Shown here: one piece after another, positions 1 to 64,000 of the stretch | Layout: each line of letters starts with the position of its first letter | How positions within the stretch are numbered: position 1 is the first letter of the stretch | NCBI RefSeq assembly: GCF_003790525.1 | Contig: NZ_CP033635.1 | Length of the DNA stretch: 64,000 nt | Source of the DNA: Escherichia coli | GTDB lineage: Bacteria; Pseudomonadota; Gammaproteobacteria; Enterobacterales; Enterobacteriaceae | Reading direction: 5' to 3' (one strand) | Made by a program: the position numbers and the translations under genes | The notes under the pieces: generated by a model | What the model was told of the DNA's origin: nothing | What the model saw: only the letters and a program-made list of their open reading frames with translations | The model's database searches: none

Positions 1-46
1 TCATCTCAAGATCGATCCAAATCAGGTTGTTTTCATTGGCACTCAT
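1..46 (-). CDS. orn: oligoribonuclease, first 15 codons only (gene runs off left edge)
   Basis: Reverse complement of 1-46 reads ATG AGT GCC AAT GAA AAC AAC CTG ATT TGG ATC GAT CTT GAG ATG = MSANENNLIWIDLEM, which I recognise as the Orn N-terminus. It is divergent from rsgA as in E. coli. Confidence 0.7.
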   Translation of the reverse strand, partial: MSANENNLIWIDLEM

Positions 47-140
47 GCTATTTTCCACCCATTCACAGTGACTATATTGATCCACAATTGCGTGTATCAT
101 AGATGTTTTGCCCATCAGGGGCGACCAGGAGTCTGTACGA

Positions 141-1193
141 TTGAGTAAAAATAAACTCTCCAAAGGCCAGCAGCGCCGCGTGAACGCCAATCACCAGCGT
201 CGTCTTAAAACGTCTAAGGAGAAGCCCGACTACGACGACAATCTGTTTGGCGAGCCTGATGAAGGTATCGTCATCAGCCGCTTTGGTATGCACGCTGATG
301 TGGAATCCGCAGATGGCGACGTTCACCGCTGCAATATTCGCCGTACCATCCGTTCGCTGGTGACCGGCGACCGCGTAGTCTGGCGTCCGGGTAAACCGGC
401 GGCGGAAGGCGTAAATGTCAAAGGGATCGTGGAAGCGGTGCATGAGCGCACTTCAGTGTTAACGCGCCCGGACTTCTACGATGGCGTGAAACCTATTGCC
501 GCCAACATCGACCAGATTGTCATTGTCTCCGCCATTTTGCCGGAGCTGTCGCTCAATATTATCGACCGTTACCTGGTGGCCTGCGAAACCTTGCAGATTG
601 AGCCGATTATTGTGCTCAACAAAATAGACCTGCTGGACGACGAAGGTATGAAGTTCGTCAACGAGCAGATGGACATCTACCGCAATATCGGTTATCGCGT
701 ATTGATGGTTTCCAGTCATACACAGGATGGGCTGAAACCGCTGGAAGAGGCGTTGACCGGGCGCATCAGCATTTTTGCCGGGCAGTCTGGCGTTGGCAAA
801 TCCAGCCTGCTGAACGCGTTGCTGGGGCTGCAAAAAGAGATCCTGACCAACGATGTCTCTGACAACTCGGGGCTTGGTCAGCACACCACGACCGCCGCTC
901 GGCTGTATCACTTCCCGCACGGCGGTGATGTGATTGACTCCCCAGGAGTGCGTGAGTTCGGCCTCTGGCACCTGGAGCCGGAACAAATCACTCAGGGCTT
1001 TGTCGAATTCCATGACTATTTAGGTCTGTGTAAATATCGCGATTGCAAACACGATACCGATCCGGGCTGCGCTATCCGGGAAGCGGTTGAGGAAGGGAAA
1101 ATCGCGGAAACCCGTTTCGAAAACTATCACCGTATTCTGGAAAGCATGGCGCAGGTAAAAACGCGTAAAAACTTTTCTGATACGGATGACTGA
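141..1193 (+). CDS. rsgA: ribosome small-subunit-dependent GTPase A (YjeQ)
   Basis: ORF 108-1193. The protein matches RsgA from (M)[22 protein letters not shown], giving 350 aa if started at the in-frame TTG at 141. It has a P-loop GQSGVGKSS and a C-terminal Zn cluster [14 protein letters not shown]. Confidence 0.9.
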
Positions 1194-1288
1194 CAATTAA
1201 GCTAACCGTCGTTAGAATCGTCCCCTTTTTTCAGGATCCGGCATGTAGGCCGGATCAGGAACGACAAAACAATGGCCTGGAGGCTACC

Positions 1289-2257
1289 TTGTTAAATTCA
1301 TTTAAACTTTCGCTACAGTACATTCTGCCGAAACTATGGCTTACTCGCCTGGCGGGTTGGGGCGCAAGCAAGCGGGCAGGATGGCTGACAAAACTGGTTA
1401 TCGATCTGTTCGTTAAATACTACAAGGTCGACATGAAAGAGGCGCAAAAGCCGGATACCGCCAGCTACCGCACCTTTAACGAATTCTTTGTCCGTCCGCT
1501 GCGTGACGAAGTACGCCCAATCGATACCGATCCGAATGTACTGGTTATGCCTGCCGATGGCGTTATCAGCCAGTTGGGTAAAATCGAAGAAGATAAAATC
1601 CTGCAAGCCAAAGGCCACAACTACAGCCTCGAAGCCCTGCTGGCAGGCAACTATCTGATGGCGGACCTGTTCCGCAACGGTACGTTTGTGACCACTTACC
1701 TCTCCCCGCGTGACTACCACCGCGTACACATGCCGTGCAACGGTATTCTGCGTGAGATGATCTACGTGCCGGGCGATCTCTTCTCCGTTAACCATCTCAC
1801 CGCTCAGAACGTGCCGAATCTGTTTGCCCGTAACGAACGCGTGATCTGCCTGTTCGATACCGAATTTGGCCCAATGGCGCAGATTCTGGTCGGGGCGACG
1901 ATTGTAGGCAGCATTGAGACGGTCTGGGCGGGCACCATTACGCCGCCGCGCGAAGGTATCATCAAGCGCTGGACCTGGCCTGCCGGGGAAAACGACGGTT
2001 CTGTGGCACTGCTGAAAGGCCAGGAAATGGGTCGCTTTAAACTCGGTTCCACCGTTATCAACCTGTTTGCACCGGGTAAAGTGAATCTGGTTGAGCAACT
2101 GGAAAGCCTGTCTGTCACGAAAATTGGCCAGCCGCTGGCAGTATCTACCGAAACCTTTGTTACGCCAGACGCTGAACCCGCCCCGCTTCCTGCTGAAGAG
2201 ATCGAAGCAGAACACGACGCCAGCCCATTGGTTGACGACAAAAAAGACCAGGTCTAA
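1289..2257 (+). CDS. psd: phosphatidylserine decarboxylase proenzyme
   Basis: 322-aa ORF with a TTG start, recognised as full-length Psd. It contains the LGST self-cleavage/pyruvoyl site ([11 protein letters not shown]). Confidence 0.95.
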
Positions 2258-2278
2258 TCCATCAAAGGAAACGCTGAC

Positions 2279-5200
2279 GTGCGCCTGATTATCACTTTTC
2301 TGATGGCCTGGTGCCTCAGTTGGGGGGCGTACGCCGCGACGGCCCCCGATAGCAAACAAATCTCACAAGAACTGGAGCAGGCAAAAGCGGCGAAACCCGC
2401 GCAACCGGAAGTCGTAGAGGCGCTCCAGTCTGCCTTAAATGCGCTTGAGGAACGGAAAGGTTCCCTTGAGCGCATCAAGCAATATCAAGAAGTCATTGAT
2501 AATTATCCGAAACTCTCCGCTACTCTGCGCGCGCAATTAAACAACATGCGTGACGAGCCGCGCAGCGTGTCACCGGGAATGTCTACCGACGCGCTGAATC
2601 AGGAAATTCTCCAGGTCAGCAGCCAGTTGCTGGATAAAAGCCGTCAGGCCCAGCAAGAGCAGGAACGCGCCCGCGAGATTGCCGATTCGCTGAATCAACT
2701 GCCGCAACAGCAAACCGATGCCCGCCGTCAGTTAAATGAAATCGAGCGCCGCCTGGGGACGCTTACCGGCAATTCCCCGCTCAATCAGGCACAAAATTTC
2801 GCGTTGCAGTCTGACTCCGCACGCCTGAAAGCGCTCGTCGATGAACTGGAACTGGCGCAGCTGTCCGCCAATAACCGCCAGGAATTAGCGCGCTTACGCT
2901 CAGAGCTGGCGGAAAAAGAGAGCCAGCAACTGGATGCATATTTGCAGGCCTTACGTAATCAGTTGAACAGCCAACGTCAGCTTGAGGCGGAGCGGGCGCT
3001 GGAAAGTACCGAATTACTGGCAGAAAACAGTGCCGATTTGCCGAAAGATATCGTCGCGCAATTCAAAATTAACCGCGAACTATCGGCAGCGCTGAATCAA
3101 CAGGCGCAGCGGATGGATCTCGTTGCCTCGCAACAGCGTCAGGCTGCCAGCCAGACGTTACAGGTCCGGCAGGCGTTGAATACGCTGCGTGAACAGTCGC
3201 AATGGCTGGGCTCGTCCAACCTGCTCGGCGAAGCGTTGCGGGCGCAGGTGGCACGGCTGCCGGAAATGCCAAAACCACAACAGCTTGATACCGAAATGGC
3301 GCAGTTGCGTGTGCAACGGTTACGTTATGAGGATCTGCTTAATAAACAGCCGCAGCTAAGGCAAATTCATCAGGCCGACGGTCAGCCGCTGACCGCCGAG
3401 CAAAACCGTATTCTGGAAGCACAGCTACGCACTCAGCGTGAGTTGCTGAACTCATTGTTGCAGGGTGGCGACACGCTACTACTGGAACTGACCAAGCTGA
3501 AAGTCTCCAACGGGCAACTGGAGGATGCGCTGAAAGAGGTGAATGAAGCGACGCACCGCTATCTGTTCTGGACCTCTGACGTGCGCCCGATGACCATCGC
3601 CTGGCCGCTGGAAATCGCCCAGGATCTGCGTCGTCTCATTTCGCTGGACACCTTCAGTCAGTTGGGCAAAGCCAGTGTGATGATGCTGACCAGTAAAGAG
3701 ACAATTTTACCGCTGTTTGGCGCGTTGATTCTGGTCGGTTGCAGTATTTACTCACGCCGCTATTTCACCCGTTTTCTTGAACGTTCGGCGGCGAAAGTCG
3801 GCAAAGTGACTCAGGATCACTTCTGGCTGACGTTACGCACTCTTTTCTGGTCGATTCTCGTCGCGTCACCGCTACCGGTGCTGTGGATGACGCTGGGTTA
3901 CGGCTTGCGCGAGGCGTGGCCTTATCCGCTGGCGGTCGCGATTGGCGATGGTGTAACGGCCACCGTGCCGCTGCTGTGGGTAGTGATGATTTGCGCTACC
4001 TTTGCCCGCCCGAACGGCTTGTTTATCGCTCATTTTGGCTGGCCGCGCGAACGCGTTTCCCGTGGGATGCGCTACTACCTGATGAGCATCGGGCTTATTG
4101 TGCCACTGATTATGGCGCTGATGATGTTCGATAACCTCGACGACCGCGAATTTTCCGGTTCGCTGGGACGGCTTTGCTTTATCCTCATTTGCGGTGCGCT
4201 GGCGGTGGTCACCCTCAGCCTGAAAAAGGCCGGGATCCCGCTGTATCTCAACAAAGAAGGCAGCGGCGACAACATTACCAACCATATGCTGTGGAACATG
4301 ATGATTAGCGCACCGCTGGTCGCTATTCTGGCGTCGGCGGTGGGTTATCTGGCAACGGCGCAGGCACTGTTAGCGAGGCTTGAAACCTCGGTTGCCATCT
4401 GGTTCCTGCTACTGGTGGTTTATCACGTTATCCGCCGCTGGATGCTGATCCAGCGCCGCAGGCTGGCGTTTGACCGGGCGAAGCATCGCCGGGCAGAGAT
4501 GTTAGCGCAACGTGCGCGTGGCGAAGAGGAAGCGCATCATCACAGTAGCCCGGAAGGAGCAATTGAAGTCGATGAAAGCGAAGTCGATCTCGATGCCATC
4601 AGTGCGCAATCCTTGCGGCTGGTGCGCTCAATTTTGATGTTGATCGCCCTGCTTTCGGTCATTGTGCTGTGGTCAGAAATCCATTCCGCTTTCGGCTTCC
4701 TCGAAAATATTTCGCTGTGGGATGTCACTTCCACGGTACAGGGCGTAGAAAGCCTGGAGCCGATTACCCTCGGTGCGGTACTGATTGCCATTCTGGTGTT
4801 TATCATCACCACGCAGCTGGTGCGCAACCTGCCCGCGCTGCTGGAACTGGCGATTCTGCAGCACCTGGATTTAACGCCGGGTACGGGCTACGCCATCACC
4901 ACCATCACCAAATATCTGCTGATGCTGATTGGCGGGCTGGTCGGCTTCTCGATGATTGGTATTGAGTGGTCGAAATTGCAGTGGCTGGTCGCCGCGCTCG
5001 GTGTTGGTCTCGGTTTTGGTTTGCAGGAAATTTTCGCCAACTTTATCTCTGGCCTGATTATCCTGTTCGAAAAACCGATTCGCATTGGCGATACGGTAAC
5101 GATCCGCGATCTTACCGGTAGTGTGACGAAAATTAACACCCGCGCCACCACCATCAGCGACTGGGACCGCAAAGAAATTATCGTGCCGAACAAGGCGTTT

Positions 5201-5602
5201 ATTACCGAGCAGTTTATCAACTGGTCGCTCTCTGACTCGGTCACGCGCGTGGTGTTGACGATTCCGGCCCCTGCCGATGCCAACAGTGAAGAAGTGACGG
5301 AAATCCTGCTCACCGCAGCGCGTCGCTGCTCGCTGGTGATCGACAACCCGGCACCGGAAGTCTTCCTGGTGGATCTGCAACAGGGGATTCAGATTTTCGA
5401 GCTGCGTATTTACGCCGCAGAAATGGGTCACCGCATGCCGCTACGCCATGAGATTCACCAGCTAATTCTGGCAGGCTTCCATGCCCACGGTATCGATATG
5501 CCATTCCCGCCCTTCCAGATGCGTCTGGAAAGCCTGAATGGTAAACAAACGGGGAGAACATTAACTTCTGCGGGCAAAGGTCGTCAGGCGGGAAGTTTGT
5601 AA
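2279..5602 (+). CDS. mscM: miniconductance mechanosensitive channel MscM (YjeP)
   Basis: 1107-aa ORF with a GTG start. It has a signal peptide, a long Q/L-rich coiled-coil periplasmic region, multiple TM helices and a C-terminal MscS-type domain (GLGFGLQEIFANFISGLIILFEKPIRIGD). Confidence 0.9.
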   Translation: MRLIITFLMAWCLSWGAYAATAPDSKQISQELEQAKAAKPAQPEVVEALQSALNALEERKGSLERIKQYQEVIDNYPKLSATLRAQLNNMRDEPRSVSPGMSTDALNQEILQVSSQLLDKSRQAQQEQERAREIADSLNQLPQQQTDARRQLNEIERRLGTLTGNSPLNQAQNFALQSDSARLKALVDELELAQLSANNRQELARLRSELAEKESQQLDAYLQALRNQLNSQRQLEAERALESTELLAENSADLPKDIVAQFKINRELSAALNQQAQRMDLVASQQRQAASQTLQVRQALNTLREQSQWLGSSNLLGEALRAQVARLPEMPKPQQLDTEMAQLRVQRLRYEDLLNKQPQLRQIHQADGQPLTAEQNRILEAQLRTQRELLNSLLQGGDTLLLELTKLKVSNGQLEDALKEVNEATHRYLFWTSDVRPMTIAWPLEIAQDLRRLISLDTFSQLGKASVMMLTSKETILPLFGALILVGCSIYSRRYFTRFLERSAAKVGKVTQDHFWLTLRTLFWSILVASPLPVLWMTLGYGLREAWPYPLAVAIGDGVTATVPLLWVVMICATFARPNGLFIAHFGWPRERVSRGMRYYLMSIGLIVPLIMALMMFDNLDDREFSGSLGRLCFILICGALAVVTLSLKKAGIPLYLNKEGSGDNITNHMLWNMMISAPLVAILASAVGYLATAQALLARLETSVAIWFLLLVVYHVIRRWMLIQRRRLAFDRAKHRRAEMLAQRARGEEEAHHHSSPEGAIEVDESEVDLDAISAQSLRLVRSILMLIALLSVIVLWSEIHSAFGFLENISLWDVTSTVQGVESLEPITLGAVLIAILVFIITTQLVRNLPALLELAILQHLDLTPGTGYAITTITKYLLMLIGGLVGFSMIGIEWSKLQWLVAALGVGLGFGLQEIFANFISGLIILFEKPIRIGDTVTIRDLTGSVTKINTRATTISDWDRKEIIVPNKAFITEQFINWSLSDSVTRVVLTIPAPADANSEEVTEILLTAARRCSLVIDNPAPEVFLVDLQQGIQIFELRIYAAEMGHRMPLRHEIHQLILAGFHAHGIDMPFPPFQMRLESLNGKQTGRTLTSAGKGRQAGSL

Positions 5603-5612
5603 GGTCTTTGTG

Positions 5613-5632
5613 GCCGGATGAACCCATCCGGC
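5613..5632. terminator. shared hairpin between convergent mscM and yjeO
   Basis: gccggatg-aacc-catccggc is a perfect 8-bp stem lying directly between the two convergent stop codons. It is REP-like and has no strong T-run. Confidence 0.45.
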
Positions 5633-5947
5633 TTATAAGCAAAACTGATAGCGCAGAAAAAACTGCCACAGCCAATAGCCGAAAATAGCCAGCGCGGTGG
5701 CGTACATAAACCAGCCGCGTTTTTTTCGCCACAAAGCGAACCAGAGAAAAGGGAAAAAGAGCGGTAACGTCATTATCACACCGACATCACGGGTATCGTC
5801 ATCTTCGAGATACATCAGCACATCGCAGACGTTATTAATCCCGCGTCCATCAATCATCCACTCTTTGTCCAGCGCGGAAGTGATGGTTATCCAGAGGAAC
5901 GCCACAATAAACCAGATGCAGCACAAGATAAACATGCGCGCACTCAT
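5633..5947 (-). CDS. yjeO: small inner-membrane protein YjeO
   Basis: 104-aa hydrophobic ORF, with synteny and size as K-12 yjeO. Confidence 0.8.
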   Translation of the reverse strand: MSARMFILCCIWFIVAFLWITITSALDKEWMIDGRGINNVCDVLMYLEDDDTRDVGVIMTLPLFFPFLWFALWRKKRGWFMYATALAIFGYWLWQFFLRYQFCL

Positions 5948-6258
5948 GAGATAATCGGTCGCTTAATTTCGCTATAGCGCATACGAAACAAATCGCCGTA
6001 TCCCACTAATTCTCCGCGAAAAACCAGACATCTAATAAGATAAGCGCAATAGATATCCGGCAGGTTTCCCCACCGCGGACCATCGCGCTCTTTGAGGGTA
6101 TTAATAGTGTTACCCACCACCATCGCTACTTTGCGGGTGTGGCGGGTATCGACAAAAGAGAGGACCGTTTGCTCTATTTCCGCCACATCCCCGGCAGAAA
6201 AGTGCAGCTCCCTGATTTCATCTTCGGTTATCACTGGATCCCGACTAGCGTCGTCCAT
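5944..6258 (-). CDS. yjeN: uncharacterised protein YjeN
   Basis: ORF 5944-6279. The internal ATG (MDDASRDPV...) gives 104 aa and is preceded by AGGAAG at good spacing. The gene overlaps the yjeO start by 4 nt. Confidence 0.7.
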   Translation of the reverse strand: MDDASRDPVITEDEIRELHFSAGDVAEIEQTVLSFVDTRHTRKVAMVVGNTINTLKERDGPRWGNLPDIYCAYLIRCLVFRGELVGYGDLFRMRYSEIKRPIIS

Positions 6259-6320
6259 AACGTCTTCCTTTCCAGACAACTCATCGCCGGAGAGACGATG
6301 AGTTGCAGGATTTCATATGA

Positions 6321-7823
6321 TCAGTCGAGAGCTAACTCAGGTTTGTTCGCCATGCGACTGCAATAGTTCTGGTAAATCGCCATCGCTAACAGCGAGAAGA
6401 AGACAGGGCCGCCAATCATCCACAATGTGCTGTCCCAGTCTCCAGCTTCAACCACAGGTTGAATGATGGTGAAGACGTTCGCAAATGTCACCACCAGTAC
6501 GACAACCACTGTTGCAATCATTGCCGACATATGCGTTTTGAAAATCACAAACGGTCTGTCGAGATCCTGACGTGCTTTAAAAAATGGGAAAGCCAGCGCG
6601 AGGAACAGGTAAGGAAGCGTCATAGACACGTTCGCCATCAGCGTCAGCTTGTTAAAGAACGCCGATGCGGTACCGCCACCAAACGAAACCAGCAGAATGA
6701 AGATAGTAACCAACCCGCACTGCATCCACATGGCAATAGACGGCATCCCCATCGTATTCAGGCGCGTCATCGGTTCCGGCCACAATGCTTTCGGCGTTCC
6801 CTGGATGATGGCTTTCAGCGGTGAATAGCAAAGCGTAAAGAACGCACCGGTATAAGCGAGGAACATCGACAGTCCGGTAATACGCGCAAACCATACGCCC
6901 AGCGACAATGACGCTTCAGGTGAAAAATGCAGTGCGTTACCCAGCGTCACCCCGAGGCTCTTCATCAGCACATAGGTAATATTGCCGAGGTTAACGGAAC
7001 CATTACTTAATACCTGCTGCCAGTTTGTGCTGACGCCCCATAAAAATATTGCCAGCGAATAACCGATTGAAATAACAATAGCGGCAAAAACAATACCTTT
7101 GGCAAAGTTCTTTTCTGGATTTTCCGTTTTATCGACCAGACCACCCACCGCTTCAATTCCGCCATAGGCAAAAATAGCAAATACCACAAACGATAGCATT
7201 GCCAGACCGGACTGATAACCTGGGTTCGGTGATGCAAGGAAATTAATATCCTGCGCGAAATGCCCACCATTTAATAACAAAATAGTAATGCTTACTAACA
7301 GCAATACTAAATTCAGACACATTACTGCAATACCGCCCACCGCAGTAATGCGGGCAATTTTATTAATCCCCTTTGAAGCAACGACGGTGACCAGAATCAT
7401 CCATGCCACTGCCAGCAGACCAACCACCTGCGTAGGCTCCAGTCCGGCAATACGCCAGTGCTGGGTCATGTCGCTACCATAGAGGAATGTTGAGAACGGT
7501 ACCCAAACTTTCGCTGAGGTACTCACCATCCAGATGATATAAGAGGAAAACCACATAAATGTACCAATGAAGGCAAAACGTGGTCCGACACTATTATTCA
7601 TCCAGGAATAGATACCACCTTCTTCTTTGCGATAAGCCGCTCCCATTTCAGCCATCATTAAGGCGAATGGAATAAAGAATAACAATGCAGAAAATATATA
7701 AAAGGGAATCGCACTATAACCCATTAAGTAATAAGCCGATGGGCTATTGGCAAATCCAAATACGGAAGTAAAGATCATCAATATGAGTCCTATCAGACTC
7801 ATCTTTTTTATCGTGTGAGGCAT
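6321..7823 (-). CDS. yjeM: APC-superfamily amino-acid/polyamine transporter YjeM
   Basis: ORF 6321-7865 (514 aa) with about 12 TM helices. The start at MPHTIKKMSLIG... gives 500 aa and has an AAGGA RBS. Synteny supports the call. Confidence 0.85.
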   Translation of the reverse strand: MPHTIKKMSLIGLILMIFTSVFGFANSPSAYYLMGYSAIPFYIFSALLFFIPFALMMAEMGAAYRKEEGGIYSWMNNSVGPRFAFIGTFMWFSSYIIWMVSTSAKVWVPFSTFLYGSDMTQHWRIAGLEPTQVVGLLAVAWMILVTVVASKGINKIARITAVGGIAVMCLNLVLLLVSITILLLNGGHFAQDINFLASPNPGYQSGLAMLSFVVFAIFAYGGIEAVGGLVDKTENPEKNFAKGIVFAAIVISIGYSLAIFLWGVSTNWQQVLSNGSVNLGNITYVLMKSLGVTLGNALHFSPEASLSLGVWFARITGLSMFLAYTGAFFTLCYSPLKAIIQGTPKALWPEPMTRLNTMGMPSIAMWMQCGLVTIFILLVSFGGGTASAFFNKLTLMANVSMTLPYLFLALAFPFFKARQDLDRPFVIFKTHMSAMIATVVVVLVVTFANVFTIIQPVVEAGDWDSTLWMIGGPVFFSLLAMAIYQNYCSRMANKPELALD

Positions 7824-8041
7824 GAAACCATCCTTCATTTCAGCGCGTGTATAAAACGCGCCCACTGAACTGCACTGCCCAACATTGAGCGGGCAGCGTA
7901 AAAACCAATACAGAATTGATACCTGGATGATATCAAATATCCAGTCTTAAATTGTGGCCTTTAGCGGAAAAATGAAAACATATGCTACAGAATGGCGCTT
8001 ATCACGCCATTCTTCGCGGTTAATTCAGTAATTTTTCAGAA

Positions 8042-9019
8042 TTATGCCCGGTCAACGCTAAAGGCGATGACTTCAGCCAGTGTCTCCGCGCCCAGCGCCA
8101 ACATCACCAGACGATCAACGCCTAATGCCACGCCGGAACAGTCAGGCATACCGACTTTCAAGGCTTCAATCAGATTCTGGTCAATGGGGTGCTGCGGCAA
8201 ACCGCGCGCCGCGCGCTTACGGTTATCTTGTTCAAAGCGTTGTTGCTGCTCACGGGCATCCGTCAATTCATGGAAACCATTCGCCAGCTCAATACCTTTA
8301 TAATAAACCTCAAAGCGTTCAGCGACCCGATGATCTTCGGTACTGATTTGCGCCAGTGATGCCTGGCTGGCTGGAAAGTGGTACACAAAGGTCGGTTTTT
8401 CTTTGCCAATATTTGGCTCTACGCCAAAGGTAAACAGCAATTGTAGCAACGTGTCGCGGTCTTCTTCGGTATCTGCAACGTTGCTCAAATCCAGTTTCGC
8501 TGCCACTTCCCGCAGTTGCGTTTTGTCGGCAGAGAGCGGGTCAATTTCCAGATAACGCAAGAAAGCTTGTTGATAAGAAAGGCTTTCTGCTGCCGGGCAG
8601 TCCAGCACTTGTTGTAAGAGATCGTCCACCTCGTTCATCAACCGGTACATATCATAGTGCGGTCGATACCACTCAAGCATAGTGAACTCAGGGTTGTGAT
8701 AACGCCCCATCTCTTCATTACGGAAGCTGCGGCACAGCTGGAATACCGGCCCACAACCAGCAACCAGCAGGCGTTTCATATGGTATTCAGGGCTGGTCAT
8801 TAACCAGAGATTCATCCCCTGCGAATGCCCGGGGCCAACGAAACGTGTCTCAAACGGGACCAAATGAATATCGGTTACCGTCGCCTGGCTCATACAAGGC
8901 GTCTCCACCTCCAGCACTCCACGATCGGCAAAGAAACGACGGATCTCCGCCATAATCGCCGCGCGTTTTAATAAGTTAGGAATGGATGCGCTCGGCTGCC
9001 AGGATGCCGTTTCGCTCAT
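8042..9019 (-). CDS. epmA: EF-P lysine-34 lysyltransferase (LysRS class II paralogue; PoxA/GenX)
   Basis: ORF 8042-9064. The protein from [23 protein letters not shown]... is 325 aa and has the class II aaRS core ([20 protein letters not shown]). Confidence 0.9.
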
Positions 9020-9196
9020 AGTTAAATCTCCAGTTTTTGACAAGGGCACGAAGTCTACTCGCAACGCGACGGCGAGACAAATTTTACGCAGGAATCAAAC
9101 AACGGTGGGCAGTGACTAAAAAAAGCACGATCTGATGGTTTAGTAATTAAATTAATCATCTTCAGTGATAATTTAGCCCTCTTGCGCACTAAAAAA

Positions 9197-9238
9197 ATCG
9201 ATCTCGTCAAATTTCAGACTTATCCATCAGACTATACT
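9197..9238 (+). promoter_or_regulatory. frd promoter region: FNR-type half-site palindrome plus -10 TATACT
   Basis: aaaaATCGATctcgTCAAAttt resembles the TTGAT-N4-ATCAA FNR box I remember for frdA. TATACT lies about 25 nt downstream. The site is about 105-150 nt upstream of the frdA GTG. Confidence 0.45.
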
Positions 9239-9343
9239 GTTGTACCTATAAAGGAGCAGTGGAATAGCGTTCGCAGACCGTAACTTTCAGGCACTTACCC
9301 TGAAGTACGGGGCTGTGGGATAAAAACAATCTGGAGGAATGTC

Positions 9344-11144
9344 GTGCAAACCTTTCAAGCCGATCTTGCCATTGTAGGCGCCGGTGGCGCGGGATTACGT
9401 GCTGCAATTGCTGCCGCGCAGGCAAATCCAAATGCAAAAATCGCACTAATCTCAAAAGTATACCCGATGCGTAGCCATACCGTTGCTGCAGAAGGGGGCT
9501 CCGCCGCTGTCGCGCAGGATCATGACAGCTTCGAATATCACTTTCACGATACAGTAGCGGGTGGCGACTGGTTGTGTGAGCAGGATGTCGTGGATTATTT
9601 CGTCCACCACTGCCCAACCGAAATGACCCAACTGGAACTGTGGGGATGCCCATGGAGCCGTCGCCCGGATGGTAGCGTCAACGTACGTCGCTTCGGCGGC
9701 ATGAAAATCGAGCGTACCTGGTTCGCCGCCGATAAGACCGGCTTCCATATGCTGCACACGCTGTTCCAGACCTCTCTGCAATTCCCGCAGATCCAGCGTT
9801 TTGACGAACATTTCGTGCTGGATATTCTGGTTGATGATGGTCATGTTCGCGGCCTGGTAGCAATGAACATGATGGAAGGCACGCTGGTGCAGATCCGTGC
9901 TAACGCGGTCGTTATGGCTACCGGCGGTGCGGGTCGCGTTTATCGTTACAACACCAACGGCGGCATCGTTACCGGTGACGGTATGGGTATGGCGCTAAGC
10001 CACGGCGTTCCGCTGCGTGACATGGAATTCGTTCAGTATCACCCAACCGGTCTACCAGGTTCCGGTATCCTGATGACCGAAGGCTGCCGCGGTGAAGGTG
10101 GTATTCTGGTCAACAAAAATGGCTACCGTTATCTGCAAGATTACGGCATGGGCCCGGAAACTCCGCTGGGCGAGCCGAAAAACAAATATATGGAACTGGG
10201 TCCACGCGACAAAGTTTCTCAGGCCTTCTGGCACGAATGGCGTAAAGGCAACACCATCTCCACGCCACGTGGCGATGTGGTTTATCTCGACCTGCGTCAC
10301 CTCGGCGAGAAAAAACTGCATGAACGTCTGCCGTTCATCTGCGAACTGGCGAAAGCGTACGTTGGCGTCGATCCGGTTAAAGAACCGATTCCGGTACGTC
10401 CGACCGCACACTACACCATGGGTGGTATCGAAACCGATCAGAACTGTGAAACCCGCATTAAAGGTCTGTTCGCCGTGGGTGAATGTTCCTCTGTTGGTCT
10501 GCACGGTGCGAACCGTCTGGGCTCCAACTCGCTGGCGGAACTGGTGGTCTTCGGTCGTCTGGCCGGTGAGCAAGCTATGGAACGCGCATCTACTGCCGGT
10601 AATGGCAACGATGCAGCAATCAATGCTCAGGTTGCTGGCGTTGAACAGCGCCTGAAAGATCTGGTTAACCAGGATGGCGGCGAAAACTGGGCTAAGATCC
10701 GCGACGAAATGGGCATGGCCATGGAAGAAGGCTGCGGTATCTACCGTACGCCAGAACTGATGCAGAAAACCATCGACAAGCTGGCAGAATTGCAGGAACG
10801 CTTCAAGCGCGTGCGCATCACCGACACTTCCAGCGTGTTCAACACCGACCTGCTCTACACCATTGAACTGGGTCACGGTCTGAACGTTGCTGAATGTATG
10901 GCGCACTCCGCAATGGCACGTAAAGAGTCTCGCGGCGCGCACCAGCGTCTGGACGAAGGTTGCACCGAGCGTGACGACGTCAACTTCCTCAAACACACCC
11001 TCGCCTTCCGCGATGCTGATGGCACGACTCGCCTGGAGTACAGCGACGTGAAGATTACTACGCTGCCGCCAGCTAAACGCGTTTACGGTGGCGAAGCGGA
11101 TGCAGCCGATAAGGCGGAAGCAGCCAATAAGAAGGAGAAGGCGA

Positions 11145-11152
<8 letters not shown>
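9344..11152 (+). CDS. frdA: fumarate reductase flavoprotein subunit
   Basis: 602 aa with a GTG start. It has the FAD dinucleotide fold [13 protein letters not shown] and the histidyl-FAD region SHTVAAEGG. Confidence 0.97.
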
Positions 11153-12285
<1,133 letters not shown>

Positions 12286-12295
12286 GGAGCCTGAG

Positions 12296-13851
<1,556 letters not shown>

Positions 13852-13860
13852 AATTTCATC

Positions 13861-13886
13861 GGGTCCGAATTTTCGGACCTTTTCTC
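13861..13886 (+). terminator. rho-independent terminator after ampC
   Basis: ggtccgaa-ttt-tcggacc followed by TTTTCT. Confidence 0.65.
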
Positions 13887-13938
13887 CGCTTTTCCTTGCT
13901 GTCATCTACACTTAGAAAAAACCAGTAAGGAAACATTT

Positions 13939-14472
13939 ATGCGCCTGCTCCCTCTCGTTGCCGCAGCGACAGCTGCATTTCTGGTCGTTGCCTGCAGTTC
14001 TCCTACGCCGCCGCGTGGCGTGACCGTAGTGAATAATTTCGACGCTAAACGCTATCTCGGCACCTGGTATGAGATTGCCCGTTTTGATCACCGCTTTGAA
14101 CGTGGACTGGAAAAAGTCACCGCAACATACAGCCTGCGGGATGACGGCGGCCTGAATGTCATTAATAAAGGCTATAACCCTGACAGAGGAATGTGGCAGC
14201 AGAGTGAAGGGAAAGCGTACTTTACCGGCGCACCAACTCGCGCTGCGCTGAAAGTGTCATTCTTTGGTCCTTTCTATGGCGGTTATAACGTTATTGCACT
14301 CGATCGGGAATACCGCCATGCGCTGGTTTGCGGCCCGGACCGCGACTACCTGTGGATACTCTCTCGCACGCCAACCATTTCTGACGAAGTGAAACAGGAG
14401 ATGCTGGCAGTCGCGACCCGGGAAGGGTTTGATGTCAGTAAGTTTATTTGGGTACAGCAGCCCGGTAGTTAG
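13939..14472 (+). CDS. blc: outer-membrane lipoprotein Blc (bacterial lipocalin)
   Basis: 177 aa with lipobox LVVAC, and the lipocalin motif GTWYEIAR. Confidence 0.93.
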
Positions 14473-14786
14473 TGAGTGCTGAGTTTCAGACCAATAATCC
14501 CCAATACGATTAACGCCAGACTCGCCAGGCGCATCGGGTTAGCGGACTCACCGAGCAGCACAATGCCGGTGATGGCCGCGCCGACTGCGCCAATACCCGT
14601 CCACACGGCATAAGCCGTCCCTACTGGTAACGATTTCATCGCCCAGGCAAGTAGCGCCATACTGACAATCATCGCCATCACGGTAATAACACTTGGCGTC
14701 AAACGACTAAAGCCGTGGGTATATTTCAGGCCAACGGCCCATACCACTTCCAGCAGACCAGCAATAACTAAGATAATCCAGGACAT
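14469..14786 (-). CDS. gdx: SMR-family guanidinium exporter Gdx (SugE)
   Basis: ORF 14469-14849. The start at [23 protein letters not shown] gives 105 aa with 4 TM helices. The upstream part of the ORF is the riboswitch leader, not coding sequence. Confidence 0.9.
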
Positions 14787-14802
14787 ATCAGGCTCCGGAG
14801 AA

Positions 14803-14851
14803 TTGGGGCCGTCCCCGGTGAAAAGAGGCGTTTGCAGGTCGTCCTGCAAAG
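14803..14851 (-). promoter_or_regulatory. guanidine-II (mini-ykkC) riboswitch in the gdx leader
   Basis: On the minus strand there are two small hairpins, each with an ACGR tetraloop: uugcagg-ACGA-ccugcaa and gggg-ACGG-cccc. They are about 16 nt apart and the second lies just upstream of the SD/ATG. Confidence 0.8.
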
Positions 14852-14960
14852 CTGATGGTTGAACGGATATTTTGCCAGGTGGCAGGGGAATTTCAACTAT
14901 TACCTTTGTGACTATTGCAAAAAAACAAACGGCACGACATAACTGTCGTACCGTTATTGC

Positions 14961-15107
14961 TTACTGCTGCGCTTTCGTTGCTGCGCCAGAAATCGCGTTA
15001 CCGCCATCAGAAATGTCTTCACCAACGCCACGCGTGGTGTTGCAGGCAGTTAATACTGTTGAAAGCACCAGAACAGAAAAGATCGCTGCAATTGTCTTCT
15101 TCACCAT
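14961..15107 (-). CDS. ecnB: entericidin B lipoprotein (48 aa; below ORF-track size cut-off)
   Basis: Manual translation of the minus strand gives [48 protein letters not shown], with lipobox LTAC. Confidence 0.85.
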
Positions 15108-15217
15108 AACGTCTTCCTTTTAGGTAATGTTATTTATGTTTGCCTATAGCAAATTAATAATAGACAACATCACCAAAAATGATGGAAATCTGATGATTTT
15201 TCGGAAGAGAAGAAAAA

Positions 15218-15343
15218 TTAGCTGGCAGCGCGGGAGATGGAATTACCGAGATGTTTAATGTCTTCACCAAAACCGCGAGCGGTGTTACAGCCCGTGAGCA
15301 GCGCACTGGCAAGCAAAACAAGAACGATAAGGCGTTTCATCAT
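15218..15343 (-). CDS. ecnA: entericidin A lipoprotein (41 aa; below ORF-track size cut-off)
   Basis: Manual translation gives MMKRLIVLVLLASALLTGCNTARGFGEDIKHLGNSISRAAS*, with lipobox LTGC. Confidence 0.85.
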   Translation of the reverse strand: MMKRLIVLVLLASALLTGCNTARGFGEDIKHLGNSISRAAS

Positions 15344-15394
15344 CTCTGACCTGAATAAGTGATGGTGCAGCCTGCAGGCCGCACCACAACCGCA

Positions 15395-15961
15395 TTACTT
15401 CACGCGAGAGACGTATTCACCAGAGCGGGTATCCACTTTGATGACTTCGCCGATCTGCACGAACAGCGGAACTTTAACCACAGCGCCAGTAGACAGGGTA
15501 GCTGGTTTGCCGCCAGTACCTGCGGTATCACCTTTCAGGCCCGGATCGGTATCAACGATTTCCAGTTCAACGAAGTTCGGCGGAGTAACGGAGATCGGCT
15601 GACCATTCCACAGAGTTACGATACACTCTGCCTGATCAAGCAGCCATTTCGCGTTGTCGCCAATTGCTTTTGCGTCAGCAGACAGCTGCTCGAAAGTTTC
15701 GTTGTTCATGAAGTGCCAGAACTCACCGTCGTTGTACAGGTAAGTCAGGTTCATATCGACAACATCAGCGCCTTCAGCGGAATCAGTAGATTTGAAGGTT
15801 TTTTCTACGCGAGTACCGGTCAGCAGACGACGCAGTTTAACGCGAGCAAATGCCTGGCCTTTACCCGGTTTTACGAATTCACTCGCTTCAACCGCGTAAG
15901 GTTCGCCGTCTAACATGATTTTAAGACCAGCACGAAAATCGTTGCTATAGTACGTTGCCAT
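15395..15961 (-). CDS. efp: translation elongation factor P
   Basis: 188 aa beginning [22 protein letters not shown], with the modified-lysine loop KPGKGQAF. Confidence 0.97.
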
Positions 15962-16002
15962 AAGGCCCTCTGAAATTTGTTAATTGGTAGCTAAGCCACA
16001 AA

Positions 16003-17031
16003 ATGGCGCATATTGTAACCCTAAATACCCCATCCAGAGAAGATTGGTTAACGCAACTTGCCGATGTTGTGACCGATCCTGATGAACTTCTGCGTCTTTT
16101 GAATATAGACGCGGACGAAAAACTGTTGGCCGGACGCAGCGCCAAAAAGCTGTTTGCCCTGCGTGTGCCCCGCTCATTTATCGATCGCATGGAGAAAGGC
16201 AATCCGAACGATCCGCTTTTGCGTCAGGTAATTACCTCGCAAGATGAGTTTGTCGTCGCGCCCGGATTCTCCACCGACCCGCTGGAAGAACAGCACAGCG
16301 TAGTGCCAGGTTTGTTGCATAAATACCACAACCGGGCGCTTTTGCTGGTCAAAGGCGGCTGCGCGGTAAATTGCCGCTATTGCTTCCGTCGCCACTTCCC
16401 CTATGCCGAAAATCAGGGCAACAAGCGTAACTGGCAGATTGCACTTGAGTATGTTGCTGCGCATCCGGAACTGGACGAGATGATTTTCTCCGGCGGCGAT
16501 CCGCTGATGGCGAAAGATCACGAGCTGGACTGGTTGCTCACACAACTGGAAGCCATCCCGCATATCAAACGTCTGCGGATTCACAGCCGTCTGCCGATTG
16601 TGATCCCGGCACGCATCACAGATGCGCTGGTTGAACGCTTTTCACATTCTACGCTGCAAATCTTGCTGGTGAATCACATCAACCATGCCAATGAGATAGA
16701 TGAAACATTCCGTCAGGCGATGGCTAAGTTGCGCCGGGTAGGCGTTACTTTGCTCAACCAGAGCGTTCTGTTACGTGATGTGAACGATAACGCACAAACG
16801 CTGGCAAACCTGAGTAATGCGTTGTTCGATGCCGGCGTGATGCCGTATTACCTGCATGTGCTCGATAAAGTACAGGGCGCGGCGCATTTTATGGTGAGTG
16901 ATGACGAAGCACGGCAGATTATGCGTGAGTTGCTGACACTGGTGTCGGGATATCTGGTGCCTAAACTGGCGCGAGAAATTGGCGGCGAACCCAGCAAAAC
17001 GCCGCTGGATCTCCAGCTACGCCAGCAGTAA
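16003..17031 (+). CDS. epmB: EF-P beta-lysylation lysine 2,3-aminomutase (YjeK)
   Basis: 342 aa with the radical-SAM motif CAVNCRYCFRR. It is divergent from efp. Confidence 0.93.
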   Translation: MAHIVTLNTPSREDWLTQLADVVTDPDELLRLLNIDADEKLLAGRSAKKLFALRVPRSFIDRMEKGNPNDPLLRQVITSQDEFVVAPGFSTDPLEEQHSVVPGLLHKYHNRALLLVKGGCAVNCRYCFRRHFPYAENQGNKRNWQIALEYVAAHPELDEMIFSGGDPLMAKDHELDWLLTQLEAIPHIKRLRIHSRLPIVIPARITDALVERFSHSTLQILLVNHINHANEIDETFRQAMAKLRRVGVTLLNQSVLLRDVNDNAQTLANLSNALFDAGVMPYYLHVLDKVQGAAHFMVSDDEARQIMRELLTLVSGYLVPKLAREIGGEPSKTPLDLQLRQQ

Positions 17032-17265
17032 CTGATTAAACAGGGAAGTTTAATCTTTGCCCGTTGCATAACCTTTAATTATTCATATACATTGCTGTTG
17101 TTACTCTTTATATAACCAACACCAATAATTAACCTTTCTTTTCTGTTTATATAGAGTGAGCACGGCTATTTATGTTATTTTAACAACTATTACTACCAAG
17201 CCCATTTATCTGGCTTATAAACTAAAATTAATTATTTAATTGAGAAATGGTTAGGGAGAACCTAC

Positions 17266-18135
17266 ATGGCCATAAGCATCAAGGGTGTTAATACCGGTGT
17301 TATTCGCAAGAGTAATAATTTCATTGCACTGGCGCTGAAAATTAAAGAGCCTCGCAATAAAGAATCGTTGTTCTTTCTGTCTGTCATGGAACTGCGCGAC
17401 CTTCTGATTGCGCTGGAAAGCCGTTTGCATCAAAAGCATAAACTGGATGCTGCTGCACGCCTTCAGTATGAGCAAGCTCGCGATAAAGTCATTAAGAAAA
17501 TGGCAGAAAATATCCCAGAAATTCTGGTTGATGAGCTTAAAAATGCCGATATTAATCGTCGGGTTAACACGCTGGAACTTACCGATAATCAGGGTGAAAA
17601 TCTTACCTTCGTATTAACGCTACATGACGGTAGCACATGTGAGTTAGTCATCAATGAATTGCAGATTGAAATGCTGGCGCGAGCAATCATTCATGCAATT
17701 AATAATGCGGAAATGCGTGAACTGGCATTACGTATTACCTCACTGTTAGATTTCCTGCCGTTATACGACGTTGACTGCCAGGACAATGGCAATCTGGAAT
17801 ATGACACCTATTCCCAACCGGAATGGAAACATAACTTGTTCAACCATTATCTGGCGGTGCTTTACCGCTTTAAAGATAAAAGTGGCAAAGAACAATTTAG
17901 CGGCGCAGTGGTGAAAACGCGTGAAGCAACGCCGGGTAAAGAAGTGGAGGCGATCACTCGCCGAATGCTTGATTTCAGCCCCCGACTGAAAAAACTCGCG
18001 GGTGTGCCATGTCAGGTCTATGTTCGCACCGTAGCGGCAAATAATGCCCAACCGCTAACCCAGGATCAATGCTTACGCGCGCTGCATCACTTACGTGTTC
18101 AATCCACCAGCAAAACTGCACCGCAGGCGAAATAA
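17266..18135 (+). CDS. yjeJ: uncharacterised protein YjeJ
   Basis: 289-aa ORF in an AT-rich region. Size and synteny match K-12 yjeJ. I recognise no motif. Confidence 0.7.
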   Translation: MAISIKGVNTGVIRKSNNFIALALKIKEPRNKESLFFLSVMELRDLLIALESRLHQKHKLDAAARLQYEQARDKVIKKMAENIPEILVDELKNADINRRVNTLELTDNQGENLTFVLTLHDGSTCELVINELQIEMLARAIIHAINNAEMRELALRITSLLDFLPLYDVDCQDNGNLEYDTYSQPEWKHNLFNHYLAVLYRFKDKSGKEQFSGAVVKTREATPGKEVEAITRRMLDFSPRLKKLAGVPCQVYVRTVAANNAQPLTQDQCLRALHHLRVQSTSKTAPQAK

Positions 18136-18184
18136 TCCCATCTGTTTTACTACGAGGCTGGAAGTATCCAGCCTCTGGATCCCA

Positions 18185-18538
18185 TCAGTTCGGGCACTTA
18201 TATACCTGGCCGATAATCTGGCTATCCGTCGGGACAAAACTGGACAACATTCCCTGCGACGGGCTGCTGATGCCATAAATCACGTTACCGCCCATTGCAG
18301 CCGCCTGGTTGCGCAGATCGTTTGCTGCGCCGCGCATAGAACCGCCTTCTTCACCGTGTTGCCCGGAAAGCCAGTTGCTTTGCTTACCTGTCGCAGTACC
18401 AATCAGCTGGCACTCTGCGCCTGGCTGCTCGTCCACAATGCGTACACTCTGACCGGCAGCACTCAATTCGTTGCTGGAGCCACAACCCGCCATCAGTAGC
18501 GCGGCACCGACAATCCCTGCTAAGTATTTTACGTGCAT
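18185..18538 (-). CDS. yjeI: DUF4156-type lipoprotein YjeI
   Basis: ORF 18185-18571. The start at MHVKYLAGIVGAALLMAGC gives 117 aa with lipobox LMAGC. Confidence 0.75.
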   Translation of the reverse strand: MHVKYLAGIVGAALLMAGCGSSNELSAAGQSVRIVDEQPGAECQLIGTATGKQSNWLSGQHGEEGGSMRGAANDLRNQAAAMGGNVIYGISSPSQGMLSSFVPTDSQIIGQVYKCPN

Positions 18539-18610
18539 GTTATTCCCCATAATCAATGAGCTGGACGCCACTCGCGTCTGTGTGTGAATCTTATACTAAA
18601 AAGATGACTA

Positions 18611-18643
18611 AAAGAAAAACCCCCAGACATTTCTGCCCGGGGG
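18611..18643 (-). terminator. groESL rho-independent terminator
   Basis: The minus strand reads cccccgggcagaaatgtctggggg followed by TTTTTCTTTT, about 30 nt after the groL stop. Confidence 0.7.
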
Positions 18644-18672
18644 TTTGTTTATTTCTGCGAGGTGCAGGGCAA

Positions 18673-20331
<1,659 letters not shown>

Positions 20332-20362
20332 TTAAATTCGTATGTTCAGTGTCGTGCGCGGA

Positions 20363-20707
<345 letters not shown>

Positions 20708-20735
20708 TTACGTGGTTTCCCGGCTGGTGACCAGA

Positions 20736-20765
20736 GAAATGGGGATGAGGCTTCGCCCCTTCAAG
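20736..20765 (-). promoter_or_regulatory. sigma-32 heat-shock promoter of groESL
   Basis: The minus strand reads CCCCCTTGAA-ggggcgaagcctcat-CCCCATTTC, matching the sigma-32 consensus CTTGAA / CCCCATnT. Confidence 0.8.
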
Positions 20766-20931
20766 GGGGAAAAAGAAAAAAAATTCTGATCAGCACAAAA
20801 TCGGGTGAAAACCCTGATTCACCTCACATTTCATCGCAATTTCTTCATCACCGTCATAAGCGAATCTGATTGTGCTACCATCGAAAATCTACGCAGTTGC
20901 CCATAATTTGGGCGCAATCGGACATCAACCC

Positions 20932-22188
20932 ATGAGTGGACTCAAACAAGAACTGGGGCTGGCCCAGGGCATTGGCCTGCTATCGACGTCATTATTAGGC
21001 ACTGGCGTGTTTGCCGTTCCTGCGTTAGCTGCGCTGGTAGCGGGCAATAACAGCCTGTGGGCGTGGCCCGTTTTGATTATCTTAGTGTTCCCGATTGCGA
21101 TTGTGTTTGCGATTCTGGGTCGCCACTATCCCAGCGCAGGCGGTGTCGCGCACTTCGTCGGTATGGCGTTTGGTTCGCGGCTTGAGCGAGTCACCGGCTG
21201 GTTGTTTTTATCGGTCATTCCCGTGGGTTTGCCTGCCGCGCTACAAATTGCCGCCGGGTTCGGCCAGGCAATGTTTGGCTGGCATAGCTGGCAACTGTTG
21301 TTGGCAGAACTCGGTACGCTGGCGCTGGTGTGGTATATCGGTACTCGCGGTGCCAGTTCCAGTGCTAATCTACAAACAGTTATTGCCGGACTTATCGTCG
21401 CGCTGATTGTCGCTATCTGGTGGGCGGGCGATATCAAACCTGCGAATATCCCCTTCCCTGCACCTGGTAATATCGAACTTACCGGGTTATTTGCTGCGTT
21501 ATCAGTGATGTTCTGGTGCTTTGTCGGTCTGGAGGCATTTGCCCATCTTGCCTCGGAATTTAAAAATCCAGAGCGTGATTTTCCTCGTGCTTTGATGATT
21601 GGTCTGCTGCTGGCAGGATTAGTCTACTGGGGCTGTACGGTAGTCGTCTTACACTTCGACGCCTATGGTGAACAAATGGCCGCGGCAGCATCGCTTCCAA
21701 AAATTGTAGTGCAACTGTTCGGTGTAGGAGCGTTATGGATTGCCTGCGTGATTGGCTATCTGGCCTGCTTTGCCAGTCTCAACATTTATATACAGAGCTT
21801 CGCCCGCCTGGTCTGGTCGCAGGCGCAACATAATCCTGACCACTACCTGGCACGCCTCTCTTCTCGTCATATCCCGAATAATGCCCTCAATGCGGTGCTC
21901 GGCTGCTGCGTGGTGAGCACGTTGGTGATTCATGCTTTAGAGATCAATCTGGACGCTCTTATTATTTATGCCAATGGCATCTTTATTATGATTTATCTGT
22001 TATGCATGCTGGCAGGTTGTAAATTATTGCAAGGACGTTATCGACTACTGGCGGTGGTTGGCGGGCTGTTATGCGTTCTGTTACTGGCAATGGTCGGCTG
22101 GAAAAGTCTCTATGCGCTGATCATGCTGGCGGGGTTATGGCTGTTTCTGCCAAAACGAAAAACGCCGGAAAATGGCATAACCACATAA
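20932..22188 (+). CDS. yjeH: APC-family L-methionine/branched-chain amino acid exporter YjeH
   Basis: ORF 20872-22188. The start at MSGLKQELGLAQGIGLL gives 418 aa with about 11-12 TM helices. Confidence 0.88.
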   Translation: MSGLKQELGLAQGIGLLSTSLLGTGVFAVPALAALVAGNNSLWAWPVLIILVFPIAIVFAILGRHYPSAGGVAHFVGMAFGSRLERVTGWLFLSVIPVGLPAALQIAAGFGQAMFGWHSWQLLLAELGTLALVWYIGTRGASSSANLQTVIAGLIVALIVAIWWAGDIKPANIPFPAPGNIELTGLFAALSVMFWCFVGLEAFAHLASEFKNPERDFPRALMIGLLLAGLVYWGCTVVVLHFDAYGEQMAAAASLPKIVVQLFGVGALWIACVIGYLACFASLNIYIQSFARLVWSQAQHNPDHYLARLSSRHIPNNALNAVLGCCVVSTLVIHALEINLDALIIYANGIFIMIYLLCMLAGCKLLQGRYRLLAVVGGLLCVLLLAMVGWKSLYALIMLAGLWLFLPKRKTPENGITT

Positions 22189-22203
22189 TCCGGCGTTTCG
22201 ACA

Positions 22204-22680
22204 TTAATCCTGGCGATCGTCTTTATGATCAAGGCGGTCGCGGTCATCATCCTTTCTCTGGTACTCACCATCAAAAGTATTACCGCCACCGGTCCCGGCG
22301 CTAAAACCGCCGCCTGGCATGCGAGAAAAGCGCAAATGTGGCATCAACTTCACTGTCAGATGCTTTTGCACCGGCGGCAATAAAAGTAGAAGACCGAGGA
22401 AGTCGGTAAAAAAGCCCGGTAATAAAAGCAGCAAACCGGCAATGATCAGCGAAACACTTTTAATCATCTCCGCCGCTGGGTTTTCACCCGCCGCCATTTT
22501 TTGCTGCATCAGCACGAAATTCTTAAAGCCCTGGTTGCGTACCAGTGACATACCGATAACTGACGTGAATATAACCAGCACGAGGGTCAGCAATACCCCC
22601 AATACATGGGCAACCTGAATAAAGATTGAAATCTCAATATAGACATAAAGGAAAATGGCAATAAAAGGTAACCAGCGCAA
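22204..22680 (-). CDS. fxsA: inner-membrane protein FxsA (F-exclusion suppressor)
   Basis: 158 aa beginning MRWLPFIAIFLYVYIEISIFIQVAHVLG, with synteny next to aspA. Confidence 0.9.
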   Translation of the reverse strand: MRWLPFIAIFLYVYIEISIFIQVAHVLGVLLTLVLVIFTSVIGMSLVRNQGFKNFVLMQQKMAAGENPAAEMIKSVSLIIAGLLLLLPGFFTDFLGLLLLLPPVQKHLTVKLMPHLRFSRMPGGGFSAGTGGGNTFDGEYQRKDDDRDRLDHKDDRQD

Positions 22681-23016
22681 AGGTTTCTCCTGTAATAGCA
22701 GCCGGTTAACCCCGGCTACCTGAATGGGTTGCGAATCGCGTTTAGCTTATATTGTGGTCATTAGCAAAATTTCAAGATGTTTGCGCAACTATTTTTGGTA
22801 GTAATCCCAAAGCGGTGATCTATTTCACAAATTAATAATTAAGGGGTAAAAACCGACACTTAAAGTGATCCAGATTACGGTAGAAATCCTCAAGCAGCAT
22901 ATGATCTCGGGTATTCGGTCGATGCAGGGGATAATCGTCGGTCGAAAAACATTCGAAACCACATATATTCTGTGTGTTTAAAGCAAATCATTGGCAGCTT
23001 GAAAAAGAAGGTTCAC

Positions 23017-24453
23017 ATGTCAAACAACATTCGTATCGAAGAAGATCTGTTGGGTACCAGGGAAGTTCCAGCTGATGCCTACTATGGTGTTCACACTCTG
23101 AGAGCGATTGAAAACTTCTATATCAGCAACAACAAAATCAGTGATATTCCTGAATTTGTTCGCGGTATGGTAATGGTTAAAAAAGCCGCAGCTATGGCAA
23201 ACAAAGAGCTGCAAACCATTCCTAAAAGTGTAGCGAATGCCATCATTGCCGCATGTGATGAAGTCCTGAACAACGGAAAATGCATGGATCAGTTCCCGGT
23301 AGACGTCTACCAGGGCGGCGCAGGTACTTCCGTAAACATGAACACCAACGAAGTGCTGGCCAATATCGGTCTGGAACTGATGGGTCACCAGAAAGGTGAA
23401 TATCAGTACCTGAACCCGAACGACCATGTTAACAAATGTCAGTCCACTAACGACGCCTACCCGACCGGTTTCCGTATCGCAGTTTACTCTTCCCTGATTA
23501 AGCTGGTAGATGCGATTAACCAACTGCGTGAAGGCTTTGAACGTAAAGCTGTCGAATTCCAGGACATCCTGAAAATGGGTCGTACACAGCTGCAGGACGC
23601 AGTACCGATGACCCTCGGCCAGGAATTCCGCGCTTTCAGCATCCTGCTGAAAGAAGAAGTTAAAAACATCCAACGTACCGCTGAACTGCTGCTGGAAGTT
23701 AACCTTGGCGCAACAGCAATCGGTACTGGTCTGAACACGCCGAAAGAGTACTCTCCGCTGGCAGTGAAAAAACTGGCTGAAGTCACTGGCTTCCCATGCG
23801 TACCGGCTGAAGACCTGATCGAAGCGACCTCTGACTGCGGCGCTTATGTTATGGTTCACGGCGCGCTGAAACGCCTGGCTGTGAAGATGTCCAAAATCTG
23901 TAACGACCTGCGCTTGCTCTCTTCTGGCCCACGTGCCGGCCTGAACGAGATCAACCTGCCGGAACTGCAGGCGGGCTCTTCCATCATGCCAGCTAAAGTA
24001 AACCCGGTTGTTCCGGAAGTGGTTAACCAGGTATGCTTCAAAGTCATCGGTAACGACACCACTGTTACCATGGCAGCAGAAGCAGGTCAGCTGCAGTTGA
24101 ACGTTATGGAGCCGGTCATTGGCCAGGCCATGTTTGAATCCGTTCACATTCTGACCAACGCTTGCTACAACCTGCTGGAAAAATGCATTAACGGCATCAC
24201 TGCTAACAAAGAAGTGTGCGAAGGTTACGTTTACAACTCTATCGGTATCGTTACTTACCTGAACCCGTTCATCGGTCACCACAACGGTGACATCGTGGGT
24301 AAAATCTGTGCCGAAACCGGTAAGAGTGTACGTGAAGTCGTTCTGGAACGCGGTCTGTTGACTGAAGCGGAACTTGACGATATTTTCTCCGTACAGAATC
24401 TGATGCACCCGGCTTACAAAGCAAAACGCTATACTGATGAAAGCGAACAGTAA
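23017..24453 (+). CDS. aspA: aspartate ammonia-lyase
   Basis: ORF 22972-24453. The start at [18 protein letters not shown] gives 478 aa. The fumarate-lyase signature [11 protein letters not shown] is present. Confidence 0.97.
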
Positions 24454-24476
24454 TCGTACAGGGTAGTACAAATAAA

Positions 24477-24507
24477 GAAGGCACGTCAGATGACGTGCCT
24501 TTTTTCT
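24477..24507 (+). terminator. aspA rho-independent terminator
   Basis: aaggcacgtca-ga-tgacgtgcctt followed by TTTTTCTT. Confidence 0.85.
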
Positions 24508-24570
24508 TGTGAGCAGTAACTTAAAAATAACAATCTAATATCAACTTGTTAAAAAACAAGGAAGGCTAAT

Positions 24571-25872
24571 ATGCTAGTTGTAGAACTCATCATAGTTTTG
24601 CTGGCGATCTTCTTGGGCGCCAGATTGGGGGGAATAGGTATTGGTTTTGCAGGCGGATTGGGGGTGCTGGTTCTTGCCGCTATTGGCGTTAAACCCGGTA
24701 ACATCCCGTTCGATGTCATTTCCATTATCATGGCGGTTATCGCCGCTATTTCTGCCATGCAGGTTGCTGGCGGTCTGGACTATCTGGTTCATCAGACAGA
24801 AAAGCTGCTGCGCCGTAACCCGAAATACATCACGATCCTCGCACCGATCGTGACCTATTTCCTGACTATCTTTGCTGGTACTGGCAACATCTCTCTGGCG
24901 ACACTGCCAGTTATCGCTGAAGTTGCGAAGGAACAAGGCGTTAAACCTTGCCGTCCGCTGTCTACTGCAGTGGTATCCGCGCAGATTGCGATCACCGCAT
25001 CGCCAATCTCAGCAGCAGTGGTTTACATGTCTTCCGTGATGGAAGGTCATGGCATCAGCTACCTCCATCTGCTCTCCGTGGTCATCCCGTCCACCCTGCT
25101 GGCGGTTCTGGTGATGTCCTTCCTGGTCACTATGCTGTTCAACTCCAAACTCTCTGACGATCCGATTTATCGCAAGCGTCTGGAAGAGGGCCTGGTTGAA
25201 CTGCGCGGTGAAAAGCAGATTGAAATCAAATCCGGTGCAAAAACGTCCGTCTGGCTGTTCCTGCTGGGCGTAGTTGGCGTGGTTATCTATGCAATCATCA
25301 ACAGCCCAAGCATGGGTCTGGTTGAAAAACCGCTGATGAACACCACCAACGCAATCCTGATCATCATGCTCAGCGTTGCAACTCTGACCACCGTTATCTG
25401 TAAAGTCGATACCGACAACATCCTCAACTCCAGCACCTTCAAAGCAGGTATGAGCGCCTGTATTTGTATCCTGGGTGTTGCGTGGCTGGGCGATACTTTC
25501 GTTTCCAACAACATCGACTGGATCAAAGATACCGCTGGTGAAGTGATTCAGGGTCATCCGTGGCTGCTGGCCGTCATCTTCTTCTTTGCTTCTGCTCTGC
25601 TGTACTCTCAGGCTGCAACCGCAAAAGCACTGATGCCGATGGCTCTGGCACTGAACGTTTCTCCGCTGACCGCTGTTGCTTCTTTCGCTGCGGTGTCTGG
25701 TCTGTTCATTCTGCCGACCTACCCGACGCTGGTTGCTGCGGTACAGATGGATGACACGGGTACTACCCGTATCGGTAAATTCGTCTTCAACCATCCGTTC
25801 TTCATCCCGGGTACTCTGGGTGTTGCCCTGGCCGTTTGCTTCGGCTTCGTGCTGGGTAGCTTCATGCTGTAA
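24571..25872 (+). CDS. dcuA: anaerobic C4-dicarboxylate transporter DcuA
   Basis: 433-aa polytopic membrane protein beginning MLVVELIIVLLAIFLGARLGGIGIGFAGG. Confidence 0.95.
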   Translation: MLVVELIIVLLAIFLGARLGGIGIGFAGGLGVLVLAAIGVKPGNIPFDVISIIMAVIAAISAMQVAGGLDYLVHQTEKLLRRNPKYITILAPIVTYFLTIFAGTGNISLATLPVIAEVAKEQGVKPCRPLSTAVVSAQIAITASPISAAVVYMSSVMEGHGISYLHLLSVVIPSTLLAVLVMSFLVTMLFNSKLSDDPIYRKRLEEGLVELRGEKQIEIKSGAKTSVWLFLLGVVGVVIYAIINSPSMGLVEKPLMNTTNAILIIMLSVATLTTVICKVDTDNILNSSTFKAGMSACICILGVAWLGDTFVSNNIDWIKDTAGEVIQGHPWLLAVIFFFASALLYSQAATAKALMPMALALNVSPLTAVASFAAVSGLFILPTYPTLVAAVQMDDTGTTRIGKFVFNHPFFIPGTLGVALAVCFGFVLGSFML

Positions 25873-25987
25873 TGATCAATCGCGGGGCGTTCACGCCCCG
25901 CTTTCTTTCCCGCCGACTAACATCCTTCCCCCGTCCGTTGTATAGTGACCTCTCTCTTGCGGTTCCATCTGTTCTTGCGAGGTGTTT

Positions 25988-26326
25988 ATGCTTGATGAAA
26001 AAAGTTCGAATACCGCGTCTGTCGTGGTGCTATGTACCGCACCGGATGAAGCGACAGCCCAGGATTTAGCCGCCAAAGTGCTGGCGGAAAAACTGGCGGC
26101 CTGCGCGACCTTGATCCCCGGCGCTACCTCTCTCTATTACTGGGAAGGTAAGCTGGAGCAAGAATACGAAGTGCAGATGATTTTAAAAACTACCGTATCT
26201 CACCAGCAGGCACTGCTGGAATGCCTGAAGTCTCATCATCCATATCAAACCCCGGAACTTCTGGTTTTACCTGTTACACACGGAGACACAGATTACCTCT
26301 CATGGCTCAACGCATCTTTACGCTGA
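25988..26326 (+). CDS. cutA: divalent-cation tolerance protein CutA
   Basis: ORF 25982-26326. The start at [21 protein letters not shown] gives 112 aa. Confidence 0.9.
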
Positions 26327-27999
26327 TCCTGCTACTTTGCAGCACTTCCGTTTTTGCCGGATTATTCGACGCGCCGGGACGTTCACAATTTGTCCCCGCG
26401 GATCAAGCCTTTGCTTTTGATTTTCAGCAAAAGCAACATGACCTTAATCTGACCTGGCAGATCAAAGACGGTTACTACCTCTACCGTAAACAGATCCGCA
26501 TTACGCCGGAACACGCGAAAATTGCCGACGTGCAGCTGCCACAAGGCGTCTGGCATGAAGATGAGTTTTACGGCAAAAGCGAGATTTACCGCGATCGGCT
26601 GACGCTTCCCGTAACCATCAACCAGGCGAGTGCGGGAGCGACGTTAACTGTCACCTACCAGGGCTGTGCTGATGCCGGTTTCTGTTATCCGCCAGAAACC
26701 AAAACCGTTCCGTTAAGCGAAGTGGTCGCCAACAACGCAGCGTCACAGCCTGTGTCTGTTCCGCAGCAAGAGCAGCACACCGCGCAATTGCCCTTTTCCG
26801 CGCTCTGGGCGTTGTTGATCGGTATTGGTATCGCCTTTACGCCATGCGTGCTGCCAATGTACCCTCTGATTTCTGGTATCGTGCTGGGCGGTAAACAGCG
26901 GCTCTCCACTGCCAGAGCATTGTTGCTGACCTTTATTTATGTGCAGGGGATGGCACTGACTTACACGGCGCTGGGTCTGGTAGTTGCCGCCGCAGGGTTA
27001 CAGTTCCAGGCGGCGCTACAGCACCCATACGTGCTCATTGGCCTCGCTATCGTCTTTACCTTGCTGGCGATGTCAATGTTTGGCTTGTTTACCCTGCAAC
27101 TCCCCTCTTCGCTGCAAACGCGCCTCACGCTGATGAGCAATCGCCAACAGGGCGGCTCACCTGGCGGTGTGTTTGTTATGGGAGCGATTGCCGGACTGAT
27201 CTGTTCACCATGCACCACCGCACCGCTTAGCGCGATTCTGTTGTATATCGCCCAAAGCGGGAACATGTGGCTGGGGGGCGGCACGCTTTATCTCTATGCG
27301 TTGGGCATGGGCCTGCCGCTGATGCTAATAACCGTCTTTGGTAACCGCCTGCTGCCGAAAAGCGGCCCGTGGATGGAACAAGTCAAAACCGCGTTTGGTT
27401 TTGTGATCCTCGCACTGCCGGTCTTCCTGCTGGAGCGAGTGATTGGTGATATATGGGGATTACGCTTGTGGTCGGCGCTTGGTGTCGCATTCTTTGGCTG
27501 GGCCTTTATCACCAGCCTACAGGCCAAACGCGGCTGGATGCGCGTGGTGCAAATAATCCTGCTGGCAGCGGCATTGGTTAGCGTGCGCCCACTTCAGGAT
27601 TGGGCATTTGGTGCGACGCATACCGTGCAAACTCAGACGCATCTCAACTTTACACAAATCAAAACGGTAGATGAGTTAAATCAGGCGCTCGTTGAAGCCA
27701 AAGGCAAACCAGTGATGTTAGATCTCTATGCCGACTGGTGCGTCGCCTGTAAAGAGTTTGAGAAATACACCTTCAGCGACCCGCAGGTGCAAAAAGCGTT
27801 AGCAGACACGGTCTTACTTCAGGCTAACGTCACTGCCAACGACGCCCAAGATGTGGCGCTGTTAAAGCATCTTAATGTCCTTGGCCTACCGACAATTCTC
27901 TTTTTTGACGGACAAGGCCAGGAGCATCCACAAGAACGCGTCACGGGCTTTATGGATGCTGAAACCTTCAGCGCACATTTGCGCGATCGCCAACCGTGA
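26302..27999 (+). CDS. dsbD: thiol:disulfide interchange protein DsbD (DipZ)
   Basis: ORF 26221-27999. The start at [19 protein letters not shown] gives 565 aa. It has a signal peptide, a central TM domain and a C-terminal thioredoxin fold with WCVACK. The gene overlaps the cutA end. Confidence 0.93.
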
Positions 28000-28035
28000 A
28001 CGACACTTGCAGTGGGAAAGACGGAGGAAAATAGC

Positions 28036-28611
28036 GTGCAACGTGAAGATGTACTGGGAGAAGCCCTGAAATTATTAGAATTACAAGGGATTGCCAACAC
28101 CACGCTGGAGATGGTTGCTGAACGTGTGGATTATCCACTGGACGAGCTGCGCCGCTTCTGGCCAGACAAAGAGGCAATCCTCTACGATGCGCTGCGTTAT
28201 CTTAGCCAACAGATAGATGCCTGGCGTCGTCAGCTGATGCTGGACGAAACGCAAACCGCCGAACAAAAGTTGCTGGCACGTTATCAGGCGTTATCGGAGT
28301 GCGTTAAAAACAACCGCTATCCGGGCTGTCTGTTTATCGCTGCCTGTACGTTTTATCCCGATCCTGGCCACCCTATTCATCAACTAGCCGATCAGCAAAA
28401 AAGCGCGGCCTACGATTTCACCCACGAACTGTTAACCACGCTGGAAGTTGACGATCCGGCGATGGTAGCAAAGCAGATGGAACTGGTGCTGGAAGGCTGT
28501 TTAAGCCGAATGCTGGTGAATCGTAGCCAGGCGGATGTCGACACCGCACATCGGCTGGCGGAAGATATCCTGCGCTTCGCCCGCTGCCGCCAGGGTGGCG
28601 CACTGACCTGA
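28036..28611 (+). CDS. yjdC: TetR-family transcriptional regulator YjdC
   Basis: ORF 28012-28611. The GTG start at (M)[30 protein letters not shown] gives 191 aa with an N-terminal TetR HTH. Confidence 0.85.
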
Positions 28612-28678
28612 CAGAAACACAGAAAAGAAGCGATTTGCCGCAATCTTAAGCAGTTGAATCGCTTTTACTGAAATTAGG

Positions 28679-28707
28679 TTGACGAGATGTGCAGATTACG
28701 GTTTAAT
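28679..28707 (+). promoter_or_regulatory. pheU stable-RNA promoter
   Basis: TTGACG, a 17-nt spacer, then TTTAAT, followed by the GC-rich discriminator GCGCCCC immediately before the tRNA. Confidence 0.75.
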
Positions 28708-28717
28708 GCGCCCCGTT

Positions 28718-28793
28718 GCCCGGATAGCTCAGTCGGTAGAGCAGGGGATTGAAAATCCCCGTGTCCTTGGTTCGATTCCGAGTCCGGGCACCA
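28718..28793 (+). tRNA. pheU: tRNA-Phe (anticodon GAA)
   Basis: gcccggatagctcagtcggtagagcaggggattGAAaatccccgtgtccttggttcgattccgagtccgggcacca is a 76-nt cloverleaf with encoded CCA. Its position next to yjdC identifies pheU. Confidence 0.97.
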
Positions 28794-28969
28794 CTTTCAC
28801 TTCCAGATTCATCTCCCGAACTCCACGAAACTCAAGTATAATCACATCGTTACAAGCAATCTGAACATCCTGAACTCCACCGAACTCTACTGAACTCTCT
28901 CTCAATCAAGCGTTCATTGGGGGCACCGGTGGGGGCTCATTGTGTTCAGTCAGTTTCAGGAGCCCCCAT

Positions 28970-30154
28970 ATGGCACTTACAGCCAGACAGGTCGAAACAG
29001 CCAGACCTAAAGAAAAAGACTATAAACTCTCTGACGAACGTGGTTTATATCTGCTGGTAAAAACCACGGGTGCCCGCTACTGGCGGCTTAAATACCGGAT
29101 AGCAGGAAAAGAGAAAAAACTGGCCCTCGGCGTCTATCCCGACGTCTCCCTTGCTGAAGCCAGAATCAAACGCGACGATGCCCGAAAAATTATCTCCGAA
29201 GGTGGCGACCCGGGCGAAAAGAAGCGAAAGGAAAAACTCACTCAGAAAATCTCTGCCACCAATACGTTCCATGCCCTTGCTACGGAATGGCATCAGCATA
29301 AATCTTTGTCATGGTCTGAAAGTTACGCCAGAAGCGTACTGGAGGCTCTGGATAAAGATATTTTCCCGTATCTGGGCAAACGAAGCGTTACTGATATCCT
29401 CCCGCTGGAAATGCTGGAAATTCTGCGCCGCATAGAAAAACGTGGCTCGCTGGAAAAACTTCGTAAGGTGCGTCAATACTGTAATCAGATTTTTCGTTAT
29501 GCCATCGCCACCGGACGAGCCACTGTCAATCCGGCATCTGAACTGACCAGTACGCTGGCGGCGCCAAAAGCTGCACATTTCCCCCACCTGAGAGCAGATG
29601 AGCTCCCTGTTTTTCTCCGGAAGCTCGCTGAATATCATGGCAGTCCTGTTACCCGCATGGCGACAAATCTGCTGCTTCTGACAGGCCTCAGAACGATTGA
29701 ACTACGGTCCGCTGAATGGTCAGAAATTGATTTTGATAATGCCCTGTGGACAATCCCTGAAAGCCGCATGAAAATGCGACGTAAACATGTCGTACCACTG
29801 TCACGACAGGCCACTGACATTCTGCTGCAGCTCAAAACTTTCTCCGGACAATACCGGCTGGTTTTCCCGGGACGTTGTGATATCAACAAGCCAATGAGCG
29901 AAGCCAGCATCAATATGGTGCTCAAACGTATCGGTTACGATGGCAGGGCAACCGGTCATGGTTTTCGTCACACCATGAGTACCATTCTGCACGAACAGGG
30001 CTTTAATTCTGCCTGGATTGAAATGCAGTTAGCTCATGTGGATAAAAATTCCATCAGGGGTACCTATAATCATGCCCTGTATCTCGATGGTCGCCGTGAA
30101 ATGATGCAATGGTACGCTGACTACATTGATTCACTTTCCATCCAGGAGAGTTAA
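28970..30154 (+). CDS. P4-type tyrosine integrase (DUF4102 N-terminal arm-binding domain)
   Basis: ORF 28940-30154. The ATG at MALTARQVETARPKEKDYKLSDERGLYLLV is preceded by AGGAG. The catalytic region contains HGFRHT and LAHVDKNSIRGTYNH. The gene lies 175 nt downstream of tRNA-Phe in the same orientation, the classical island arrangement. Confidence 0.9.
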   Translation: MALTARQVETARPKEKDYKLSDERGLYLLVKTTGARYWRLKYRIAGKEKKLALGVYPDVSLAEARIKRDDARKIISEGGDPGEKKRKEKLTQKISATNTFHALATEWHQHKSLSWSESYARSVLEALDKDIFPYLGKRSVTDILPLEMLEILRRIEKRGSLEKLRKVRQYCNQIFRYAIATGRATVNPASELTSTLAAPKAAHFPHLRADELPVFLRKLAEYHGSPVTRMATNLLLLTGLRTIELRSAEWSEIDFDNALWTIPESRMKMRRKHVVPLSRQATDILLQLKTFSGQYRLVFPGRCDINKPMSEASINMVLKRIGYDGRATGHGFRHTMSTILHEQGFNSAWIEMQLAHVDKNSIRGTYNHALYLDGRREMMQWYADYIDSLSIQES

Positions 30155-30303
30155 TTACACTTTGTCCTGAAATTATTCTCACAATCAATAACCTTTCCCT
30201 CTGATCTGTAAGATCAGAGGGATTCCGTTAACTTACAATAAGTGATATTGGTTGTCTGGAGATTTAGGGGGACGGTCTACTATAATAATTAGCAGGAGAT
30301 AAT

Positions 30304-31314
30304 ATGTCACTTAAGGCGATTGCCACTGCACTCGGAGTTTCTGTCACCACTGTCAGTCGGGCTCTTGGAGGCTATGCAGATGTGTCAGCTTCCACCCGTG
30401 CACGGGTGGAAGCTGAAGCTCGTCGACGCGGTTACCGTCCTAATACTCAGGCAAGAAGACTCAAAACCGGTAAAACCGATGCTGTCGGTCTGGTTTATCC
30501 TGGACGTGATGTGCCATTTAACAGTGGTGTTTTTATGGATATGGTCAGTTGCATCAGCCGGGAACTTGCTCACCATGATATTGACTTACTACTGATAGCT
30601 GATGATGAGCATGCCGATTGCCACAGCTATATGCGGCTTGTTGAAAGTCGCAGGGTTGATGCTCTCATCATTGCACACACTCTGGATGACGATCCCCGTA
30701 TCACACACCTTCATAAAGCAGGTATTCCATTTCTGGCTCTTGGTCGGGTACCATCTGGTCTGCCCTGTGCGTGGTTTGACTTTGATAATCATGCCGGGAC
30801 TGGACAGGCAACCCAGAAACTGATTGCTTTGGGACATAAACGTATTGCATTGTTGAGTGAAGACACTTCACATAGCTATGTTGTTGCAAGACGTCAGGGA
30901 TGGCTTGATGCACTGAATGAGCATGAACTGGAAGATACATGGCTGCGGCTGGTTTCTCCCACACGGCGAGCAGGATATCAGGCCGTGATGGAGTTAATGT
31001 CACTACCGATACCACCAACAGCTATTATTACTGACAATGACCTGAGTGGAGATGGTGCTGCCATGGCACTGCAGTTGAGCGGTCGTCTTTCAGGAAAAGA
31101 TGCGGTATCTCTGGTTGTATATGATGGTTTGCCACAGGACAGTATTATTGAGCTGGATGTGGCTGCAGTTATTCAGTCAACACGAAGCCTCGTTGGTCGC
31201 CAGATTTCCGAGATGATATATCAGATAATTACTGATTCATCATCAAAACCACTACAGGTTGTCTGGAACCCGGTATTTTATCCGGGAAAGACGATTCATC
31301 CTCCTTGCTCCTGA
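30304..31314 (+). CDS. rafR: LacI-family raffinose operon repressor
   Basis: 336 aa with the N-terminal HTH MSLKAIATALGVSVTTVSRALGG. It precedes rafA, and two LacI-type palindromes lie between the two genes. Confidence 0.8.
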   Translation: MSLKAIATALGVSVTTVSRALGGYADVSASTRARVEAEARRRGYRPNTQARRLKTGKTDAVGLVYPGRDVPFNSGVFMDMVSCISRELAHHDIDLLLIADDEHADCHSYMRLVESRRVDALIIAHTLDDDPRITHLHKAGIPFLALGRVPSGLPCAWFDFDNHAGTGQATQKLIALGHKRIALLSEDTSHSYVVARRQGWLDALNEHELEDTWLRLVSPTRRAGYQAVMELMSLPIPPTAIITDNDLSGDGAAMALQLSGRLSGKDAVSLVVYDGLPQDSIIELDVAAVIQSTRSLVGRQISEMIYQIITDSSSKPLQVVWNPVFYPGKTIHPPCS

Positions 31315-31335
31315 TTTTTTTATCCAGCTCACATA

Positions 31336-31372
31336 TCCGAAACGTTTTGGTTGATACCCGAAACGTTTCGGA
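31336..31372 (+). promoter_or_regulatory. twin raf operators flanking a -35-like TTGATA
   Basis: tCCGAAACGTTTTGG - TTGATA - CCCGAAACGTTTCGG. These are two near-identical LacI-type palindromes (CGAAACGTTTCG core) on either side of a -35 hexamer. This matches the published O1/O2 arrangement of the raf promoter as I recall it. Confidence 0.7.
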
Positions 31373-31409
31373 TCAACAGTAAGGCATCCCTGAGAAAGGA
31401 GAATGTCTT

Positions 31410-33536
31410 ATGGTTTCAAAGTACTGCAGACTGAGCAGTCCTCGCTCTGATTTAATTATTAAAACCCGTCCACATGCAGAAATTATCTGGTGGGGCTCTG
31501 CACTGAAACATTTCTCACCGGATGACTGTGCCAGCCTGGAAAGACCGGTTGCGAATGGTCGTCTGGATATTGATACGCCACTAACACTGATGGCTGAAAA
31601 TGCCCTGGGACTTTTTAGCTCTCCGGGACTGGAAGGACACAGGAATGGGCTGGATGCATCTCCTGTTTTTTATACAGTTGACGTGGAACATACCGAAAAC
31701 ACTCTGAGACTTACCAGTGAAGATTCGGTAGCCGGCCTGCGTCTGGTCAGCGAGCTGGTGATGACGCCATCAGGAATTCTGAAAGTTCGTCATGCACTGA
31801 CCAACCTCAGAGAGGGGGACTGGCAGATAAATCGTTTCGCCATCACTTTACCTTTAGCGGAACGTGCGGAAGAAGTCATGGCTTTTCACGGACGCTGGAC
31901 TCGTGAATTTCAGCCGCACAGGGTACGTCTCACTCATGATGCTTTTGTTCTGGAAAATCGCAGAGGGCGGACATCTCATGAGCATTTTCCGGCGCTGATT
32001 GTCGGCACGCCAGGCTTCTCGGAACAACAGGGAGAGGTGTGGGCTGTGCATCTGGGGTGGAGTGGAAATCACCGCATGAGATGTGAGGCAAAAACTGACG
32101 GCAGGCGTTACGTTCAGGCTGAGGCTCTGTGGATGCCGGGTGAGAAGGCTCTCAGGAAGAATGAAACCCTGTACACCCCGTGGCTATATGCCTGCCACTC
32201 TGCGGATGGCCTGAATGGAATGAGTCAGCAATACCATCGTTTTTTGCGTGATGAAATTATCCGTTTCCCTGAGCAAAAACCCCGCCCTGTACATCTCAAT
32301 ACCTGGGAAGGTATTTATTTCAATCACAATCCTGATTACATCATGCAGATGGCTGAGCGTGCAGCAGCACTGGGCGTTGAACGTTTCATTATTGATGATG
32401 GCTGGTTTAAAGGACGTAACGATGACCGCGCGGCTCTGGGCGACTGGTATACCGATGAACAGAAATACCCGAACGGGCTGATGCCGGTTATTAAACATGT
32501 GAAATCTCTCGGTATGGAATTTGGCATATGGGTTGAGCCGGAAATGATTAACCCGGATTCTGACCTGTTTCGTCTTCATCCTGACTGGGTATTGTCAATG
32601 CCTGGATATTCCCAGCCAACCGGAAGATATCAGTATGTTCTTAACCTGAATATTCCAGAGGCCTTTGCTTACATTTATGAACGTTTCTTATGGTTACTGG
32701 GAGAACATCCGGTTGATTATGTGAAATGGGACATGAATCGTGAGCTTGTACAGGCAGGGCATGAAGGCCGTGCGGCAGCAGATGCACAGACCCGTCAGTT
32801 CTATCGATTGCTTGATCTCCTCCGTGAACGTTTTCCACATGTTGAGTTTGAGTCCTGTGCTTCCGGTGGGGGGCGTATTGACTTCGAAGTCCTGAAACGC
32901 ACACACCGGTTCTGGGCATCTGACAATAATGATGCCCTGGAGCGCTGCACCATACAACGTGGCATGAGTTACTTTTTCCCTCCTGAGGTGATGGGGGCGC
33001 ATATTGGCCATCGCCGCTGCCATGCAACTTTCCGGCAGCACAGCATCGCTTTTCGTGGGCTGACGGCATTGTTCGGCCATATGGGGCTGGAGCTGGATCC
33101 GGTGGCCGCAGATGCGAAGGAATCTGACGGTTATCGCCGGTATGCCTTGCTCTATAAAGAATGGCGACAACTGATTCATACAGGAGTTCTCTGGCGTGTG
33201 GATATGCCAGATCCTTCGATACAGGTTCAGGGAGTCGTCAGCCCTGATCAGTCTCAGGCACTTTTTATGATCAGCCAGCTTGCAATGCCGGATTACACCT
33301 TACCAGGCATACTTCGTTTTCCCGGTCTGGCGGCGGAAGTGCGTTACCGGCTTCGGGTTATTGATCACCCGGACCTCCAGGTGGTTGGTGAAGGCGGTCA
33401 TACCATGCGCAAATTACCTGTCTGGATGAATCAGAGCCTTGAGGCCAGTGGTGAATGGCTGGCACAGGGAGGGATTCAGCTCCCCGTACTGGATCCGGAG
33501 AGTGCGATTTTGATAGCACTTGAAAGAGCTGTGTGA
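31410..33536 (+). CDS. rafA: alpha-galactosidase (GH36)
   Basis: 708 aa, the same length as plasmid RafA. It has the GH36 core (KWDMNR, CASGGGR). Confidence 0.88.
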   Translation: MVSKYCRLSSPRSDLIIKTRPHAEIIWWGSALKHFSPDDCASLERPVANGRLDIDTPLTLMAENALGLFSSPGLEGHRNGLDASPVFYTVDVEHTENTLRLTSEDSVAGLRLVSELVMTPSGILKVRHALTNLREGDWQINRFAITLPLAERAEEVMAFHGRWTREFQPHRVRLTHDAFVLENRRGRTSHEHFPALIVGTPGFSEQQGEVWAVHLGWSGNHRMRCEAKTDGRRYVQAEALWMPGEKALRKNETLYTPWLYACHSADGLNGMSQQYHRFLRDEIIRFPEQKPRPVHLNTWEGIYFNHNPDYIMQMAERAAALGVERFIIDDGWFKGRNDDRAALGDWYTDEQKYPNGLMPVIKHVKSLGMEFGIWVEPEMINPDSDLFRLHPDWVLSMPGYSQPTGRYQYVLNLNIPEAFAYIYERFLWLLGEHPVDYVKWDMNRELVQAGHEGRAAADAQTRQFYRLLDLLRERFPHVEFESCASGGGRIDFEVLKRTHRFWASDNNDALERCTIQRGMSYFFPPEVMGAHIGHRRCHATFRQHSIAFRGLTALFGHMGLELDPVAADAKESDGYRRYALLYKEWRQLIHTGVLWRVDMPDPSIQVQGVVSPDQSQALFMISQLAMPDYTLPGILRFPGLAAEVRYRLRVIDHPDLQVVGEGGHTMRKLPVWMNQSLEASGEWLAQGGIQLPVLDPESAILIALERAV

Positions 33537-33598
33537 AGAGAGGTACGGAGCCTCAGCTCCGTCCTGTTTCTCAATATTATCCCGTGAGGGTAAGAATA

Positions 33599-34876
33599 AT
33601 GAATTCTGCAAGTACGCATAAAAATCCCGATTTCTGGATTTTCGGTCTGTTCTTCTTTCTCTACTTTTTCATCATGGCAACCTGTTTTCCGTTTTTGCCT
33701 GTATGGCTGTCCGATGTGGTCGGACTGAGTAAAACGGATACAGGTATAGTCTTTTCATGTCTTTCTCTGTTTGCCATCAGTTTCCAGCCATTGCTTGGGG
33801 TCATATCAGATCGCCTGGGACTGAAAAAAAACCTGATCTGGAGTATCAGCCTGTTACTTGTATTTTTCGCCCCCTTTTTTTTATATGAATTTGCGCCCCT
33901 GCTGCGCTTCAATATCTGGGCAGGCGCACTGACTGGCGGTGTCTTTATTGGTTTTGTGTTTTCTGCAGGTGCCGGAGCTATTGAAGCTTATATAGAGCGG
34001 GTCAGTCGCAGTCGTGGATTTGAATACGGTAAAGCGAGGATGTTCGGGTGTCTGGGCTGGGCGTTATGTGCGGCTATGGCTGGAATGCTTTTTAATGTCG
34101 ATCCTTCTCTGGTTTTCTGGATGGGGTCAGGAAGCGCATTATTGTTGCTTCTTCTGTTGTTTCTGGCGCGCCCCAGTACCAGCCAGACGGCAATGGTTAT
34201 GAATACACTGGGTGCCAATTCTTCCCTGATTTCGACCAGAATGGTCTTCAGCCTGTTTCGCATGCGTCAGATGTGGATGTTTGTTCTCTACACGATTGGT
34301 GTGGCCTGTGTCTATGATGTATTTGATCAGCAGTTTGCCACATTTTTTCGTTCATTCTTTGACACTCCTCAGGCAGGAATAAAAGCATTCGGATTTGCTA
34401 CCACTGCGGGGGAGATTTGTAATGCCATTATCATGTTCTGTACACCATGGATAATTCATCGCATTGGTGCCAAAAATACCCTGCTTGTTGCGGGGGGAAT
34501 TATGACCATCCGCATTACCGGTTCTGCTTTTGCCACCACCGCGACAGAAGTGGTGATTCTGAAAATGCTTCACGCTCTTGAAGTTCCATTTTTGCTGGTT
34601 GGGGCGTTCAAATATATTACGGCAGTGTTTGACACCCGACTGTCAGCGACCGTTTATTTAATAGGTTTTCAGTTTTCCAAACAACTTGCTGCAATACTTC
34701 TCTCTACCTTTGCCGGCCACCTGTATGATCGTATGGGATTCCAGAATACGTATTTTGTGCTCGGGATGATTGCTCTGACTGTTACCGTGATATCAGTTTT
34801 CACGCTGAGTTCTTCCCGCGGGAGCGTACACCCTTCTGTAGAAAAAGCCCCTGCAGCGCATTCGGAGATTAACTGA
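33599..34876 (+). CDS. rafB: raffinose permease (LacY-type oligosaccharide:H+ symporter)
   Basis: ORF 33533-34876. The start at MNSASTHKNPDFWIFGLFFFLYFFIMA gives 425 aa with 12 TM helices and is LacY-like. Confidence 0.85.
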   Translation: MNSASTHKNPDFWIFGLFFFLYFFIMATCFPFLPVWLSDVVGLSKTDTGIVFSCLSLFAISFQPLLGVISDRLGLKKNLIWSISLLLVFFAPFFLYEFAPLLRFNIWAGALTGGVFIGFVFSAGAGAIEAYIERVSRSRGFEYGKARMFGCLGWALCAAMAGMLFNVDPSLVFWMGSGSALLLLLLLFLARPSTSQTAMVMNTLGANSSLISTRMVFSLFRMRQMWMFVLYTIGVACVYDVFDQQFATFFRSFFDTPQAGIKAFGFATTAGEICNAIIMFCTPWIIHRIGAKNTLLVAGGIMTIRITGSAFATTATEVVILKMLHALEVPFLLVGAFKYITAVFDTRLSATVYLIGFQFSKQLAAILLSTFAGHLYDRMGFQNTYFVLGMIALTVTVISVFTLSSSRGSVHPSVEKAPAAHSEIN

Positions 34877-36306
34877 TGAAACAGCGTCTTGCTTTGGCAC
34901 AGTCTGCCCTTGAAAAACTTTGCGCACGTCGTGGTAATGCCTGGTACCCGATTTTTCATCTGGCTCCACCTGCCGGCTGGATGAATGATCCAAATGGCCT
35001 TATTTACTTCAATGGGCGTTACCATGCGTTCTTCCAGCATCATCCTGCAAGCGCATATCAGGGGCCAATGCACTGGGGGCATGCCACCAGTACCGACATG
35101 TTGCACTGGCAACACGAACCTATCGCGCTGGCACCCGGAGATAAATATGATCGTGATGGCTGTTTTTCAGGGAGTGCCGTGGATGATGATGGCGTGCTAT
35201 CACTTATTTATACTGGTCATATTTGTCTCGATGATCGTGGTAATGACAGCATTATCCGTGAAGTACAGTGTCTGGCTACAAGTCATGATGGTATTCACTT
35301 TGAGAAGCAGGGCTGTGTGCTGACACCTCCGGAAGGTATAATGCATTTCCGTGATCCCAAAGTCTGGCACGAAGACGGCTCCTGGTGGATGGTCATTGGT
35401 GCCCGGGACGCTTCTGACAATGGGCAAGTTCTGTTGTATCGCGGGACATCTTTGCGGGACTGGCATCTGGAGCATGTTCTTGCTCATTCCGCAGCCGGAA
35501 AAAGTTATATGTGGGAATGCCCCGATTTCTTCAGGTGTGGTAATTTTCACTGGCTGATGTTCTCACCACAGGGGATGCCCCCTTCCGGTTATCGGTTCCG
35601 TAACCTTTTTCAGAGCGGTGTGTTGGCAGGGAGCTGGAAGCCTGGTTCTGTCTTTGCGCTGAAAGGGGGATTTGAAGAGCTGGATTATGGTCATGACTTT
35701 TATGCTCCACAGTCCATGCTGGCTGAGGACGGCAGGCGTATCATTATGGCATGGATGAATATGTGGGATTCACCCGTGCCCACCCGCAGTGAAGCCTGGG
35801 CAGGATGTCTGACGCTGCCCAGAGAGGTTTTTGAGCGCGATGGCCGGCTGTGCCAGCGACCTGTGCGTGAAGTCGAATCTCTGCGCAAAAAATGCCAGCC
35901 ATTATCCCCTGTAAGGTTACAGGGTTTGCAATTACTGACCGAAAATGTACAGGCCGCAGAATTATTGGTGACGTGGCATACGGTTGACAGTCATGCGGAG
36001 CACTATGGCGTCCGCCTTGGAGACGGTCTGCGACTTTATGTGGATAATCAGGCCGGGCGACTGGTACTGTGGCGCTATTACCCTGAGGAAGGGTTGGATG
36101 GTTACCGCAGTGTTGAACTTCCTGATACAGAATATCTGACTCTTCGTATTTTCTTGGATCGTTCATCTGTTGAAGTGTTTGTTAACGATGGTGAGGCAAC
36201 CTTATCAAGTCGTATTTATCCGCAAGCGGACTCGAGACAATTATCGTTATATGCCGCTCATGGCGATGCGATATTAACTGATGGCACTTTATGGATGCTG
36301 ACCTGA
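34876..36306 (+). CDS. rafD: raffinose invertase / sucrose hydrolase (GH32)
   Basis: 476 aa with GH32 motifs WMNDPNG, FRDPKV and MWECPDF. Its start overlaps the rafB stop. Confidence 0.88.
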   Translation: MKQRLALAQSALEKLCARRGNAWYPIFHLAPPAGWMNDPNGLIYFNGRYHAFFQHHPASAYQGPMHWGHATSTDMLHWQHEPIALAPGDKYDRDGCFSGSAVDDDGVLSLIYTGHICLDDRGNDSIIREVQCLATSHDGIHFEKQGCVLTPPEGIMHFRDPKVWHEDGSWWMVIGARDASDNGQVLLYRGTSLRDWHLEHVLAHSAAGKSYMWECPDFFRCGNFHWLMFSPQGMPPSGYRFRNLFQSGVLAGSWKPGSVFALKGGFEELDYGHDFYAPQSMLAEDGRRIIMAWMNMWDSPVPTRSEAWAGCLTLPREVFERDGRLCQRPVREVESLRKKCQPLSPVRLQGLQLLTENVQAAELLVTWHTVDSHAEHYGVRLGDGLRLYVDNQAGRLVLWRYYPEEGLDGYRSVELPDTEYLTLRIFLDRSSVEVFVNDGEATLSSRIYPQADSRQLSLYAAHGDAILTDGTLWMLT

Positions 36307-36500
36307 GACATATCGATATCAGTATTTTTTCTGACATTATCTGTCATTACTTTGCCAGTACACATTAATTATCTTTGCTGTGTGCTTTTGGTAATGTGTT
36401 GCGATTATATATACCAGTCTGGTGAAGAATATGAATGGTATTTTGTGTTGATACAGAGAATATAAGAGTACCCACATTTGTTTTTATTTAAGGGGGTAAA

Positions 36501-37895
36501 ATGAATAAGTTACTTTTGGGTTTATCTCTTTTTTTATTACTGGAATACAATGCGTGTGCAGCAAAAACAGGGGGGCTAACGCTTGAACAAAGAATGGCAT
36601 TGCTGGAAGAACGCCTGGAAGCTGCAGAAAAAAGGGCGGAAAAAGCAGAAAGAATGTTAAAGAGTTTTGATATAGAACAACATTCTGAAATACGTCAAAT
36701 TAGTTCAGAGCAGAATAAAAAAGATGCTAACAGCTATGCAGTAGTTGAGTCAACAAAAGAAAAAACATCTTCTCCAGGTTTTCTGCTCTCTGGTTACAAT
36801 GATTTGAAGTTTTATGGTGATGTGGAGTTTAATATAGATGCTGCCAGTAAACCCGGTCAGTTAGTAATGATAAGTTCCGGGGCGAACAGTGAGTCAGTGA
36901 ATGAACGGTGGGACCTTAATGGCCGTATTCTATTAGGTTTTGACGGTACCCGTAAGCTTGATAATGGTTATTTCGCTGGATTTTCAGCACAACCACTGGC
37001 GGATATGCACGGTTCAGTGAATATTGATGATGCATTATTCTTTTTTGGAAAAGATGACGAGTGGAAAGTGAAAGTCGGTCGTTTTGAAGCTTACGATATG
37101 TTCCCTCTAAATCAGGATACTTTCATTGAGTATTCCGGTAATACAGCTAATGATATTTATGCTGATGGCCGTGGTTATATCTATATGATGAAAGAGGGAC
37201 GCGGTCGTTCTGACGCTGGTGGTAATTTCCTCATCAGTAAACAACTCGATAACTGGTATTTTGAGTTAAACACGTTACTTGAAGACGGAACATCTTTATA
37301 TAATAACGGTAATTATCATGGACGATATATGGAGCAGCAGAAAAATGTCGCTTATCTGCGCCCGGTAATTGCCTGGTCGCCAACGGAAGAATTCACAGTC
37401 TCCGCAGCGATGGAAGCGAACGTGGTAAAAAATGCTTATGGCTATACCGATAATAAGGGGAATTTTGTCGATCAGTCCAATCGTTCCGGTTATGGTATTA
37501 GCATGACATGGAACGGTCTGAAAACAGATCCGGAAAATGGCATCGTGGTTACTCTTAATACCGCCTATTTGGATGCCAGTAATGAGAAAGATTTCACTGC
37601 CAGTATTAATGCTCTGTGGAAACGTTTCGAACTGGGTTATATCTACGCACATAATAAGATTGATGAATTTAGTGGTGTCGTGTGTAATAATGGTTGCTGG
37701 ATTGATGGTGAAGGAATATACAACATTCACACCATTCATGCATCTTATCAGTTTGCTAATGTGATGGATATGGAGAACTTTAATATTTACCTCGGGGCTT
37801 ATTACTCAATTCTGGATAGTAACTGTAGATATAGTAATTGTGACATTACCGATGATCGTTACGGTGCCCGATTACGTTTCAAATACTTTTTTTGA
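36501..37895 (+). CDS. rafY: raffinose glycoporin (ScrY/LamB-like outer-membrane channel)
   Basis: 464 aa with a signal peptide, an N-terminal coiled coil (LEERLEAAEKRAEKAE), aromatic-rich beta strands and a C-terminal ...RFKYFF. Confidence 0.8.
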   Translation: MNKLLLGLSLFLLLEYNACAAKTGGLTLEQRMALLEERLEAAEKRAEKAERMLKSFDIEQHSEIRQISSEQNKKDANSYAVVESTKEKTSSPGFLLSGYNDLKFYGDVEFNIDAASKPGQLVMISSGANSESVNERWDLNGRILLGFDGTRKLDNGYFAGFSAQPLADMHGSVNIDDALFFFGKDDEWKVKVGRFEAYDMFPLNQDTFIEYSGNTANDIYADGRGYIYMMKEGRGRSDAGGNFLISKQLDNWYFELNTLLEDGTSLYNNGNYHGRYMEQQKNVAYLRPVIAWSPTEEFTVSAAMEANVVKNAYGYTDNKGNFVDQSNRSGYGISMTWNGLKTDPENGIVVTLNTAYLDASNEKDFTASINALWKRFELGYIYAHNKIDEFSGVVCNNGCWIDGEGIYNIHTIHASYQFANVMDMENFNIYLGAYYSILDSNCRYSNCDITDDRYGARLRFKYFF

Positions 37896-38472
37896 TGCAT
37901 AGTAACAAAGTATTGTTCCACACTTACATTAACGCGTTTTTCGGGCGCGTCATCAGCGATGCATACGAATGATCGCAGTCTGCCAATGGTCGATTTATCT
38001 TGGTTGCGCAGGGGCGAGCACCGGGCAGGTACCGGCGGCTGACTCTGAAGCTCTGAGTCGGGTAATTGCGTCAGGTCACGAAGGACTGACACGGGTATTG
38101 GTGGCAGGTGATGAAGTACTGAGTGTGGTAATTTCGGGGATGCAATGCAGGAGCTGAGTCAGGTTTGCACTGAGCTGAGGACCCGTAGCGAGCGGGTTCC
38201 TGCTATTTTTCGGTGTCAGGGGCGCAAGTCCCGACGTCGGGACTTGCCGGGAGATTGTCAGGTCATTGACCGGGTGTGAGCGGCTCGACGTAAGCGGTAG
38301 ATATGCCCAATTCCCCCCGATAAATTCATTACCAAACACATTATTCAATTTGTTTTTATTTTTCCGCTTTCAGTCATTATCGCTATCGCTTCGTCGGTAA
38401 TGACTCCAACTTATTGATAGTGTTTTATGTTCAGATAATGCCCGATGACTTTGTCATGCAGTGGATTTGCCC

Positions 38473-38916
38473 CTATATTTCCAGACACCTGTTATCACTT
38501 AACCCATTACTGGCCCGCTGCCGTAGATATTCCCGTGGCGAGCGATAACCCAGTGCACTATGCGGATGCCATTCGTTATAATGCTCGAACGCCTCTGCAA
38601 GGTTCTTTGCTGCCGTTAACCCGTCTGGTTTGGGCATGATACTGATGTAATCACGCTTTATCGTTTTCACGAAGCTCTCTGCTATGCCGTTACTCTCCGG
38701 ACTCCGCACCGCCGTGTTCTTCGGTTCAAGTCCCAACATCCGGGCGAACTGGCGCGATTTAGCCCCGACATAGCCCCACTGTTCGTCCATTTCCGCGCAG
38801 ACGATGACGTCACTGCCCGGCTGTATGCGCGAGGTTACCGACTGCGGCCTGAGTTTTTTAAGTGACGTAAAATCGTGTTGAGGCCAACGCCCATAATGCG
38901 GGCTGTTGCCCGGCAT
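38473..38916 (-). pseudogene. chimeric ORF: IS1 InsB N-terminus fused to IS2 OrfB (InsD) C-terminus
   Basis: The translation begins as IS1 InsB ([38 protein letters not shown]). It then switches to the rve-integrase tail of IS2 ([34 protein letters not shown]...[19 protein letters not shown]). Confidence 0.8.
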
Positions 38917-39110
38917 CCAACGCCATTCATGGCCATATCAATGATTTTCTGGTGCGTACCGAGTTGAGAAGCGGTGTAAGTGAACTGCAGTTGCCATGTT
39001 TTACGGCAGTGAGAGCAGAGATAGCGCTGATGTCCGGCGGTGCTTTTGCCGTTACGCACCACCCCGTCAGTAGCTGAACAGGAGGGACAGCTGATAGAAA
39101 CAGAAGCCAC
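38835..39110 (-). CDS. insA: IS1 InsA
   Basis: 91 aa beginning [43 protein letters not shown]. The start lies 55 nt from the IS1 end, as in IS1. Confidence 0.9.
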
Positions 39111-39174
39111 TGGAGCACCTCAAAAACACCATCATACACTAAATCAGTAAGTTGGCAGCATCACCCGCTTTGAA

Positions 39175-40194
39175 GTGAACAATAACCAGGGTCGTTTCGT
39201 ATTTCCGGATACCTGGTTTGGCCCATTACTGGGGGAGTTTGAAGAAGTGCTTGATGCATACGACACTGATGAAATCAGTGAGACGGGTTATATCAACAAA
39301 CTCAGACGCCTTGCTCAACAGGAGCCTGACTTTATTGATATACACGCTCATCTGGCATATGCATTTCTGGAGCAGAATGCCCCGCGTAAGGCACTGAACG
39401 CCGCTCTTAAAGGACTGGCGGCAGGTAATCGTCTCATCCCGGAAAGTTTCAGTGGTGAAATCATCTGGATGCATCCCGAAAACCGCCCTTATCTGCGCGC
39501 GCTTTATGCAACAATTCTCGCAAATGTGCACTTACAGCGTCATCAGGATGCGGTTATGCTCACTGATAAAATACTGGCATACAATCCTGAAGATAATCAG
39601 GGTGCCCGCTGGTTGTTGGGCTCAGAACTGTTACGAACAGGCGATCATAAGCAAGCCTTCAGTGTACTGAAAGAGCATGCTGATGAATTTTCACCTTACT
39701 GGTATGAACTTGGTCTTCTGCATTTTCTGAATGGGGAACATGTTAAGGCTGCCACAGCTTTTCGTCATGGCTTTGCTACAAACACTTACATCGCGGAAAT
39801 GCTGTGCGGAAATTTGCATCCATTTCCACTTGCTGTGCGGCATAACTTCTCCGGCTCTCTGGATACGGCAGAAGATTACTATGCAACATACTCACCATTA
39901 TGGGGACAATATCCGGAAGCATTGCTGTTTGTAAACTGGCTCTATAACCATTCCTCTGTGCTGCATGAACGAGCAGAAATCATTAAATGCGCCGAAATGC
40001 TGATGCAGGAAGATGATTTCGAAATATGCGAAAGCATTTTAAGACAGCAGAAGCTGTTGCGGGAAAGAATTGATGAGACACTTTCTGAGGAAATTGTACA
40101 GAAATGCAGAAATATTAACGGTGAATATGTCTGGCCCTGGATATTGCCGTTTTCAGCAGCAGGAATGAAACACTCAAGCATCCAGCATCAGTAG
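39175..40194 (+). CDS. hypothetical helical-repeat (TPR-like) protein
   Basis: 339-aa ORF with a GTG start 10 nt from the IS1 end. Repeated amphipathic helix pairs such as AHLAYAFLEQNAPRKALNAALKGL and WYELGLLHFLNGEHVKAATAFRHG suggest TPR-like repeats. I recognise no catalytic motif. Confidence 0.45.
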   Translation: MNNNQGRFVFPDTWFGPLLGEFEEVLDAYDTDEISETGYINKLRRLAQQEPDFIDIHAHLAYAFLEQNAPRKALNAALKGLAAGNRLIPESFSGEIIWMHPENRPYLRALYATILANVHLQRHQDAVMLTDKILAYNPEDNQGARWLLGSELLRTGDHKQAFSVLKEHADEFSPYWYELGLLHFLNGEHVKAATAFRHGFATNTYIAEMLCGNLHPFPLAVRHNFSGSLDTAEDYYATYSPLWGQYPEALLFVNWLYNHSSVLHERAEIIKCAEMLMQEDDFEICESILRQQKLLRERIDETLSEEIVQKCRNINGEYVWPWILPFSAAGMKHSSIQHQ

Positions 40195-40337
40195 ATATTG
40201 CATTAGTGTATCTTTCAAACAAGTAATAATTTATCCACCAGTAATAACACAGTCCCCCTTCCCCAGGTTATCGCCCTGGGGGCATTTTCTGAAAGTTTCC
40301 TTTAAAAAAGAATAGAGTCGTAAATTACTTTAACGAA

Positions 40338-41942
40338 TTATTCCTGGAGTTCATTAAAGTTCTTTCGTAATACTTTGTAATCAAACACGTTATGACTGGC
40401 ATCAAAAACCACGGATTTCCCCTGCCAGCGGGTAATCACCTCCTCCGGCGTTTTCGGTTGAGCCGGTCTGGTTACGCCCATCCATGCATTAATCAGATAA
40501 TCATTATACGCAGTGGAAAAAACGCTGTTCACCGTCTGGCGATCGACATGCTCTCCCAGTGCCGGGCTGTACCAGATAAACATCGGAACATGATAAGCCT
40601 GCTGACTGGGTTTTATTCCACCATGAAAATAGGCATGTTCTTTTGTCGGGTCATACTCCAGACCGTGATCTGAAAAATACATGACGGATGCCTGACGCGT
40701 TTCCAGCATGGTGAAAACCTGTCCCAACAAACTGTCGGTATAATGAATGGAATTATCGTAACAGACTTCTTCTGTATCCAGCGGTTTAAACACGGCTTTA
40801 TCTCTGGGCCAGTTACTGCAAACCGGTTCATGGCTGCCCGTCAGATGCAGAACAATCAGTTTCCTGCTCCCCGGATTACTGTTCAGTGCTTCAGCCAGGT
40901 GTGGGAGCAGTAACTCATCATAGCCTCTGACATAAATTCTGTTTCTGGCCCGCATGGCGATACTGGCCACAGCCGTTCCGTTCTGTCGGAAAGCGGACTG
41001 CGCACTGAGCCACCAGGTATCGAACCCCGCCTGATTCGCCATGTTGATAATGTTATCAGGGTAATTACGGATATCATGATGCAGTACACTATCGGCAGAT
41101 AACGCCAGTGGAACAGCCAGCGCGGTGTAAGGTGCGCCACTGATTGCCTGAGTGAACAGTTTCAGTCGTGATTTCTGTTTCTGAAGCTCTGGTGTGGTAG
41201 GGCGCGAATACCCGTAAATGGACATGTTATCAGTCCTTGCAGATTCACCAATCACCAGAACAAATACGTCAGTGTTGTTATCCGTAATCACCAGATCGTA
41301 GTGAGGTATGGTATCAGCAATCGTCATTAATCTCTGATGCTCCTTTGCGGCCAGTGCAAAATAGTTCAGATTAAAGAAAGGGGTATATGTGGCAAACCGG
41401 GAAGCGACTATGTAAGGATCAACTTCATTTATTTGATACTGTTTCTTCAACGCAAACTGGAAGGAAGAATATAACGTTACTGTAATTAACAATAAAAATG
41501 TAATTACCGTGACCTTTTCCGATGGCAATGAGGACGTTTTATTTATTGCTGAACAGAAGAACAATAAAAAGAGGATAATAAATGCGATAACATAAACAAC
41601 ATACATCCTGAACATTCTTATTACTTCATCAGGATCTGTCTGAAGGATACTGATTGCAAAACCATCATTAAATGTTGTGCCAAATGTACACCATGAATAC
41701 AGGCTGATACTGATATCTGCAGCAGTCAGTAATGTGAACGGGAAGGCAAGAATCAAACGCAACGTAATCGATTTCATTGCCTTAATAATAAGAAGTGCCA
41801 GGATAAAGAATAATATCCGGTAAATCAGATGCGCTCCTGAGGATACAAGGAGATTAGAAAGGGTAAAGACAACCACTGATAACACGAGGCGCTTATCATT
41901 GCTAATCCGTGACCAGTGTATGAACGGAAGATTAATTTTCAT
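40338..41942 (-). CDS. phosphoethanolamine transferase (EptA/YhbX-type: N-terminal 5-TM domain plus sulfatase-fold domain)
   Basis: ORF 40338-42011. The likely start is MKINLPFIHWSR. It has an N-terminal polytopic region, then sulfatase-type motifs VLVIGESARTDNMSIYGYSRPTTP, HLTGSHEP and SDHG. Confidence 0.75.
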   Translation of the reverse strand: MKINLPFIHWSRISNDKRLVLSVVVFTLSNLLVSSGAHLIYRILFFILALLIIKAMKSITLRLILAFPFTLLTAADISISLYSWCTFGTTFNDGFAISILQTDPDEVIRMFRMYVVYVIAFIILFLLFFCSAINKTSSLPSEKVTVITFLLLITVTLYSSFQFALKKQYQINEVDPYIVASRFATYTPFFNLNYFALAAKEHQRLMTIADTIPHYDLVITDNNTDVFVLVIGESARTDNMSIYGYSRPTTPELQKQKSRLKLFTQAISGAPYTALAVPLALSADSVLHHDIRNYPDNIINMANQAGFDTWWLSAQSAFRQNGTAVASIAMRARNRIYVRGYDELLLPHLAEALNSNPGSRKLIVLHLTGSHEPVCSNWPRDKAVFKPLDTEEVCYDNSIHYTDSLLGQVFTMLETRQASVMYFSDHGLEYDPTKEHAYFHGGIKPSQQAYHVPMFIWYSPALGEHVDRQTVNSVFSTAYNDYLINAWMGVTRPAQPKTPEEVITRWQGKSVVFDASHNVFDYKVLRKNFNELQE

Positions 41943-42063
41943 AATAATTGAGAAAAAGCGATATTTCTGTCCGGCGCTGGTCGCTGAACATGCCGCGACA
42001 GGTGAATTCATTATTCTGAATAATCATAAAGCCACCACAAATGTAGCGGCGTAAACAGGAACG

Positions 42064-42348
42064 TCATGATGTTTTCTTTCGTGACAGAAGAGAACCGCAC
42101 ATACCACCCGCAATCATTATCATCAGGAATAACATCCCCAGGCCAACGATTACTCTTAATGCCGGATGAACCCGATCGGCGAGAAAAAATAACTCCATCC
42201 CGAAACCAATAACAAGCCAGGCCAGCGCCATTCCGACGAGCCCTTTTAACAGCAATCTCACGCTCCTCTCCTTCTGCATTCTTAACGAAAATGCCTTACA
42301 ATAACAGCAGCCGGGGAAGGCAACGCTGGCTGCTGAACGGTATGACAT
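42064..42348 (-). CDS. small hypothetical 2-TM membrane protein
   Basis: 94-aa ORF, possibly starting at the internal MQKERSV. It has two hydrophobic helices (LVGMALAWLVIGFGMELFFL and VIVGLGMLFLMIMIAGGMCGSLL) and lies immediately upstream of the transferase gene, in the same orientation. Confidence 0.45.
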   Translation of the reverse strand: MSYRSAASVAFPGCCYCKAFSLRMQKERSVRLLLKGLVGMALAWLVIGFGMELFFLADRVHPALRVIVGLGMLFLMIMIAGGMCGSLLSRKKTS

Positions 42349-42400
42349 TTTACTGCTTTATGTTCTCTCAGTTTCTGTACTGACGCCGCCATTAATGGTA

Positions 42401-42667
42401 TTACAGTTTATTCAGAATAAGGCATGCGGCCTGGTTTAATGCAATAAACTCCTGCCAGCTGTACTGAGACTGATAATTCAGTAAATACTGGTCTTCAACC
42501 CGGCAAATCTGTGGGCGTTTATCATAAATTGCACACAAATGAGAATCAGTCTGATAGTAACGGCAAATACCGTCACCACGATCCAGACATTGCGTTTCAC
42601 CCGCCCTGTTGACATGACGACAACAGGCCCCACACTGGTTACAGGGAAATGGAGGGTGTAATTTCAT
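42401..42667 (-). CDS. YkgJ-family cysteine-cluster (Zn/Fe-chelating, CxxCxxCC) protein
   Basis: 88 aa with the motif PCNQCGACC plus further Cys residues (CLDRGDGIC, CAIYDKRPQIC). Its ATG overlaps the stop of the upstream 523-aa gene by 4 nt. Confidence 0.65.
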   Translation of the reverse strand: MKLHPPFPCNQCGACCRHVNRAGETQCLDRGDGICRYYQTDSHLCAIYDKRPQICRVEDQYLLNYQSQYSWQEFIALNQAACLILNKL

Positions 42668-44235
42668 CGCTTATTTAACCAGTCACGAACAGAAGCCACA
42701 TTTCCTGACTCAAACGGCAACGCAATCCCTCGTCGGCGGACTTCTTCTCTCAGCAGAAGTCCGCGCTCTATCTCACTGTTTACGCTATCCAGATGAAGTG
42801 AAAAATGATTTAACTCGGCAGCATCAACAGAAAATTCCAGTGCAGTAAGTTCCACAAGATAGCGATCAAGTTCAGCATTGACTGCCTGAAAGTATTCCAG
42901 TGACCGCTGGAATTTGTCCTTAAATTTGTCCAGAAATGCCCATACCCGCTGCATAACCTCGCTATATTCGAGATAATAATTCATCACCAGCCCGAGAATA
43001 CCTGTCGTCAGCGCACCACAAAAGGCAGCAAGCTCTGAACCAAATGGGAAAATAAGGATCTGCGCCATCGCCTCATTTATCATCACCCCTCCGGCAACAG
43101 CCACACCTGCTGCTATCAGTTTAGTGACCGCTTTGGCTAACTGCCCCGGCGATAATCCCTCCGGATTAAATACCAGGACTTTAAAGGCCTGAACGAGATT
43201 GTTCCACATTTCCCTGATAAGCCGGACAATCATTCTTTCCGTTGTCAGGAATATATTTAACAGCGTTGTGGTAATACCTGACAGTATCCCTCCGATGACA
43301 CCATCTTTAAAGGCAATTAAAAAAGAACTGAATTTTTCCTGTACTCGTTCCTGGCAGGCACGTAATGCTGACGTTATTTCGGACAGGCATTTGCCGGCGC
43401 TGAATGAGTTCCGTTGCTGCCTGATAATATGCGGGATTCGTTCCCTCAGTTCGAACCAGATCTCGGCAAGAATAAGCCCCAACATCTGTCGCGTCCCCAT
43501 ACGAAAACCGGAATTAAGCGAAGCACTGGCGACAGCAGTAGCAAACTTACTACTCAGGTAATAGCTCTGATTAATCGTGGCCTCATATTTTTCCCGGGCA
43601 TATTTATCAGCCCTTTCCATACGCTCAGTATCTGCATCAGCTTTTTTTCTCAGACTTATCAGACGTTTCTTTTCCTTTTCTGTCAGCGTTGCCTGAGATT
43701 CAAGCTCTGCTATCTGCCTTAACGTATCTTCTCTGTTTTTCTGCAGCGTGCAAATAAACGCATCCATTGAGTCTGCTTTCTTTGATTTATTGAGCGACTC
43801 ATGAGTGAATGCCAGATTTGAAGCGTCATTTGCCAGTTCTGCACCATCCCGTTCAGCAAGAATTCTCCCCGGATCATCATGAATTTCTTTAGCGGAAATA
43901 ATATGATCCAGATTTTTTTTGTCGTCAGAAGCAAACACCTCGCCTGTATATGCATCAGTAAGAGTCCCTGCCTGATGCGCACGCTTTCCTTCCCGGTTCG
44001 TCGCGATATAGTTCTCATGGCTGTGGTAATGATGAGAATCATATTCGCCACGACCTTCATACCGCTGTCGCTCAGCCTCCGTGGCATAAATGCCATTACG
44101 CACATTATGGATAGTGTCAACATCACCACCCTTACGATCATTTAGCAACAGAAAATCCAGCCCGAATGATGTAACCAGGCTCTTCACCATGGTCTGATGT
44201 AACTCTTCTGTCCAGTCAAATTTTTCCACATTCAT
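42664..44235 (-). CDS. HNH-like nuclease domain fused to a coiled coil and a Gly/Ala-rich hydrophobic C-terminal region
   Basis: 523 aa. The N-terminal region contains GGDVDTIHNVR ... NLDHIISAKEIHDD ... ASNLAFTHESLNKSKK, which fits the D-H...N...N-K pattern of HNH nucleases (compare the Cas9 HNH DVDHIVPQSF...NKVLTRSDKNRGK). A coiled coil follows (aa about 160-230). Hydrophobic segments are GVIGGILSGITTTLLNIFL, LIAAGVAVAGGVMINEAMAQILIF and AAFCGALTTGILGLVMNYYL. Confidence 0.6.
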   Translation of the reverse strand: MNVEKFDWTEELHQTMVKSLVTSFGLDFLLLNDRKGGDVDTIHNVRNGIYATEAERQRYEGRGEYDSHHYHSHENYIATNREGKRAHQAGTLTDAYTGEVFASDDKKNLDHIISAKEIHDDPGRILAERDGAELANDASNLAFTHESLNKSKKADSMDAFICTLQKNREDTLRQIAELESQATLTEKEKKRLISLRKKADADTERMERADKYAREKYEATINQSYYLSSKFATAVASASLNSGFRMGTRQMLGLILAEIWFELRERIPHIIRQQRNSFSAGKCLSEITSALRACQERVQEKFSSFLIAFKDGVIGGILSGITTTLLNIFLTTERMIVRLIREMWNNLVQAFKVLVFNPEGLSPGQLAKAVTKLIAAGVAVAGGVMINEAMAQILIFPFGSELAAFCGALTTGILGLVMNYYLEYSEVMQRVWAFLDKFKDKFQRSLEYFQAVNAELDRYLVELTALEFSVDAAELNHFSLHLDSVNSEIERGLLLREEVRRRGIALPFESGNVASVRDWLNKR

Positions 44236-44281
44236 GTTATTTCACTTCTTGTAAAGCCGGGCTTTAACGCCCGGTAAATCA

Positions 44282-45361
44282 TTAACTCTGGGATGAAAAA
44301 TCATCAAATTTCACAACCGAACTGGCCAGTACATCATCCAGCTCATCCTTATTAATAACGTTCATTCCATTATCATCCGTTTCCATTTCAATAACGTTAT
44401 CTTTTATCACTGCCTCACCATTTTCCTGTTTCCGCGGTTTAAACAGTGGCGTTGTAATAATATCCGTCATAATAGCGGCCAGTGAATATCCATGGTCAAT
44501 AAGCACAATGACTTCATCTGATACACTGATATCCTGTTGTTCTGTAATAACAGAATGCATGGATTTAAGCGGCTCAAAATAGTGTTTAATAAATACAGCA
44601 TGCATTCTGTTCAGTGCAGCGAGAATTTCATCAACGTATTGATTAACTTTTGCAAAATGCTCCCGGGCCAGATTCATTTTCTTAACTGCCCGTGCAACAT
44701 CGCAGGCACACTGATGGGCATTTTCAAGAGCTTTCGTCGCATGTCTGTCGTAAGCCCAGCCCGCAATGGCAATCAACGGTGCAGCCACTGCGGTGCCTAA
44801 TACCATTGCGCCGCCGGCCATTCCCATGCCCCCTGCAGCCAGTGAGCCCCCACCAATTGCCGCCATCGTCGCGTTATAAGCCGCGGCACCAGAAAGCGCT
44901 GCAATGGGTGTACCTGTAGAAGCCGCAGCAAATGCCATCACTCCGCTATACACAGCAAAACCCGCAGCAGCCCCGGAAACTCCGGCAGCAACGACCGTAC
45001 TGAGATATTCTGTCGCTGAAATGGCCAGGTTCTGAATCTTATTGATGTTATGTTGCGGGACACTCAGTTTCAGGTCTTTATTGCCCTCTTTTTCCAGACG
45101 CGCCAGGAGCTCAGCAGCAATCCTGTCGAACTCACTGAAATCTTTACCAATCTCAAGCTCTTTATTTCCGAGCGTTGTTAATTTTGATGATGTCTGAGCT
45201 TCAGCCTGCTCAAATTTTTCTTTATGCTCCTCGTAACGCTCTTTTGCTTTTTCGAGGATATCCTCTGCTTCTGACTTTTTTTGATATCCATCGTAAGCTT
45301 TTTTTCCGCCGAATGCCGCAGCGCCGGCAGCCACACCCAAAATAATAAAAGGTAACGCCAT
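44282..45361 (-). CDS. glycine-zipper membrane protein, function unknown
   Basis: 359 aa. It has an N-terminal TM helix (MALPFIILGVAAGAAAFGG), a charged coiled coil, and then a roughly 95-aa Ala/Gly-rich hydrophobic block (VVAAGVSGAAAGFAVYSGVMAFAAASTG...GGGSLAAGGMGMAGGAMVLGTAVAAPLIAIAGWAY). The C-terminal part is a soluble acidic domain. Confidence 0.55.
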   Translation of the reverse strand: MALPFIILGVAAGAAAFGGKKAYDGYQKKSEAEDILEKAKERYEEHKEKFEQAEAQTSSKLTTLGNKELEIGKDFSEFDRIAAELLARLEKEGNKDLKLSVPQHNINKIQNLAISATEYLSTVVAAGVSGAAAGFAVYSGVMAFAAASTGTPIAALSGAAAYNATMAAIGGGSLAAGGMGMAGGAMVLGTAVAAPLIAIAGWAYDRHATKALENAHQCACDVARAVKKMNLAREHFAKVNQYVDEILAALNRMHAVFIKHYFEPLKSMHSVITEQQDISVSDEVIVLIDHGYSLAAIMTDIITTPLFKPRKQENGEAVIKDNVIEMETDDNGMNVINKDELDDVLASSVVKFDDFSSQS

Positions 45362-45409
45362 TCTTTTCCTCCTGTACAGATTGCTTTATCATCAGTCAAC
45401 TGAAATATT

Positions 45410-53457: not shown

Positions 53458-56400
53458 TTATACCGTTGCTGCGTCGGTCACAACACCCAGCTCTTCGACT
53501 ATCTTTTGTAGGCGGGCGATCTGCTCTATATCAGGGAACACACCGGTAACGCCTTCGTTGTGGATATGCGTAAAAGGCTGTTCAAAGAGCTGCCGCATTT
53601 CAATGGTGCCGTAATCGCGAATGTGGTTTTTCAGCAATGACAGGAAGCGCAATTGCTGGCTGGTCAGGCTGTTATCAGCGGCGAACTGAGCAAAGCGCAC
53701 TTCCACCGCGTCGCTGTCCATCCCGATGATGGTACGCAATAGTTTATCCAGGCTGGCGGTCGCCTGCGGGTAGAACTCTTTCAGTGCCCGGATATCAACG
53801 TTAGGGTTCTGGATCAGCACCAGTTTAGCCAGTTCATCCAGCTCGCTTTGCGTCACAGGCTCGCCGTTGCGGATTTTCTTCAGCACCGGATTTTGCTGGA
53901 ACAGCGGCTCCAGCGCTCCCTGCACCTGCTGGCGATAGAGTTTGAAGTCAATCGAGCGGATGTTGGTTTTGCGGTTTTCCGTCTGAATCAGGTTCGCATC
54001 TTCGGTAATATCCACCTGTATCGAACCAAATTTCGGCGTCGCGTCTTTTTCCATCAGGTGCATGATGCCGCGCAGATGAATGCGGATATCTTCCAGCTCT
54101 TCCAGGCTGGCCTGCTTCCACCAGCCTAAATCACGAAGCTGATTGATCCGCGGTCCTTGCTGTTGGACCTGCGCCAAATGCGGCGGCAGGCGCTCCACTT
54201 TTTCGACGATGACCGGCCAGAGCACATCCAGCTCTTCCGGGTTGGTATAACGGGCAGTTTGCGCCGCCAGAATATCCATATCAAAGCGCATAGCGTCGCT
54301 TTGCCCGCGCACGTCCAGCCACTGCATCAGCGGGGCCAGGACAGATAGCAAATCCTGCTGTGTTTTCGGGGAAAGCTGGCGCAGCACTTTTTCATCGCTG
54401 TACTGCGCTTTTTGATGCCACTTTTCCTGGACGGCAATCGACTTTTCATCCAGTGCATTGATTTGCTCGCGTAGCTGGTGAGCAACTAAATCCACCGCCT
54501 GTTTGTCGAATTTACGTTGCGCAGCGGCCCCCAGCATAACCCACGCTTCGAAGCGTTTTTGTGCAAGCGATTTTGTCGCTGTGACTTCGGCCTCTTCGGT
54601 ATGCAGTTCGTGATACTCAAAATTGCCCCAGTGATCGAAAATGCGGAATTTCTGTTTATCCAGAGGTTTGCCGTTATCGTCGTAACCGTACAACCCCGGA
54701 CAGAGGCGCGTACCACGGCCAATCATCTGCCAGAACTTCACTTTTGATTTGACCGGTTTGGCAAAGACCAGATTCACAATTTCCGGGACATCAATACCGG
54801 TATCGAGCATGTCAACGGAGATAGCGATGGTCAGCTCTTTGTTGGTGCTTTCATCCAGCCCTTTAAAATCATCAATCAGTTGCTCGGCGCGGGGATCGTA
54901 ATTGTCGATGACCTGGCAGAAGCGCCCGGCAAACTGCGGGTACATATCGTCGAATAATTCATTCAACAGCAGCGCGTGTTTGTGGTTACGGGCGAAAATG
55001 ATGGTTTTACCTGGCAACTGGCCGTCCCGATCTTTCAGGCCATTTTCCATCAGGTTACGCAGGATATAGCGGTTGGTGTCTTTGTTGTAGATCGCCTCAT
55101 CCAGCGCCTTGCCATCAAACTCCAGCGTATTGGGATCTATGCCTTGTTCTTCCAGCTCGCGGATTTGTGCGTCGCTTAATTTCTCCCGTTTGATGCCTTC
55201 GCGCAGGAATTCTGTGGTGTGCGTGACAACCTCATAGGGAACCAGATTGTTATCGGCGATGGCATCTTCCAGGCTGTAGTTGGCGGTAGGAATACGTCCT
55301 TCACAACCAAACAGGCCGAAAGTGGTTTTACTCACCATGTCAATCGGCGTGGCCGTCAGGCCAATCTGGAGGGCATCAAAATACTTAAACAGATCGCCGT
55401 AAACGTTGTAGATAGAGCGATGGGATTCATCGGCGATGATCAAATCGAAATAACCAACATCGAAATGGTCCATGATTTTCATCATACCAGGATAGGTGGC
55501 GATGTAGATCCTAGCATTCTGCCTGTCTGCTTTTTTCGATTTCCCGACCACATACAGCGGCTCATTGGTGAATTGATTAAAGGCATTCGCCGCCTGTTTA
55601 CGTAGTTCCTTGCGGTCGCAAAGAAACAGGACGCGTTTTACCCAGCGGGCATCAATCATTAGTTTGCTTAGCGCTATTGCCACGCGGGTTTTGCCTGTAC
55701 CCGTAGCCTGAACAATTAGCGATTGCCGGTATTTGTTGGTAAACCGCTCGCTGACACGGGCAATGGTTTCAAGCTGGTACAAACGTCCGGCAACGGCCTT
55801 ACCTTCGTTATCTTTTACGTGCGGCACACTGTTCAGCGGAAGACGGGTTTCACGCTGTTGAATAAGATATTGCAGGCTTTCCTTGCTGTAGAAGCCAAAC
55901 ACCCGACGCGGGGGATAACCATGAGTTTTATGGTCATCCCACAGCCAGATATCATAGCCGTTGGTGTAGAAGATGATCGGACGCTGGTCGTATTCTTTTT
56001 CCAGCCAGTCTGCATACAGCCGGGCCTGAATTCGTCCTTGCTCGGCATTGACGCTGGTTTTTTTTGCTTCCACCACCGCCAGCGGTTTGTGTGCCTCATC
56101 CCACAAGACATAGTCCGCATAACCGTCTCCGGTCGCGGTAGGTTGTTCTTTAACGGGATGTTCCTGCGTAACCTGATCGGTATTTTTAAGGCCTTCGCCT
56201 ACATTCCAGTCAGCAGCAAGCAGGCGAGAGTCAATCAGGCGACGGCGGGTTTCCGCTTCATCAATAGAGAGAATATCGGCAACATGCTGGTTACGCGCTC
56301 TGGCTTCATTCAGGCGTTGAGTGAGGTGTTCGGCCTTTTCCTGTTCTTGCTGTAGTGCGCGTTGCAGCGCCAGTTCGCGCTCACGGCTTTCATCCTGAGC

Positions 56401-56874
56401 CCTGATTGCATCTTCCAGACGTTTTTCATCTGCACGACCTGAAGATTGTGTTAATGGAGGGAGTGTAAATTTGGGGCAGTCATCAACATTACCGTGGGCG
56501 TAGCGAACATACAGCCAAATTCCCAACAAATACGCTTCTTTGAGCAGCCAGTAAGTATCTTTAGCTTTGATACGTCCGCCGTGCGCGGCACGGTTGCCAT
56601 GGATACGCAGCGCATCCATTTTCATGATGATGGCTTCCGGCATCATGCTGGTAAAGACATCAGCATTCATTAAATCGTAAAGATTAGCCTTAATACCTTC
56701 CGGCAACCGCTCCTGACGATACAACCAGCGCACCATCAATTCGGTGTAGTTGCGCAGCTTGACCAGACAACTTTCCGGATCGGAGTGAACATAGCGTTCC
56801 GCCATACACGCGAGTTCAGCCAGTTCCGGCCACTGGCTGCGCAACATTTCAAAATTGAGAGACTGCTCCATCAA
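53458..56874 (-). CDS. hsdR: type I restriction endonuclease/translocase subunit, long form
   Basis: 1138 aa. It has a PD-(D/E)xK-like nuclease core (GYADYVLWDEAHKPLAVVEAKK), SF2 helicase motif I VQATGTGKT and motif II IIADESHRS. An additional roughly 150-aa N-terminal helical domain and a long C-terminal extension are also present. Confidence 0.9.
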   Translation of the reverse strand: MMEQSLNFEMLRSQWPELAELACMAERYVHSDPESCLVKLRNYTELMVRWLYRQERLPEGIKANLYDLMNADVFTSMMPEAIIMKMDALRIHGNRAAHGGRIKAKDTYWLLKEAYLLGIWLYVRYAHGNVDDCPKFTLPPLTQSSGRADEKRLEDAIRAQDESRERELALQRALQQEQEKAEHLTQRLNEARARNQHVADILSIDEAETRRRLIDSRLLAADWNVGEGLKNTDQVTQEHPVKEQPTATGDGYADYVLWDEAHKPLAVVEAKKTSVNAEQGRIQARLYADWLEKEYDQRPIIFYTNGYDIWLWDDHKTHGYPPRRVFGFYSKESLQYLIQQRETRLPLNSVPHVKDNEGKAVAGRLYQLETIARVSERFTNKYRQSLIVQATGTGKTRVAIALSKLMIDARWVKRVLFLCDRKELRKQAANAFNQFTNEPLYVVGKSKKADRQNARIYIATYPGMMKIMDHFDVGYFDLIIADESHRSIYNVYGDLFKYFDALQIGLTATPIDMVSKTTFGLFGCEGRIPTANYSLEDAIADNNLVPYEVVTHTTEFLREGIKREKLSDAQIRELEEQGIDPNTLEFDGKALDEAIYNKDTNRYILRNLMENGLKDRDGQLPGKTIIFARNHKHALLLNELFDDMYPQFAGRFCQVIDNYDPRAEQLIDDFKGLDESTNKELTIAISVDMLDTGIDVPEIVNLVFAKPVKSKVKFWQMIGRGTRLCPGLYGYDDNGKPLDKQKFRIFDHWGNFEYHELHTEEAEVTATKSLAQKRFEAWVMLGAAAQRKFDKQAVDLVAHQLREQINALDEKSIAVQEKWHQKAQYSDEKVLRQLSPKTQQDLLSVLAPLMQWLDVRGQSDAMRFDMDILAAQTARYTNPEELDVLWPVIVEKVERLPPHLAQVQQQGPRINQLRDLGWWKQASLEELEDIRIHLRGIMHLMEKDATPKFGSIQVDITEDANLIQTENRKTNIRSIDFKLYRQQVQGALEPLFQQNPVLKKIRNGEPVTQSELDELAKLVLIQNPNVDIRALKEFYPQATASLDKLLRTIIGMDSDAVEVRFAQFAADNSLTSQQLRFLSLLKNHIRDYGTIEMRQLFEQPFTHIHNEGVTGVFPDIEQIARLQKIVEELGVVTDAATV

Positions 56875-57450
56875 TCATCGCCTTATGTCGTGGATACAAC
56901 AGCATTTCTGGAAAGAATATCACACTAATTTGGCCGACGAAGTGAGCCGGATGGCATATGGTGGTGATGTGTTTAACGACATAACTGCTCTAACGGTCAG
57001 ATCCTTGGTTTTCGCCCATCAATGGGCATCTTCAGCCATGGCTACTCACAGGATACCTTGCTAACCAATGAAGGTATGGCTGATCATCTATGGGATATGT
57101 TTTTTGAGCCAATAAAACGATGGAGCTTTTCTCCAAGTTCATCATTAATGAATTTTGTTTCAATGCATTAATCAACTCTTCGCATTTTCGCTATCTTTTA
57201 TCCACTTCCCTTTTGAAAAGGTGGGTATCTACGTTACCAATACTGGTTTAATGGCTACATACGGCGGTCCGTTTACGCTTACGGTAAAGATAAGCGATAA
57301 GCTCCCAGCGCTAGGACCGGGAGCTCTGCATAGCTACCACCATTTAGGATAGTCGTTAAAAGCACGTAATATTGATTGCCTGGCAGCAGGCATCAAGCTT
57401 TTCACTTCCTTTTGAAAGGGAGATACCACCATTGATATCTTCCTTCATAC

Positions 57451-58025
57451 ATGACCAATTCAGCACACCAGCGACTGGATATGGCGGGAAATGGTGGCCC
57501 GGGGGTTACAGGCAGTGAAACCATCGTCAGGGATGCTGTTGCCAAATGGCGTAAAGGCTGGAACCCACCAGTTACTACTGCCGCCAGACTTCCTTCAGTG
57601 TCCCGGGTAAGCCGCTGGTTGATGCCCTGGATAATAATCAGGGGTGAAGAAAATTATGCTTCCCGATTTATTAGTCTGATGTGTGAAAAAGAACCGGCGC
57701 TGAAAATAGCGCAGCAACTAGTACTTGAGTTCTACCGTATTCTGAAAACCCCAAATAAATCAAATCTAAGCAGTTGGTTCACTCGAGTCCACGAAAACGG
57801 TTCAGCAGAACTTCGGCGCGTGGCTGCGGGGATGGAAGCTGATGCTGCGGCTATATGTGAGGCAACCAGCAGCCGCTGGAGTAACGGTGTTGTCGAAGGT
57901 CATGTAAATCGCCTGAAGATGCTGAAACATCTGATGTATGGTCGAGCCGGATTTGAACTACTTAGGCAGAGGGTAATGAGTCCACTGGCATGAAAATCTC
58001 CACCTAGGTTGCGGAAGAGCCACTT
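57451..58025 (+). pseudogene. ISL3-family transposase C-terminal fragment plus terminal inverted repeat
   Basis: The 180-aa ORF ends ...RWSNGVVEGHVNRLKMLKHLMYGRAGFELLRQRVM, the conserved ISL3 transposase tail. ggttgcggaagagcc (reverse complement GGCTCTTCCGCAACC) follows at about 58007-58021 and looks like an ISL3-type terminal repeat. The N-terminal two-thirds of the transposase are absent. Confidence 0.6.
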
Positions 58026-58292
58026 TTGCACCGTTCGTGATAATACCGTAAATAAGCCTCTGAAAGTTATAGGATATGACACAACTAAAGAAGTCTGTGT
58101 GAACCGCGTAATACCAAGTGAATTGCTTGTTATATCTGTTTAATTAAACCTAATCGACCAGCCTTACTGGAGAGGCTGGTTAGTGATTAACTGGGAGTAT
58201 TGCAATTAGATGTGTTCTACAGGCCCACGAAGGTAGATGGCTGCCAGAGTTCATCTTCGCGTGTAAAAGACTCTTAGTTGATTAATTCTAAT

Positions 58293-58601
58293 TTATCGAT
58301 CTATTACGCGATCATAATATTCGATGATTTGCAGTGCAACAGCAGCAATTTGTACTGCTTCCTCCCTACTGGTACCGGCTGCTTTACCACCAAAACGATC
58401 ATGGAGGACAGCCTGATGAAATTCTCCCACCTCTTCTCCGAGAATCGCTCCCCAGATAAAAGGATCTTGATTACGGTCTGCCCCCCATTTGGCATCCTGC
58501 CGTTGCATTTCCGCTAGCACGTCAGACAGGGCTTTAGTGTCTTGATGTTTACCTTTCATGTTTCCCTTACGAATCCGTGATTTTAAGTCCATCATTAACA
58601 T
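58293..58601 (-). CDS. small MazG-like (all-alpha NTP pyrophosphohydrolase) protein
   Basis: 102-aa ORF, or 88 aa from the internal MKGKHQD. It has the EExxE-type metal site in WGAILGEEVGEFHQAV and a second acidic helix REEAVQIAAVALQIIEYYD, typical of MazG/dimeric-dUTPase-like folds. Confidence 0.6.
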   Translation of the reverse strand: MLMMDLKSRIRKGNMKGKHQDTKALSDVLAEMQRQDAKWGADRNQDPFIWGAILGEEVGEFHQAVLHDRFGGKAAGTSREEAVQIAAVALQIIEYYDRVIDR

Positions 58602-58702
58602 TTAATATGTGCAGAGTCCATTAATTCGCTACATCTCATTTTGTGAATGAGCGTTGAGTTTGCTATAAACGTAGCAACCAAGAAAAATAAAAGTGGATAA
58701 TT

Positions 58703-59029
58703 TTGTTCATTACCTTTCAAAGCAAGAAGTTAAGGACTATTTGCGAGAGTATGCATGAGGCAAATGAGATCTTTGGTGACAAAGTGGCATCAAGACTACG
58801 CTCGCGACTTTCCGATCTTTCCGTGACAGACAACATATTACTGTTGCCCGTAGGTTCGCCGGAGGTCTGCTTTGAGGATGGGGAAGAGTGTATTACAATT
58901 ACCATTCTCGGTGATGTAAAAATGGGATTTGTCTGTGGGAATACAGTTCAGCCCAAAAATCAAGATAATACAATTAACTGGTCCCGAGTTAGCCGGATAC
59001 GGTTAGTGTTCATAGGTGACGTGAAATGA
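58703..59029 (+). CDS. HigB-like / plasmid-maintenance killer-type toxin (RelE superfamily)
   Basis: 108 aa with a TTG start. The N-terminus (M)FITFQSKKLRTICE resembles the F-x-x-KKL-x-x-C opening of HigB-type killer proteins. The stop overlaps the downstream gene by 4 nt. Confidence 0.5.
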   Translation: MFITFQSKKLRTICESMHEANEIFGDKVASRLRSRLSDLSVTDNILLLPVGSPEVCFEDGEECITITILGDVKMGFVCGNTVQPKNQDNTINWSRVSRIRLVFIGDVK

Positions 59030-60108
59030 TAGTTACGCAGGACTTCCAGCCTGACTGGGTATCTCCACCCGGTGATACAATTATAGATCTAATGGATGAA
59101 CATGGGCTTTCTGGTGAAGAACTGAGTAAGAGGATTGGATTGTCTCTTATCCGGGGTCAGCAACTTCTTGAAGGAAAAATCCGACTCAATGAGTCTCTGG
59201 CTTGTAAGCTTGAGGAGTTATTCAACGTATCGACAGACTTCTGGATCAAGCGCGAAGTCGCTTATCGCCAGCAAATTGGATACCTCGAGAAAGTGAATAA
59301 TGATTGGCTCGAATCATTGCCTGTACGTGATATGATGGAGTTTGGTTGGATCCCCAAAACTACAACTCGGGAAAGTAAATTCCAGCACTGCCTATCGTTT
59401 TTCGGAATAAATTCCGTCAATGATTTTTTTTATAAAATTCAGTCAGATGCTCCTTTGGTCGCTTTTCGTAAATCTCTTAATCTGGCAACCGAGCCTATGG
59501 CCGATTTGGTGTGGCTGACTAGGGCTGCACAACTTACCTCAAACCAAAACTGTGCTGTATGGGATAAAGAGGGGCTGATAGCATTGTTGCCAGAACTGCG
59601 CAAAGCTACAAATGAACCCGACATGAGGATTTTTATCCCTTACATTCGCGACCTTCTCGCCACTGCTGGAGTTTCTCTCGTTGTGTTGCCAACGCCAAAG
59701 GGATGTCGGGCAAGTGGTGCTACCTGCTTTTTTACACCAGATCGCGCAACCCTAGTCATGAGTTTCCGTTATCTGACCGATGACCATTTTTGGTTTACGC
59801 TGTTTCATGAGATTGGGCATCTCATCTTGCATGAAGCTGTCCGAGTTCGCGTAGAAGGTAAAGATAGTCTTTCGTCGGAAGAGGAAAAGGAAGCAGATAA
59901 ATTTGCCGTTGATGTTCTTATCCCAGAAGAATACCGGCAGCAACTTAGTCGCTATGGTGTCCGGCATTGGAAAGAGATCATCCGGTTAGCTAGGAAAATG
60001 GGGGTATCCAAAGGGATCGTACTGGGATATTTGCAGCATGAAGGTAATATACCTTTTTCTCACCTTAATCGGTTTAAAGTGAGATTCCGTAAAGAAGATA
60101 TCGTCTGA
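59026..60108 (+). CDS. XRE-type HTH fused to an ImmA/IrrE (M78, COG2856) zinc metallopeptidase
   Basis: 360 aa with an N-terminal HTH region (GDTIIDLMDEHGLSGEELSKRIGLSLIRGQQLLEGK). The C-terminal part has the HEXXH motif in WFTLFHEIGHLILHE. Confidence 0.7.
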   Translation: MIVTQDFQPDWVSPPGDTIIDLMDEHGLSGEELSKRIGLSLIRGQQLLEGKIRLNESLACKLEELFNVSTDFWIKREVAYRQQIGYLEKVNNDWLESLPVRDMMEFGWIPKTTTRESKFQHCLSFFGINSVNDFFYKIQSDAPLVAFRKSLNLATEPMADLVWLTRAAQLTSNQNCAVWDKEGLIALLPELRKATNEPDMRIFIPYIRDLLATAGVSLVVLPTPKGCRASGATCFFTPDRATLVMSFRYLTDDHFWFTLFHEIGHLILHEAVRVRVEGKDSLSSEEEKEADKFAVDVLIPEEYRQQLSRYGVRHWKEIIRLARKMGVSKGIVLGYLQHEGNIPFSHLNRFKVRFRKEDIV

Positions 60109-60110
60109 TA

Positions 60111-61055
60111 TCAGCCGCCGAAATAGACATAACGGTCAGGTGATTTCTGCCAGTTGCACAACGCATCTTCAATAACCTGCATTCTCAAGTAGGGTGCAGG
60201 AATAATTGCCGCAAGGTCAGCTAGTTTTTCATTCAATACGTCTATTGTGTCACCAGCAGTCCGGCTATTGCTGAAAAGTAGCCGGCTTCCTTGAAGGGGC
60301 CCGGTTGCTCCATTCAGAAAAGCATGACCCGGCTCTACATCCAGAAGTCCCGTTTTCTTGAGCATAGTTAGGTAATCAAATTTTGCGGTTCGTCCAAATG
60401 AGATCACGGCATTTAGCCCTGAATACAATAGTTCGAATAAAGATTCTGGTGAAGATGAAAAGCTCTTGGCCTCTGCAAACCTAGCCTCATGACTGTGTGT
60501 AGCACCAATGAATCCGATGTAAGAGCGAAAAACCGCAGGTATTGAACGACGAGAGTGATATTTCTTCGTTTCATATTTCCGATGGTTACCATATTGTCTT
60601 AGGCTACTGTTAGCTGTCAACTCATCAGAGACGCTGGCGAACCATTGTTCAAAAGCAGCAAAGTCATCAGTTATCGTATCCCATGTCCACGTTTGTGTAC
60701 CGAGTCCACTGTATATATCTCGACACAAAATCCAGCCGGTTTTGTTACTCTTGCCGAAATGTGTGGCAAGGAAAACCAGCCAGCAGGCTTCATCGTAATT
60801 GTTGTCACGAAGATAAAGGCAGGCAGCGCGGAGAGGATCAAAAACATCAGAATTCGGCTCTTTTCGTAACGGAGTCATATAATCGGTCCGTAATGCAAGA
60901 GTTTCCACATAGCGTATACGACGTATACTGTCGATAATCTGACAGGCTAAAACATCAAAGCAGGCAGGAGAACTTAGGCCATTTAGGTTGTGTTCATTGC
61001 GGCTAAAATTTTGCAAATTACTAACCAGCTGACTGATTTGATTATGTCTTTTCAT
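60111..61055 (-). CDS. hypothetical 314-aa protein translationally coupled to the TS-like gene (possible aGPT-pyrophosphorylase-like / HhH-glycosylase-fold protein; unverified)
   Basis: The ATG overlaps the TS-like stop (ATGA). No classical motif is certain. The segments GNHRKYETKKYHSRR, FGRTAKFDYLTMLKKTGLL and NGATGPLQG remind me of the family annotated as alpha-glutamyl/putrescinyl thymine pyrophosphorylase clade 3. This rests on memory only. Confidence 0.35.
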   Translation of the reverse strand: MKRHNQISQLVSNLQNFSRNEHNLNGLSSPACFDVLACQIIDSIRRIRYVETLALRTDYMTPLRKEPNSDVFDPLRAACLYLRDNNYDEACWLVFLATHFGKSNKTGWILCRDIYSGLGTQTWTWDTITDDFAAFEQWFASVSDELTANSSLRQYGNHRKYETKKYHSRRSIPAVFRSYIGFIGATHSHEARFAEAKSFSSSPESLFELLYSGLNAVISFGRTAKFDYLTMLKKTGLLDVEPGHAFLNGATGPLQGSRLLFSNSRTAGDTIDVLNEKLADLAAIIPAPYLRMQVIEDALCNWQKSPDRYVYFGG

Positions 61056-62032
61056 TGTAGTCTTCCTTCAAAAATAAACCGATATTCCTGATTTTTCATT
61101 GCAGCCAACTCTTGGAAGGCTAGTCCTTTGTGGTTGGGTGTATGTGAACGTAACAAAAAGTGGATTTTTAATATACGCAATAAATCCTTCCAGTAGTCAT
61201 TCAAGGAAGTAGTGTCAATATCAAATTCCTTATTCTCTCGAAGAGCTTTTTCTGCCTCAAGCAGGGGTAAGATATCATCTAAGGAATGCATTTCAGGCAT
61301 CGATCCCATGACTGGTAGGGTGCTCATGAACCCCTCTTTCTGAAGAGCCTTCACTTTTTCTAAATCATTTTTATAGAGATGTAGGCTGGATACAAAGTGA
61401 TGATAGTGACCCAATTCGCATCCTATCAAGCGGGCAACTAATTCCTGTAGCATCGTGAACGCAAATACATCATGAGGCAGCCCCATAAAGGCATCGTTAG
61501 AACGCATACAAACAAATAGATGCAGCTCTTCACATCTGACAATAAACTGCATAGATATTGTACAAGGAATATCTACGTATTCTCGCTGTTCAGTTTTTGA
61601 GGGCACCAAGTCTGAGGCATCGAAAAGCTGTATTACTGCACGTCTGGTAGGTTTTTTCTCCTGCAAAAGGTTGATAACATTTTTTAGCTGATTATATAAA
61701 CCACGCATATTAAACAACCGTGGCCCGTAACCACCATGTATTTTCCCATCTGACTCAGCGGATTCAGCGTAACGTGGTATGAAGTGTTTTATAAACTCAA
61801 GATCGTTCTGAGCTGAGAGATACCACAGAAATTCACCTAAGCAACTAATTAGTTTTCCTCGGGATTCTGTTCTACTTATTCTTCGGCGGGGGTCGGTAAG
61901 GACAAGATAGGCACCAAGAATCTCTAGAGTTGATCCTTTTGTAGGATCGTTACTGAGTCCATCCGCTAGGATAGCTTGATGAACATCGTTTATCAGATCG
62001 TCAACACACTCAGCCGTTACCAAAAGAGTCAT
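61052..62032 (-). CDS. thymidylate synthase superfamily protein (ThyA / dNMP hydroxymethylase-like)
   Basis: 326 aa. It aligns by eye to the E. coli ThyA core. [14 protein letters not shown] matches [26 protein letters not shown] matches LAPCHAFFQFYV, retaining the catalytic Cys. [27 protein letters not shown] matches [35 protein letters not shown] matches GDTHLYSN. The N- and C-termini are divergent. Confidence 0.75.
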   Translation of the reverse strand: [326 protein letters not shown]

Positions 62033-62199
62033 TTTCTACCTTTTCCTGTATGGTAGTAACTAATCATTACCACCTGTATGGCATATAGTCAATATAGTAT
62101 CAATATCAACATGGTTCACAGGGTAAGTAAGACTTGATCTTACCCAGCAATAGTGGACACGCGGCTAAGTGAGTAAACTCTCAGTCAGAGGTGACTCAC

Positions 62200-62498
62200 A
62201 TGACAAAAACAGTATCAACCAGTAAAAACCCCGTAAACAGCATTCGCCTGAATTTCTCAGTGAAGCCCTGAAACTTGCTGAACGCATCGGTGTTGCTGCC
62301 GCAGCCCGTGAACTCAGCCTGTATGAATCACAGCTCTATGCGTGGCGCAGCAAACTGCAGCAACAAATGAGTTCGTCAGAGCGTGAAAGTGAACTGGCCG
62401 CTGAAAATGCCTGCCTGAAGCGGCAACTGGCGGAGCAGGCAGAGGAACTGGCTATCCTCCAAAAGGCCGCGACATACTTTGCGAATCGTCTGAAATGA
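62200..62498 (+). pseudogene. insE: IS3 orfA (insE) inactivated by a 1-nt deletion in an A-run
   Basis: It reads ATG ACA AAA ACA GTA TCA ACC AGT AAA AAC CCC GTA AAC ... TGA, with a stop after 23 codons. K-12 IS3 has AGT AAA AAA CCC CGT AAA CAG (one more A). The ORF track lists no orfA-sized ORF of 60 aa or more here, and the element is 1 nt shorter than 1258 bp. Confidence 0.75.
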
Positions 62499-63361
62499 AG
62501 TATGTCTTTATTGAAAAACATCAGGCTGAGTTCAGCATCAAAGCAATGTGCCGCGTGCTCCGGGTGGCCCGCAGCGGCTGGTATACGTGGTGTCAGCGGC
62601 GGACAAGGATAAGCACGCGTCAGCAGTTCCGCCAACACTGCGACAGCGTTGTCCTCGCGGCTTTTACCCGGTCAAAACAGCGTTACGGTGCCCCACGCCT
62701 GACGGATGAACTGCGTGCTCAGGGTTACCCCTTTAACGTAAAAACCGTGGCGGCAAGCCTGCGCCGTCAGGGACTGAGGGCAAAGGCCTCCCGGAAGTTC
62801 AGCCCGGTCAGCTACCGCGCACACGGCCTGCCTGTGTCAGAAAATCTGTTGGAGCAGGATTTTTACGCCAGTGGCCCGAACCAGAAGTGGGCAGGAGACA
62901 TCACGTACTTACGTACAGATGAAGGCTGGCTGTATCTGGCAGTGGTCATTGACCTGTGGTCACGTGCCGTTATTGGCTGGTCAATGTCGCCACGCATGAC
63001 GGCGCAACTGGCCTGCGATGCCCTGCAGATGGCGCTGTGGCGGCGTAAGAGGCCCCGGAACGTTATCGTTCACACGGACCGTGGAGGCCAGTACTGTTCA
63101 GCAGATTATCAGGCGCAACTGAAGCGGCATAATCTGCGTGGAAGTATGAGCGCAAAAGGTTGCTGCTACGATAATGCCTGCGTGGAAAGCTTCTTTCATT
63201 CGCTGAAAGTGGAATGTATCCATGGAGAACACTTTATCAGCCGGGAAATAATGCGGGCAACGGTGTTTAATTATATCGAATGTGATTACAATCGGTGGCG
63301 GCGGCACAGTTGGTGTGGCGGCCTCAGTCCGGAACAATTTGAAAACAAGAACCTCGCTTAG
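62495..63361 (+). CDS. insF: IS3 transposase orfB (DDE/rve domain)
   Basis: 288 aa beginning [32 protein letters not shown]. It contains the motifs [16 protein letters not shown] and [11 protein letters not shown]. Confidence 0.93.
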
Positions 63362-63511
63362 GCCTGTGTCCATATTACGTGGGTAGGATCACATAACCTG
63401 AAATGGCACTAATGGCCAGAGCTTACTAATACATAATCCCTACAGGATGTAGCCACCAGTTTTGTTCATCCGGTATTCTGATTTGGTAACATGCTCCAGA
63501 AAGGAAGAAAT

Positions 63512-64000
63512 ATGTACTGCAATGAATTAAAAGAATTTGCGCAAGAGCAGGAACAAAAACTTATCAGTGCGCTTGCTGATACCAGAGAGCACCCGTCCCC
63601 CGATGGTGAAACAAGAAGCCGGGATAATTATCAACGGGATTACGCGCGTATTCTGTATTCATCATCATTTCGCAGGCTGCAGGGAAAGATGCAACTTTTT
63701 GAAATTGATCCTGAAAAATTCAACAGAAACAGATTAACGCACAGTCTTGAGGTTGCTCAGATCGCCCGAAGTATCGCGTCAGACCTCAAACTGATTAACC
63801 CGGTGGTGGTTGAACTGGCAGCGCTGGCGCATGACATCGGAAATCCTCCTTTCGGTCATTCCGGTGAAAAACTGCTTAATGAACTGTCTGAAGAAATCGG
63901 CGGCTATGAAGGTAATGCACAGGCGCTACGTATCCTGAGAAAACTGGAGAAGAAATTTTCATACTGCAACGGATTAAATCTGACTCACCGTAGTTTACTT
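63512..64000 (+). CDS. Dgt-family dGTP/dNTP triphosphohydrolase (HD domain), 5' 163 codons; continues past the right edge
   Basis: This gene is not in the ORF track because it has no stop in the window. Manual translation from the ATG at 63512 (RBS AGGAAG) gives MYCNELKEFAQEQEQKLISALADTREHPSPDGETRSRDNYQRDYARILYSSSFRRLQGKMQLF...NRLTHSLEVAQIARSIA...AALAHDIGNPPFGHSGE...YEGNAQALRIL. These are the canonical dGTPase motifs (RD-x-RI-x-S-x-FRRL, RLTHSLEV, HD-GNPPFGH, EGNAQ). Confidence 0.85.
   Translation, partial: MYCNELKEFAQEQEQKLISALADTREHPSPDGETRSRDNYQRDYARILYSSSFRRLQGKMQLFEIDPEKFNRNRLTHSLEVAQIARSIASDLKLINPVVVELAALAHDIGNPPFGHSGEKLLNELSEEIGGYEGNAQALRILRKLEKKFSYCNGLNLTHRSLL

Follow-up and report, generated by a model that had tools for sequence, protein, structure and literature searches.

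A conserved three-gene cassette of Escherichia coli with a divergent HNH-like protein as candidate membrane-tethered defence effector

The 523-aa protein described here, termed protein B, is part of a conserved three-gene cassette that also comprises its neighbours A and C and is usually preceded by a gene for a WYL regulator. The cassette lies in a 64,000-nucleotide stretch of Escherichia coli DNA, which we call the window. We consider B to be the effector of this cassette, most likely in defence against phages or mobile elements and by way of a membrane-tethered HNH nuclease, a reading to which we assign a probability of roughly 0.5. The cassette and its flanking elements are arranged in the window as follows.

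42031..42050, minus strand: terminator-like hairpin from a consensus scan only, beyond the 3' end of the cassette and of a 94-aa membrane ORF
42401..42667, minus strand: protein C (88 aa), encoded directly after B, with the cysteine cluster of the YkgJ/CxxCxxCC family
42664..44235, minus strand: protein B (523 aa), which runs from an HNH-like domain through a coiled-coil hairpin and hydrophobic helices to a C-terminal helical domain
44282..45361, minus strand: protein A (359 aa), neighbour of B in 79/80 genome loci and likewise in jumbo phages of Aeromonas
45410..46306, minus strand: HTH-WYL-WCX regulator (298 aa) of CapW/BrxR-type architecture, an accessory and not universal part of the cassette

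When 80 genome loci around B were compared, A was present in 79 and C in 78–79 of them. The three genes are inherited together in Proteobacteria, Firmicutes and Synergistota as well as on plasmids, with an altered gene order in Firmicutes and Synergistota, while jumbo phages of Aeromonas carry A and B without C. The cassette was found in 69 plasmid records, with Klebsiella plasmids among the carriers, and its presence in E. coli is patchy, as 590 of 5426 complete genomes (~11 %) encode it.

In E. coli the cassette is located in a defence island beside a type I restriction-modification (R-M) system, with hsdSMR and an AAA_15 pair directly adjacent, and a Pseudomonas copy is found beside UvrD, helicase, MZB and NERD genes. 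Among the PADLOC models, B matched PDC-M40B (1.3e-42) over aa 11–425, leaving its last 100 aa uncovered, and A matched PDC-M09A (3.5e-22); no neighbour of B matched the partner model PDC-M40A, and C matched none of the PADLOC models. PDC-M40 and PDC-M09 are described as multi-gene candidate systems that occur inside BREX, DISARM or type I R-M loci (Payne et al. 2024, bioRxiv 10.1101/2024.01.29.577857). The cassette resembles them in that B matches one profile of the former and A one of the latter and in that it likewise adjoins type I R-M, but differs in that the matches to B and A fall in two separate candidate systems. PHROGs offered nothing informative on the three proteins, and a literature search covering PDC-M40, PDC-M09, the RefSeq accessions, the adenosyltransferase name together with WYL and defence, and YkgJ combined with phage defence returned no study of the cassette. 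The preliminary description of this locus had mentioned neither the third gene nor the WYL regulator, and it had not noted that the cassette is set in a defence island, travels on mobile elements and is misannotated in databases.

The reading frame at 42664–44235 on the minus strand was confirmed to encode 523 aa, and the following segments were distinguished in its product.

43771..44127, minus strand: aa 37–155, predicted divergent HNH/His-Me finger domain (strands 107–111 and 141–145, helix 146–152)
43558..43767, minus strand: aa 157–226, charged helical (coiled-coil) hairpin lying against or extending out from the HNH domain
42964..43329, minus strand: aa 303–424, three marginally hydrophobic helices h1–h3, assigned by hydropathy and conservation
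42667..42963, minus strand: aa 425–523, C-terminal helical domain

The charged coiled coil reported earlier to follow the motif block was recovered, with 41 % charged residues between positions 157 and 226 and a predicted helical hairpin (helices 157–166, 168–180, 186–199 and 203–226) modelled at pLDDT >90. Relatives of 540 aa carry an insertion of 11–15 aa at the hairpin tip, and distant relatives, e.g. P0134, P0148 and P0158, are missing the C-terminal helical domain. The extensions seen in relatives of 817–879 aa are unrelated, and no Rosetta-stone fusion of B with A or C occurred among 268 collected proteins. With more than 1000 full-length homologues, B represents a large family in which this architecture is standard, so that the domain fusion, first perceived as unusual, is not a single case.

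Sequence conservation and structural modelling support the assignment of the N-terminal domain of B as a divergent HNH/His-Me finger nuclease domain at the superfamily level. The sequence of B itself matched neither Pfam (E ≤ 0.1) nor PDB sequences, and a profile search of PDB sequences returned nothing. A Foldseek comparison of the full-length model with the PDB gave only non-significant helical or membrane-protein matches owing to the poor model of the C-terminal half, and the N-terminal domain was therefore modelled separately. The resulting model (pLDDT 90) displays the strand-strand-helix (beta-beta-alpha) core of the HNH metal-finger fold, in which strand 107–111 ends in D110-H111, N140 precedes strand 141–145 and helix 146–152 bears N149 and K152. 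Residues of the catalytic type are predicted at the expected places, with a His following Asp at the end of the first strand, an Asn past the turn and a further Asn in the helix. The nine best Foldseek matches of this model are all HNH domains, each with an E value of 0.36–0.98 and none individually significant.

The motifs in question, GGDVDTIHNVR (aa 36–46), YHSHENY (aa 70–76), NLDHIISAKEIHDD (aa 108–121) and SNLAFTHESLNKSKK (aa 139–153), were all located in B, and they are not chance occurrences. Across 43 diverse relatives of B, T41, Y65, H71, H111, D121, N140 and N149 are invariant, and D110, H43, N44, R46, H119, R124, N136 and K152 are conserved to at least 90 %; for D110, H111, N140 and N149 this takes in phage copies. 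The two upstream segments, which had been suggested to complete a metal site, are conserved and both lie within the folded domain; within YHSHENY, H73 varies across the diverse set. Recurring Pfam matches for the domain and its relatives were confined to HNH_4 and GmrSD_C, every one below the gathering score: the domain alone reached 15–16 bits against GmrSD_C (cutoff 23), and the best values among the relatives were 3.4e-05 for GmrSD_C and 0.004 for HNH_4. The proposed HNH-like nuclease is thereby upheld by invariant residues in the Cas9/HNH_4 register, a confident strand-strand-helix model and a top Foldseek list made up of HNH domains only, whereas the significant match to a curated HNH profile, which the preliminary description had named as the touchstone of its own proposal, was strictly speaking not obtained.

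With HNH nucleases of the Cas9-HNH_4 and GmrSD_C/DUF1524 type, B shares the strand-strand-helix core and an upstream D-x-Y-x-G hairpin, as well as the D-H pair ending the first strand, the Asn past the turn and an Asn-x-x-Lys in the helix. D110-H111, N140 and N149 align with D839-H840, N854 and N863 of Cas9, and the N140–N149 spacing equals that of N854–N863. The fold matches of the domain comprise the Cas9 HNH domain, the Gme HNH nickase, Cap5 and Endonuclease I/Vvn. B differs from these nucleases by 15 additional helical residues inserted between its two strands, by a further conserved subdomain at the N-terminus with the GGxVDTIHNxR and YH motifs and by the lack of a Cys/His zinc site. GmrSD consists of an N-terminal DUF262 NTPase and a C-terminal DUF1524 HNH domain, whereas B has no DUF262 and carries its HNH-like domain at the N-terminus, followed by the coiled coil and the hydrophobic helices, which places it outside that family.

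Three hydrophobic segments are indeed visible in the hydropathy profile of B, at about 306–332, 372–396 and 402–424, but their hydrophobicity is marginal for membrane insertion. The Kyte-Doolittle maximum is about 1.7, and crude Hessa-scale sums amount to +2.0, +4.7 and +2.7 kcal/mol, whereas a true TM helix, taken as control from the 94-aa ORF nearby, gives −1.9 kcal/mol. Helix h1 contains the conserved polar motif TTxxNxFxTTxKxxxRxIRE, while h2 and h3 form a hairpin around a conserved FPFG loop. The distribution of Lys and Arg, with both flanks positive and none in the h2–h3 loop, fits an in-in hairpin. AlphaFold confidence is low over the whole hydrophobic region. Membrane helices in B are plausible; given that they are marginal and that AlphaFold models the region poorly, B could also be soluble or only conditionally membrane-inserted.

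Protein A begins with a hydrophobic helix (aa 1–19), followed by a charged coiled coil (aa 21–111), a highly conserved hydrophobic block with 49 % Gly+Ala (aa 112–205) and a C-terminal helical part. It matched no Pfam family, and the database label 'chemotaxis protein' is unsupported as a name for it. The preliminary description had seen a compositional likeness between the helices of B and this block, which proved weak, as Gly+Ala accounts for 21 % of B 303–424. A profile-profile comparison (hhalign, probability 6 %) led us to reject that A is homologous to the C-terminal half of B, although a weak local similarity was noted between A 24–73 and B 419–472 (hhalign P = 0.006). The hetero-oligomerisation of A and B suggested on these grounds draws nothing from composition or homology; what speaks for it, indirectly, is the near-obligate co-occurrence of the two genes in genome loci and phage copies. 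Contacts between A and B, as well as between B and C, are proposed from synteny only.

The start codon of C overlaps the stop codon of B by 4 nt. C scores 25.3 bits against the Pfam family CxxCxxCC (PF03692, cutoff 23), which makes it a member of the YkgJ family, and a plasmid copy is named 'YkgJ family cysteine cluster protein' in RefSeq. Eight of its cysteines (C9, C12, C15, C16, C35, C45, C55 and C82) are at least 90 % conserved among 79 sequences. The 298-aa regulator matched the Pfam families WYL (3.8e-09), WCX (1.6e-07) and HTH_11 (3.4e-04) and the PADLOC WYL model (2.6e-22); a wHTH joined to WYL and WCX beside a candidate defence operon points to a regulator of the CapW/BrxR type. A same-strand WYL regulator, belonging to one of three clusters, is found upstream in about 58 of the 80 loci. 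A promoter scan gave sites no more frequently than chance, for which reason we propose no promoter, and the hairpin at 42031..42050 is a possible end of the transcription unit. The 94-aa membrane ORF was rejected as a cassette member: it occurs in none of the 80 genome loci, and the near-identical E. coli record L001 is the one place where it recurs. An EptA-like gene that recurs in none of these loci was likewise rejected.

Among other explanations, it is conceivable, if rather unlikely, that A and B represent latent pore-forming proteins resembling alpha-pore-forming toxins or SLATT proteins, which would insert their helices and depolarise the membrane upon a trigger in an abortive infection, the HNH domain serving as a second killing activity or as a DNA sensor. 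Like those of conditionally inserting toxins, the helices of both proteins have marginal hydrophobicity and many small residues, the most conserved C-terminal motif of B is polar and situated inside h1, and AlphaFold is unsure of the hydrophobic region as a monomer. Two relatives matched SLATT_6 weakly (E 0.008), AhlB appeared among the non-significant Foldseek matches, and WYL regulators often control toxic abortive-infection systems (PMC9122588). No pore-forming family was matched significantly, however, the HNH catalytic residues are strictly invariant, which points to a central nuclease, and carriage of A and B would be risky for jumbo phages if they constituted a constitutive toxin. A role of the cassette outside defence, in the envelope or on DNA, appears improbable to us; examples would be the repair or remodelling of membranes together with dynamin-like proteins, or DNA processing at the membrane, and the HNH-like domain might then mainly bind DNA. 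It would agree with the Dynamin_N protein following one long relative of B, with weak matches of A and of a distant partner to the LeoBC C-terminal region (E 0.008 and 5e-4) and with the one Snodgrassella homologue, which stands alone among housekeeping genes. Yet the patchy presence in E. coli genomes (590/5426), together with mobile-element carriage, WYL regulators and defence-island neighbours, indicates a conflict system, and bacterial dynamins and Leo have themselves been linked to phage defence.

HNH DNases also occur in colicins E7 and E9 together with small immunity proteins, and B might by the same token be a colicin-like DNase toxin inhibited by C, serving addiction or inter-bacterial competition in place of phage defence. 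The 4-nt overlap of both genes, their co-occurrence in 78–79 of 80 loci and the plasmid-borne copies would suit such a pair, but we regard it as very improbable: C belongs to a Cys-cluster metal-binding family and does not have an Im-like fold, receptor-binding, translocation and lysis functions as well as secretion genes are all absent, the universally retained partner is A and not C, and the phage copies of B still keep H111, N140 and N149 in spite of lacking C. RefSeq, finally, names B an ATP:cob(I)alamin adenosyltransferase, and this name, propagated through RefSeq, nr and UniRef, is the sole support for such an activity. B of the window matched no Pfam or NCBIfam adenosyltransferase family (PduO, CobA, EutT) at E ≤ 0.1, nor do these appear among the recurrent families in 43 relatives; there are no cobalamin genes nearby, and the confidently modelled fold is HNH-like, which effectively refutes this annotation.

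Our best guess, made by analogy, is that B is a nuclease effector tethered to the membrane, with a function akin to that of SNIPE or Zorya. SNIPE is a single inner-membrane protein found in E. coli defence contexts, composed of one N-terminal TM helix, DUF4041 and a GIY-YIG nuclease whose catalytic domain is cytoplasmic, with the membrane anchor suggested to keep the nuclease apart from host DNA (Saxton et al., bioRxiv 10.1101/2025.11.03.685801). SNIPE deprived of its TM helix is reported to be toxic. The likeness to B is functional only, consisting of the concept of a membrane-held nuclease and the E. coli defence context; none of the SNIPE domains (N-terminal TM helix, DUF4041, GIY-YIG) was found in B and homology was not detected. 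In B, the nuclease would be of the HNH type and N-terminal, the hydrophobic helices are C-terminal and marginal, and the cassette has two further conserved proteins, A and C, which would be required partners. The validated Bunzi system, for which a role in 'membrane surveillance' was proposed, comprises the TerB-TM protein BnzA and BnzB (Millman et al. 2022). Only distant relatives of B and their partners share modules with it, namely a BnzB-like N-terminal extension (9.7e-21) and a small TerB-like membrane protein resembling BnzA paired with it, whereas A, B and C of the window match neither the BnzA nor the BnzB model and A has no TerB domain. In Zorya, the ZorAB membrane complex works with nuclease partners, type II featuring the HNH protein ZorE. 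The cassette would be similar to that system in combining a membrane-embedded component with a nuclease that acts locally against incoming DNA, but no ZorA, ZorB or ZorE model matched in the cassette, the MotAB-like motor is absent, and the nuclease of B would be fused to the putative membrane helices and not recruited to a membrane component.

For B as a tethered nuclease we envisage that the h2–h3 helical hairpin anchors the protein at the inner membrane, where it would pack against the Gly/Ala-rich helices of A, while HNH domain, coiled coil and C-terminal domain would all be cytoplasmic. Kept from the nucleoid in this manner, B would cut DNA that enters at or is exposed at the membrane; alternatively, it may cut once a trigger sensed by the membrane or by A and C lifts an inhibition. 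C, as a putative metal or Fe-S binding protein, may be a regulator or cofactor, which is a guess, and the WYL protein could restrain expression until nucleic acid or DNA damage is signalled. In a more specific and rather doubtful version, the three proteins would make up an immune complex embedded in the membrane, with A a Gly-zipper membrane sensor and C a metal/Fe-S cysteine-cluster switch, both gating the tethered B, which would specifically cut DNA crossing or touching the inner membrane while a phage injects its genome or a plasmid enters by conjugation. Such discrimination of self and non-self by location would have evolved independently of SNIPE and Zorya, and jumbo phages might have co-opted it for superinfection exclusion.

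The names 'cobalamin adenosyltransferase' for the B family and 'chemotaxis protein' for the A family are propagated and need correcting. If our reading of B as a membrane-tethered nuclease is true, a widespread defence system would be added to those known, present in ~11 % of complete E. coli genomes, in many Proteobacteria and some Firmicutes and Synergistota, on Klebsiella plasmids and in jumbo phages. In B an HNH nuclease would be joined directly to a membrane module, which would broaden the notion, put forward recently, of bacteria telling foreign DNA by its place rather than by its sequence, and the cassette would also provide the first functional context for a YkgJ-type cysteine-cluster protein.

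Protein B is encoded on the minus strand between the genes of protein A and the small protein C, and the four motifs quoted for it in the preliminary description were all located in its sequence (aa 36-46, 70-76, 108-121 and 139-153); the observation is confirmed.

45410-46306, minus strand, WYL regulator (298 aa), upstream of A
44282-45361, minus strand, protein A (359 aa)
42664-44235, minus strand, protein B (523 aa)
42401-42667, minus strand, protein C (88 aa, YkgJ-type)
42064-42348, minus strand, 94-aa ORF encoding two helices of strong hydrophobicity, between C and a terminator-like hairpin

The domain fusion in B had been regarded as unusual, but turned out to be the family norm. Its full-length architecture is common to more than 1000 clusters at the 90 % identity level, at 46-70 % identity, from Enterobacterales, Pseudomonas, Vibrio, Moraxella, Neisseriaceae, Acetobacteraceae and other hosts. 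When aa 1-175 were searched exhaustively by themselves, 598 clusters (50 % identity) were retrieved, nearly all of them proteins of 510-580 aa. The fusion is therefore how this conserved family is normally built, and no local accident.

The window copy of B gave no significant match against Pfam, NCBIfam or PDB sequences. Across 43 diverse relatives, T41, Y65, H71, H111, D121, N140 and N149 are invariant, while conservation reaches 90 % or more at H43, N44, R46, D110, H119, R124, N136 and K152. AlphaFold models aa 1-235 confidently (mean pLDDT 90.2, pTM 0.78), with a strand (107-111) ending in D110-H111, N140 preceding a second strand (141-145) and a helix (146-152) carrying N149 and K152. The nine best Foldseek hits of this model are HNH domains, including several from Cas9 and the Gme HNH nickase (probability 0.82, TM 0.55), with Cap5 and Vvn ranking lower, although none is individually significant (E 0.36-0.98). 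When single family members were scanned against Pfam, only HNH_4 (8 of 33) and GmrSD_C (6 of 33) recurred, all below threshold, as is the best GmrSD_C score in a larger set (3.4e-05). Profile alignment with the SpCas9 HNH segment places D110-H111 on D839-H840, N140 on N854 and N149 on N863 (P = 0.0017), with a 15-residue insertion in B. The GGDVDTIHNVR and YH motifs, proposed to supply further metal-site residues, are conserved within the confidently folded part, H73 being variable. Since conservation, predicted fold, structural neighbours, Pfam recurrences and the Cas9 alignment agree, we conclude that B carries a divergent HNH-type (His-Me finger) nuclease domain, whose activity we infer. 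The HNH assignment thus holds at the level of fold and motif, but not as a significant Pfam match.

The roughly 70 aa of charged coiled coil described behind the motif block were recovered as a confidently modelled helical hairpin (aa 157-226, 41 % charged). Hydropathy likewise places three hydrophobic helices at about aa 306-332 (h1), 372-396 (h2) and 402-424 (h3), but their hydrophobicity is marginal: Kyte-Doolittle values peak at about 1.7, and crude Hessa-scale sums are +2.0, +4.7 and +2.7 kcal/mol, compared to -1.9 for a genuine transmembrane helix in the adjacent 94-aa ORF. AlphaFold confidence is lowest in this block (pLDDT about 30-45), and membrane insertion of B is plausible. Within the C-terminal half, conservation is highest in the motif TTxxNxFxTTxKxxxRxIRE, which lies on h1, and as this polar motif persists in distant relatives, it suggests an interface or pore-lining role of h1 and not a simple anchor. 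Lys and Arg are enriched across the family ahead of h1, in the h1-h2 linker and beyond h3, with none in the 5-residue h2-h3 loop; by the positive-inside rule, this pattern would fit an h2-h3 hairpin with both ends cytoplasmic, and thereby a cytoplasmic HNH domain.

Inspection of 80 genome loci from distinct species revealed A adjoining B in 79 and C directly 3' of B in 78, with the order B-C-A in Acetobacterium, Ruminococcus and Fretibacterium. Judging by this gene content, the functional unit is larger than first described, comprising B plus the conserved A and C. C belongs to the YkgJ/CxxCxxCC family (Pfam 25.3 bits, cutoff 23), has eight conserved cysteines, and its start codon overlaps the stop codon of B by 4 nt. 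A begins with a hydrophobic helix at its N-terminus, continues through a charged coiled coil into a Gly/Ala block of extremely high conservation (aa 112-205), and ends in a helical C-terminal part. The Gly/Ala likeness between A and the helices of B, on which their pairing had been argued, proved weak, as Gly+Ala amounts to 49 % in the block of A and 21 % in aa 303-424 of B, and hhalign detected no homology between A and the C-terminal half of B (probability 6 %). Joint function of A and B is instead strongly supported by synteny, and a hetero-oligomer is plausible; no B-A or B-C fusion was found among the collected relatives. A weak local similarity connects A aa 24-73 (about 45143-45292, after the N-terminal hydrophobic helix) and B aa 419-472 (about 42820-42981, after the last hydrophobic helix), with an hhalign P of 0.006 and an hmmsearch i-E of 0.0035 in the relative P0139; it may reflect a helix module common to both proteins or be due to chance. 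The 94-aa ORF, for which RefSeq annotates a shorter version, and the downstream EptA-like gene were rejected as members, being unconserved across the 80 loci; the ORF recurs in none of these and only in a near-identical E. coli record (L001).

The WYL regulator shows the HTH-WYL-WCX architecture of CapW/BrxR regulators, and about 58 of the 80 loci have a WYL regulator ahead of the cassette, belonging to one of three sequence clusters. Two other defence-related units adjoin the cassette in the window, namely a gene pair with an AAA_15 ATPase (PDC-M55A/NsnB-like) and a type I R-M system, which is complete.

48094-50612, minus strand, AAA_15 pair, low GC (33 %), directly beside hsdS
50621-51763, hsdS of the type I R-M system
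51760-53394, hsdM of the type I R-M system
53458-56874, hsdR of the type I R-M system

The pair comprises a 540-aa AAA_15/DUF3696 ATPase (PADLOC PDC-M55A 1.4e-40, NsnB 3.2e-37, HEC-03B) and an overlapping 313-aa partner ORF, and probably represents a candidate defence system in its own right, set within the R-M locus. IS1 transposase fragments, a TPR protein and an EptA-like phosphoethanolamine transferase (38473-39110, minus; 39175-40194, plus; 40338-42011, minus) flank the cassette, which suggests a mosaic island boundary. Further along, an aGPT-Pplase3/amino-acid:DNA transferase protein (60111-62032, minus; E 4.8e-90) and a thymidylate-synthase-like protein (59026-60108, plus; 5.3e-25), adjoined by an IrrE/Peptidase_M78 protein, form a pair of thymidine-hypermodification-type enzymes known from phages, here in a bacterial chromosomal island.

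Of 5426 complete E. coli genomes, 590 contain the cassette. It also occurs on 69 plasmids, mostly of Klebsiella, which keep the order WYL-A-B-YkgJ. UvrD, helicase, MZB and NERD genes come after a Pseudomonas copy, and a Snodgrassella copy stands alone amid housekeeping genes. Seven Aeromonas jumbo phage records carry A and B without C, among them LAh10 (record L082, 3979-6575), D3, D6 and D9, with genomes of about 260 kb. Their A matches the A profile at E 7.5e-66, their B is 30 % identical over its full length, retaining H111, N140 and N149 with H119 and N136 replaced, and a signal-peptide protein follows in place of C.

In PADLOC, B matches PDC-M40B at 1.3e-42 and A matches PDC-M09A at 3.5e-22, both untested multi-gene candidates (bioRxiv 10.1101/2024.01.29.577857) predicted as defence from their embedding in BREX, DISARM or type I R-M systems. 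Distant B relatives lack the last 100 aa of window B, are extended N-terminally by a segment with homology to Bunzi BnzB (9.7e-21; the 616-aa form P0158) and have as partner a small TerB-like membrane protein that resembles BnzA; Bunzi is proposed to act in membrane surveillance (Millman et al. 2022). Modular swapping is apparent from the sequences of such members (L085, 1599-6694; L084, 4337-6650; P0158). A 549-aa form has a small TerB/DUF533-like protein encoded ahead of it, and an 879-aa form has a Dynamin_N protein encoded behind it instead. The RefSeq name of B (WP_001100182.1), "ATP--cob(I)alamin adenosyltransferase", also given as "cobalamin adenosyltransferase", and the name "chemotaxis protein" for homologues of A (WP_001207396.1), whose own window copy is a "hypothetical protein", lack a supporting Pfam or NCBIfam match and appear to be propagated errors.

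A literature search found no study of the cassette, and no homology was detected between the window proteins and SNIPE, Zorya or Bunzi components. The best functional precedent is SNIPE, a GIY-YIG nuclease bound to the membrane, which cleaves the DNA of phages as it is injected and is toxic to its own cell once its TM helix is removed (bioRxiv 10.1101/2025.11.03.685801). The main rival reading is an abortive-infection pore formed by the marginal, Gly-rich helices, which we consider a less likely option. A non-defence envelope function is unlikely, and a toxin-immunity module with C, which the phage copies lack, as the inhibitor is about equally unlikely. At roughly even odds, we favour a WYL-controlled three-gene defence cassette, in which the HNH nuclease B would face the cytoplasm, held at the inner membrane together with A, and act on DNA there or after a trigger, while C may serve as a metal-dependent regulator or cofactor. 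The cassette, flagged before as PADLOC candidates, would thus belong to the membrane-associated nuclease defence effectors, a kind already known.

Follow-up and report, generated by a model that had tools for sequence, protein, structure and literature searches.

We propose that protein A, the 359-residue product of a gene in the Escherichia coli DNA analysed here (one stretch of 64,000 nucleotides, referred to as the window), is a DinC-type membrane-active subunit of a WYL-repressed four-gene anti-phage cassette, WYL-A-B-C, which would be a variant of the Dionysus family and in which A would act together with its partner B at membranes around incoming phage DNA. We hold this reading, which is built on sequence comparison and on analogy to a tested homologue, with somewhat more confidence than doubt. 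The functional support for the cassette comes, by analogy, from DinC, a homologue that has different partners and that is similar to A in BLASTP over the Ala/Gly block only. The family and its defence role are already on record, both in a preprint and among the PADLOC candidates, so A is not a new kind of protein; as far as we found, the literature contains no description of the E. coli-type architecture, which lacks TerB and DinA and combines A with an HNH-like, transmembrane partner, a CxxCxxCC protein and a WYL regulator. The genes of the cassette and the features on which the argument draws are as follows.

45410..46306, minus strand: WYL regulator, 298 aa, with HTH, WYL and WCX domains (Pfam); first gene of the cassette
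44282..45361, minus strand: protein A, 359 aa, predicted DinC-family membrane-active protein (ORF with ATG start; PADLOC PDC-M09A, 3.5e-22)
45305..45361, minus strand: A residues 1-19, conserved hydrophobic N-terminal helix, followed by KK (Kyte-Doolittle and invariant residues)
44750..45007, minus strand: A residues 119-204, uncharged hydrophobic Ala/Gly-rich block (composition and charge gap)
44285..44431, minus strand: A residues 311-359, acidic C-terminal tail, outside the profile match to DinC
42664..44235, minus strand: protein B, 523 aa, with a putative HNH-like N-terminal domain, a helical linker and a hydrophobic C-terminal half (PADLOC PDC-M40B, 1.3e-42)
43780..43914, minus strand: B residues 108-152, putative His-Me finger (HNH-like) motif, LDHIISAKEIH...SNLAFTHESLNKSK
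42401..42667, minus strand: protein C, 88 aa, CxxCxxCC (YkgJ-type) cysteine-cluster protein (Pfam CxxCxxCC, 2.6e-05, above the cut-off)

Relationship of protein A to DinC

The open reading frame reported for A in the preliminary description (44282-45361, 359 aa) was confirmed exactly: it lies on the minus strand, begins with ATG and contains the peptide quoted there. A is also, as had been stated, the first gene after the WYL regulator, starting 48 nt downstream of the WYL/WCX gene, and it is followed by B after a gap of 46 nt; the B stop and the C start share 4 nt (ATGA). The C-terminal part of A proved acidic, as described, with a net charge of -10 over residues 205-359 and of -8 over the last 60 residues, and the acidic tail was poorly conserved (majority fraction 0.50). 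A conserved N-terminal helix, MALPFIILGVAAGAAAFGGKK, had been overlooked; its Kyte-Doolittle mean over 19 residues is 1.89, and M1, P4, A11, G18, K20 and K21 are invariant near the N-terminus of the A homologues.

The source RefSeq record labels A "hypothetical". Many database entries use the name 'methyl-accepting chemotaxis protein' for A, yet neither Pfam nor NCBIfam returned a family for it, and we rejected this name. Searches of the PDB with A gave noise only from the single sequence and coiled-coil noise only from the profile.

Dionysus is a three-gene anti-jumbo-phage system of P. aeruginosa, DinA-DinB-DinC, in which DinA carries a MAEBL-like domain and a transmembrane region and DinB is TerB-like; defence was abolished by deletion of DinB or DinC and reduced by DinA H326A (bioRxiv 10.1101/2025.09.30.679545). 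When a profile of 34 A homologues was compared with DinC, the two matched with 155 bits (E 9e-50, single-sequence search space) over profile positions 1-310 of 360, corresponding to DinC residues 1-309, with the N-termini aligned. BLASTP of A against DinC gave 57% identity over the 82-residue Ala/Gly block and aligned no other segment. DinC begins with MPIPLIIGAAAAAAGLYGAAKG, the same kind of start as in A, and contains ASTGTAISSLGGVAATNATLAWLGGGSLAAGGYGMAGGMMVLGG (sequences from Supplementary Table S1 of the preprint); besides this N-terminal hydrophobic helix, the two proteins have in common the core ASTGT..L.G.AA.NAT.A..GGGSLAAGG.GMAGG.MVLG, and both match PADLOC PDC-M09A. The profile match, the identity of the block and the common PDC-M09A match therefore indicate that A belongs to the DinC family and carries an acidic tail in addition: DinC has 340 residues and A has 359, and the extra C-terminal tail of ~50 residues belongs to A. 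Judged from these alignments, A is a homologue of DinC along its whole length except for the tail.

The family is large. A profile search of 1.8 billion representative proteins returned 3939 clusters (50% identity) at E <= 1e-3, of which 848 reached E <= 1e-30. Fusions were sought among long relatives of A (480-789 aa), in which Pfam revealed one starch-binding module and nothing else; the two longest (789 and 726 aa) displayed no similarity to B.

The partners of the two proteins differ. Dionysus combines DinC with DinB (TerB) and DinA, whereas the E. coli cassette combines A with a PDC-M40B protein, a CxxCxxCC protein and a WYL regulator; a TerB gene, which as DinB is essential in Dionysus, is absent from the cassette and from the whole 64-kb window, the WYL gene and A being separated by only the 48 nt given above. 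DinA had no similarity to B by BLASTP or with the B profile. With hhalign, B aligned with DinA-like proteins at a probability of 67% and E 5e-5 in the C-terminal halves only (B residues 233-511), and the N-terminal domains differed; we take this likeness of the C-terminal half as suggestive and not as proof of a relationship. PADLOC-DB v2.0.0 lists PDC-M09 (A and B genes) and PDC-M40 (B gene) as unvalidated 'phage defence candidate' systems, and the DinA-like proteins of distant loci match PDC-M09B. Since the cassette combines an M09A-type gene with an M40B-type gene, neither candidate fits it as defined. Our literature search found no paper naming PDC-M09 or PDC-M40, and the Juk system, DefensePredictor and a domain-centric E. 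coli screen do not describe the WYL-A-B-C cassette.

Composition and conservation of the Ala/Gly block

The Ala/Gly block itself is present as had been described, at less than the ~95 residues attributed to it: the uncharged stretch measures 86 aa and the string quoted earlier 82-83 aa. Alanine makes up 34% of the block and glycine 19%, and no charged residue occurs between E118 and D205. The coiled coil that was said to precede the block was recovered as helix, the N-terminal flank (residues 27-118) being predicted to form long helices.

The small-xxx-small repeats that had been regarded as a glycine-zipper hallmark did not hold up. The block contains 28 such pairs, compared with 27.5 +/- 2.3 in composition-preserving shuffles (p = 0.5), and the stricter zipper [GAS]xxxGxxx[GAS] occurs 6 times where 4.8 are expected (p = 0.33). 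Because the motif counts match those of the shuffles, the apparent periodicity reflects composition only. Comparison of A with the glycine-zipper families of Pfam gave no match at E <= 0.1.

Over the 34 homologues, the mean identity was 86% in the block and 51% in the remainder of the protein, and the block contains long invariant runs, such as AASTGT, GGGS and GMAGG. The block is evidently under very strong purifying selection and is not a drifting low-complexity sequence. Within the block, Kyte-Doolittle means above 1.3 were found only in windows centred at ~128-140 and 183-196, so that hydrophobicity typical of transmembrane segments is confined in A to the N-terminal helix and to segments near residues 134 and 192; the best-conserved part of the block (about 144-182) is less hydrophobic.

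Predicted structure and mode of membrane action

AlphaFold2 was run on A with a 34-sequence alignment and gave a model with a mean pLDDT of 65. Long helices (3-91 and 186-274) and shorter helices (103-126 and 282-303) were modelled mostly with confidence, and the Ala/Gly block was modelled at a pLDDT of 25-38 only, that is, with very low confidence. By neither sequence nor fold did A group with the alpha-pore-forming toxins ClyA, Hbl, Nhe and Smh, and its match to ClyA was no better than that to unrelated helical bundles.

These results bear on an alternative in which A, once triggered, would oligomerize through its Ala/Gly helices, depolarize the inner membrane and kill the cell before phage release, with B and C serving as sensors or regulators. 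The preprint portrays DinC itself, with four transmembrane segments, as an alpha-pore-forming toxin, a likeness in fold that is claimed from AlphaFold 3, and as the effector; infected Dionysus cells excluded propidium iodide at 90 min and remained viable at a multiplicity of 10, from which the authors concluded that host-membrane pores are absent (bioRxiv 10.1101/2025.09.30.679545). Because the tested homologue neither permeabilized nor killed its host, the abortive-pore reading is weakened, and both the absence of glycine-zipper periodicity from the block and the unspecific ClyA match also speak against it; we consider it unlikely. The earlier proposal that A is a good candidate for the membrane-disrupting effector or the scaffold of the system survives in part: the defence-type cassette and the homology to DinC favour a defence role, and the living, propidium-iodide-negative cells of the homologue argue against a pore.

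Another alternative is that A is a membrane-remodelling 'paddle' resembling the trunk and paddle of bacterial dynamins, the glycine-rich tip of which would enter one leaflet and bend, tether or rupture the membrane with no defined pore. The PADLOC profile LeoBC, representing the Eleos dynamin-like protein, matches the A family over profile positions 371-564 of 601 (E. coli A with an E-value of 0.0079, the Pseudomonas homologue with 1.8e-8 and a further homologue, L063, with 7e-8), which is a weak to moderate similarity over the presumed membrane-paddle region. [quoted passage not shown] Both LeoBC and A are helical bundles with a hydrophobic, glycine-rich tip, and the phenotype of Dionysus, in which neither early-infection vesicles nor phage nuclei form, is one of vesicle loss and not of cell leakage (bioRxiv 10.1101/2025.09.30.679545). 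However, the GTPase domain of LeoBC is absent from A and from its neighbours, and the similarity could be compositional; on balance, we regard a paddle as rather improbable.

Partners of protein A

Residues 108-152 of B contain the putative HNH-like motif, with the consensus LDH(I/V)..A.E.H.D...N..SNL..T....N..K, in which D110, H111, N136, N140, N149 and K152 are invariant in 27 homologues; its spacing resembles that of the Cas9-type HNH motif. In the structural model, the N-terminal domain of B reached a pLDDT of 83-93, with short strands at 108-111 and 141-144 around the motif. When 17 B fragments were compared with Pfam, 6 matched HNH_4 and 4 matched GmrSD_C, all below the Pfam cut-offs (best E 0.008). 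Neither B nor its motif had a PDB or fold match, single-sequence searches yielding nothing and profiles yielding coiled-coil noise. The hydrophobic segments of B lie within residues 312-413. With these features, B looks like a membrane-tethered nuclease and partner of A, and, given its HNH-like motif, B could itself be the effector. The RefSeq name of B, 'ATP--cob(I)alamin adenosyltransferase', was discarded, as searches of Pfam and NCBIfam lent it no support.

Protein C, whose CxxCxxCC domain is of a metal-binding type, is named 'YkgJ family cysteine cluster protein' in a Klebsiella plasmid record. The RefSeq source record of the window has no annotation for gene C.

The regulator matched WYL (3.8e-09), WCX (1.6e-07) and HTH_11 (3.4e-04) in Pfam, and PADLOC WYL models matched it at 2.6e-22. 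An HTH-WYL-WCX regulator is likewise found with BREX (BrxR), CBASS (CapW) and DdmDE, as it is here, directly upstream of A on the same strand, although the cargo of those systems is unrelated to A-B-C. WYL repressors that control defence systems respond to single-stranded DNA (PMC13622015), as a second paper also describes for WYL defence regulators (PMC11662680).

Conservation of the cassette

Conservation was assessed by a locus scan of one genome per species, which yielded 80 further loci in which ORFs were called and searched with profiles; the counts below refer to the 55 distinct loci, from different species, that contain a B homologue. A adjoins B in all 55, and C follows in 50, the 5 exceptions being contig ends or a pseudogenized copy. 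A WYL gene is located upstream of A in 43 loci and is missing from the other 12, and in 10 of the 55 a TerB gene stands between WYL and A. The order WYL-A-B-C without TerB, as in the window, was observed in 32 of the 55 and is the commonest architecture among the sampled close relatives. Four of the settings were as follows.

Vibrio cholerae: WYL-TerB-A-B, with BREX or Wadjet as neighbours
Providencia: WYL-A-B-C, with Kiwa, Hachiman and type I restriction-modification as neighbours
Pseudomonas: WYL-A-B-C, with no neighbouring system recognized
Zymomonas: A-B-C, between housekeeping genes, with no neighbouring system recognized

SIR2 genes also occur among the neighbours of the cassette outside E. 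coli. Distant relatives of A (30-38% identity) were found in Campylobacterota, Clostridia, Bacteroidota, Cyanobacteria, Myxococcota and Bifidobacterium, where they adjoin TerB, C and a different protein of 470-550 aa; C thus accompanies A even in distant phyla.

The window is part of the E. coli chromosome and is 100% identical to many strains. The cassette is part of a defence island that begins at tRNA-Phe (28718-28793) with an integrase; a type I restriction-modification system and an AAA-ATPase pair share this island, along with sugar-utilization genes, IS1 remnants and an EptA-like gene. Among 5426 complete E. coli genomes, 590 (about one in ten) matched the 4.4-kb query, and 373 of these covered at least 80% of it. 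A homologues are also encoded on 41 plasmids, including a Klebsiella IncFIB plasmid with the order IS-truncated WYL, A, B, C, and in seven Aeromonas jumbo-phage records (Ludhianavirus, ~260 kb; 31-32% identity); in phage LAh10, the single record inspected, a B homologue lies directly downstream of the A homologue. The LAh10 pair is annotated as "chemotaxis protein" and "cobalamin adenosyltransferase". Hence, A, B and C are passed on together, whether in defence islands or on plasmids, and the A-B pair is present in jumbo phages.

The 12 loci without WYL and the truncated WYL gene of the Klebsiella plasmid indicate that cells tolerate the cassette in the absence of its repressor, a point against constitutive toxicity; the missing repressor likewise counts against the abortive pore considered above. 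A further alternative is that A-B, with or without C, serves mobile elements as a module for membrane stress, competition or superinfection exclusion, or that A is a passive anchor for B. The A-B pair of the ~260-kb phages and the A-B-C genes on large plasmids are in keeping with such a module, as are the distant relatives adjoining TerB, a family first linked to tellurite and stress resistance, and the Zymomonas cassette, which sits among housekeeping genes with no defence neighbours visible. Conversely, the near-invariant core (86% identity) exceeds the needs of a passive anchor, the DinC homologue is required for defence (bioRxiv 10.1101/2025.09.30.679545), the cassette repeatedly adjoins known defence systems, and superinfection exclusion by a phage is itself an anti-phage function. 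We consider a role outside defence, or one as a pure anchor, quite improbable.

Proposed action of the cassette

In our preferred reading, that of a DinC-type subunit in an anti-phage cassette, the N-terminal helix and the Ala/Gly block would anchor A in the inner membrane, with two or more core segments in the membrane and with both long helical arms and the acidic tail in the cytoplasm. A and the hydrophobic C-terminal half of B may associate into a complex, comparable to the binding of DinC to the C-terminus of DinA that was predicted with AlphaFold 3 (bioRxiv 10.1101/2025.09.30.679545). Single-stranded DNA arising from infection or DNA damage would act on the WYL repressor and raise expression, as for BrxR and CapW. 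Upon infection, the A-B complex would act locally, at the membrane where the genome enters or at the early-infection vesicle; there, the membrane would be perturbed or opened by A, and the phage DNA so exposed would be cut by B through its membrane-tethered HNH-like domain. C may be a metal-binding accessory. Because this action would be confined to the phage-entry membrane or vesicle, the cell would be protected and would not commit suicide.

Several features of Dionysus are compatible with local action. DinA and DinC gather in foci where the phage infects, protection exceeds 10^6-fold and is restricted to phiKZ-type jumbo phages, and the authors propose action on the phage vesicle, a model presented as a hypothesis in what is a 2025 preprint (bioRxiv 10.1101/2025.09.30.679545). 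As a more speculative extension, to which we give little credence at present, WYL-A-B-C might be a distinct defence system in which a DinC-type membrane breacher is coupled to a membrane-tethered HNH nuclease, so that phage DNA hidden by lipid, whether where it is injected or inside a jumbo phage's early-infection vesicle, is exposed and then cut; the Aeromonas jumbo phages might have captured the pair to exclude rivals. If true, WYL-A-B-C would be the first defence system in which a single complex both opens a membrane and cleaves DNA.

The family of DinC-type proteins is very large, extends from Proteobacteria to Clostridia, Bifidobacterium and Cyanobacteria, and has no solved structure; the single member studied, in the 2025 preprint, has been linked to a non-suicidal attack on the vesicle that shelters jumbo-phage DNA. 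The E. coli cassette, in which the TerB and DinA partners are exchanged for a putative membrane-bound nuclease, bears on whether such proteins act generally or specifically against jumbo phages, on whether a nuclease kills the phage, and on the role of the near-invariant core. Two database names, 'chemotaxis protein' for A and 'cobalamin adenosyltransferase' for B, are misleading and are corrected by this analysis.

Boundaries of the cassette

Two further genes were considered as members of the cassette and rejected: a 94-aa membrane ORF (42064-42348), which has no homologue in any related locus, and the EptA-like gene, since the genes after C vary between loci. The region upstream of the WYL gene yielded a single inverted repeat, which is weak. 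Promoter-like sites were uninformative, numbering 8 compared with 10.0 in shuffles. Terminator-like sites numbered 10, compared with 4.2 in shuffles, and one of them lies just 3' of the 94-aa ORF.

Annotation of the cassette genes in databases

The A gene, which encodes a DinC-family protein, and the B gene, which encodes a protein with a putative HNH-like N-terminal motif, widely carry the database names 'chemotaxis protein' and 'cobalamin adenosyltransferase', respectively. No support for either name was obtained from Pfam, NCBIfam or PDB searches, and both names look wrong. The conserved gene for the CxxCxxCC protein C, which was also found in the related locus L001 (14263-14664), is unannotated in RefSeq record NZ_CP032989, where a gap occupies its place, and is likewise uncalled in the Vibrio cholerae loci; on a Klebsiella plasmid, its homologue is labelled 'YkgJ family cysteine cluster protein'.

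44282-45361 (-): A, 359 aa
42664-44235 (-): B, 523 aa
42401-42667 (-): C, CxxCxxCC protein, 88 aa, conserved

Variant and apparently decaying cassettes

Some of the related loci encode two A paralogues (L050, 7001-9273; L039, 3400-4404 and 7001-8074; L072, 1616-4392). The paralogues are arranged in tandem ahead of B in Psychrobacter piscatorii, the second copy sits after a WYL gene in Acinetobacter pecorum, and the two copies are spaced 0.9 kb apart in Succinimonas. The Campylobacter jejuni locus (L091, 6243-10175) displays the order TerB-like gene, C, A and B, directly followed by a gene for a 181-aa CARF-domain protein that matched the PADLOC profile CARF4--CARF_PDDEXK (4e-43); this neighbour hints that cyclic-oligonucleotide signalling is tied to some cassette variants. 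In Snodgrassella alvi WF3-3 (L023, 6995-9715), A and B are each broken up into two ORFs and the locus yielded no detectable C gene; this cassette copy appears to be decaying.

A possible small cysteine-rich companion of DinC-type genes

Next to dinC on its downstream side, the Dionysus locus of P. aeruginosa carries CDS_4656, a gene for a zinc-ribbon protein of 70 aa with four cysteines (Supplementary Table S1, bioRxiv 10.1101/2025.09.30.679545), and this protein was left out of the system as defined in that study. In Pseudomonas mendocina, the A-B-C cassette is followed at a distance of ~1 kb by homologues of CDS_4656 (L010-L013, about 9640-9996). A small cysteine-rich protein may be a recurrent, overlooked companion of DinC-type genes.

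The A-B pair in jumbo phages

Homologues of A are also encoded by Ludhianavirus jumbo phages (~260 kb), among them LAh10, D3, D6 and D9. Inspection of the phage record placed the B homologue directly downstream of the A homologue in LAh10.

L094, 4941-7537: A and B homologues, LAh10_79 and LAh10_80, Aeromonas phage LAh10 (MK838116.1)

Jumbo phages are the target of defence by a relative of A (bioRxiv 10.1101/2025.09.30.679545); possible roles for the phage-borne A homologue or A-B pair are superinfection exclusion or action as a decoy.

Other genes of the E. coli island

48094-50612 (-): AAA ATPase (540 aa) and 313-aa protein of unknown function
40338-42011 (-): sulfatase-family phosphoethanolamine transferase, 557 aa, weak EptA/B N-terminal match
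38473-39110 (-): IS1 remnant, 91-aa and 147-aa ORFs

The AAA ATPase and 313-aa genes, which overlap by 46 nt, lie directly downstream of type I hsdS and hsdM in a region of very low GC content (0.33-0.35). The ATPase matched the PADLOC profiles PDC-M55A (1.4e-40), NsnB (3.2e-37) and AriA (5.5e-22), and the two genes probably constitute a further candidate defence pair.

The island-borne phosphoethanolamine transferase, whose gene adjoins that of a TPR protein, was considered as a cassette member and excluded; as an accessory lipid A/LPS modifier, it could bear on phage receptors or polymyxin susceptibility.

The 91-aa ORF of the IS1 remnant corresponds to a CDS that RefSeq annotates as 'IS1 family transposase', and the 147-aa ORF overlaps an incomplete RefSeq pseudogene (integrase core domain, N-terminus missing). 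This remnant marks a junction within the island between sugar-utilisation genes and defence genes.

Follow-up and report, generated by a model that had tools for sequence, protein, structure and literature searches.

A candidate switch-controlled, probably anti-phage cassette for cytosine-nucleotide modification beside an independent dGTPase gene in an Escherichia coli defence island

The nucleotide-acting enzymes encoded between positions 58293 and 64000 of the window (the whole stretch of 64,000 nt analysed; E. coli, assembly GCF_003790525.1, contig NZ_CP033635.1) belong to two units, a mobile cassette predicted to modify cytosine nucleotides and an unrelated neighbouring dGTPase gene (Table 1). 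The cassette, positions 58293-62095, is one self-contained, horizontally mobile block of four core genes in two convergent operons that meet end to end, with a MazG-like accessory gene added in Enterobacterales; its role is probably anti-phage. The reading as a whole is given an even chance: a cassette under the control of a switch, probably anti-phage, that would act by modifying cytosine nucleotides and lies beside an independent dGTPase gene in a defence island. The first-pass annotation of this DNA was partly borne out: the genes for the MazG-like protein, the TS-like enzyme and its partner, IS3 and the 5' part of the dGTPase gene all lie where it had placed them, and the stretch indeed lies in a defence island, where a type I R-M system, in which an AriA/NsnB-like ATPase is embedded, occurs alongside the cassette and the dGTPase gene; the nucleotide enzymes that it had taken as one cluster are real, but are divided between the cassette and the dGTPase unit.

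Table 1. Features of the cassette and its neighbours (positions in the window)
Feature	Position	Strand	Basis
MazG-like all-alpha NTP pyrophosphohydrolase, 88 aa from RefSeq start 58559	58293..58559 (longest ORF to 58601)	-	structure model and motifs
Palindrome TTGCTA-N6-TAGCAA, divergent intergenic region	58660..58677	.	read from sequence
108-aa ORF, conserved TTG start	58703..59029	+	homologue conservation; without E. coli RefSeq annotation
HTH-M78 protein, 360 aa: N-terminal Xre/HigA-like HTH, C-terminal ImmA/IrrE (M78) metallopeptidase with HEIGH	59026..60108	+	Pfam HTH_3, Peptidase_M78
aGPT-Pplase clade 3 (aGPT-Pplase3) / ADDT-family protein, 314 aa	60111..61055	-	Pfam PF18746 302 bits, PF18724 199 bits
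TS-superfamily enzyme, 326 aa, dCMP C5-hydroxymethylase-type active site	61052..62032	-	Pfam Thymidylat_synt 5e-25
Putative sigma-70-like promoter TTGACT-18-AATGAT of the TS-like/aGPT-Pplase3 operon	62063..62092	-	consensus scan
IS3 copy, 1257 bp	62135..63391	+	both inverted-repeat ends located
dGTPase, 5' part, 163/410 codons	63512..64000	+	TIGR01353 6.3e-55 (above cut-off), NF041026 1.6e-49

Linkage and mobility of the cassette

By means of an aGPT-Pplase3 profile, 79 species-level genome loci were gathered which, together with 26 IMG/VR viral-contig loci, gave a total of 105 from many phyla. The aGPT-Pplase3 gene was adjoined by the HTH-M78 gene in 77 of the 79 genome loci (and in 25/26 viral-contig loci), and by the TS-like gene in 73; a homologue of the 108-aa ORF was adjacent in 71, its place being immediately upstream of the HTH-M78 gene (71/79 genome and 20/26 viral-contig loci). 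Unbiased clustering of all locus ORFs yielded only four near-universal clusters, i.e. these core genes, and their linkage was repeated in the 26 IMG/VR loci and in 10 plasmids. The TS-like and aGPT-Pplase3 genes were almost always positioned tail-to-tail with the 108-aa ORF and the HTH-M78 gene: the stop codons of the convergent aGPT-Pplase3 and HTH-M78 genes are 2 bp apart in E. coli and were separated by 20 bp or less in 65 of 75 loci (median gap 2 bp). Within each operon the genes overlap by ATGA (TS-like to aGPT-Pplase3, with translational coupling; 108-aa ORF stop to HTH-M78 start).

The block 58304-62095 shares 65-81% identity with Raoultella, Citrobacter, Enterobacter and Pectobacterium, the flanks being different. 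The link between hydroxymethylase, pyrophosphatase and transferase drawn by the first-pass annotation is borne out where it concerns the MazG-like gene, the TS-like gene and aGPT-Pplase3, which move between enterobacterial genera in this one block, but not for the dGTPase. The shared homology stops at 62095, just upstream of the putative TS-like operon promoter, both hexamers of which are kept in seven enterobacterial sequences; IS3 lies 43 bp upstream of its -35 element. P4-type integrases were present beside the cassette in seven loci, and its carriers comprise islands, plasmids and some prophage-like contigs; the cassette is a mobile unit that has been transferred horizontally. Decayed copies were also encountered, with an insertion in aGPT-Pplase3 (E. 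hormaechei) or a split HTH-M78 gene (Citrobacter).

The dGTPase gene and the IS3 copy

The IS3 copy separates the cassette from the dGTPase gene and is not a part of the system. Its orfA carries a 1-bp deletion in an A-run that causes a frameshift (RefSeq label "frameshifted"), and a clean 3-bp target duplication was not found at its ends (ACT on one side, CAT on the other). In other genomes of E. coli, the same element marks the breakpoints of rearrangements. Between the TS-like gene and the dGTPase gene, IS3 is flanked by 102 bp on its left and 120 bp on its right (222 bp in total); the first-pass annotation had given about 220 bp for an uninterrupted locus. In one E. coli genome free of IS3 (EC2), the two genes are divergent neighbours at a distance of 206 bp.

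This adjacency, and the fact that all three loci act on deoxynucleotides, would favor the proposal of one cooperative pathway or specialised sub-island, split by IS3, to which the MazG-like gene, the TS-like/aGPT-Pplase3 pair and the dGTPase gene would all belong. However, at a distance of up to 8-10 kb, the cassette was accompanied by a dGTPase gene in 0/79 genome and 0/26 viral-contig loci (0/105), the enterobacterial homology ends short of both IS3 and the dGTPase gene, and the adjacency in E. coli belongs to one near-identical island lineage; approximately 109 E. coli genomes possess the dGTPase only and approximately 60 the cassette only. The missing conserved linkage largely refutes the one-pathway proposal, which retains hardly any credence. 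The dGTPase is an independent, known anti-phage dNTP-depletion gene (the full-length protein of an identical E. coli locus matched the PADLOC dGTPase model at 2e-109) that has the island and the IS3 junction in common with the cassette, not its pathway. Tal et al. reportedly described, in 2022, anti-phage dGTPase and dCTP deaminase as dNTP-depletion defences. The gene from 63512 onwards belongs to this group, and the cassette may likewise remove one dNTP, dCTP; unlike these defences, it combines a multi-enzyme conversion route with a protease/HTH switch and has no conserved dGTPase linkage.

Predicted chemistry of the enzymes

In its active-site residues, the TS-like enzyme bears the full signature of a dCMP hydroxymethylase and not the thymidylate-synthase or dUMP one. 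It scored under all NCBIfam ThyA cut-offs, and its closest solved relative in the PDB is the CMP hydroxymethylase MilA (1.6e-41; ThyA approximately 1e-11). C157, R177, S178, D180, D188 and H218 are each present in 67/67 homologues, Y220 and R130 in 66/67, and Asp or Glu at position 154 in 61/67. On the published residue rules (PMC5175136, PMC13326640), cytosine would be the substrate, since Asp occupies the position of ThyA Asn177 in all 67 homologues; the Ser (67/67) and Arg (66/67) at the positions of MilA Ala176 and Lys133 point to a preference for deoxyribose, and the acidic residue at the position of ThyA Leu143 (61/67) to a hydroxymethylase. The catalytic Cys, this Asp, the acidic residue and the Ser/Arg pair are common to the T4 dCMP hydroxymethylase gp42 (PMC5175136, PMC13326640). 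Among TS homologues, however, the same two substitutions can also occur in flavin-dependent 5-hydroxy-dCMP synthases (PMC13326640); the product could therefore be the 5-hydroxy instead of the 5-hydroxymethyl compound, in contrast to gp42, MilA and BcmA. The TS-like enzyme would convert dCMP to a C5-modified dCMP, most likely 5-hydroxymethyl-dCMP with methylene-tetrahydrofolate as donor.

The partner matched the Pfam families aGPT-Pplase3 (4.8e-90) and ADDT (9e-59) and contains the invariant motif E296-D297-x-x-C300-N-W-Q-K (EDxxCNW in 75/78 homologues); it keeps a Cys and neighbouring Glu/Asp that resemble the pair essential in the clade-2 amino-acid:DNA transferases (PMC8989533). By this Cys/Glu pair it would next act on the hydroxymethyl-pyrimidine, either as a nucleotide or as a base already in DNA. 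The clade-2 enzymes depend on a 5-hmdU DNA kinase for the leaving group, and the clustering of all locus ORFs revealed no conserved kinase partner around the cassette, so that the activation of the hydroxymethyl group by aGPT-Pplase3 is unexplained. In phage thymidine hypermodification (M6, ViI, PhiW-14, SP10) a dUMP hydroxymethylase, a 5-hmdU DNA kinase and an aGPT-Pplase of clade 2 (amino-acid:DNA transferase) are combined; the cassette similarly has a TS-like hydroxymethylase next to a member of the ADDT family in which the Cys/Glu motif is kept, but differs by its clade 3 protein, its cytosine instead of uracil signature and the lack of a kinase, PLP or radical-SAM partner. In addition, the aGPT-Pplase3 transferase family was absent from 50,697 phage genomes; the cassette is therefore not a phage thymidine-hypermodification pathway.

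Alternatively, the cassette might hypermodify DNA in the manner of phages: a modified cytosine in host or mobile-element DNA would serve there as an epigenetic or anti-restriction mark, with the HTH-M78 pair as the regulator of the cassette. ADDT-family enzymes are known solely as DNA-base transferases (PMC8989533), expression of a phage TS homologue alone left traces of modified dC in the DNA of E. coli (PMC13326640), and the cassette is carried by islands, plasmids and some prophage-like contigs. Nevertheless, a dNMP kinase, a DNA kinase and a modification-dependent or -sensitive nuclease are all without conservation in the loci, the family is missing from the 50,697 phage genomes, and control is by a toxin-antitoxin-type module; self-modification is considered rather unlikely. 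Very unlikely is the synthesis of a free pyrimidine antimetabolite as by MilA/MilB (mildiomycin) or BcmA/BcmB (bacimethrin), aGPT-Pplase3 acting like a glycosidase on the modified nucleotide: the relationship to MilA and the DNA-glycosylase-like fold described for aGPT-Pplases (PMC8989533) are consistent with it, but the deoxyribose-type Ser/Arg pair, the lack of further conserved biosynthetic, export or resistance genes, and the mobile and defensive genomic context are not.

The MazG-like protein gave no match in Pfam and NCBIfam. Its AlphaFold model (pLDDT 86) retrieved YpjD 2gta, AF_0060 2p06, Bacillus MazG 5ie9, 2yxh and HisE-type pyrophosphatases from the PDB by Foldseek (probability 0.99, but E 0.1-3), and the motifs EExxE (EEVGE) and ExxD are near-invariant. 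The gene is an accessory cassette member in Enterobacterales, to which its 7/79 genome and 4/26 viral-contig loci are confined; in five other loci, from other phyla, a NudG/MutT-like Nudix hydrolase of unrelated fold adjoins the cassette in its place, and this replacement points to a (d)NTP pyrophosphatase as a member of the pathway, even though a gene of either kind is present in 17/105 loci only. The enzyme would hydrolyse dCTP and thereby supply dCMP, or destroy the modified triphosphate. T4 gp56 (dCTPase) hydrolyses dCTP to dCMP for gp42, and an NTP pyrophosphatase is encoded alongside the hydroxymethylase as in the cassette. Compared with T4 gp56/gp42, MilA and BcmA, the cassette is encoded by bacteria and not by phages (identity to any phage TS homologue at most approximately 33%), lacks a dNMP kinase and glucosyltransferase, and adds aGPT-Pplase3 and a protease switch.

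The control arm and the probable defence role

The 108-aa ORF and the HTH-M78 gene (58703-60108) had been passed over by the first-pass annotation; together with the TS-like gene and its partner they make up one system. The HTH-M78 protein is homologous to PD-lambda-2 component B (PADLOC PD-Lambda-2_B 8.7e-30, residues 15-341; TIGR02607 HigA 7.6e-5), HExxH is kept in 75/76 homologues, and we propose it as the control or switch component. As in PD-lambda-2, a validated abortive-infection system (Vassallo et al. 2022, PMC9519451), a small upstream ORF precedes and overlaps the Xre/HigA-HTH-M78 fusion gene; the 108-aa ORF occupies the position of component A, whereas component C (P4 antitoxin-related) is missing and the convergent TS-like/aGPT-Pplase3 operon is found instead. 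The 108-aa protein is possibly HigB-like, to judge from profile comparisons: its top PDB match was killer protein 6f8s_B (weak, E 0.19), hhalign against P. vulgaris HigB gave E 0.004 (probability 8.5%), and Pfam HigB-like_toxin matched 1 of 61 family members, the AlphaFold model being unusable (pLDDT 48.6). The palindrome in the divergent intergenic region overlaps a -10 element proposed for the orf108 operon, is conserved across six orthologous regions of enterobacteria and may represent an operator; comparison of the two cassette promoters revealed no obvious common operator.

A module of this kind could also serve merely as an addiction (toxin-antitoxin) system that stabilises the island, in which either the nucleotide enzymes or HTH-M78 would be the toxin, with no role against phages. 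PD-lambda-2B is toxic alone and neutralised by component A (PMC9519451), the gene pairs overlap tightly, and the decayed copies in E. hormaechei and Citrobacter would fit. We regard it as quite unlikely: PD-lambda-2 itself protects against phage, two catalytically intact enzymes kept across phyla exceed the needs of addiction, the flanks are rich in defence genes (the nearest include type I R-M, Shedu, MADS, AbiEii, Kiwa, DRT and PDC-S07), and a machine-learning method predicts defence. A defence role, which is probable, has been predicted earlier by others: in DefensePredictor Table S10, the identical TS-like protein WP_000174035 has a log-odds of 7.63 and the label "predicted novel defense gene", and DefensePredictor classes aGPT-Pplase systems as predicted, not validated. 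The PADLOC models, including that of PD-lambda-2 component A for the 108-aa protein, gave no match to the TS-like, aGPT-Pplase3, MazG-like and 108-aa proteins. A bacterial TS-like gene within an anti-phage system is likewise found in DS-4 of DefensePredictor (TS, dNMP kinase, 5-hmdU DNA kinase, TIR and NMAD), which has been validated in E. coli (PMC13092281). The TS-like proteins are homologous (29% identity, 1e-28), but that of DS-4 retains Asn at the ThyA-177 position (uracil) where the cassette enzyme has Asp, no other component is shared, and aGPT-Pplase3 and the "hypermodification" protein of DS-4 are unrelated.

In the proposed anti-phage cassette, the 108-aa protein and the HTH-M78 peptidase, in the architecture of PD-lambda-2 A/B, would hold the pathway silent until infection; the net effect would be starvation of phage DNA synthesis for dCTP, or its poisoning by a modified cytosine nucleotide.

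Composition, mobility and setting of the cassette

A profile of aGPT-Pplase3, the protein translationally coupled to the thymidylate-synthase-like (TS-like) protein, was built from 24 diverse sequences and retrieved 79 loci on contigs representing one genome per species, distributed over Proteobacteria, Acidobacteriota, Planctomycetota, Verrucomicrobiota, Bacteroidota, Actinobacteria, Chloroflexi and Saccharibacteria; every ORF of these loci was searched with the window proteins. An adjacent, convergent gene for HTH-M78 (Xre/HigA-type HTH plus ImmA/IrrE peptidase) was present in 77 loci, the TS-like gene, located upstream, in 73, and a 108-aa ORF upstream of HTH-M78 in 71; core genes were missing mostly where the contig ended. 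When the 5,157 ORFs were clustered all against all, only four near-universal clusters emerged, which are these core genes. The MazG-like gene was confined to seven loci, all from Enterobacterales. The same cassette was carried by ten plasmids and by 26 IMG/VR viral-contig loci, the latter being the only ones among 2.9 million contigs.

Inside each of the two operons the genes are joined by ATGA overlaps, and aGPT-Pplase3 and HTH-M78 have their stop codons at a median distance of 2 bp (at most 20 bp in 65 of 75 loci; 2 bp in the window, 60108-60111; overlapping by 4-20 bp in 27 loci). In consequence, the operons meet at their ends, leaving no space for a terminator, and the 3' ends of the two transcripts must overlap, which may permit antisense or collision-type regulation.

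The window is part of an E. coli chromosome. Of 5,426 complete genomes of this species, 259 contain stretch 58100-62134, many copies being 100% identical. According to blastn, block 58304-62095, which extends from the MazG-like gene as far as the promoter of the TS-like gene, is common to Raoultella, Citrobacter and Enterobacter (79-81% identity) and to Pectobacterium (65%), with different flanks in each genus; the MazG-like gene lies inside this shared block and is therefore part of the mobile unit in the enterobacterial clade. Some genomes carry an apparently inactivated cassette: in Enterobacter hormaechei B17-3 (L014, 8044-10001), aGPT-Pplase3 is interrupted by an insertion (about 1.96 kb, with a 5-bp duplication), and the HTH-M78 gene of Citrobacter murliniae (L008, 10948-12031) is broken into two ORFs. 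In Vibrio cholerae (L085-L087) the four-gene cassette is located between MSHA pilus/GGDEF-EAL genes and an HTH-HipA toxin-antitoxin pair; in one variant it is followed by an SMC-like ATPase, a HATPase_c gene and a TCAD9 gene.

In the window (see table), the region from hsdR onward is preceded by hsdM, hsdS and an AriA/NsnB-like ATPase with a 298-aa partner; these restriction-modification genes and the ATPase pair mark the setting as a defence island. The 540-aa ABC-type ATPase (PADLOC matches: PDC-M55A 1e-40, NsnB 3e-37, AriA 5e-22) and its partner, for which no family match was obtained, are encoded directly downstream of hsdS in a low-GC stretch (31-34%) and probably form a defence pair within the type I restriction-modification locus.

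Features of the cassette and its surroundings in the window
Feature	Coordinates	Strand
540-aa ABC-type ATPase + 298-aa partner	48094-50612	
hsdR	53458-56874	-
ISL3 transposase fragment	57451-57993	
MazG-like gene	58293-58559/58601	-
108-aa ORF	58703-59029	+
HTH-M78 (HTH_3 + Peptidase_M78), 360 aa	59026-60108	+
aGPT-Pplase3/ADDT protein	60111-61055	-
TS-like protein	61052-62032	-
Putative TS-like operon promoter	62092-62063	
IS3	62135-63391	
dGTPase, first 163 codons	63512-64000	+

The IS3 element and the neighbouring dGTPase

The ends of IS3 had been located exactly by the first-pass annotation, and its expectation that the TS-like and dGTPase genes would be divergent neighbours about 220 bp apart without the element was borne out by strain EC2 (206 bp in between), the only one of 368 E. 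coli genomes carrying either flank in which IS3 is absent. The window copy (1257 bp) lacks one A in the A-run of orfA, which causes a frameshift, and retains both inverted repeats and an intact orfB; strain FORC 064 carries an intact 1258-bp element, the left junction of which is 11 bp nearer to the TS-like gene than that of the window copy. A clean 3-bp target duplication, sought as proof of a simple insertion, was not found (flanks ACT versus CAT); the window junctions contain 14 extra bp compared with the IS-free sequence, and junctions vary by 3-14 bp between lineages. The EC2 arrangement may be ancestral or may result from secondary excision; the flanks are collinear in both cases. The same IS3 forms a breakpoint in other E. 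coli, as strain ABU 83972 retains the dGTPase only and APEC 102026 the cassette only: IS3-associated rearrangements have separated the two units in these genomes.

The assignment of the dGTPase to the HD-domain dGTP triphosphohydrolases is solid (170-aa fragment: TIGR01353 187 bits versus a cut-off of 152; full-length copy: PADLOC dGTPase model 2e-109). RefSeq marks the cassette-adjacent dGTPase as frameshifted in EC2 (L002) and FORC 064 (L003), which could reflect a pseudogene or an assembly error. The proposal that cassette and dGTPase constitute one system, either a defence sub-island or a pathway split by IS3, was not supported: a dGTPase was encoded in none of the 79 genomic loci, none of the 26 IMG/VR loci and none of the ten plasmid-borne cassettes, and the supposed conserved linkage is contradicted by the occurrence of each unit alone in E. 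coli. An ordinary representative of a known defence family, the dGTPase adjoins the cassette by chance; its independence and the composition of the cassette are concluded with high confidence.

Predicted cytosine-directed enzymes

The identification of the TS-like protein holds firmly at the superfamily level, the Pfam superfamily model having been passed; the protein does not belong to the ThyA family (81 bits against the best NCBIfam ThyA model, cut-off 327), and its best PDB match is the CMP hydroxymethylase MilA (1.6e-41, versus about 1e-11 for ThyA). Diagnostic positions from the literature (PMC5175136; PMC13326640) were scored in the window protein and 67 homologues. The catalytic nucleophile Cys-157 is present in all 67; the position of ThyA Asn177 is invariably occupied by Asp (Asp-188; 67/67), as expected for cytosine rather than uracil, and both Ser-178 (position of MilA Ala176; Ser in 67/67) and Arg-130 (position of MilA Lys133; Arg in 66/67), which match the diagnostic Ser167 and Arg126 of dCMP hydroxymethylase-type TS homologues, point to a deoxyribose moiety, while Asp-154 at the position of ThyA Leu143 (Asp/Glu in 61/67) is of the hydroxymethylase type. 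In ThyA, Asn177 serves uracil recognition and Leu143 hydrophobic water exclusion (PMC5175136; PMC13326640); both residues are absent in the TS-like protein. Judged by its residues, the latter bears the signature of a dCMP C5-hydroxymethylase. As a caveat, the flavin-dependent 5-hydroxy-dCMP synthases of RB69-like phages carry the same two key substitutions (PMC13326640).

The MazG-like protein gave no sequence match in Pfam, NCBIfam or PDB; its first-pass designation is upheld by the EExxE...ExxD motifs (EEVGE and ExxD being near-invariant in a 33-sequence alignment) and by the helical-bundle fold predicted in the AlphaFold model (pLDDT 86). The best Foldseek matches (YpjD, AF_0060, Bacillus MazG, HisE-type enzymes and Thermotoga MazG) are all-alpha NTP pyrophosphatases, with probabilities up to 0.99 and E-values that are weak (0.1-3), as a small helical domain would lead one to expect. 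In five unrelated loci (two Chthoniobacterales, one Longimicrobium, one actinobacterium and one Larkinella), and in a sixth case in IMG/VR, a Nudix hydrolase adjoins the cassette beside the 108-aa ORF or the TS-like gene; its best NCBIfam match, under the cut-off, is the NudG-type pyrimidine (d)NTP diphosphatase (1.6e-33). A rough, uncomputed estimate puts the chance expectation at fewer than one such neighbour. That pyrophosphatases of two unrelated folds recur at this location argues that a (d)NTP pyrophosphatase functions in the cassette pathway.

The aGPT-Pplase3 protein matches its Pfam family (PF18746) with 302 bits (gathering threshold 25; profile positions 4-278 of 279) and also falls in the ADDT family (PF18724). 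Its motif E-D-x-x-C-N-W-Q-K is invariant (Glu-296, Asp-297, Cys-300), with EDxxCNW in 75 of 78 homologues, and recalls the essential Cys and Glu of clade-2 amino-acid:DNA transferases, which need a 5-hmdU DNA kinase (PMC8989533). A P-loop kinase of this kind was not conserved in the 79 loci, the only further conserved cluster being an accessory protein of about 269 aa, which 30 loci encode between the TS-like gene and aGPT-Pplase3 (e.g. L020:9174-9974; found among L020-L084, plus L095, L100, L101 and L104). This protein exhibits the motifs GLNPSNREF, NPYDxWF, CHLDLIPYAT and GFNHNIQSSFGVT and had no Pfam, PADLOC or PDB match; a relationship to UDG/MUG-like glycosylases, considered for its GLNPS-type motifs, was rejected (hhalign against E. 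coli MUG: probability 0.26%). A DUF4031 protein (Pfam 4e-25) is encoded within the cassette or at its border, in no fixed position, in nine of the 79 loci, mostly of beta- and gammaproteobacteria (e.g. L048:5172-5516; also L095, L099 and L104).

A tblastn search of 50,697 phage records gave no match to aGPT-Pplase3; the cassette is a bacterial system and not of the phage type. The genes noted at first pass were confirmed, and what stands of the pathway first envisaged is the combination of pyrophosphatase, hydroxymethylase and transferase in a defence island; the pathway also takes in HTH-M78 and the 108-aa ORF, leaves out the dGTPase and is predicted to act on cytosine, not thymine precursors.

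Proposed control arm and defence function

HTH-M78 (Pfam: HTH_3 and Peptidase_M78; HEIGH motif, HExxH in 75 of 76 homologues) matches the PADLOC model PD-Lambda-2_B nearly from end to end (8.7e-30; residues 15-341 versus profile positions 60-378 of 402). Abortive infection by PD-lambda-2 has been validated; this system is made up of HigB-like A, Xre-peptidase B and P4-antitoxin-like C, with C required for defence and A neutralising B, which is toxic alone (PMC9519451). By its Xre/HigA HTH and C-terminal peptidase, HTH-M78 corresponds to the definition of component B, and the 108-aa ORF fits component A in position and size; component C is absent, and the convergent aGPT-Pplase3/TS-like operon is found in its place. 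A relationship of the 108-aa ORF to HigB is only hinted at by weak similarities (hhalign against HigB: E 0.004, probability 8.5%; weak HigB signal only in a Pfam scan of 61 family members); its profile had a weak top PDB match (E 0.19), and an AlphaFold model with 10 homologues reached a pLDDT of 48.6. The ORF is unannotated in E. coli RefSeq although conserved across phyla; its TTG start is conserved in Enterobacterales, and some genomes label homologues "killer suppression protein HigA".

The TS-like operon is preceded by a conserved sigma-70-like putative promoter (TTGACT-18-AATGAT); IS3 begins 43 bp beyond its -35 element, so that expression of the operon has probably persisted. A palindrome, likewise conserved, lies across the putative -10 of the 108-aa ORF operon; a shared operator for both promoters was not supported, as the palindromes differ.

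Among the 124 large ORFs that flank the 79 loci most closely are type I restriction-modification, Shedu SduA, MADS, PDC-S07, AbiEii, Kiwa KwaB, DRT and RmrA genes, and P4-type integrases adjoin seven loci. No PADLOC model was matched by the TS-like, aGPT-Pplase3, MazG-like and 108-aa proteins. An identical copy of the TS-like protein, WP_000174035, is classed as a "predicted novel defense gene" (log-odds 7.63) by DefensePredictor (Science 2026, PMC13092281), which also predicts aGPT-Pplase-containing systems, without validation; the TS-containing system that it validated, DS-4, comprises a homologous TS (29% identity), which differs from the TS-like protein in its uracil-type Asn (here Asp) and has entirely different partners. 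A relationship of aGPT-Pplase3 to the DS-4 "DNA base hypermodification protein" was rejected (hhalign probability 0.08%).

In the proposed mechanism, the control arm would act as a switch gating the conversion of dCTP/dCMP into a C5-modified cytosine nucleotide, whereby phage replication would be starved or poisoned; the case for this overall scheme is evenly balanced, and the exact chemistry can be suggested only tentatively. A more specific reading, which is possible albeit rather doubtful, would have the host adopt the T-even logic (dCTP to dCMP to 5-hydroxymethyl-dCMP), joined to a clade-3 base transferase under a PD-lambda-2-like protease gate in many phyla: infection would lead either to conversion of the dCTP pool to a hypermodified cytosine nucleotide of a new kind, poisonous to phage replication, or to a new modified cytosine being written into replicating DNA. 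If true, this T-even-like reading would represent a kind of immune effector without experimental precedent and a new ADDT-family activity, on cytosine and without a kinase.

The analysis confines the minimal unit to 58.2-62.1 kb, with its catalytic residues located, and implies that dTMP synthesis is not the role of genes of this type, which hundreds of genomes have annotated as "thymidylate synthase" or "hypothetical protein". If the cassette is defensive, this would be the first function for the clade-3 aGPT-Pplases (about 3,900 detectable members); a cytosine-directed multi-enzyme route would join the nucleotide-pool defences (dGTPase, dCTP deaminase, viperins), and the PD-lambda-2-type pair of small protein and Xre-peptidase would be a portable switch wired to different effectors.

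Follow-up and report, generated by a model that had tools for sequence, protein, structure and literature searches.

The stretch of DNA analysed here, referred to below as the window, comprises 64,000 nucleotides of the Escherichia coli contig NZ_CP033635.1 (assembly GCF_003790525.1). Within it, two overlapping forward-strand genes, which we call A and B, meet a reverse-strand operon of two enzyme genes tail to tail. The features of the locus are:

58293–58601, minus strand: MazG-like gene, named as such by RefSeq, which places its start at 58559 (RefSeq annotation)
58635–58677, no strand: two palindromes with 6-bp arms, CTCATTttgtgAATGAG at 58635–58651 and TTGCTAtaaacgTAGCAA at 58660–58677 (sequence inspection)
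58703–59029, plus strand: gene A, encoding a 108-aa HigB-fold protein from a TTG start (ORF, homologues, AlphaFold model)
59026–60108, plus strand: gene B, encoding a 360-aa HTH-peptidase fusion from an ATG start (Pfam, PADLOC, PDB profiles, model)
60111–61055, minus strand: aGPT-Pplase3 (amino-acid:DNA-transferase family, clade 3), 314 aa (Pfam PF18746, E 4.8e-90)
61052–62032, minus strand: thymidylate-synthase-fold enzyme, 326 aa (Pfam PF00303)
62063–62092, minus strand: candidate sigma-70-like site, TTGACT-18-AATGAT, preceding the synthase-like gene (consensus scan only)

Genes A and B overlap by ATGA (gtgaaATGAtag), and the coordinates agree with a first-pass annotation of this DNA, which had described the 108-aa and 360-aa ORFs as translationally coupled through a 4-nt overlap. 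The same annotation took the pair for a stand-alone two-gene unit, and on this point it has to be revised: the aGPT-Pplase3 gene converges with gene B, leaving 2 nt between the two stop codons, and itself overlaps the synthase-like gene by 4 nt within a single operon. A type I restriction–modification system lies upstream of these genes and a dGTPase-family gene downstream, and the surrounding island contains an integrase fragment and IS elements.

Gene A, a conserved gene, has no RefSeq annotation in E. coli, as in the genome NZ_CP029180. That it might be a chance ORF was considered and rejected, since a homologue of ~105–115 aa, ending at the start of the gene B homologue, lies directly upstream of B in 79/80 unrelated species, and since dN/dS among the enteric copies is 0.14–0.27. 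The protein collection holds 789 homologues, the TTG start is kept in 4/4 close relatives aligned across it, and the N-terminal strand that gene A encodes is conserved family-wide. Its AlphaFold model (pLDDT 93.5) has P. vulgaris HigB as the best PDB match in Foldseek (TM 0.63/0.72, probability 1.00), and from this model we confidently predict the RelE/HigB fold that had been proposed earlier. At the sequence level, searches of Pfam, PADLOC and NCBIfam gave no match to gene A at E<0.1. The Pfam HigB-like_toxin family matched 2/46 members of the gene A family weakly and left the window protein unmatched, the PADLOC PD-Lambda-2_A model matched neither the window protein nor the 46 family members at E<=1, and a PDB sequence-profile search with the family returned GraT alone, at a non-significant E of 0.78.

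The catalytic residues of P. vulgaris HigB, which we take to be His54 and Asp90-Tyr91-His92, include positions represented by the variants DeltaH92 and Y91A named in PDB titles. The C-terminus of the gene A protein reads ...RLVFIGDVK, and the C-terminal Asp-Tyr-His (D-Y-H) of HigB is absent. His54 aligns with a Glu in the window protein; an hhalign comparison of the gene A profile with one HigB sequence had a consistent register at 2% probability and serves residue mapping only. The window copy carries E54, G79 and N80, where its own family has the near-invariant polar residues R, N and H. Because the D-Y-H is missing and these three near-invariant family residues are changed, RNase toxicity of the window protein appears doubtful. 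For most members of the family, in which the near-invariant Asn-His and basic residues are kept, RNase activity may be retained. A Microscilla homologue of PD-lambda-2-like type retains ...VDYH; the cassette-linked gene A clade is without it.

Gene B joins a HigA-type HTH (aa ~15–85) to an M78 metallopeptidase of the ImmA/IrrE type (aa ~210–340), so that the antitoxin-type HTH and intact HEXXH peptidase read into it at first pass are borne out by Pfam, by the HigA profile and by fold matches. Pfam places HTH_3 at aa 21–73 and Peptidase_M78 (PF06114) at aa 237–332 (E 9.9e-11), and PDB profile matches to HigA (2icp, 4mcx) reach E ~1e-9. The motif FHEIGHLILHE occupies residues 260–270, with the HEXXH at nt 59806–59820. 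Residues H261, E262, H265 and E287 are invariant in the family and E289 is nearly so, and either E287 or E289 could be the third zinc ligand. In the model (pLDDT 87.6), the N-terminus matches P. vulgaris HigA with an rmsd of 1.4 A, the C-terminal half matches the folds of CapP, IrrE and PprI, and C.BclI is also among the fold matches (all by Foldseek).

Because A has the HigB fold, while B is HigA-like at its N-terminus and CapP/IrrE/PprI-like at its C-terminus, we conclude that the pair descends from HigB/HigA and that its HigA has gained a C-terminal zinc peptidase of the M78 (ImmA/IrrE/CapP) type. The HigBA systems of P. vulgaris, E. coli and P. putida (GraTA) provide the best folds for A and for the N-terminus of B, and share the toxin-first order and the overlapping genes. 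They differ from the present pair in that gene B has an extra peptidase region of ~270 aa, and in that the gene A protein ends without the Asp-Tyr-His, carries ~20 additional residues inserted ahead of its final strand and goes unmatched by Pfam HigB-like_toxin.

Judged by sequence, the closest experimentally studied relative of the pair is PD-lambda-2, not RosmerTA. The PD-Lambda-2_B model is the sole full-length PADLOC match of gene B (E 8.7e-30, 102 bits, with aa 15–341 covering model positions 60–378 of 402). A defence role, in line with the link to anti-phage modules drawn at first pass, is plausible. Membership of RosmerTA, in which an RmrT toxin is combined with an RmrA HTH/peptidase antitoxin, had also been raised. 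RmrA models do match gene B, with E down to 4e-10, but they reach at most 37 bits and cover mainly ~50–120 of its 360 residues around the HEXXH, against the 102 bits and near-full length of PD-Lambda-2_B, and no RmrT model matches gene A. We therefore rejected this assignment, whose probability we regard as negligible.

The PD-lambda-2 system of E. coli ECOR42 protects against lambda-vir; its peptidase fusion is toxic alone and is rescued by the HigB-like protein, and a third gene on the same strand, C, is needed for defence (Vassallo et al. 2022, PMC9519451). Taken together with the loss of D-Y-H from gene A, this reversal of roles speaks against the initial assumption that the small protein is the toxin and the large one the antitoxin. 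Comparison of A, B and C through the PADLOC models and two PD-lambda-2-like loci (L082 and L109) shows that both systems have a HigB-like small gene directly 5' of a HigA-HTH/M78 fusion and lie in accessory DNA of E. coli. In place of gene C, however, the conserved partner here is the convergent enzyme operon, and no same-strand gene follows B. Moreover, the PD-Lambda-2_A model fails on gene A, and the PD-Lambda-2_B model gives gene B 102 bits, compared to 135–166 for phage homologues.

Linkage was analysed in a forward set of 80 loci (80 species, from many phyla), picked solely by similarity to gene B, and in a reverse set picked solely by similarity to aGPT-Pplase3. An aGPT-Pplase3 homologue is found in 80/80 forward loci, in most of them as the nearest convergent gene after B, and gene B in 22/22 usable loci of the reverse set; a thymidylate-synthase-like gene is present in 77/80 and 23/23 loci. 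The stop-to-stop gap between B and aGPT-Pplase3 has a median of 3 nt and is <=30 nt in 76/80 loci, and a conserved same-strand ORF after gene B was found in none of the 80. The linkage to aGPT-Pplase3 spans 35–94% identity, across phyla, and below ~32% identity the A–B module occurs without the enzymes.

The existence of the module without enzymes would be expected if the pair were a stand-alone type II HigBA-like toxin–antitoxin or abortive-infection pair, in which A cleaves mRNA, B is an antitoxin-repressor with a proteolytic trigger, and the enzymes are stabilised cargo. Such an explanation also agrees with the HigB fold, with a toxin-first order like that of P. vulgaris higBA, with the HigA-type HTH and the ATGA coupling, with the names killer protein and HigB-1 under which homologues are annotated in the sources, and with the Asn-His and Arg residues that most members of the gene A family have on the sheet. 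The linkage to aGPT-Pplase3 in both sets is nevertheless far tighter than hitch-hiking on a mobile toxin–antitoxin module would give. In addition, gene A lacks the catalytic C-terminal Tyr-His, the window copy is also without R54, N79 and H80, the Pfam toxin family fails on this copy and is weak in the few relatives that it matches, and toxicity is reversed in PD-lambda-2. We consider the stand-alone explanation unlikely.

Outside the cassette formed by A, B and the two enzymes, the genes are unrelated between loci, and the nearest ones are mostly not defence genes. Neither a nuclease partner nor a separate XRE gene is conserved among the flanking genes. These flanks bear on a further alternative, in which the pair regulates a prophage, ICE or stress regulon in the manner of ImmR/ImmA, CapH/CapP or DdrO/IrrE and is here by chance; a prophage or ICE regulator of the ImmR/ImmA type had been named at first pass. 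Such switches are typified by an M78 peptidase with an XRE-type HTH, the integrase fragment and IS elements of the island point the same way, and a few homologues do occur on phage or IMG/VR contigs. In those switches, however, repressor and protease are separate and the protease cleaves the repressor, whereas the two are fused here; what is conserved beside the pair is an operon of enzymes, not a mobile-element module; the phage-integrase family accounts for 3/130 of the flanking proteins scanned; and a full-length relative is found in 4 phage records only. Flanks thus prove heterogeneous and integrases rare, and on flanking gene content and rarity in phages we rejected this alternative as very improbable. 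These systems, which share the XRE-type HTH, the M78 zinc peptidase and an intact HEXXH with downstream Glu, provide the best functional parallel to a switch that controls an effector operon in response to damage or phage. Divergent layouts are known for regulator pairs with HTH and M78 in separate genes, such as CapH/CapP, while the fused HTH and peptidase of the cassette come with a HigB-fold partner and converge with their presumed target operon.

Turning to the enzymes, the closest solved relative of the synthase-like protein is the CMP 5-hydroxymethylase MilA (PDB 5b6d/5jnh, E 1.6e-41), compared with E 1.4e-18 for the best thymidylate synthase in the PDB and ~1e-11 for E. coli-type ThyA. 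Its catalytic Cys157 does not vary, and the residue corresponding to ThyA Asn177 is Asp188, which is conserved in at least 95% and constitutes a cytosine-type signature. In aGPT-Pplase3, E296, D297 and C300 are likewise at least 95% conserved. Because of these conserved residues, and with MilA as the closest solved relative, both enzymes look active. The aGPT-Pplase clades were reportedly defined by Iyer et al. in 2013, and to the best of our knowledge no member of clade 3 has been biochemically characterised.

Similar enzymes are found in the thymidine hypermodification clusters of phages, which contain a dUMP hydroxymethylase, a 5-hmdU DNA kinase and an aGPT-Pplase/AADT, and in which DNA bases are the substrate of the aGPT-Pplase family (PMC8989533). 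The cassette resembles these clusters in placing a thymidylate-synthase-fold hydroxymethylase and an aGPT-Pplase-family enzyme side by side. It differs in having no kinase (a 5-hmdU DNA kinase was not found in it), in its clade-3 aGPT-Pplase, in the cytosine-type Asp and proximity to MilA in place of a dUMP-type Asn, and in being bacterial and joined to a toxin–antitoxin-like module. In Table S10 of DefensePredictor (Science 2026; PMC13092281), the synthase-like protein of the window, WP_000174035.1, is listed as a 'Predicted novel defense gene', and that source highlights an aGPT-Pplase system as a prediction only. It also describes the validated system DS-4 ('NTTI'), made up of a thymidylate synthase, a dNMP kinase, a 5-hmdU kinase, a TIR protein and a hypothetical protein (PMC13092281). 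DS-4 and the cassette are alike in deriving a bacterial defence, presumed in our case, from thymidylate-synthase-fold and hypermodification-type enzymes, but the dNMP kinase, 5-hmdU kinase and TIR of DS-4 contrast with the A, B, aGPT-Pplase3 and synthase-like genes here.

Enzymes of this kind might alternatively modify a pyrimidine of the host's own DNA in an epigenetic manner, with A–B as a transcriptional controller or addiction module similar to the controllers of restriction–modification systems. The action of the aGPT-Pplase family on phage DNA bases (PMC8989533), the resemblance of the HTH of B to restriction–modification controllers such as C.BclI, and a Rathayibacter plasmid on which the cassette adjoins a DNA cytosine methyltransferase and an HNH endonuclease would all suit such a role. 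Against it, P-loop kinases, the 5-hmdU DNA kinase included, are absent from the cassette; a nucleotide-level hydroxymethylase would need a dedicated kinase and polymerase route into host DNA; no conserved nuclease partner is present to read a mark; and the machine-learning prediction is one of defence and not of housekeeping. We think that self-modification, too, is improbable.

Both palindromes lie in the 101-nt region between gene A and the divergent MazG-like gene. Four close relatives keep the second (TTGCTAtaaacgTAGCAA), only some of them the first (CTCATTttgtgAATGAG), and both are candidate operators for the HTH of gene B. No 7-mer is common to the promoter regions of gene A and the synthase operon on either strand, and a repeat search gave no inverted repeat of >=8 bases. 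Since no operator motif is common to both regions, there is no support for B repressing the enzymes directly. Copies of CCATACAGG in direct repeat flank the sigma-70-like site that precedes the synthase-like gene, and an IS3 copy, which ends ~100 nt upstream of the synthase-like start codon in the window, might alter expression of this operon. The MazG-like gene is found beside A in enteric cassettes only (L002–L005, L009, L084–L086 and L090), had no match in Pfam and NCBIfam scans, and is possibly a lineage-specific accessory. The lack of a common operator motif and the mismatch to the PD-Lambda-2_A model weigh against a cassette model, as do the convergent layout, the mostly non-defence neighbours and the IS3 end near the synthase operon.

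We read the pair as the switch, whether sensor or regulator, of a defence cassette that modifies nucleotides or DNA and is probably anti-phage. More specifically, we put at about even the chances that the HigBA-derived A–B pair forms the control half of a horizontally mobile cassette with 4–5 genes, with the MilA-like hydroxymethylase and aGPT-Pplase3 as the other half. The analysis establishes the folds and domains, catalytic motifs that are intact, a linkage without exception and the tail-to-tail arrangement. For the interaction of A with B, the trigger, the direction of regulation, the chemistry and the defence phenotype, we infer the following scheme. B would bind DNA through its HigA HTH and keep expression low. 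A, without the catalytic C-terminus of HigB, would bind and restrain B, much as PD-lambda-2A neutralises PD-lambda-2B. A cue derived from phage or from DNA damage would then activate the peptidase of B or free B from A, and this switch would release the enzymes, the toxicity of B itself, or both. Finally, phage replication would be blocked by the products that the enzymes make from cytosine nucleotides or from pyrimidines in DNA.

A bolder and more tentative version, to which we assign a limited chance, is a new type of inducible immunity in which a HigBA-derived protease switch gates a host copy of the hydroxymethyl-cytosine route of phages. In enterics, the MazG-like pyrophosphatase would feed dCMP to the MilA-like hydroxymethylase, whose product, or DNA, would be processed by aGPT-Pplase3, and the infected cell would irreversibly drain or corrupt its pool of cytosine nucleotides, or else mark phage DNA as it replicates. 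Protein A, with its HigB fold, would be a non-catalytic inhibitor or sensor, not a toxin, and the conserved 0–5-nt tail-to-tail junction would in addition let the two operons control each other by antisense.

The cassette joins two separate lines of work, on toxin–antitoxin-derived protease switches (PD-lambda-2, CapH/CapP) and on the bacterial use of phage-type base- and nucleotide-modifying enzymes, and provides a natural and compact four-gene example in E. coli for testing both questions. It would give the clade-3 aGPT-Pplases their first biological context, and would test the HigB fold as a non-catalytic regulator. In other lineages the cassettes add a ~266-aa protein and a DUF4031 protein; the former is optional and has no Pfam family, no P-loop and no credible PDB sequence match. 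The four-gene E. coli example is present in 253/5,426 complete genomes.

The locus joins a HigBA-peptidase module to an operon for a putative cytosine hydroxymethylase and aGPT-Pplase3, and is predicted to be defensive. Its two halves, the A-B pair and a convergent operon of two enzyme genes, form a cassette with these features and neighbors:

53458-56874, R subunit (hsdR) of a type I R-M system, upstream of the cassette (PADLOC REase_I, E 1.7e-273)
57451-57993, ISL3 transposase fragment, between hsdR and the MazG-like gene
58293-58601, minus strand, MazG-like gene (RefSeq name), divergent from gene A, in enteric cassettes only
58703-59029, plus strand, gene A, 108-aa ORF with a TTG start
59026-60108, plus strand, gene B, 360-aa ORF with an ATG start
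60111-61055, minus strand, aGPT-Pplase3 gene (Pfam aGPT-Pplase3, E 4.8e-90)
61052-62032, minus strand, synthase-like gene with a thymidylate-synthase fold, annotated 'thymidylate synthase'
~62136-63361, IS3 copy, its end about 100 nt upstream of the synthase operon

The two halves are obligately linked and abut tail-to-tail. Full-length (~360 aa) homologues of B number more than 1,400. Scanning a single genome for each species confirmed at least 513 relatives; we analyzed the best 80 loci among them, clustering all flanking ORFs. These loci span Proteobacteria, Acidobacteriota, Bacteroidota, Chloroflexota, Planctomycetota, Verrucomicrobiota, and others. An aGPT-Pplase3 homologue is present in all 80, usually as the very next gene after B and on the other strand, and a synthase-like homologue in 77; none of the 80 has a same-strand third gene after B. 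The stop-to-stop gap between B and the aGPT-Pplase3 gene has a median of 3 nt across the 80 species and is at most 5 nt in 52, with several pairs overlapping; in the window it is 2 nt (stop codons within 60106-60113). Since terminators cannot fit in this gap, the two transcription units overlap, antisense at their 3' ends. The linkage also holds in reverse: among 23 IMG/VR loci selected on aGPT-Pplase3 similarity alone (35-83% identity), the synthase-like gene is present in all 23, and B is convergent in each of the 22 that extend past the aGPT-Pplase3 gene. The A-B pair very probably belongs to the cassette.

The cassette is mobile as a unit. Genes outside it are unrelated between loci, with 108 Pfam families among 130 ORFs and few integrases, and a Rathayibacter plasmid copy with 37% identity to B retains the layout. 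That copy (L107, 1-3503) adjoins a DNA cytosine methyltransferase and an HNH endonuclease, and its B and aGPT-Pplase3 genes overlap by 29 nt. The layout is absent from B homologues at about 30-32% identity, on a Streptomyces plasmid, a Microscilla plasmid, and an Achromobacter phage, the latter two each with a same-strand third gene. On the Streptomyces plasmid (L108, 1565-3220), the A-B module, at 32% identity, lies without the enzyme operon beside ThiF-family, multiubiquitin, and DUF6527 genes.

The first-pass annotation had described two overlapping ORFs and a FHEIGHLILHE motif, and both are present at the coordinates listed here, the genes sharing ATGA and the motif occupying residues 260-270 of B. 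The window is E. coli DNA, and the region occurs in 253 of 5,426 complete genomes, at 99-100% identity in 248 and always on the chromosome. RefSeq names B an 'XRE family transcriptional regulator'. B carries Pfam HTH_3 (aa 21-73) and Peptidase_M78 (aa 237-332) domains, and its sequence profile matches the solved HigA antitoxins 2icp, 4mcx, and 6chv (E about 1e-9) and, weakly, CapP. In the B model (pLDDT 87.6), the first ~75 residues superpose on Proteus vulgaris HigA at 1.4 Å, and the C-terminal half superposes on CapP, IrrE, and PprI; all 73 sequences compared share H261, E262, H265, and E287. The suggested toxin–antitoxin reading stands in part: the pair is of HigBA ancestry and the M78 site of B is intact, but a RosmerTA identity is rejected, as RmrA models in PADLOC, like those of CapP and Lit, cover mainly the HEXXH core, whereas the sole near-full-length match is PD-Lambda-2_B (E 8.7e-30, aa 15-341).

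Gene A is recognized by none of Pfam, PADLOC, and NCBIfam, and its family was reached through B because a search with A alone gave only 11 close relatives. It is nonetheless a genuine gene. Each of the 80 loci has an ORF of ~105-115 aa that stops where B begins, and 79 of these are detected with the window protein (phmmer). The family profile retrieves 789 proteins, some called 'killer protein' or 'HigB-1' by their sources. The first-pass annotation had called A HigB-like, and its AlphaFold model (pLDDT 93.5, 89-sequence alignment) indeed has this fold: the nearest Foldseek match is P. vulgaris HigB (TM 0.63/0.72, probability 1.00), followed by YoeB, RelE, ParE, and YafQ. Among enteric copies, dN/dS of gene A is 0.14-0.27. 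Between the window and one comparison locus (L003), dS is 0.35 for A, about one third of the 1.12 for B in the same genome pair, which may reflect recombination or added nucleotide-level constraint on A. Gene A is missing from the RefSeq (PGAP) annotation of E. coli NZ_CP029180, and the feature lists of the top 20 matching genomes look alike; Citrobacter and Serratia copies carry the misleading name 'killer suppression protein HigA'.

Despite its fold, A probably does not function as a HigB RNase. A HigB-like_toxin match is weak and found in just 2 of 46 family members. Residues 4-77 of P. vulgaris HigB line up in register with the A-family profile, past which the family has a ~20-residue insertion and the C-terminal end ...RIKILRI, with no counterpart of HigB Asp90-Tyr91-His92 in this alignment. 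The PDB titles of Foldseek matches name the HigB variants 'DeltaH92' and 'Y91A', which we take to be inactivating changes. A Microscilla plasmid homologue of A, in a three-gene PD-lambda-2-like layout, retains the end ...VDYH, so the loss is a derived trait of the cassette-linked clade. The window protein has Glu54, Gly79, and Asn80 where the family has Arg (67/89), Asn (84/89), and His (84/89).

The enzyme active sites look intact from residue conservation. The closest solved relative of the synthase-like protein is the CMP 5-hydroxymethylase MilA (5b6d/5jnh; E 1.6e-41, full length), compared with a best E of 1.4e-18 for thymidylate synthases and ~1e-11 for the E. coli type. The catalytic Cys157 is invariant. 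Asp188, also invariant or nearly so, aligns with ThyA Asn177; in the T4 dCMP-hydroxymethylase literature, an Asp here is the mark of cytosine-specific enzymes. Being much closer to MilA than to ThyA and carrying this Asp, the protein is probably not a dTMP synthase. In aGPT-Pplase3, E296, D297, and C300 are kept in at least 95% of sequences and recall the Cys/Glu pair essential in clade-2 aGPT-Pplase enzymes (PMC8989533). About 50 of the 80 loci, and not the window, have a ~266-aa gene between the two enzyme genes; its product (L010-L081; e.g. L013:3497-4294, minus strand) lacks Pfam and PDB matches as well as a P-loop, and conserves the motifs GLNPSNxEF, CHLDLIPYAT, and GFNHNIQSS. In 12 of the 80 loci, the cassette comes with a DUF4031 gene of ~100 aa (e.g. 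L011:7873-8175).

The A-B module is shared with PD-lambda-2, a validated three-gene E. coli system in which A is HigB-like, B, an HTH-peptidase fusion, is toxic by itself and rescued by A, and C is required for defense (PMC9519451). At the level of this module, the window pair probably works likewise. The locus lacks gene C, and the PADLOC PD-Lambda-2_A model matches neither A nor any of 46 family members. Our literature search turned up no mechanistic study of PD-lambda-2 later than 2022. DefensePredictor (Science 2026, PMC13092281) lists the exact synthase-like protein of the window (WP_000174035.1) in Table S10 under 'Predicted novel defense gene', at a log-odds of 7.63. That work also highlights a predicted system with an aGPT-Pplase and an HTH, and validates a different one, DS-4, comprising thymidylate synthase, dNMP kinase, 5-hmdU kinase, and TIR. 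The cassette has no kinase. An anti-phage role for it is moderately probable.

We tentatively propose a switch-and-effector scheme, which in its specifics is rather unlikely to be fully correct. B would act as a switch comparable to CapH/CapP or IrrE, binding DNA and carrying a protease, and A would be its bound partner or inhibitor, as suggested by the PD-lambda-2 precedent and the lost catalytic residues. The enzymes would be the regulated effector, hydroxymethylating cytosine nucleotides and further processing them or DNA; constant activity of such enzymes would harm the host, which would account for a switch of their own. Candidate operators are two palindromes with 6-bp arms that precede A, at 58635-58651 and 58660-58677; close relatives share the second, and only some of them also have the first. 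No related motif was found upstream of the synthase operon, so control may be exerted post-transcriptionally, through convergent transcription, or on the proteins themselves.

Both palindromes lie in a 101-nt promoter region common to A and the MazG-like gene, whose name is not borne out by Pfam and NCBIfam HMM scans. Downstream of the cassette, the matching genome (L001) carries a dGTPase-family gene and, further on, the resistance genes floR, tet(A), sul2, and aph.

Follow-up and report, generated by a model that had tools for sequence, protein, structure and literature searches.

The question raised by this locus is what a thymidylate-synthase (TS)-like enzyme, encoded directly upstream of a 314-aa partner protein, is doing within an island of an Escherichia coli genome. 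The window, by which we mean the whole 64,000-nucleotide stretch of contig NZ_CP033635.1 that was analysed, contains both open reading frames on the minus strand; both are real, since their family matches exclude chance ORFs. The original prediction described them as a candidate for an undescribed two-gene module for nucleotide or DNA base modification, with an unknown protein as the partner. We found instead that the TS gene and the partner gene (aGPT3) form the enzymatic half of a conserved, horizontally mobile four-gene bacterial cassette. The components and boundaries of the islet are listed below, and we hold the identities of the cassette components with high confidence.

57451..57993, plus strand: ISL3-family transposase fragment, left boundary of the islet (Pfam DDE_Tnp_ISL3; RefSeq "transposase, frameshifted, incomplete")
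58293..58601, minus strand: MazG-like small protein, a 102-aa ORF, accessory (RefSeq "MazG-like family protein", with the RefSeq start at 58559 and 88 aa)
58703..59029, plus strand: P108, a core gene with a TTG start, 108 aa, possibly HigB/RelE-like (ORF search, clustering)
59026..60108, plus strand: HTH-M78, a core gene, HigA-type HTH fused to an ImmA/IrrE (M78) zinc peptidase (Pfam Peptidase_M78 and HTH_3; PADLOC)
60106..60113, no strand: tail-to-tail junction of HTH-M78 and aGPT3 (HTH-M78 ends at 60108; the aGPT3 stop occupies 60111-60113)
60111..61055, minus strand: aGPT3, a clade 3 aGPT-Pplase/AADT family protein of 314 aa with an HhH glycosylase-like fold
61052..62032, minus strand: TS-fold enzyme of 326 aa, predicted dCMP 5-hydroxymethylase (Pfam PF00303, MilA relatedness, specificity residues)
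62180..63361, plus strand: IS3-family element with a frameshifted transposase, right boundary of the islet (RefSeq annotation)

The architecture of this cassette is compact. On the coding strand, the TGA stop of the TS gene (61052-61054) overlaps the ATG of aGPT3 (61053-61055) as ATGA, the stop of P108 overlaps the start of HTH-M78, and the MazG-like gene is divergent from P108. HTH-M78 and aGPT3 converge with their stop codons 2 nt apart, and the promoter/terminator scan detected no terminator-like site at their junction. Across loci, the stop codons of these two genes are typically 2 nt apart (median), with no more than 10 nt between them in 59/71 and an overlap in 25/71. Among 80 related genome loci, HTH-M78 was found in 79, P108 in 76 (by clustering) and the TS gene in 74. 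The unit is larger than a two-gene module, with HTH-M78 and P108, on the convergent side, equalling the TS gene in conservation. The core set was seen again in 22 loci on viral contigs (IMG/VR), where the query was confined to this set, X and MazG; HTH-M78 is present in 21 of the 22.

Optional additions to the cassette include DUF4031, MazG and an unannotated protein, X, which has the alpha/beta fold of a uracil-DNA glycosylase (UDG) and is absent from this window. Gene X lies between the TS and aGPT3 genes in 33/80 loci (41%), so direct translational coupling of the two enzymes is not universal; this qualifies the stoichiometric partnership drawn from the ATGA overlap, and ATGA coupling was rejected as a universal feature. 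The MazG-like gene, found in 7/80 genome loci and 4/22 IMG/VR loci, is restricted to enterobacterial versions, and its label comes from RefSeq and an EExGE motif recognized by eye, with no Pfam, NCBIfam, PADLOC or PDB support for the 102-aa ORF. A search of both promoter regions for shared operators or inverted repeats gave nothing above chance, the promoter/terminator scan likewise yielded no significant promoter signal, and the Rfam scan of 57-64 kb returned no RNA family.

The TS protein, which has thousands of homologues, matches Thymidylat_synt (Pfam PF00303, E=5e-25) and, as first described, retains the TS catalytic core with the Pro-Cys nucleophile (P156-C157) and the RS-x-D-x-F-x-G-x-P segment (R177-S-N-D-A-F-M-G-L-P186). 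PADLOC and NCBIfam assigned no family to this protein or to aGPT3. Its closest relative in the PDB is MilA (5b6d/5jnh, E=1.6e-41 over residues 26-304), with which it shares a C-terminal helical extension, and matches to ThyA reach 1e-18 or weaker. RefSeq labels the protein "thymidylate synthase", which would favor a duplicated housekeeping enzyme that happens to lie beside an unrelated gene. This explanation has next to no probability: Asp replaces both Asn177 and Leu143 of ThyA, the protein scores no more than 81 bits where ThyA equivalogs need at least 327 (NCBIfam), it is far closer to MilA, and it keeps its synteny with three other genes from one phylum to another. The explanation was rejected on residues and synteny.

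The specificity residues are highly conserved among 69 orthologues. The nucleophile C157, aligned with ThyA C146, is kept in 69/69, and D188, likewise found in 69/69, lies at the ThyA-N177 position, where Asp marks specificity for cytosine; the controls M6 gp58, DS-4 TS and ThyA all carry Asn at this position (the key positions of the E. coli ThyA control sequence agree with PMC5175136 and PMC13326640). Because of this invariant Asp, the original framing around thymidine and hydroxymethyluracil (hmU) does not fit. The 5-hmdU DNA kinase that is obligatory in the phage pathway is missing. S178 at the MilA-A176 position (69/69) and R130 at the MilA-K133' position (65/69) give the deoxyribose signature according to a rule, supported by mutagenesis, that distinguishes Ser/Arg enzymes from the ribose-preferring MilA with Ala176 and Lys133 (PMC5175136); a ribo-CMP specificity of the MilA/BcmA type was ruled out on these residues. 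A bulky hydrophobic residue at ThyA L143 excludes water and leads to a methyl product, whereas an acidic residue admits water and leads to a hydroxymethyl product; MilA has Asp at both the N177 and the L143 positions (PMC13326640). In the TS protein the L143 position is D154, acidic in 60/69 orthologues. A 5-hydroxy-dCMP (5hodCMP) synthase was likewise ruled out, since its marker is Asn at the ThyA-D169 position (PMC13326640) and here D180 is kept in 69/69. The protein thus has every one of the signature residues of a deoxycytidylate 5-hydroxymethylase, which is its predicted activity, although hydroxymethylase and methylase cannot be told apart with proof from sequence.

The suggested likeness of the partner to the aGPT-pyrophosphorylase family proved correct. 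The segments on which it was based (GNHRKYE, FGRTAKFDYLTML and NGATGP) are all found in aGPT3, which matches aGPT-Pplase3 (PF18746, E=4.8e-90, profile positions 4-278 of 279) and ADDT (PF18724, E=9e-59, profile positions 1-232 of 232). It has thousands of homologues, the close ones of which bear the NCBI name "aGPT pyrophosphorylase clade 3". The HhH glycosylase-like fold is nearest to solved AADT structures, with PaMx11 gp46 as the best structural match, and a search of the PDB with the clade 3 profile found no sequence-level relative. Identity to HhH-GPD glycosylases (AlkA, EndoIII, MutY, OGG) and to DUF2419/QNG1 is 5-13%. Glu296 and Cys300 form a Glu-x3-Cys dyad that aligns with the Glu and Cys of M6 gp51 by hhalign and in three MAFFT modes, and the motif is present in 79/79 aGPT3 orthologues; in clade 2 enzymes this dyad attacks C6 of a 5-(phospho)hydroxymethyl pyrimidine to yield an exocyclic C5 methylene. 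Asp73 and Gly221 of the HhH hairpin are also kept, while Thr223 and an invariant Asp227 replace the Trp and Lys that bind glycine in clade 2 (W146 and K150 of PUGT, whose roles in the co-substrate pocket are described in PMC11472151). A tblastn search of 50,697 deposited phage genomes gave zero hits. By sequence and structure comparison, aGPT3 represents a clade within the amino-acid:DNA-transferase (aGPT-Pplase) family that is confined to bacteria.

The pair that the 3' end of aGPT3 abuts, a small protein and a HigA-HTH-M78 peptidase, is PD-lambda-2A/B-like. HTH-M78 matches the PADLOC model PD-Lambda-2_B (PDLC03982, E=8.7e-30; residues 15-341 against profile positions 60-378 of 402) and has an intact HEIGH motif, with HExxH in 72/72 full-length copies. 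P108, which is not in the RefSeq feature table, is possibly HigB/RelE-like, though the likeness is weak: 2/43 members of its family match PF05015 (HigB) at about 2e-3, and its best PDB match is GraT (6f8s, E=0.48). The PD-Lambda-2_A model was matched by 0/43 members of the P108 family and the PD-Lambda-2_C model by no cassette protein.

We found the cassette in 336 species genomes and, within E. coli, in 4.7% of the complete genomes. The 265 copies in E. coli all lie on the chromosome; the cassette is also carried by 10 of 72,556 plasmids and by the 22 IMG/VR contigs. GC content is 40-46% inside the cassette, 52-54% in the IS3 element and approximately 51% in the flanks. Type I restriction-modification (R-M), dGTPase and PDC families occur in the same island, the defence-type dGTPase gene lying at the end of the window after the IS3 element (PADLOC, E=2e-109), and in Bradyrhizobium the cassette adjoins Shedu. 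In the PADLOC scan of the nearest flanking ORFs, counted for the most frequent families, a minority match known defence families, so the association with defence islands is moderate. According to DefensePredictor (2026), the TS protein (WP_000174035.1) is a predicted defence gene with log-odds of 7.6; it appears only in the prediction table for 3,000 genomes and not in the screen of that study, which highlights aGPT-Pplase systems as unvalidated predictions. Given this listing, the Pfam family and the NCBI clade 3 name, the cassette is not undescribed and its partner protein is not an unknown. We consider a role in anti-phage defence somewhat more probable than not.

Our preferred explanation, to which we give a probability of about 50%, is that a mobile four-gene cassette, likely anti-phage, carries out hydroxymethyl-cytosine chemistry under the control of infection. 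The PD-lambda-2-like pair would sense infection and control the enzymes, or may itself be toxic. The hydroxymethylase would convert dCMP to 5-hm-dCMP, with substrate perhaps fed by the MazG-like pyrophosphatase in enterobacteria. The clade 3 enzyme would then perform kinase-independent C5-methylene chemistry on hydroxymethyl-cytosine (hmC), probably once it is in DNA, with the UDG-fold protein acting alongside it in many species. Replicating phage DNA, and possibly host DNA, would be corrupted in this way and the infection would abort. None of the 80 genome loci has a nucleotide kinase that could make 5-hm-dCMP usable by a polymerase. The DNA-level step therefore depends on kinases of the host or the phage, or on hmC DNA that is already there. 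It is a tentative proposal that a kinase-independent, cytosine-directed AADT branch serves as an immune effector, often joined by a new UDG-fold protein in placing a new hmC-derived adduct or lesion in replicating DNA under a PD-lambda-2-like switch, and the specific DNA-level mechanism is slightly more doubtful still.

The same two enzymes could act on the nucleotide pool and leave DNA untouched. In that case dCMP, released from dCTP by MazG, would be drained to 5-hm-dCMP and the HhH partner would take the free nucleotide as its substrate, cleaving it as the N-glycosidases MilB and BcmB do or derivatising it, resulting in depletion of deoxycytidine nucleotides or in a toxic or signalling pyrimidine. 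We regard this as unlikely. The closest relatives of aGPT3, in structure and in sequence, act on DNA by base flipping, its conserved Glu-Cys dyad belongs to C5 transferase chemistry and not to glycosidic hydrolysis, the optional X has the fold of a DNA glycosylase, and just 7/80 loci have MazG. In most bacteria, dCMP is not known as a main-line precursor of dCTP. Less probable again is that an hmC-derived base in host DNA marks self, with HTH-M78/P108 as an addiction or regulatory module. Iyer and colleagues reportedly proposed in 2013 that such systems in prokaryotes could provide epigenetic marks; this cassette does adjoin R-M genes, and AADT relatives modify DNA post-replicatively (PMC8989533). 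However, the 80 loci have no conserved nuclease or reader and no kinase to bring hm-dCMP into dCTP pools, and the toxin-antitoxin (TA)-like regulator suggests conditional and not constitutive activity. Formed constitutively, hmC would also be exposed to restriction of the McrBC type, a common feature of E. coli.

Two further explanations are highly improbable. The relationship to MilA, its closest solved homologue even in the C-terminal helical extension, could indicate that the TS protein helps to make a secondary metabolite or antimetabolite derived from 5-hydroxymethylcytosine, in the manner of mildiomycin or bacimethrin, but the ribose residues of MilA/BcmA have been exchanged for the Ser and Arg noted above, no further biosynthetic genes are conserved, and the surroundings are defence islands and IS elements. 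Similarly, a mobile element might hypermodify its own DNA, as phages do, to escape restriction; it is chiefly from phage counter-defence that these enzyme families are known, and the cassette does occur on viral contigs and plasmids. This is opposed by the empty search of phage genomes, the rarity on plasmids, the exclusively chromosomal location in E. coli and the lack of kinase and nucleotide-kinase genes, on which phage pathways depend.

Phages are known to employ pyrimidine hydroxymethylases and AADT transferases in counter-defence, and here these enzymes are found in bacterial chromosomes, as a toolkit re-specified for cytosine that dispenses with the activating kinase and is joined to a switch of the abortive-infection type. 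If the cassette is defensive, it would represent a new effector principle, in which enzymes corrupt either the deoxycytidine pool or the cytosines in DNA. If the immune-effector proposal is true, the cassette would mirror the DNA hypermodification of phages, with phage as the target and with new nucleobase chemistry involved. The system might also yield a modified base that is new, as well as a DNA-modifying enzyme acting directly on 5-hmC, which would be of interest to developers of epigenomic tools. The predictions that follow are that dCMP is the substrate, that C157, E296, C300 and the HExxH of the peptidase are catalytic, and that the four-gene unit is required.

Among known systems, the cassette resembles the thymidine hypermodification pathways of phages (M6 gp58/gp54-55/gp51, PaMx11 gp46 and ViI gp247), as both combine a TS-fold hydroxymethylase with an HhH enzyme of the AADT family, and the phage clade 2 AADT and aGPT3 have in common the Glu-x3-Cys dyad, Asp73 and the HhH hairpin. 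HhH-GPD glycosylases, on the other hand, use Asp or Lys, whereas aGPT3 keeps the Glu and Cys of AADT. The phage hydroxymethylase is uracil-type and the cassette TS cytosine-type (Asp188). The phage pathway also needs a 5-hmdU DNA kinase, whereas the cassette is without the 5-HMUDK kinase or HMUDK_hel and no kinase cluster occurs among the neighbours in the 80 genome loci; a Pfam control on M6 gp54 and gp55 recovered their kinase (HMUDK P-loop) and helical domains. A further difference from the phage pathway is the attached TA-like HTH-M78 module. MilA, the CMP 5-hydroxymethylase of mildiomycin biosynthesis, and the cassette TS have in common Asp at the N177 and L143 positions together with the catalytic Cys, Glu, His and Tyr, while the dCMP hydroxymethylase of phage T4 (gp42) shows the same Ser/Arg deoxy signature as S178 and R130. 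Unlike these two enzymes, the cassette TS is located neither in an antibiotic gene cluster nor in a phage.

Two defence systems complete the comparison. Experiments have established PD-lambda-2 as an abortive-infection system (PMC9519451) consisting of a HigB-like A, a HigA-HTH-ImmA/IrrE B and a P4-antitoxin-like C, in which B is toxic, A neutralises it and C is required (Vassallo et al. 2022). HTH-M78 is similar to B over nearly its full length, and the small upstream gene overlaps its start as A does with B, but the cassette has a convergent two-enzyme operon in place of the C component. DS-4, a validated E. coli defence system (DefensePredictor 2026), comprises a TS, a dNMP-kinase-like protein, HMUDK_hel, a TIR protein and a hypothetical protein. 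Its TS is uracil-type (Asn) and 29% identical to the cassette TS, and it relies on an HMUDK_hel kinase branch and a TIR effector, without AADT or HTH-M78. Nevertheless, DS-4 and the cassette are alike in joining a TS-fold hydroxymethylase with an acidic water-gate residue to proteins of the phage hypermodification toolkit.

The two ORFs of the original prediction, encoding a thymidylate synthase (TS)-like enzyme and its partner, were both found on the minus strand with every motif quoted for them, and an ATGA is common to the stop codon of the former and the start codon of the latter. Neither is due to chance. The real unit exceeds this pair and is a four-gene cassette, listed here with one nearby ORF:

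61052..62032, minus strand: TS-like enzyme, 326 aa
60111..61055, minus strand: partner (aGPT3, the clade 3 enzyme), 314 aa
59026..60108, plus strand: HTH-peptidase (HTH-M78)
58703-59029, plus strand: P108, 108 aa, TTG start, without RefSeq/PGAP annotation in E. coli W2-5
58293-58601, minus strand: MazG-like ORF, known by its RefSeq label "MazG-like family protein" and a by-eye EEVGE motif only

The 326-aa protein matched Pfam Thymidylat_synt (E=5e-25). Since the whole of its partner matched aGPT-Pplase3 (E=4.8e-90), with a further match to the amino-acid:DNA transferase family ADDT (E=9e-59), the likeness to aGPT-pyrophosphorylases suggested in the original prediction is correct.

Among 80 genome loci surveyed, the HTH-M78 gene lies tail-to-tail after the partner in 79, a P108-type gene (~110 aa) precedes HTH-M78 in 76, across phyla, and the TS gene is upstream of the partner in 74; nearly all misses are contig ends. 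The same pattern was seen in 22 IMG/VR loci. The gap between the partner and HTH-M78 stop codons is 10 nt or less in 59/71 loci (median 2 nt), and in 25/71 the stops overlap, by 4, 11 or at least 20 nt. At the window junction (60106-60113) the convergent stops are 2 nt apart, and a scan detected no terminator-like site between them; convergent transcription would then be obligatory, with read-through apparently part of the architecture. No conserved kinase of any kind was found among the neighbours in the 80 loci. An optional gene of ~100 aa, DUF4031, is present in 13 of them (L062:6839-7144, L073:6773-7135, L077:2781-3092, L081:6850-7152 and 9 more), between the TS gene and X, an optional UDG-fold protein absent from the window, wherever position was examined. 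Among the 80, MazG-like genes were confined to the seven enterobacterial loci; the window has one as well, and searches of this ORF against Pfam, NCBIfam, PADLOC and PDB sequences gave no match.

Of 5,426 complete E. coli genomes, 256 carry the 3.9-kb block on the chromosome, 251 of them with at least 99% identity, and strain W2-5 is 100% identical to the right half of the window. Clade 3 is bacterial: it is carried by 336/185,579 species-representative genomes spread over many phyla, with 10 matches among 72,556 plasmids, 22 loci among 2.9 million IMG/VR contigs and no tblastn match in 50,697 phage genomes. Decayed copies also occur. A ~1.9-kb insertion splits the aGPT3 gene of Enterobacter hormaechei CP169086 (L010), the Chryseolinea serpens locus (L054) has no TS gene and only a shortened form of X, and some E. 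coli have truncated 186-aa TS proteins (P0153, P0158). One viral contig, IMGVR_UViG_3300025711_000239 (118.6 kb; L090 and L091), carries the whole cassette twice, near each end, which could reflect a true duplication, a terminally redundant contig or a circular element whose assembly wrapped around.

The best-supported reading of the TS-like enzyme is a predicted deoxycytidylate 5-hydroxymethylase. Its closest solved relative is MilA (E=1.6e-41, residues 26-304, taking in the MilA C-terminal helical extension), the CMP 5-hydroxymethylase of mildiomycin biosynthesis; the best solved ThyA matched at 1e-18 and E. coli ThyA at 1.5e-11. Published mutagenesis and structures have shown that cytosine is selected by Asp replacing ThyA-Asn177, and 2'-deoxyribose by Ser at the MilA-Ala176 position together with Arg at Lys133'; changing both in MilA (A176S/K133R) switches it from CMP to dCMP (PMC5175136). 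Hydroxymethylases are recognised by an acidic residue in place of ThyA-Leu143, and 5-hydroxy-dCMP synthases by Asn in place of ThyA-Asp169 (PMC13326640). The window enzyme has C157, D188, S178 and D180 (each 69/69 orthologues), R130 (65/69) and D154 (acidic in 60/69), residue signatures from which a 5-hydroxymethyl product would be expected. As controls, phage M6 gp58, the TS of DS-4 (an E. coli defence system validated in the DefensePredictor study) and E. coli ThyA have the expected Asn at the specificity position, and E. coli ThyA has Leu at position 143.

Other assignments were rejected: thymidylate synthase on a score of 81 bits, far under every NCBIfam ThyA equivalog cut-off (327 or more), with Asp188 instead of Asn and D154 instead of Leu; dUMP hydroxymethylase on Asp188, not Asn, at the specificity position; a ribo-CMP enzyme on the deoxy signature of S178 and R130; and 5hoC synthase on D180, not Asn, at the ThyA-Asp169 position.

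For the partner, clade 2 enzymes offer a guide. They need one Cys and a neighbouring Glu; the Cys adds to C6, the phosphate is expelled, and glycine or serine then joins the exocyclic C5 methylene (PMC8989533). E243 and C247 are the essential pair of gp46, the amino-acid:DNA transferase (AADT; PUGT) of phage PaMx11, which acts on a target base flipped out of DNA (PMC11472151). Clade 3 E296-x3-C300 aligned to the Glu and Cys of M6 gp51 by hhalign and three MAFFT modes. D73, Q293, W302 and the HhH hairpin Gly221 had aligned counterparts too, and all 79 of 79 orthologues carry the E[DE]xxCxW motif. Thr223 and invariant Asp227 stand where the glycine-binding Trp146 and Lys150 sit, implying that the co-substrate differs.

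HTH-M78 resembles component B of PD-lambda-2 (PADLOC PD-Lambda-2_B, E=8.7e-30), and its HExxH is intact in 72/72 copies. PD-lambda-2 is a validated abortive-infection system in which a toxic HigA-HTH-peptidase (B) is neutralised by an upstream HigB-like A, and defence requires a third component (PMC9519451). P108 appears only marginally HigB-like: 2/43 family members matched PF05015 (~2e-3), none of the 43 matched PD-Lambda-2_A, and the top PDB match was GraT (E=0.48). Its TTG start is supported because conserved F5, R11 and C14 precede the first internal Met.

The cassette is AT-rich (GC 40-46% versus ~51% in the flanks) and bordered by a fragment of ISL3 and by an IS3 element with a frameshift. 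The surrounding defence island holds a type I R-M system, an AriA/NsnB/PDC-M55A-like ATPase, PDC-M09A-like and PDC-M40B-like genes and a defence dGTPase:

42664-45361, minus strand: 523-aa "ATP--cob(I)alamin adenosyltransferase", a RefSeq name that is probably misleading, and 359-aa hypothetical protein (PADLOC PDC-M40B, 1e-42; PDC-M09A, 4e-22)
48094-50612, minus strand: 540-aa AAA ATPase (PADLOC PDC-M55A, NsnB, HEC-03B, AriA) and 298-aa protein with no matches
63512-64000, running past the window end, plus strand: start of dGTPase-family gene (W2-5 full protein versus PADLOC defence dGTPase, E=2e-109)

The ATPase pair, which may be a two-gene system of PARIS or Nhi type, lies directly downstream of hsdS inside the type I R-M locus. 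Just one IS3 element separates the dGTPase, a nucleotide-depletion system, from the cassette. Elsewhere, the Bradyrhizobium cassette adjoins a Shedu-type gene. The ORFs that flank ~45 loci most closely include some R-M, MADS, CBASS, Lamassu or other M78 genes; because most are none of these, the association with defence islands is only moderate.

From these component identities and residue signatures we infer a possible mechanism. The PD-lambda-2-like pair of HTH-M78 and P108 would gate the cassette, or may itself be toxic. The hydroxymethylase would make 5-hm-dCMP, for which MazG may supply dCMP from dCTP in enterobacteria, and the Cys and Glu of the clade 3 enzyme would act on hydroxymethyl-cytosine by a C5-methylene chemistry that needs no prior phosphorylation, so that replicating DNA would be corrupted and infection aborted. 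We favour this DNA-level step since DNA base-flipping is shared by the nearest relatives of clade 3 and by the UDG-fold accessory protein; the chief weakness of the model is the missing kinase. The main rival is action on nucleotides alone: the enzymes could drain dCMP, work as a glycosidase in the manner of MilB/BcmB, or yield a nucleotide that is toxic or serves as a signal. Marking of self-DNA is less likely; after it come, in falling order of likelihood, antimetabolite biosynthesis, anti-restriction by a mobile element and a housekeeping duplicate.

The families and context of the original prediction stand, but the base is predicted to be cytosine rather than hmU, the unit was incomplete, and "undescribed" does not hold: Pfam and NCBI already name the family, and the 3,000-genome table of DefensePredictor (Science 2026) includes WP_000174035.1, the very TS protein of the window, with a log-odds of 7.6 and the label "Predicted novel defense gene". 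The pair is yet biochemically and genetically uncharacterised. That study highlighted aGPT-Pplase-containing systems as interesting predictions, not experimentally validated, and WP_000174035.1 is absent from its screened-system table. With its specific predictions, the cassette is a good experimental target. DS-4, validated in the same paper, is its uracil counterpart, with a dUMP-type hydroxymethylase (29% identity to the window TS), and has in addition a 5-hmdU-DNA-kinase pair (dNMP-kinase-like and HMUDK_hel) and a TIR protein. The cassette, as read from its sequences, combines known kinds: a predicted cytosine-directed, kinase-less bacterial branch of AADT hypermodification and a PD-lambda-2-like module.
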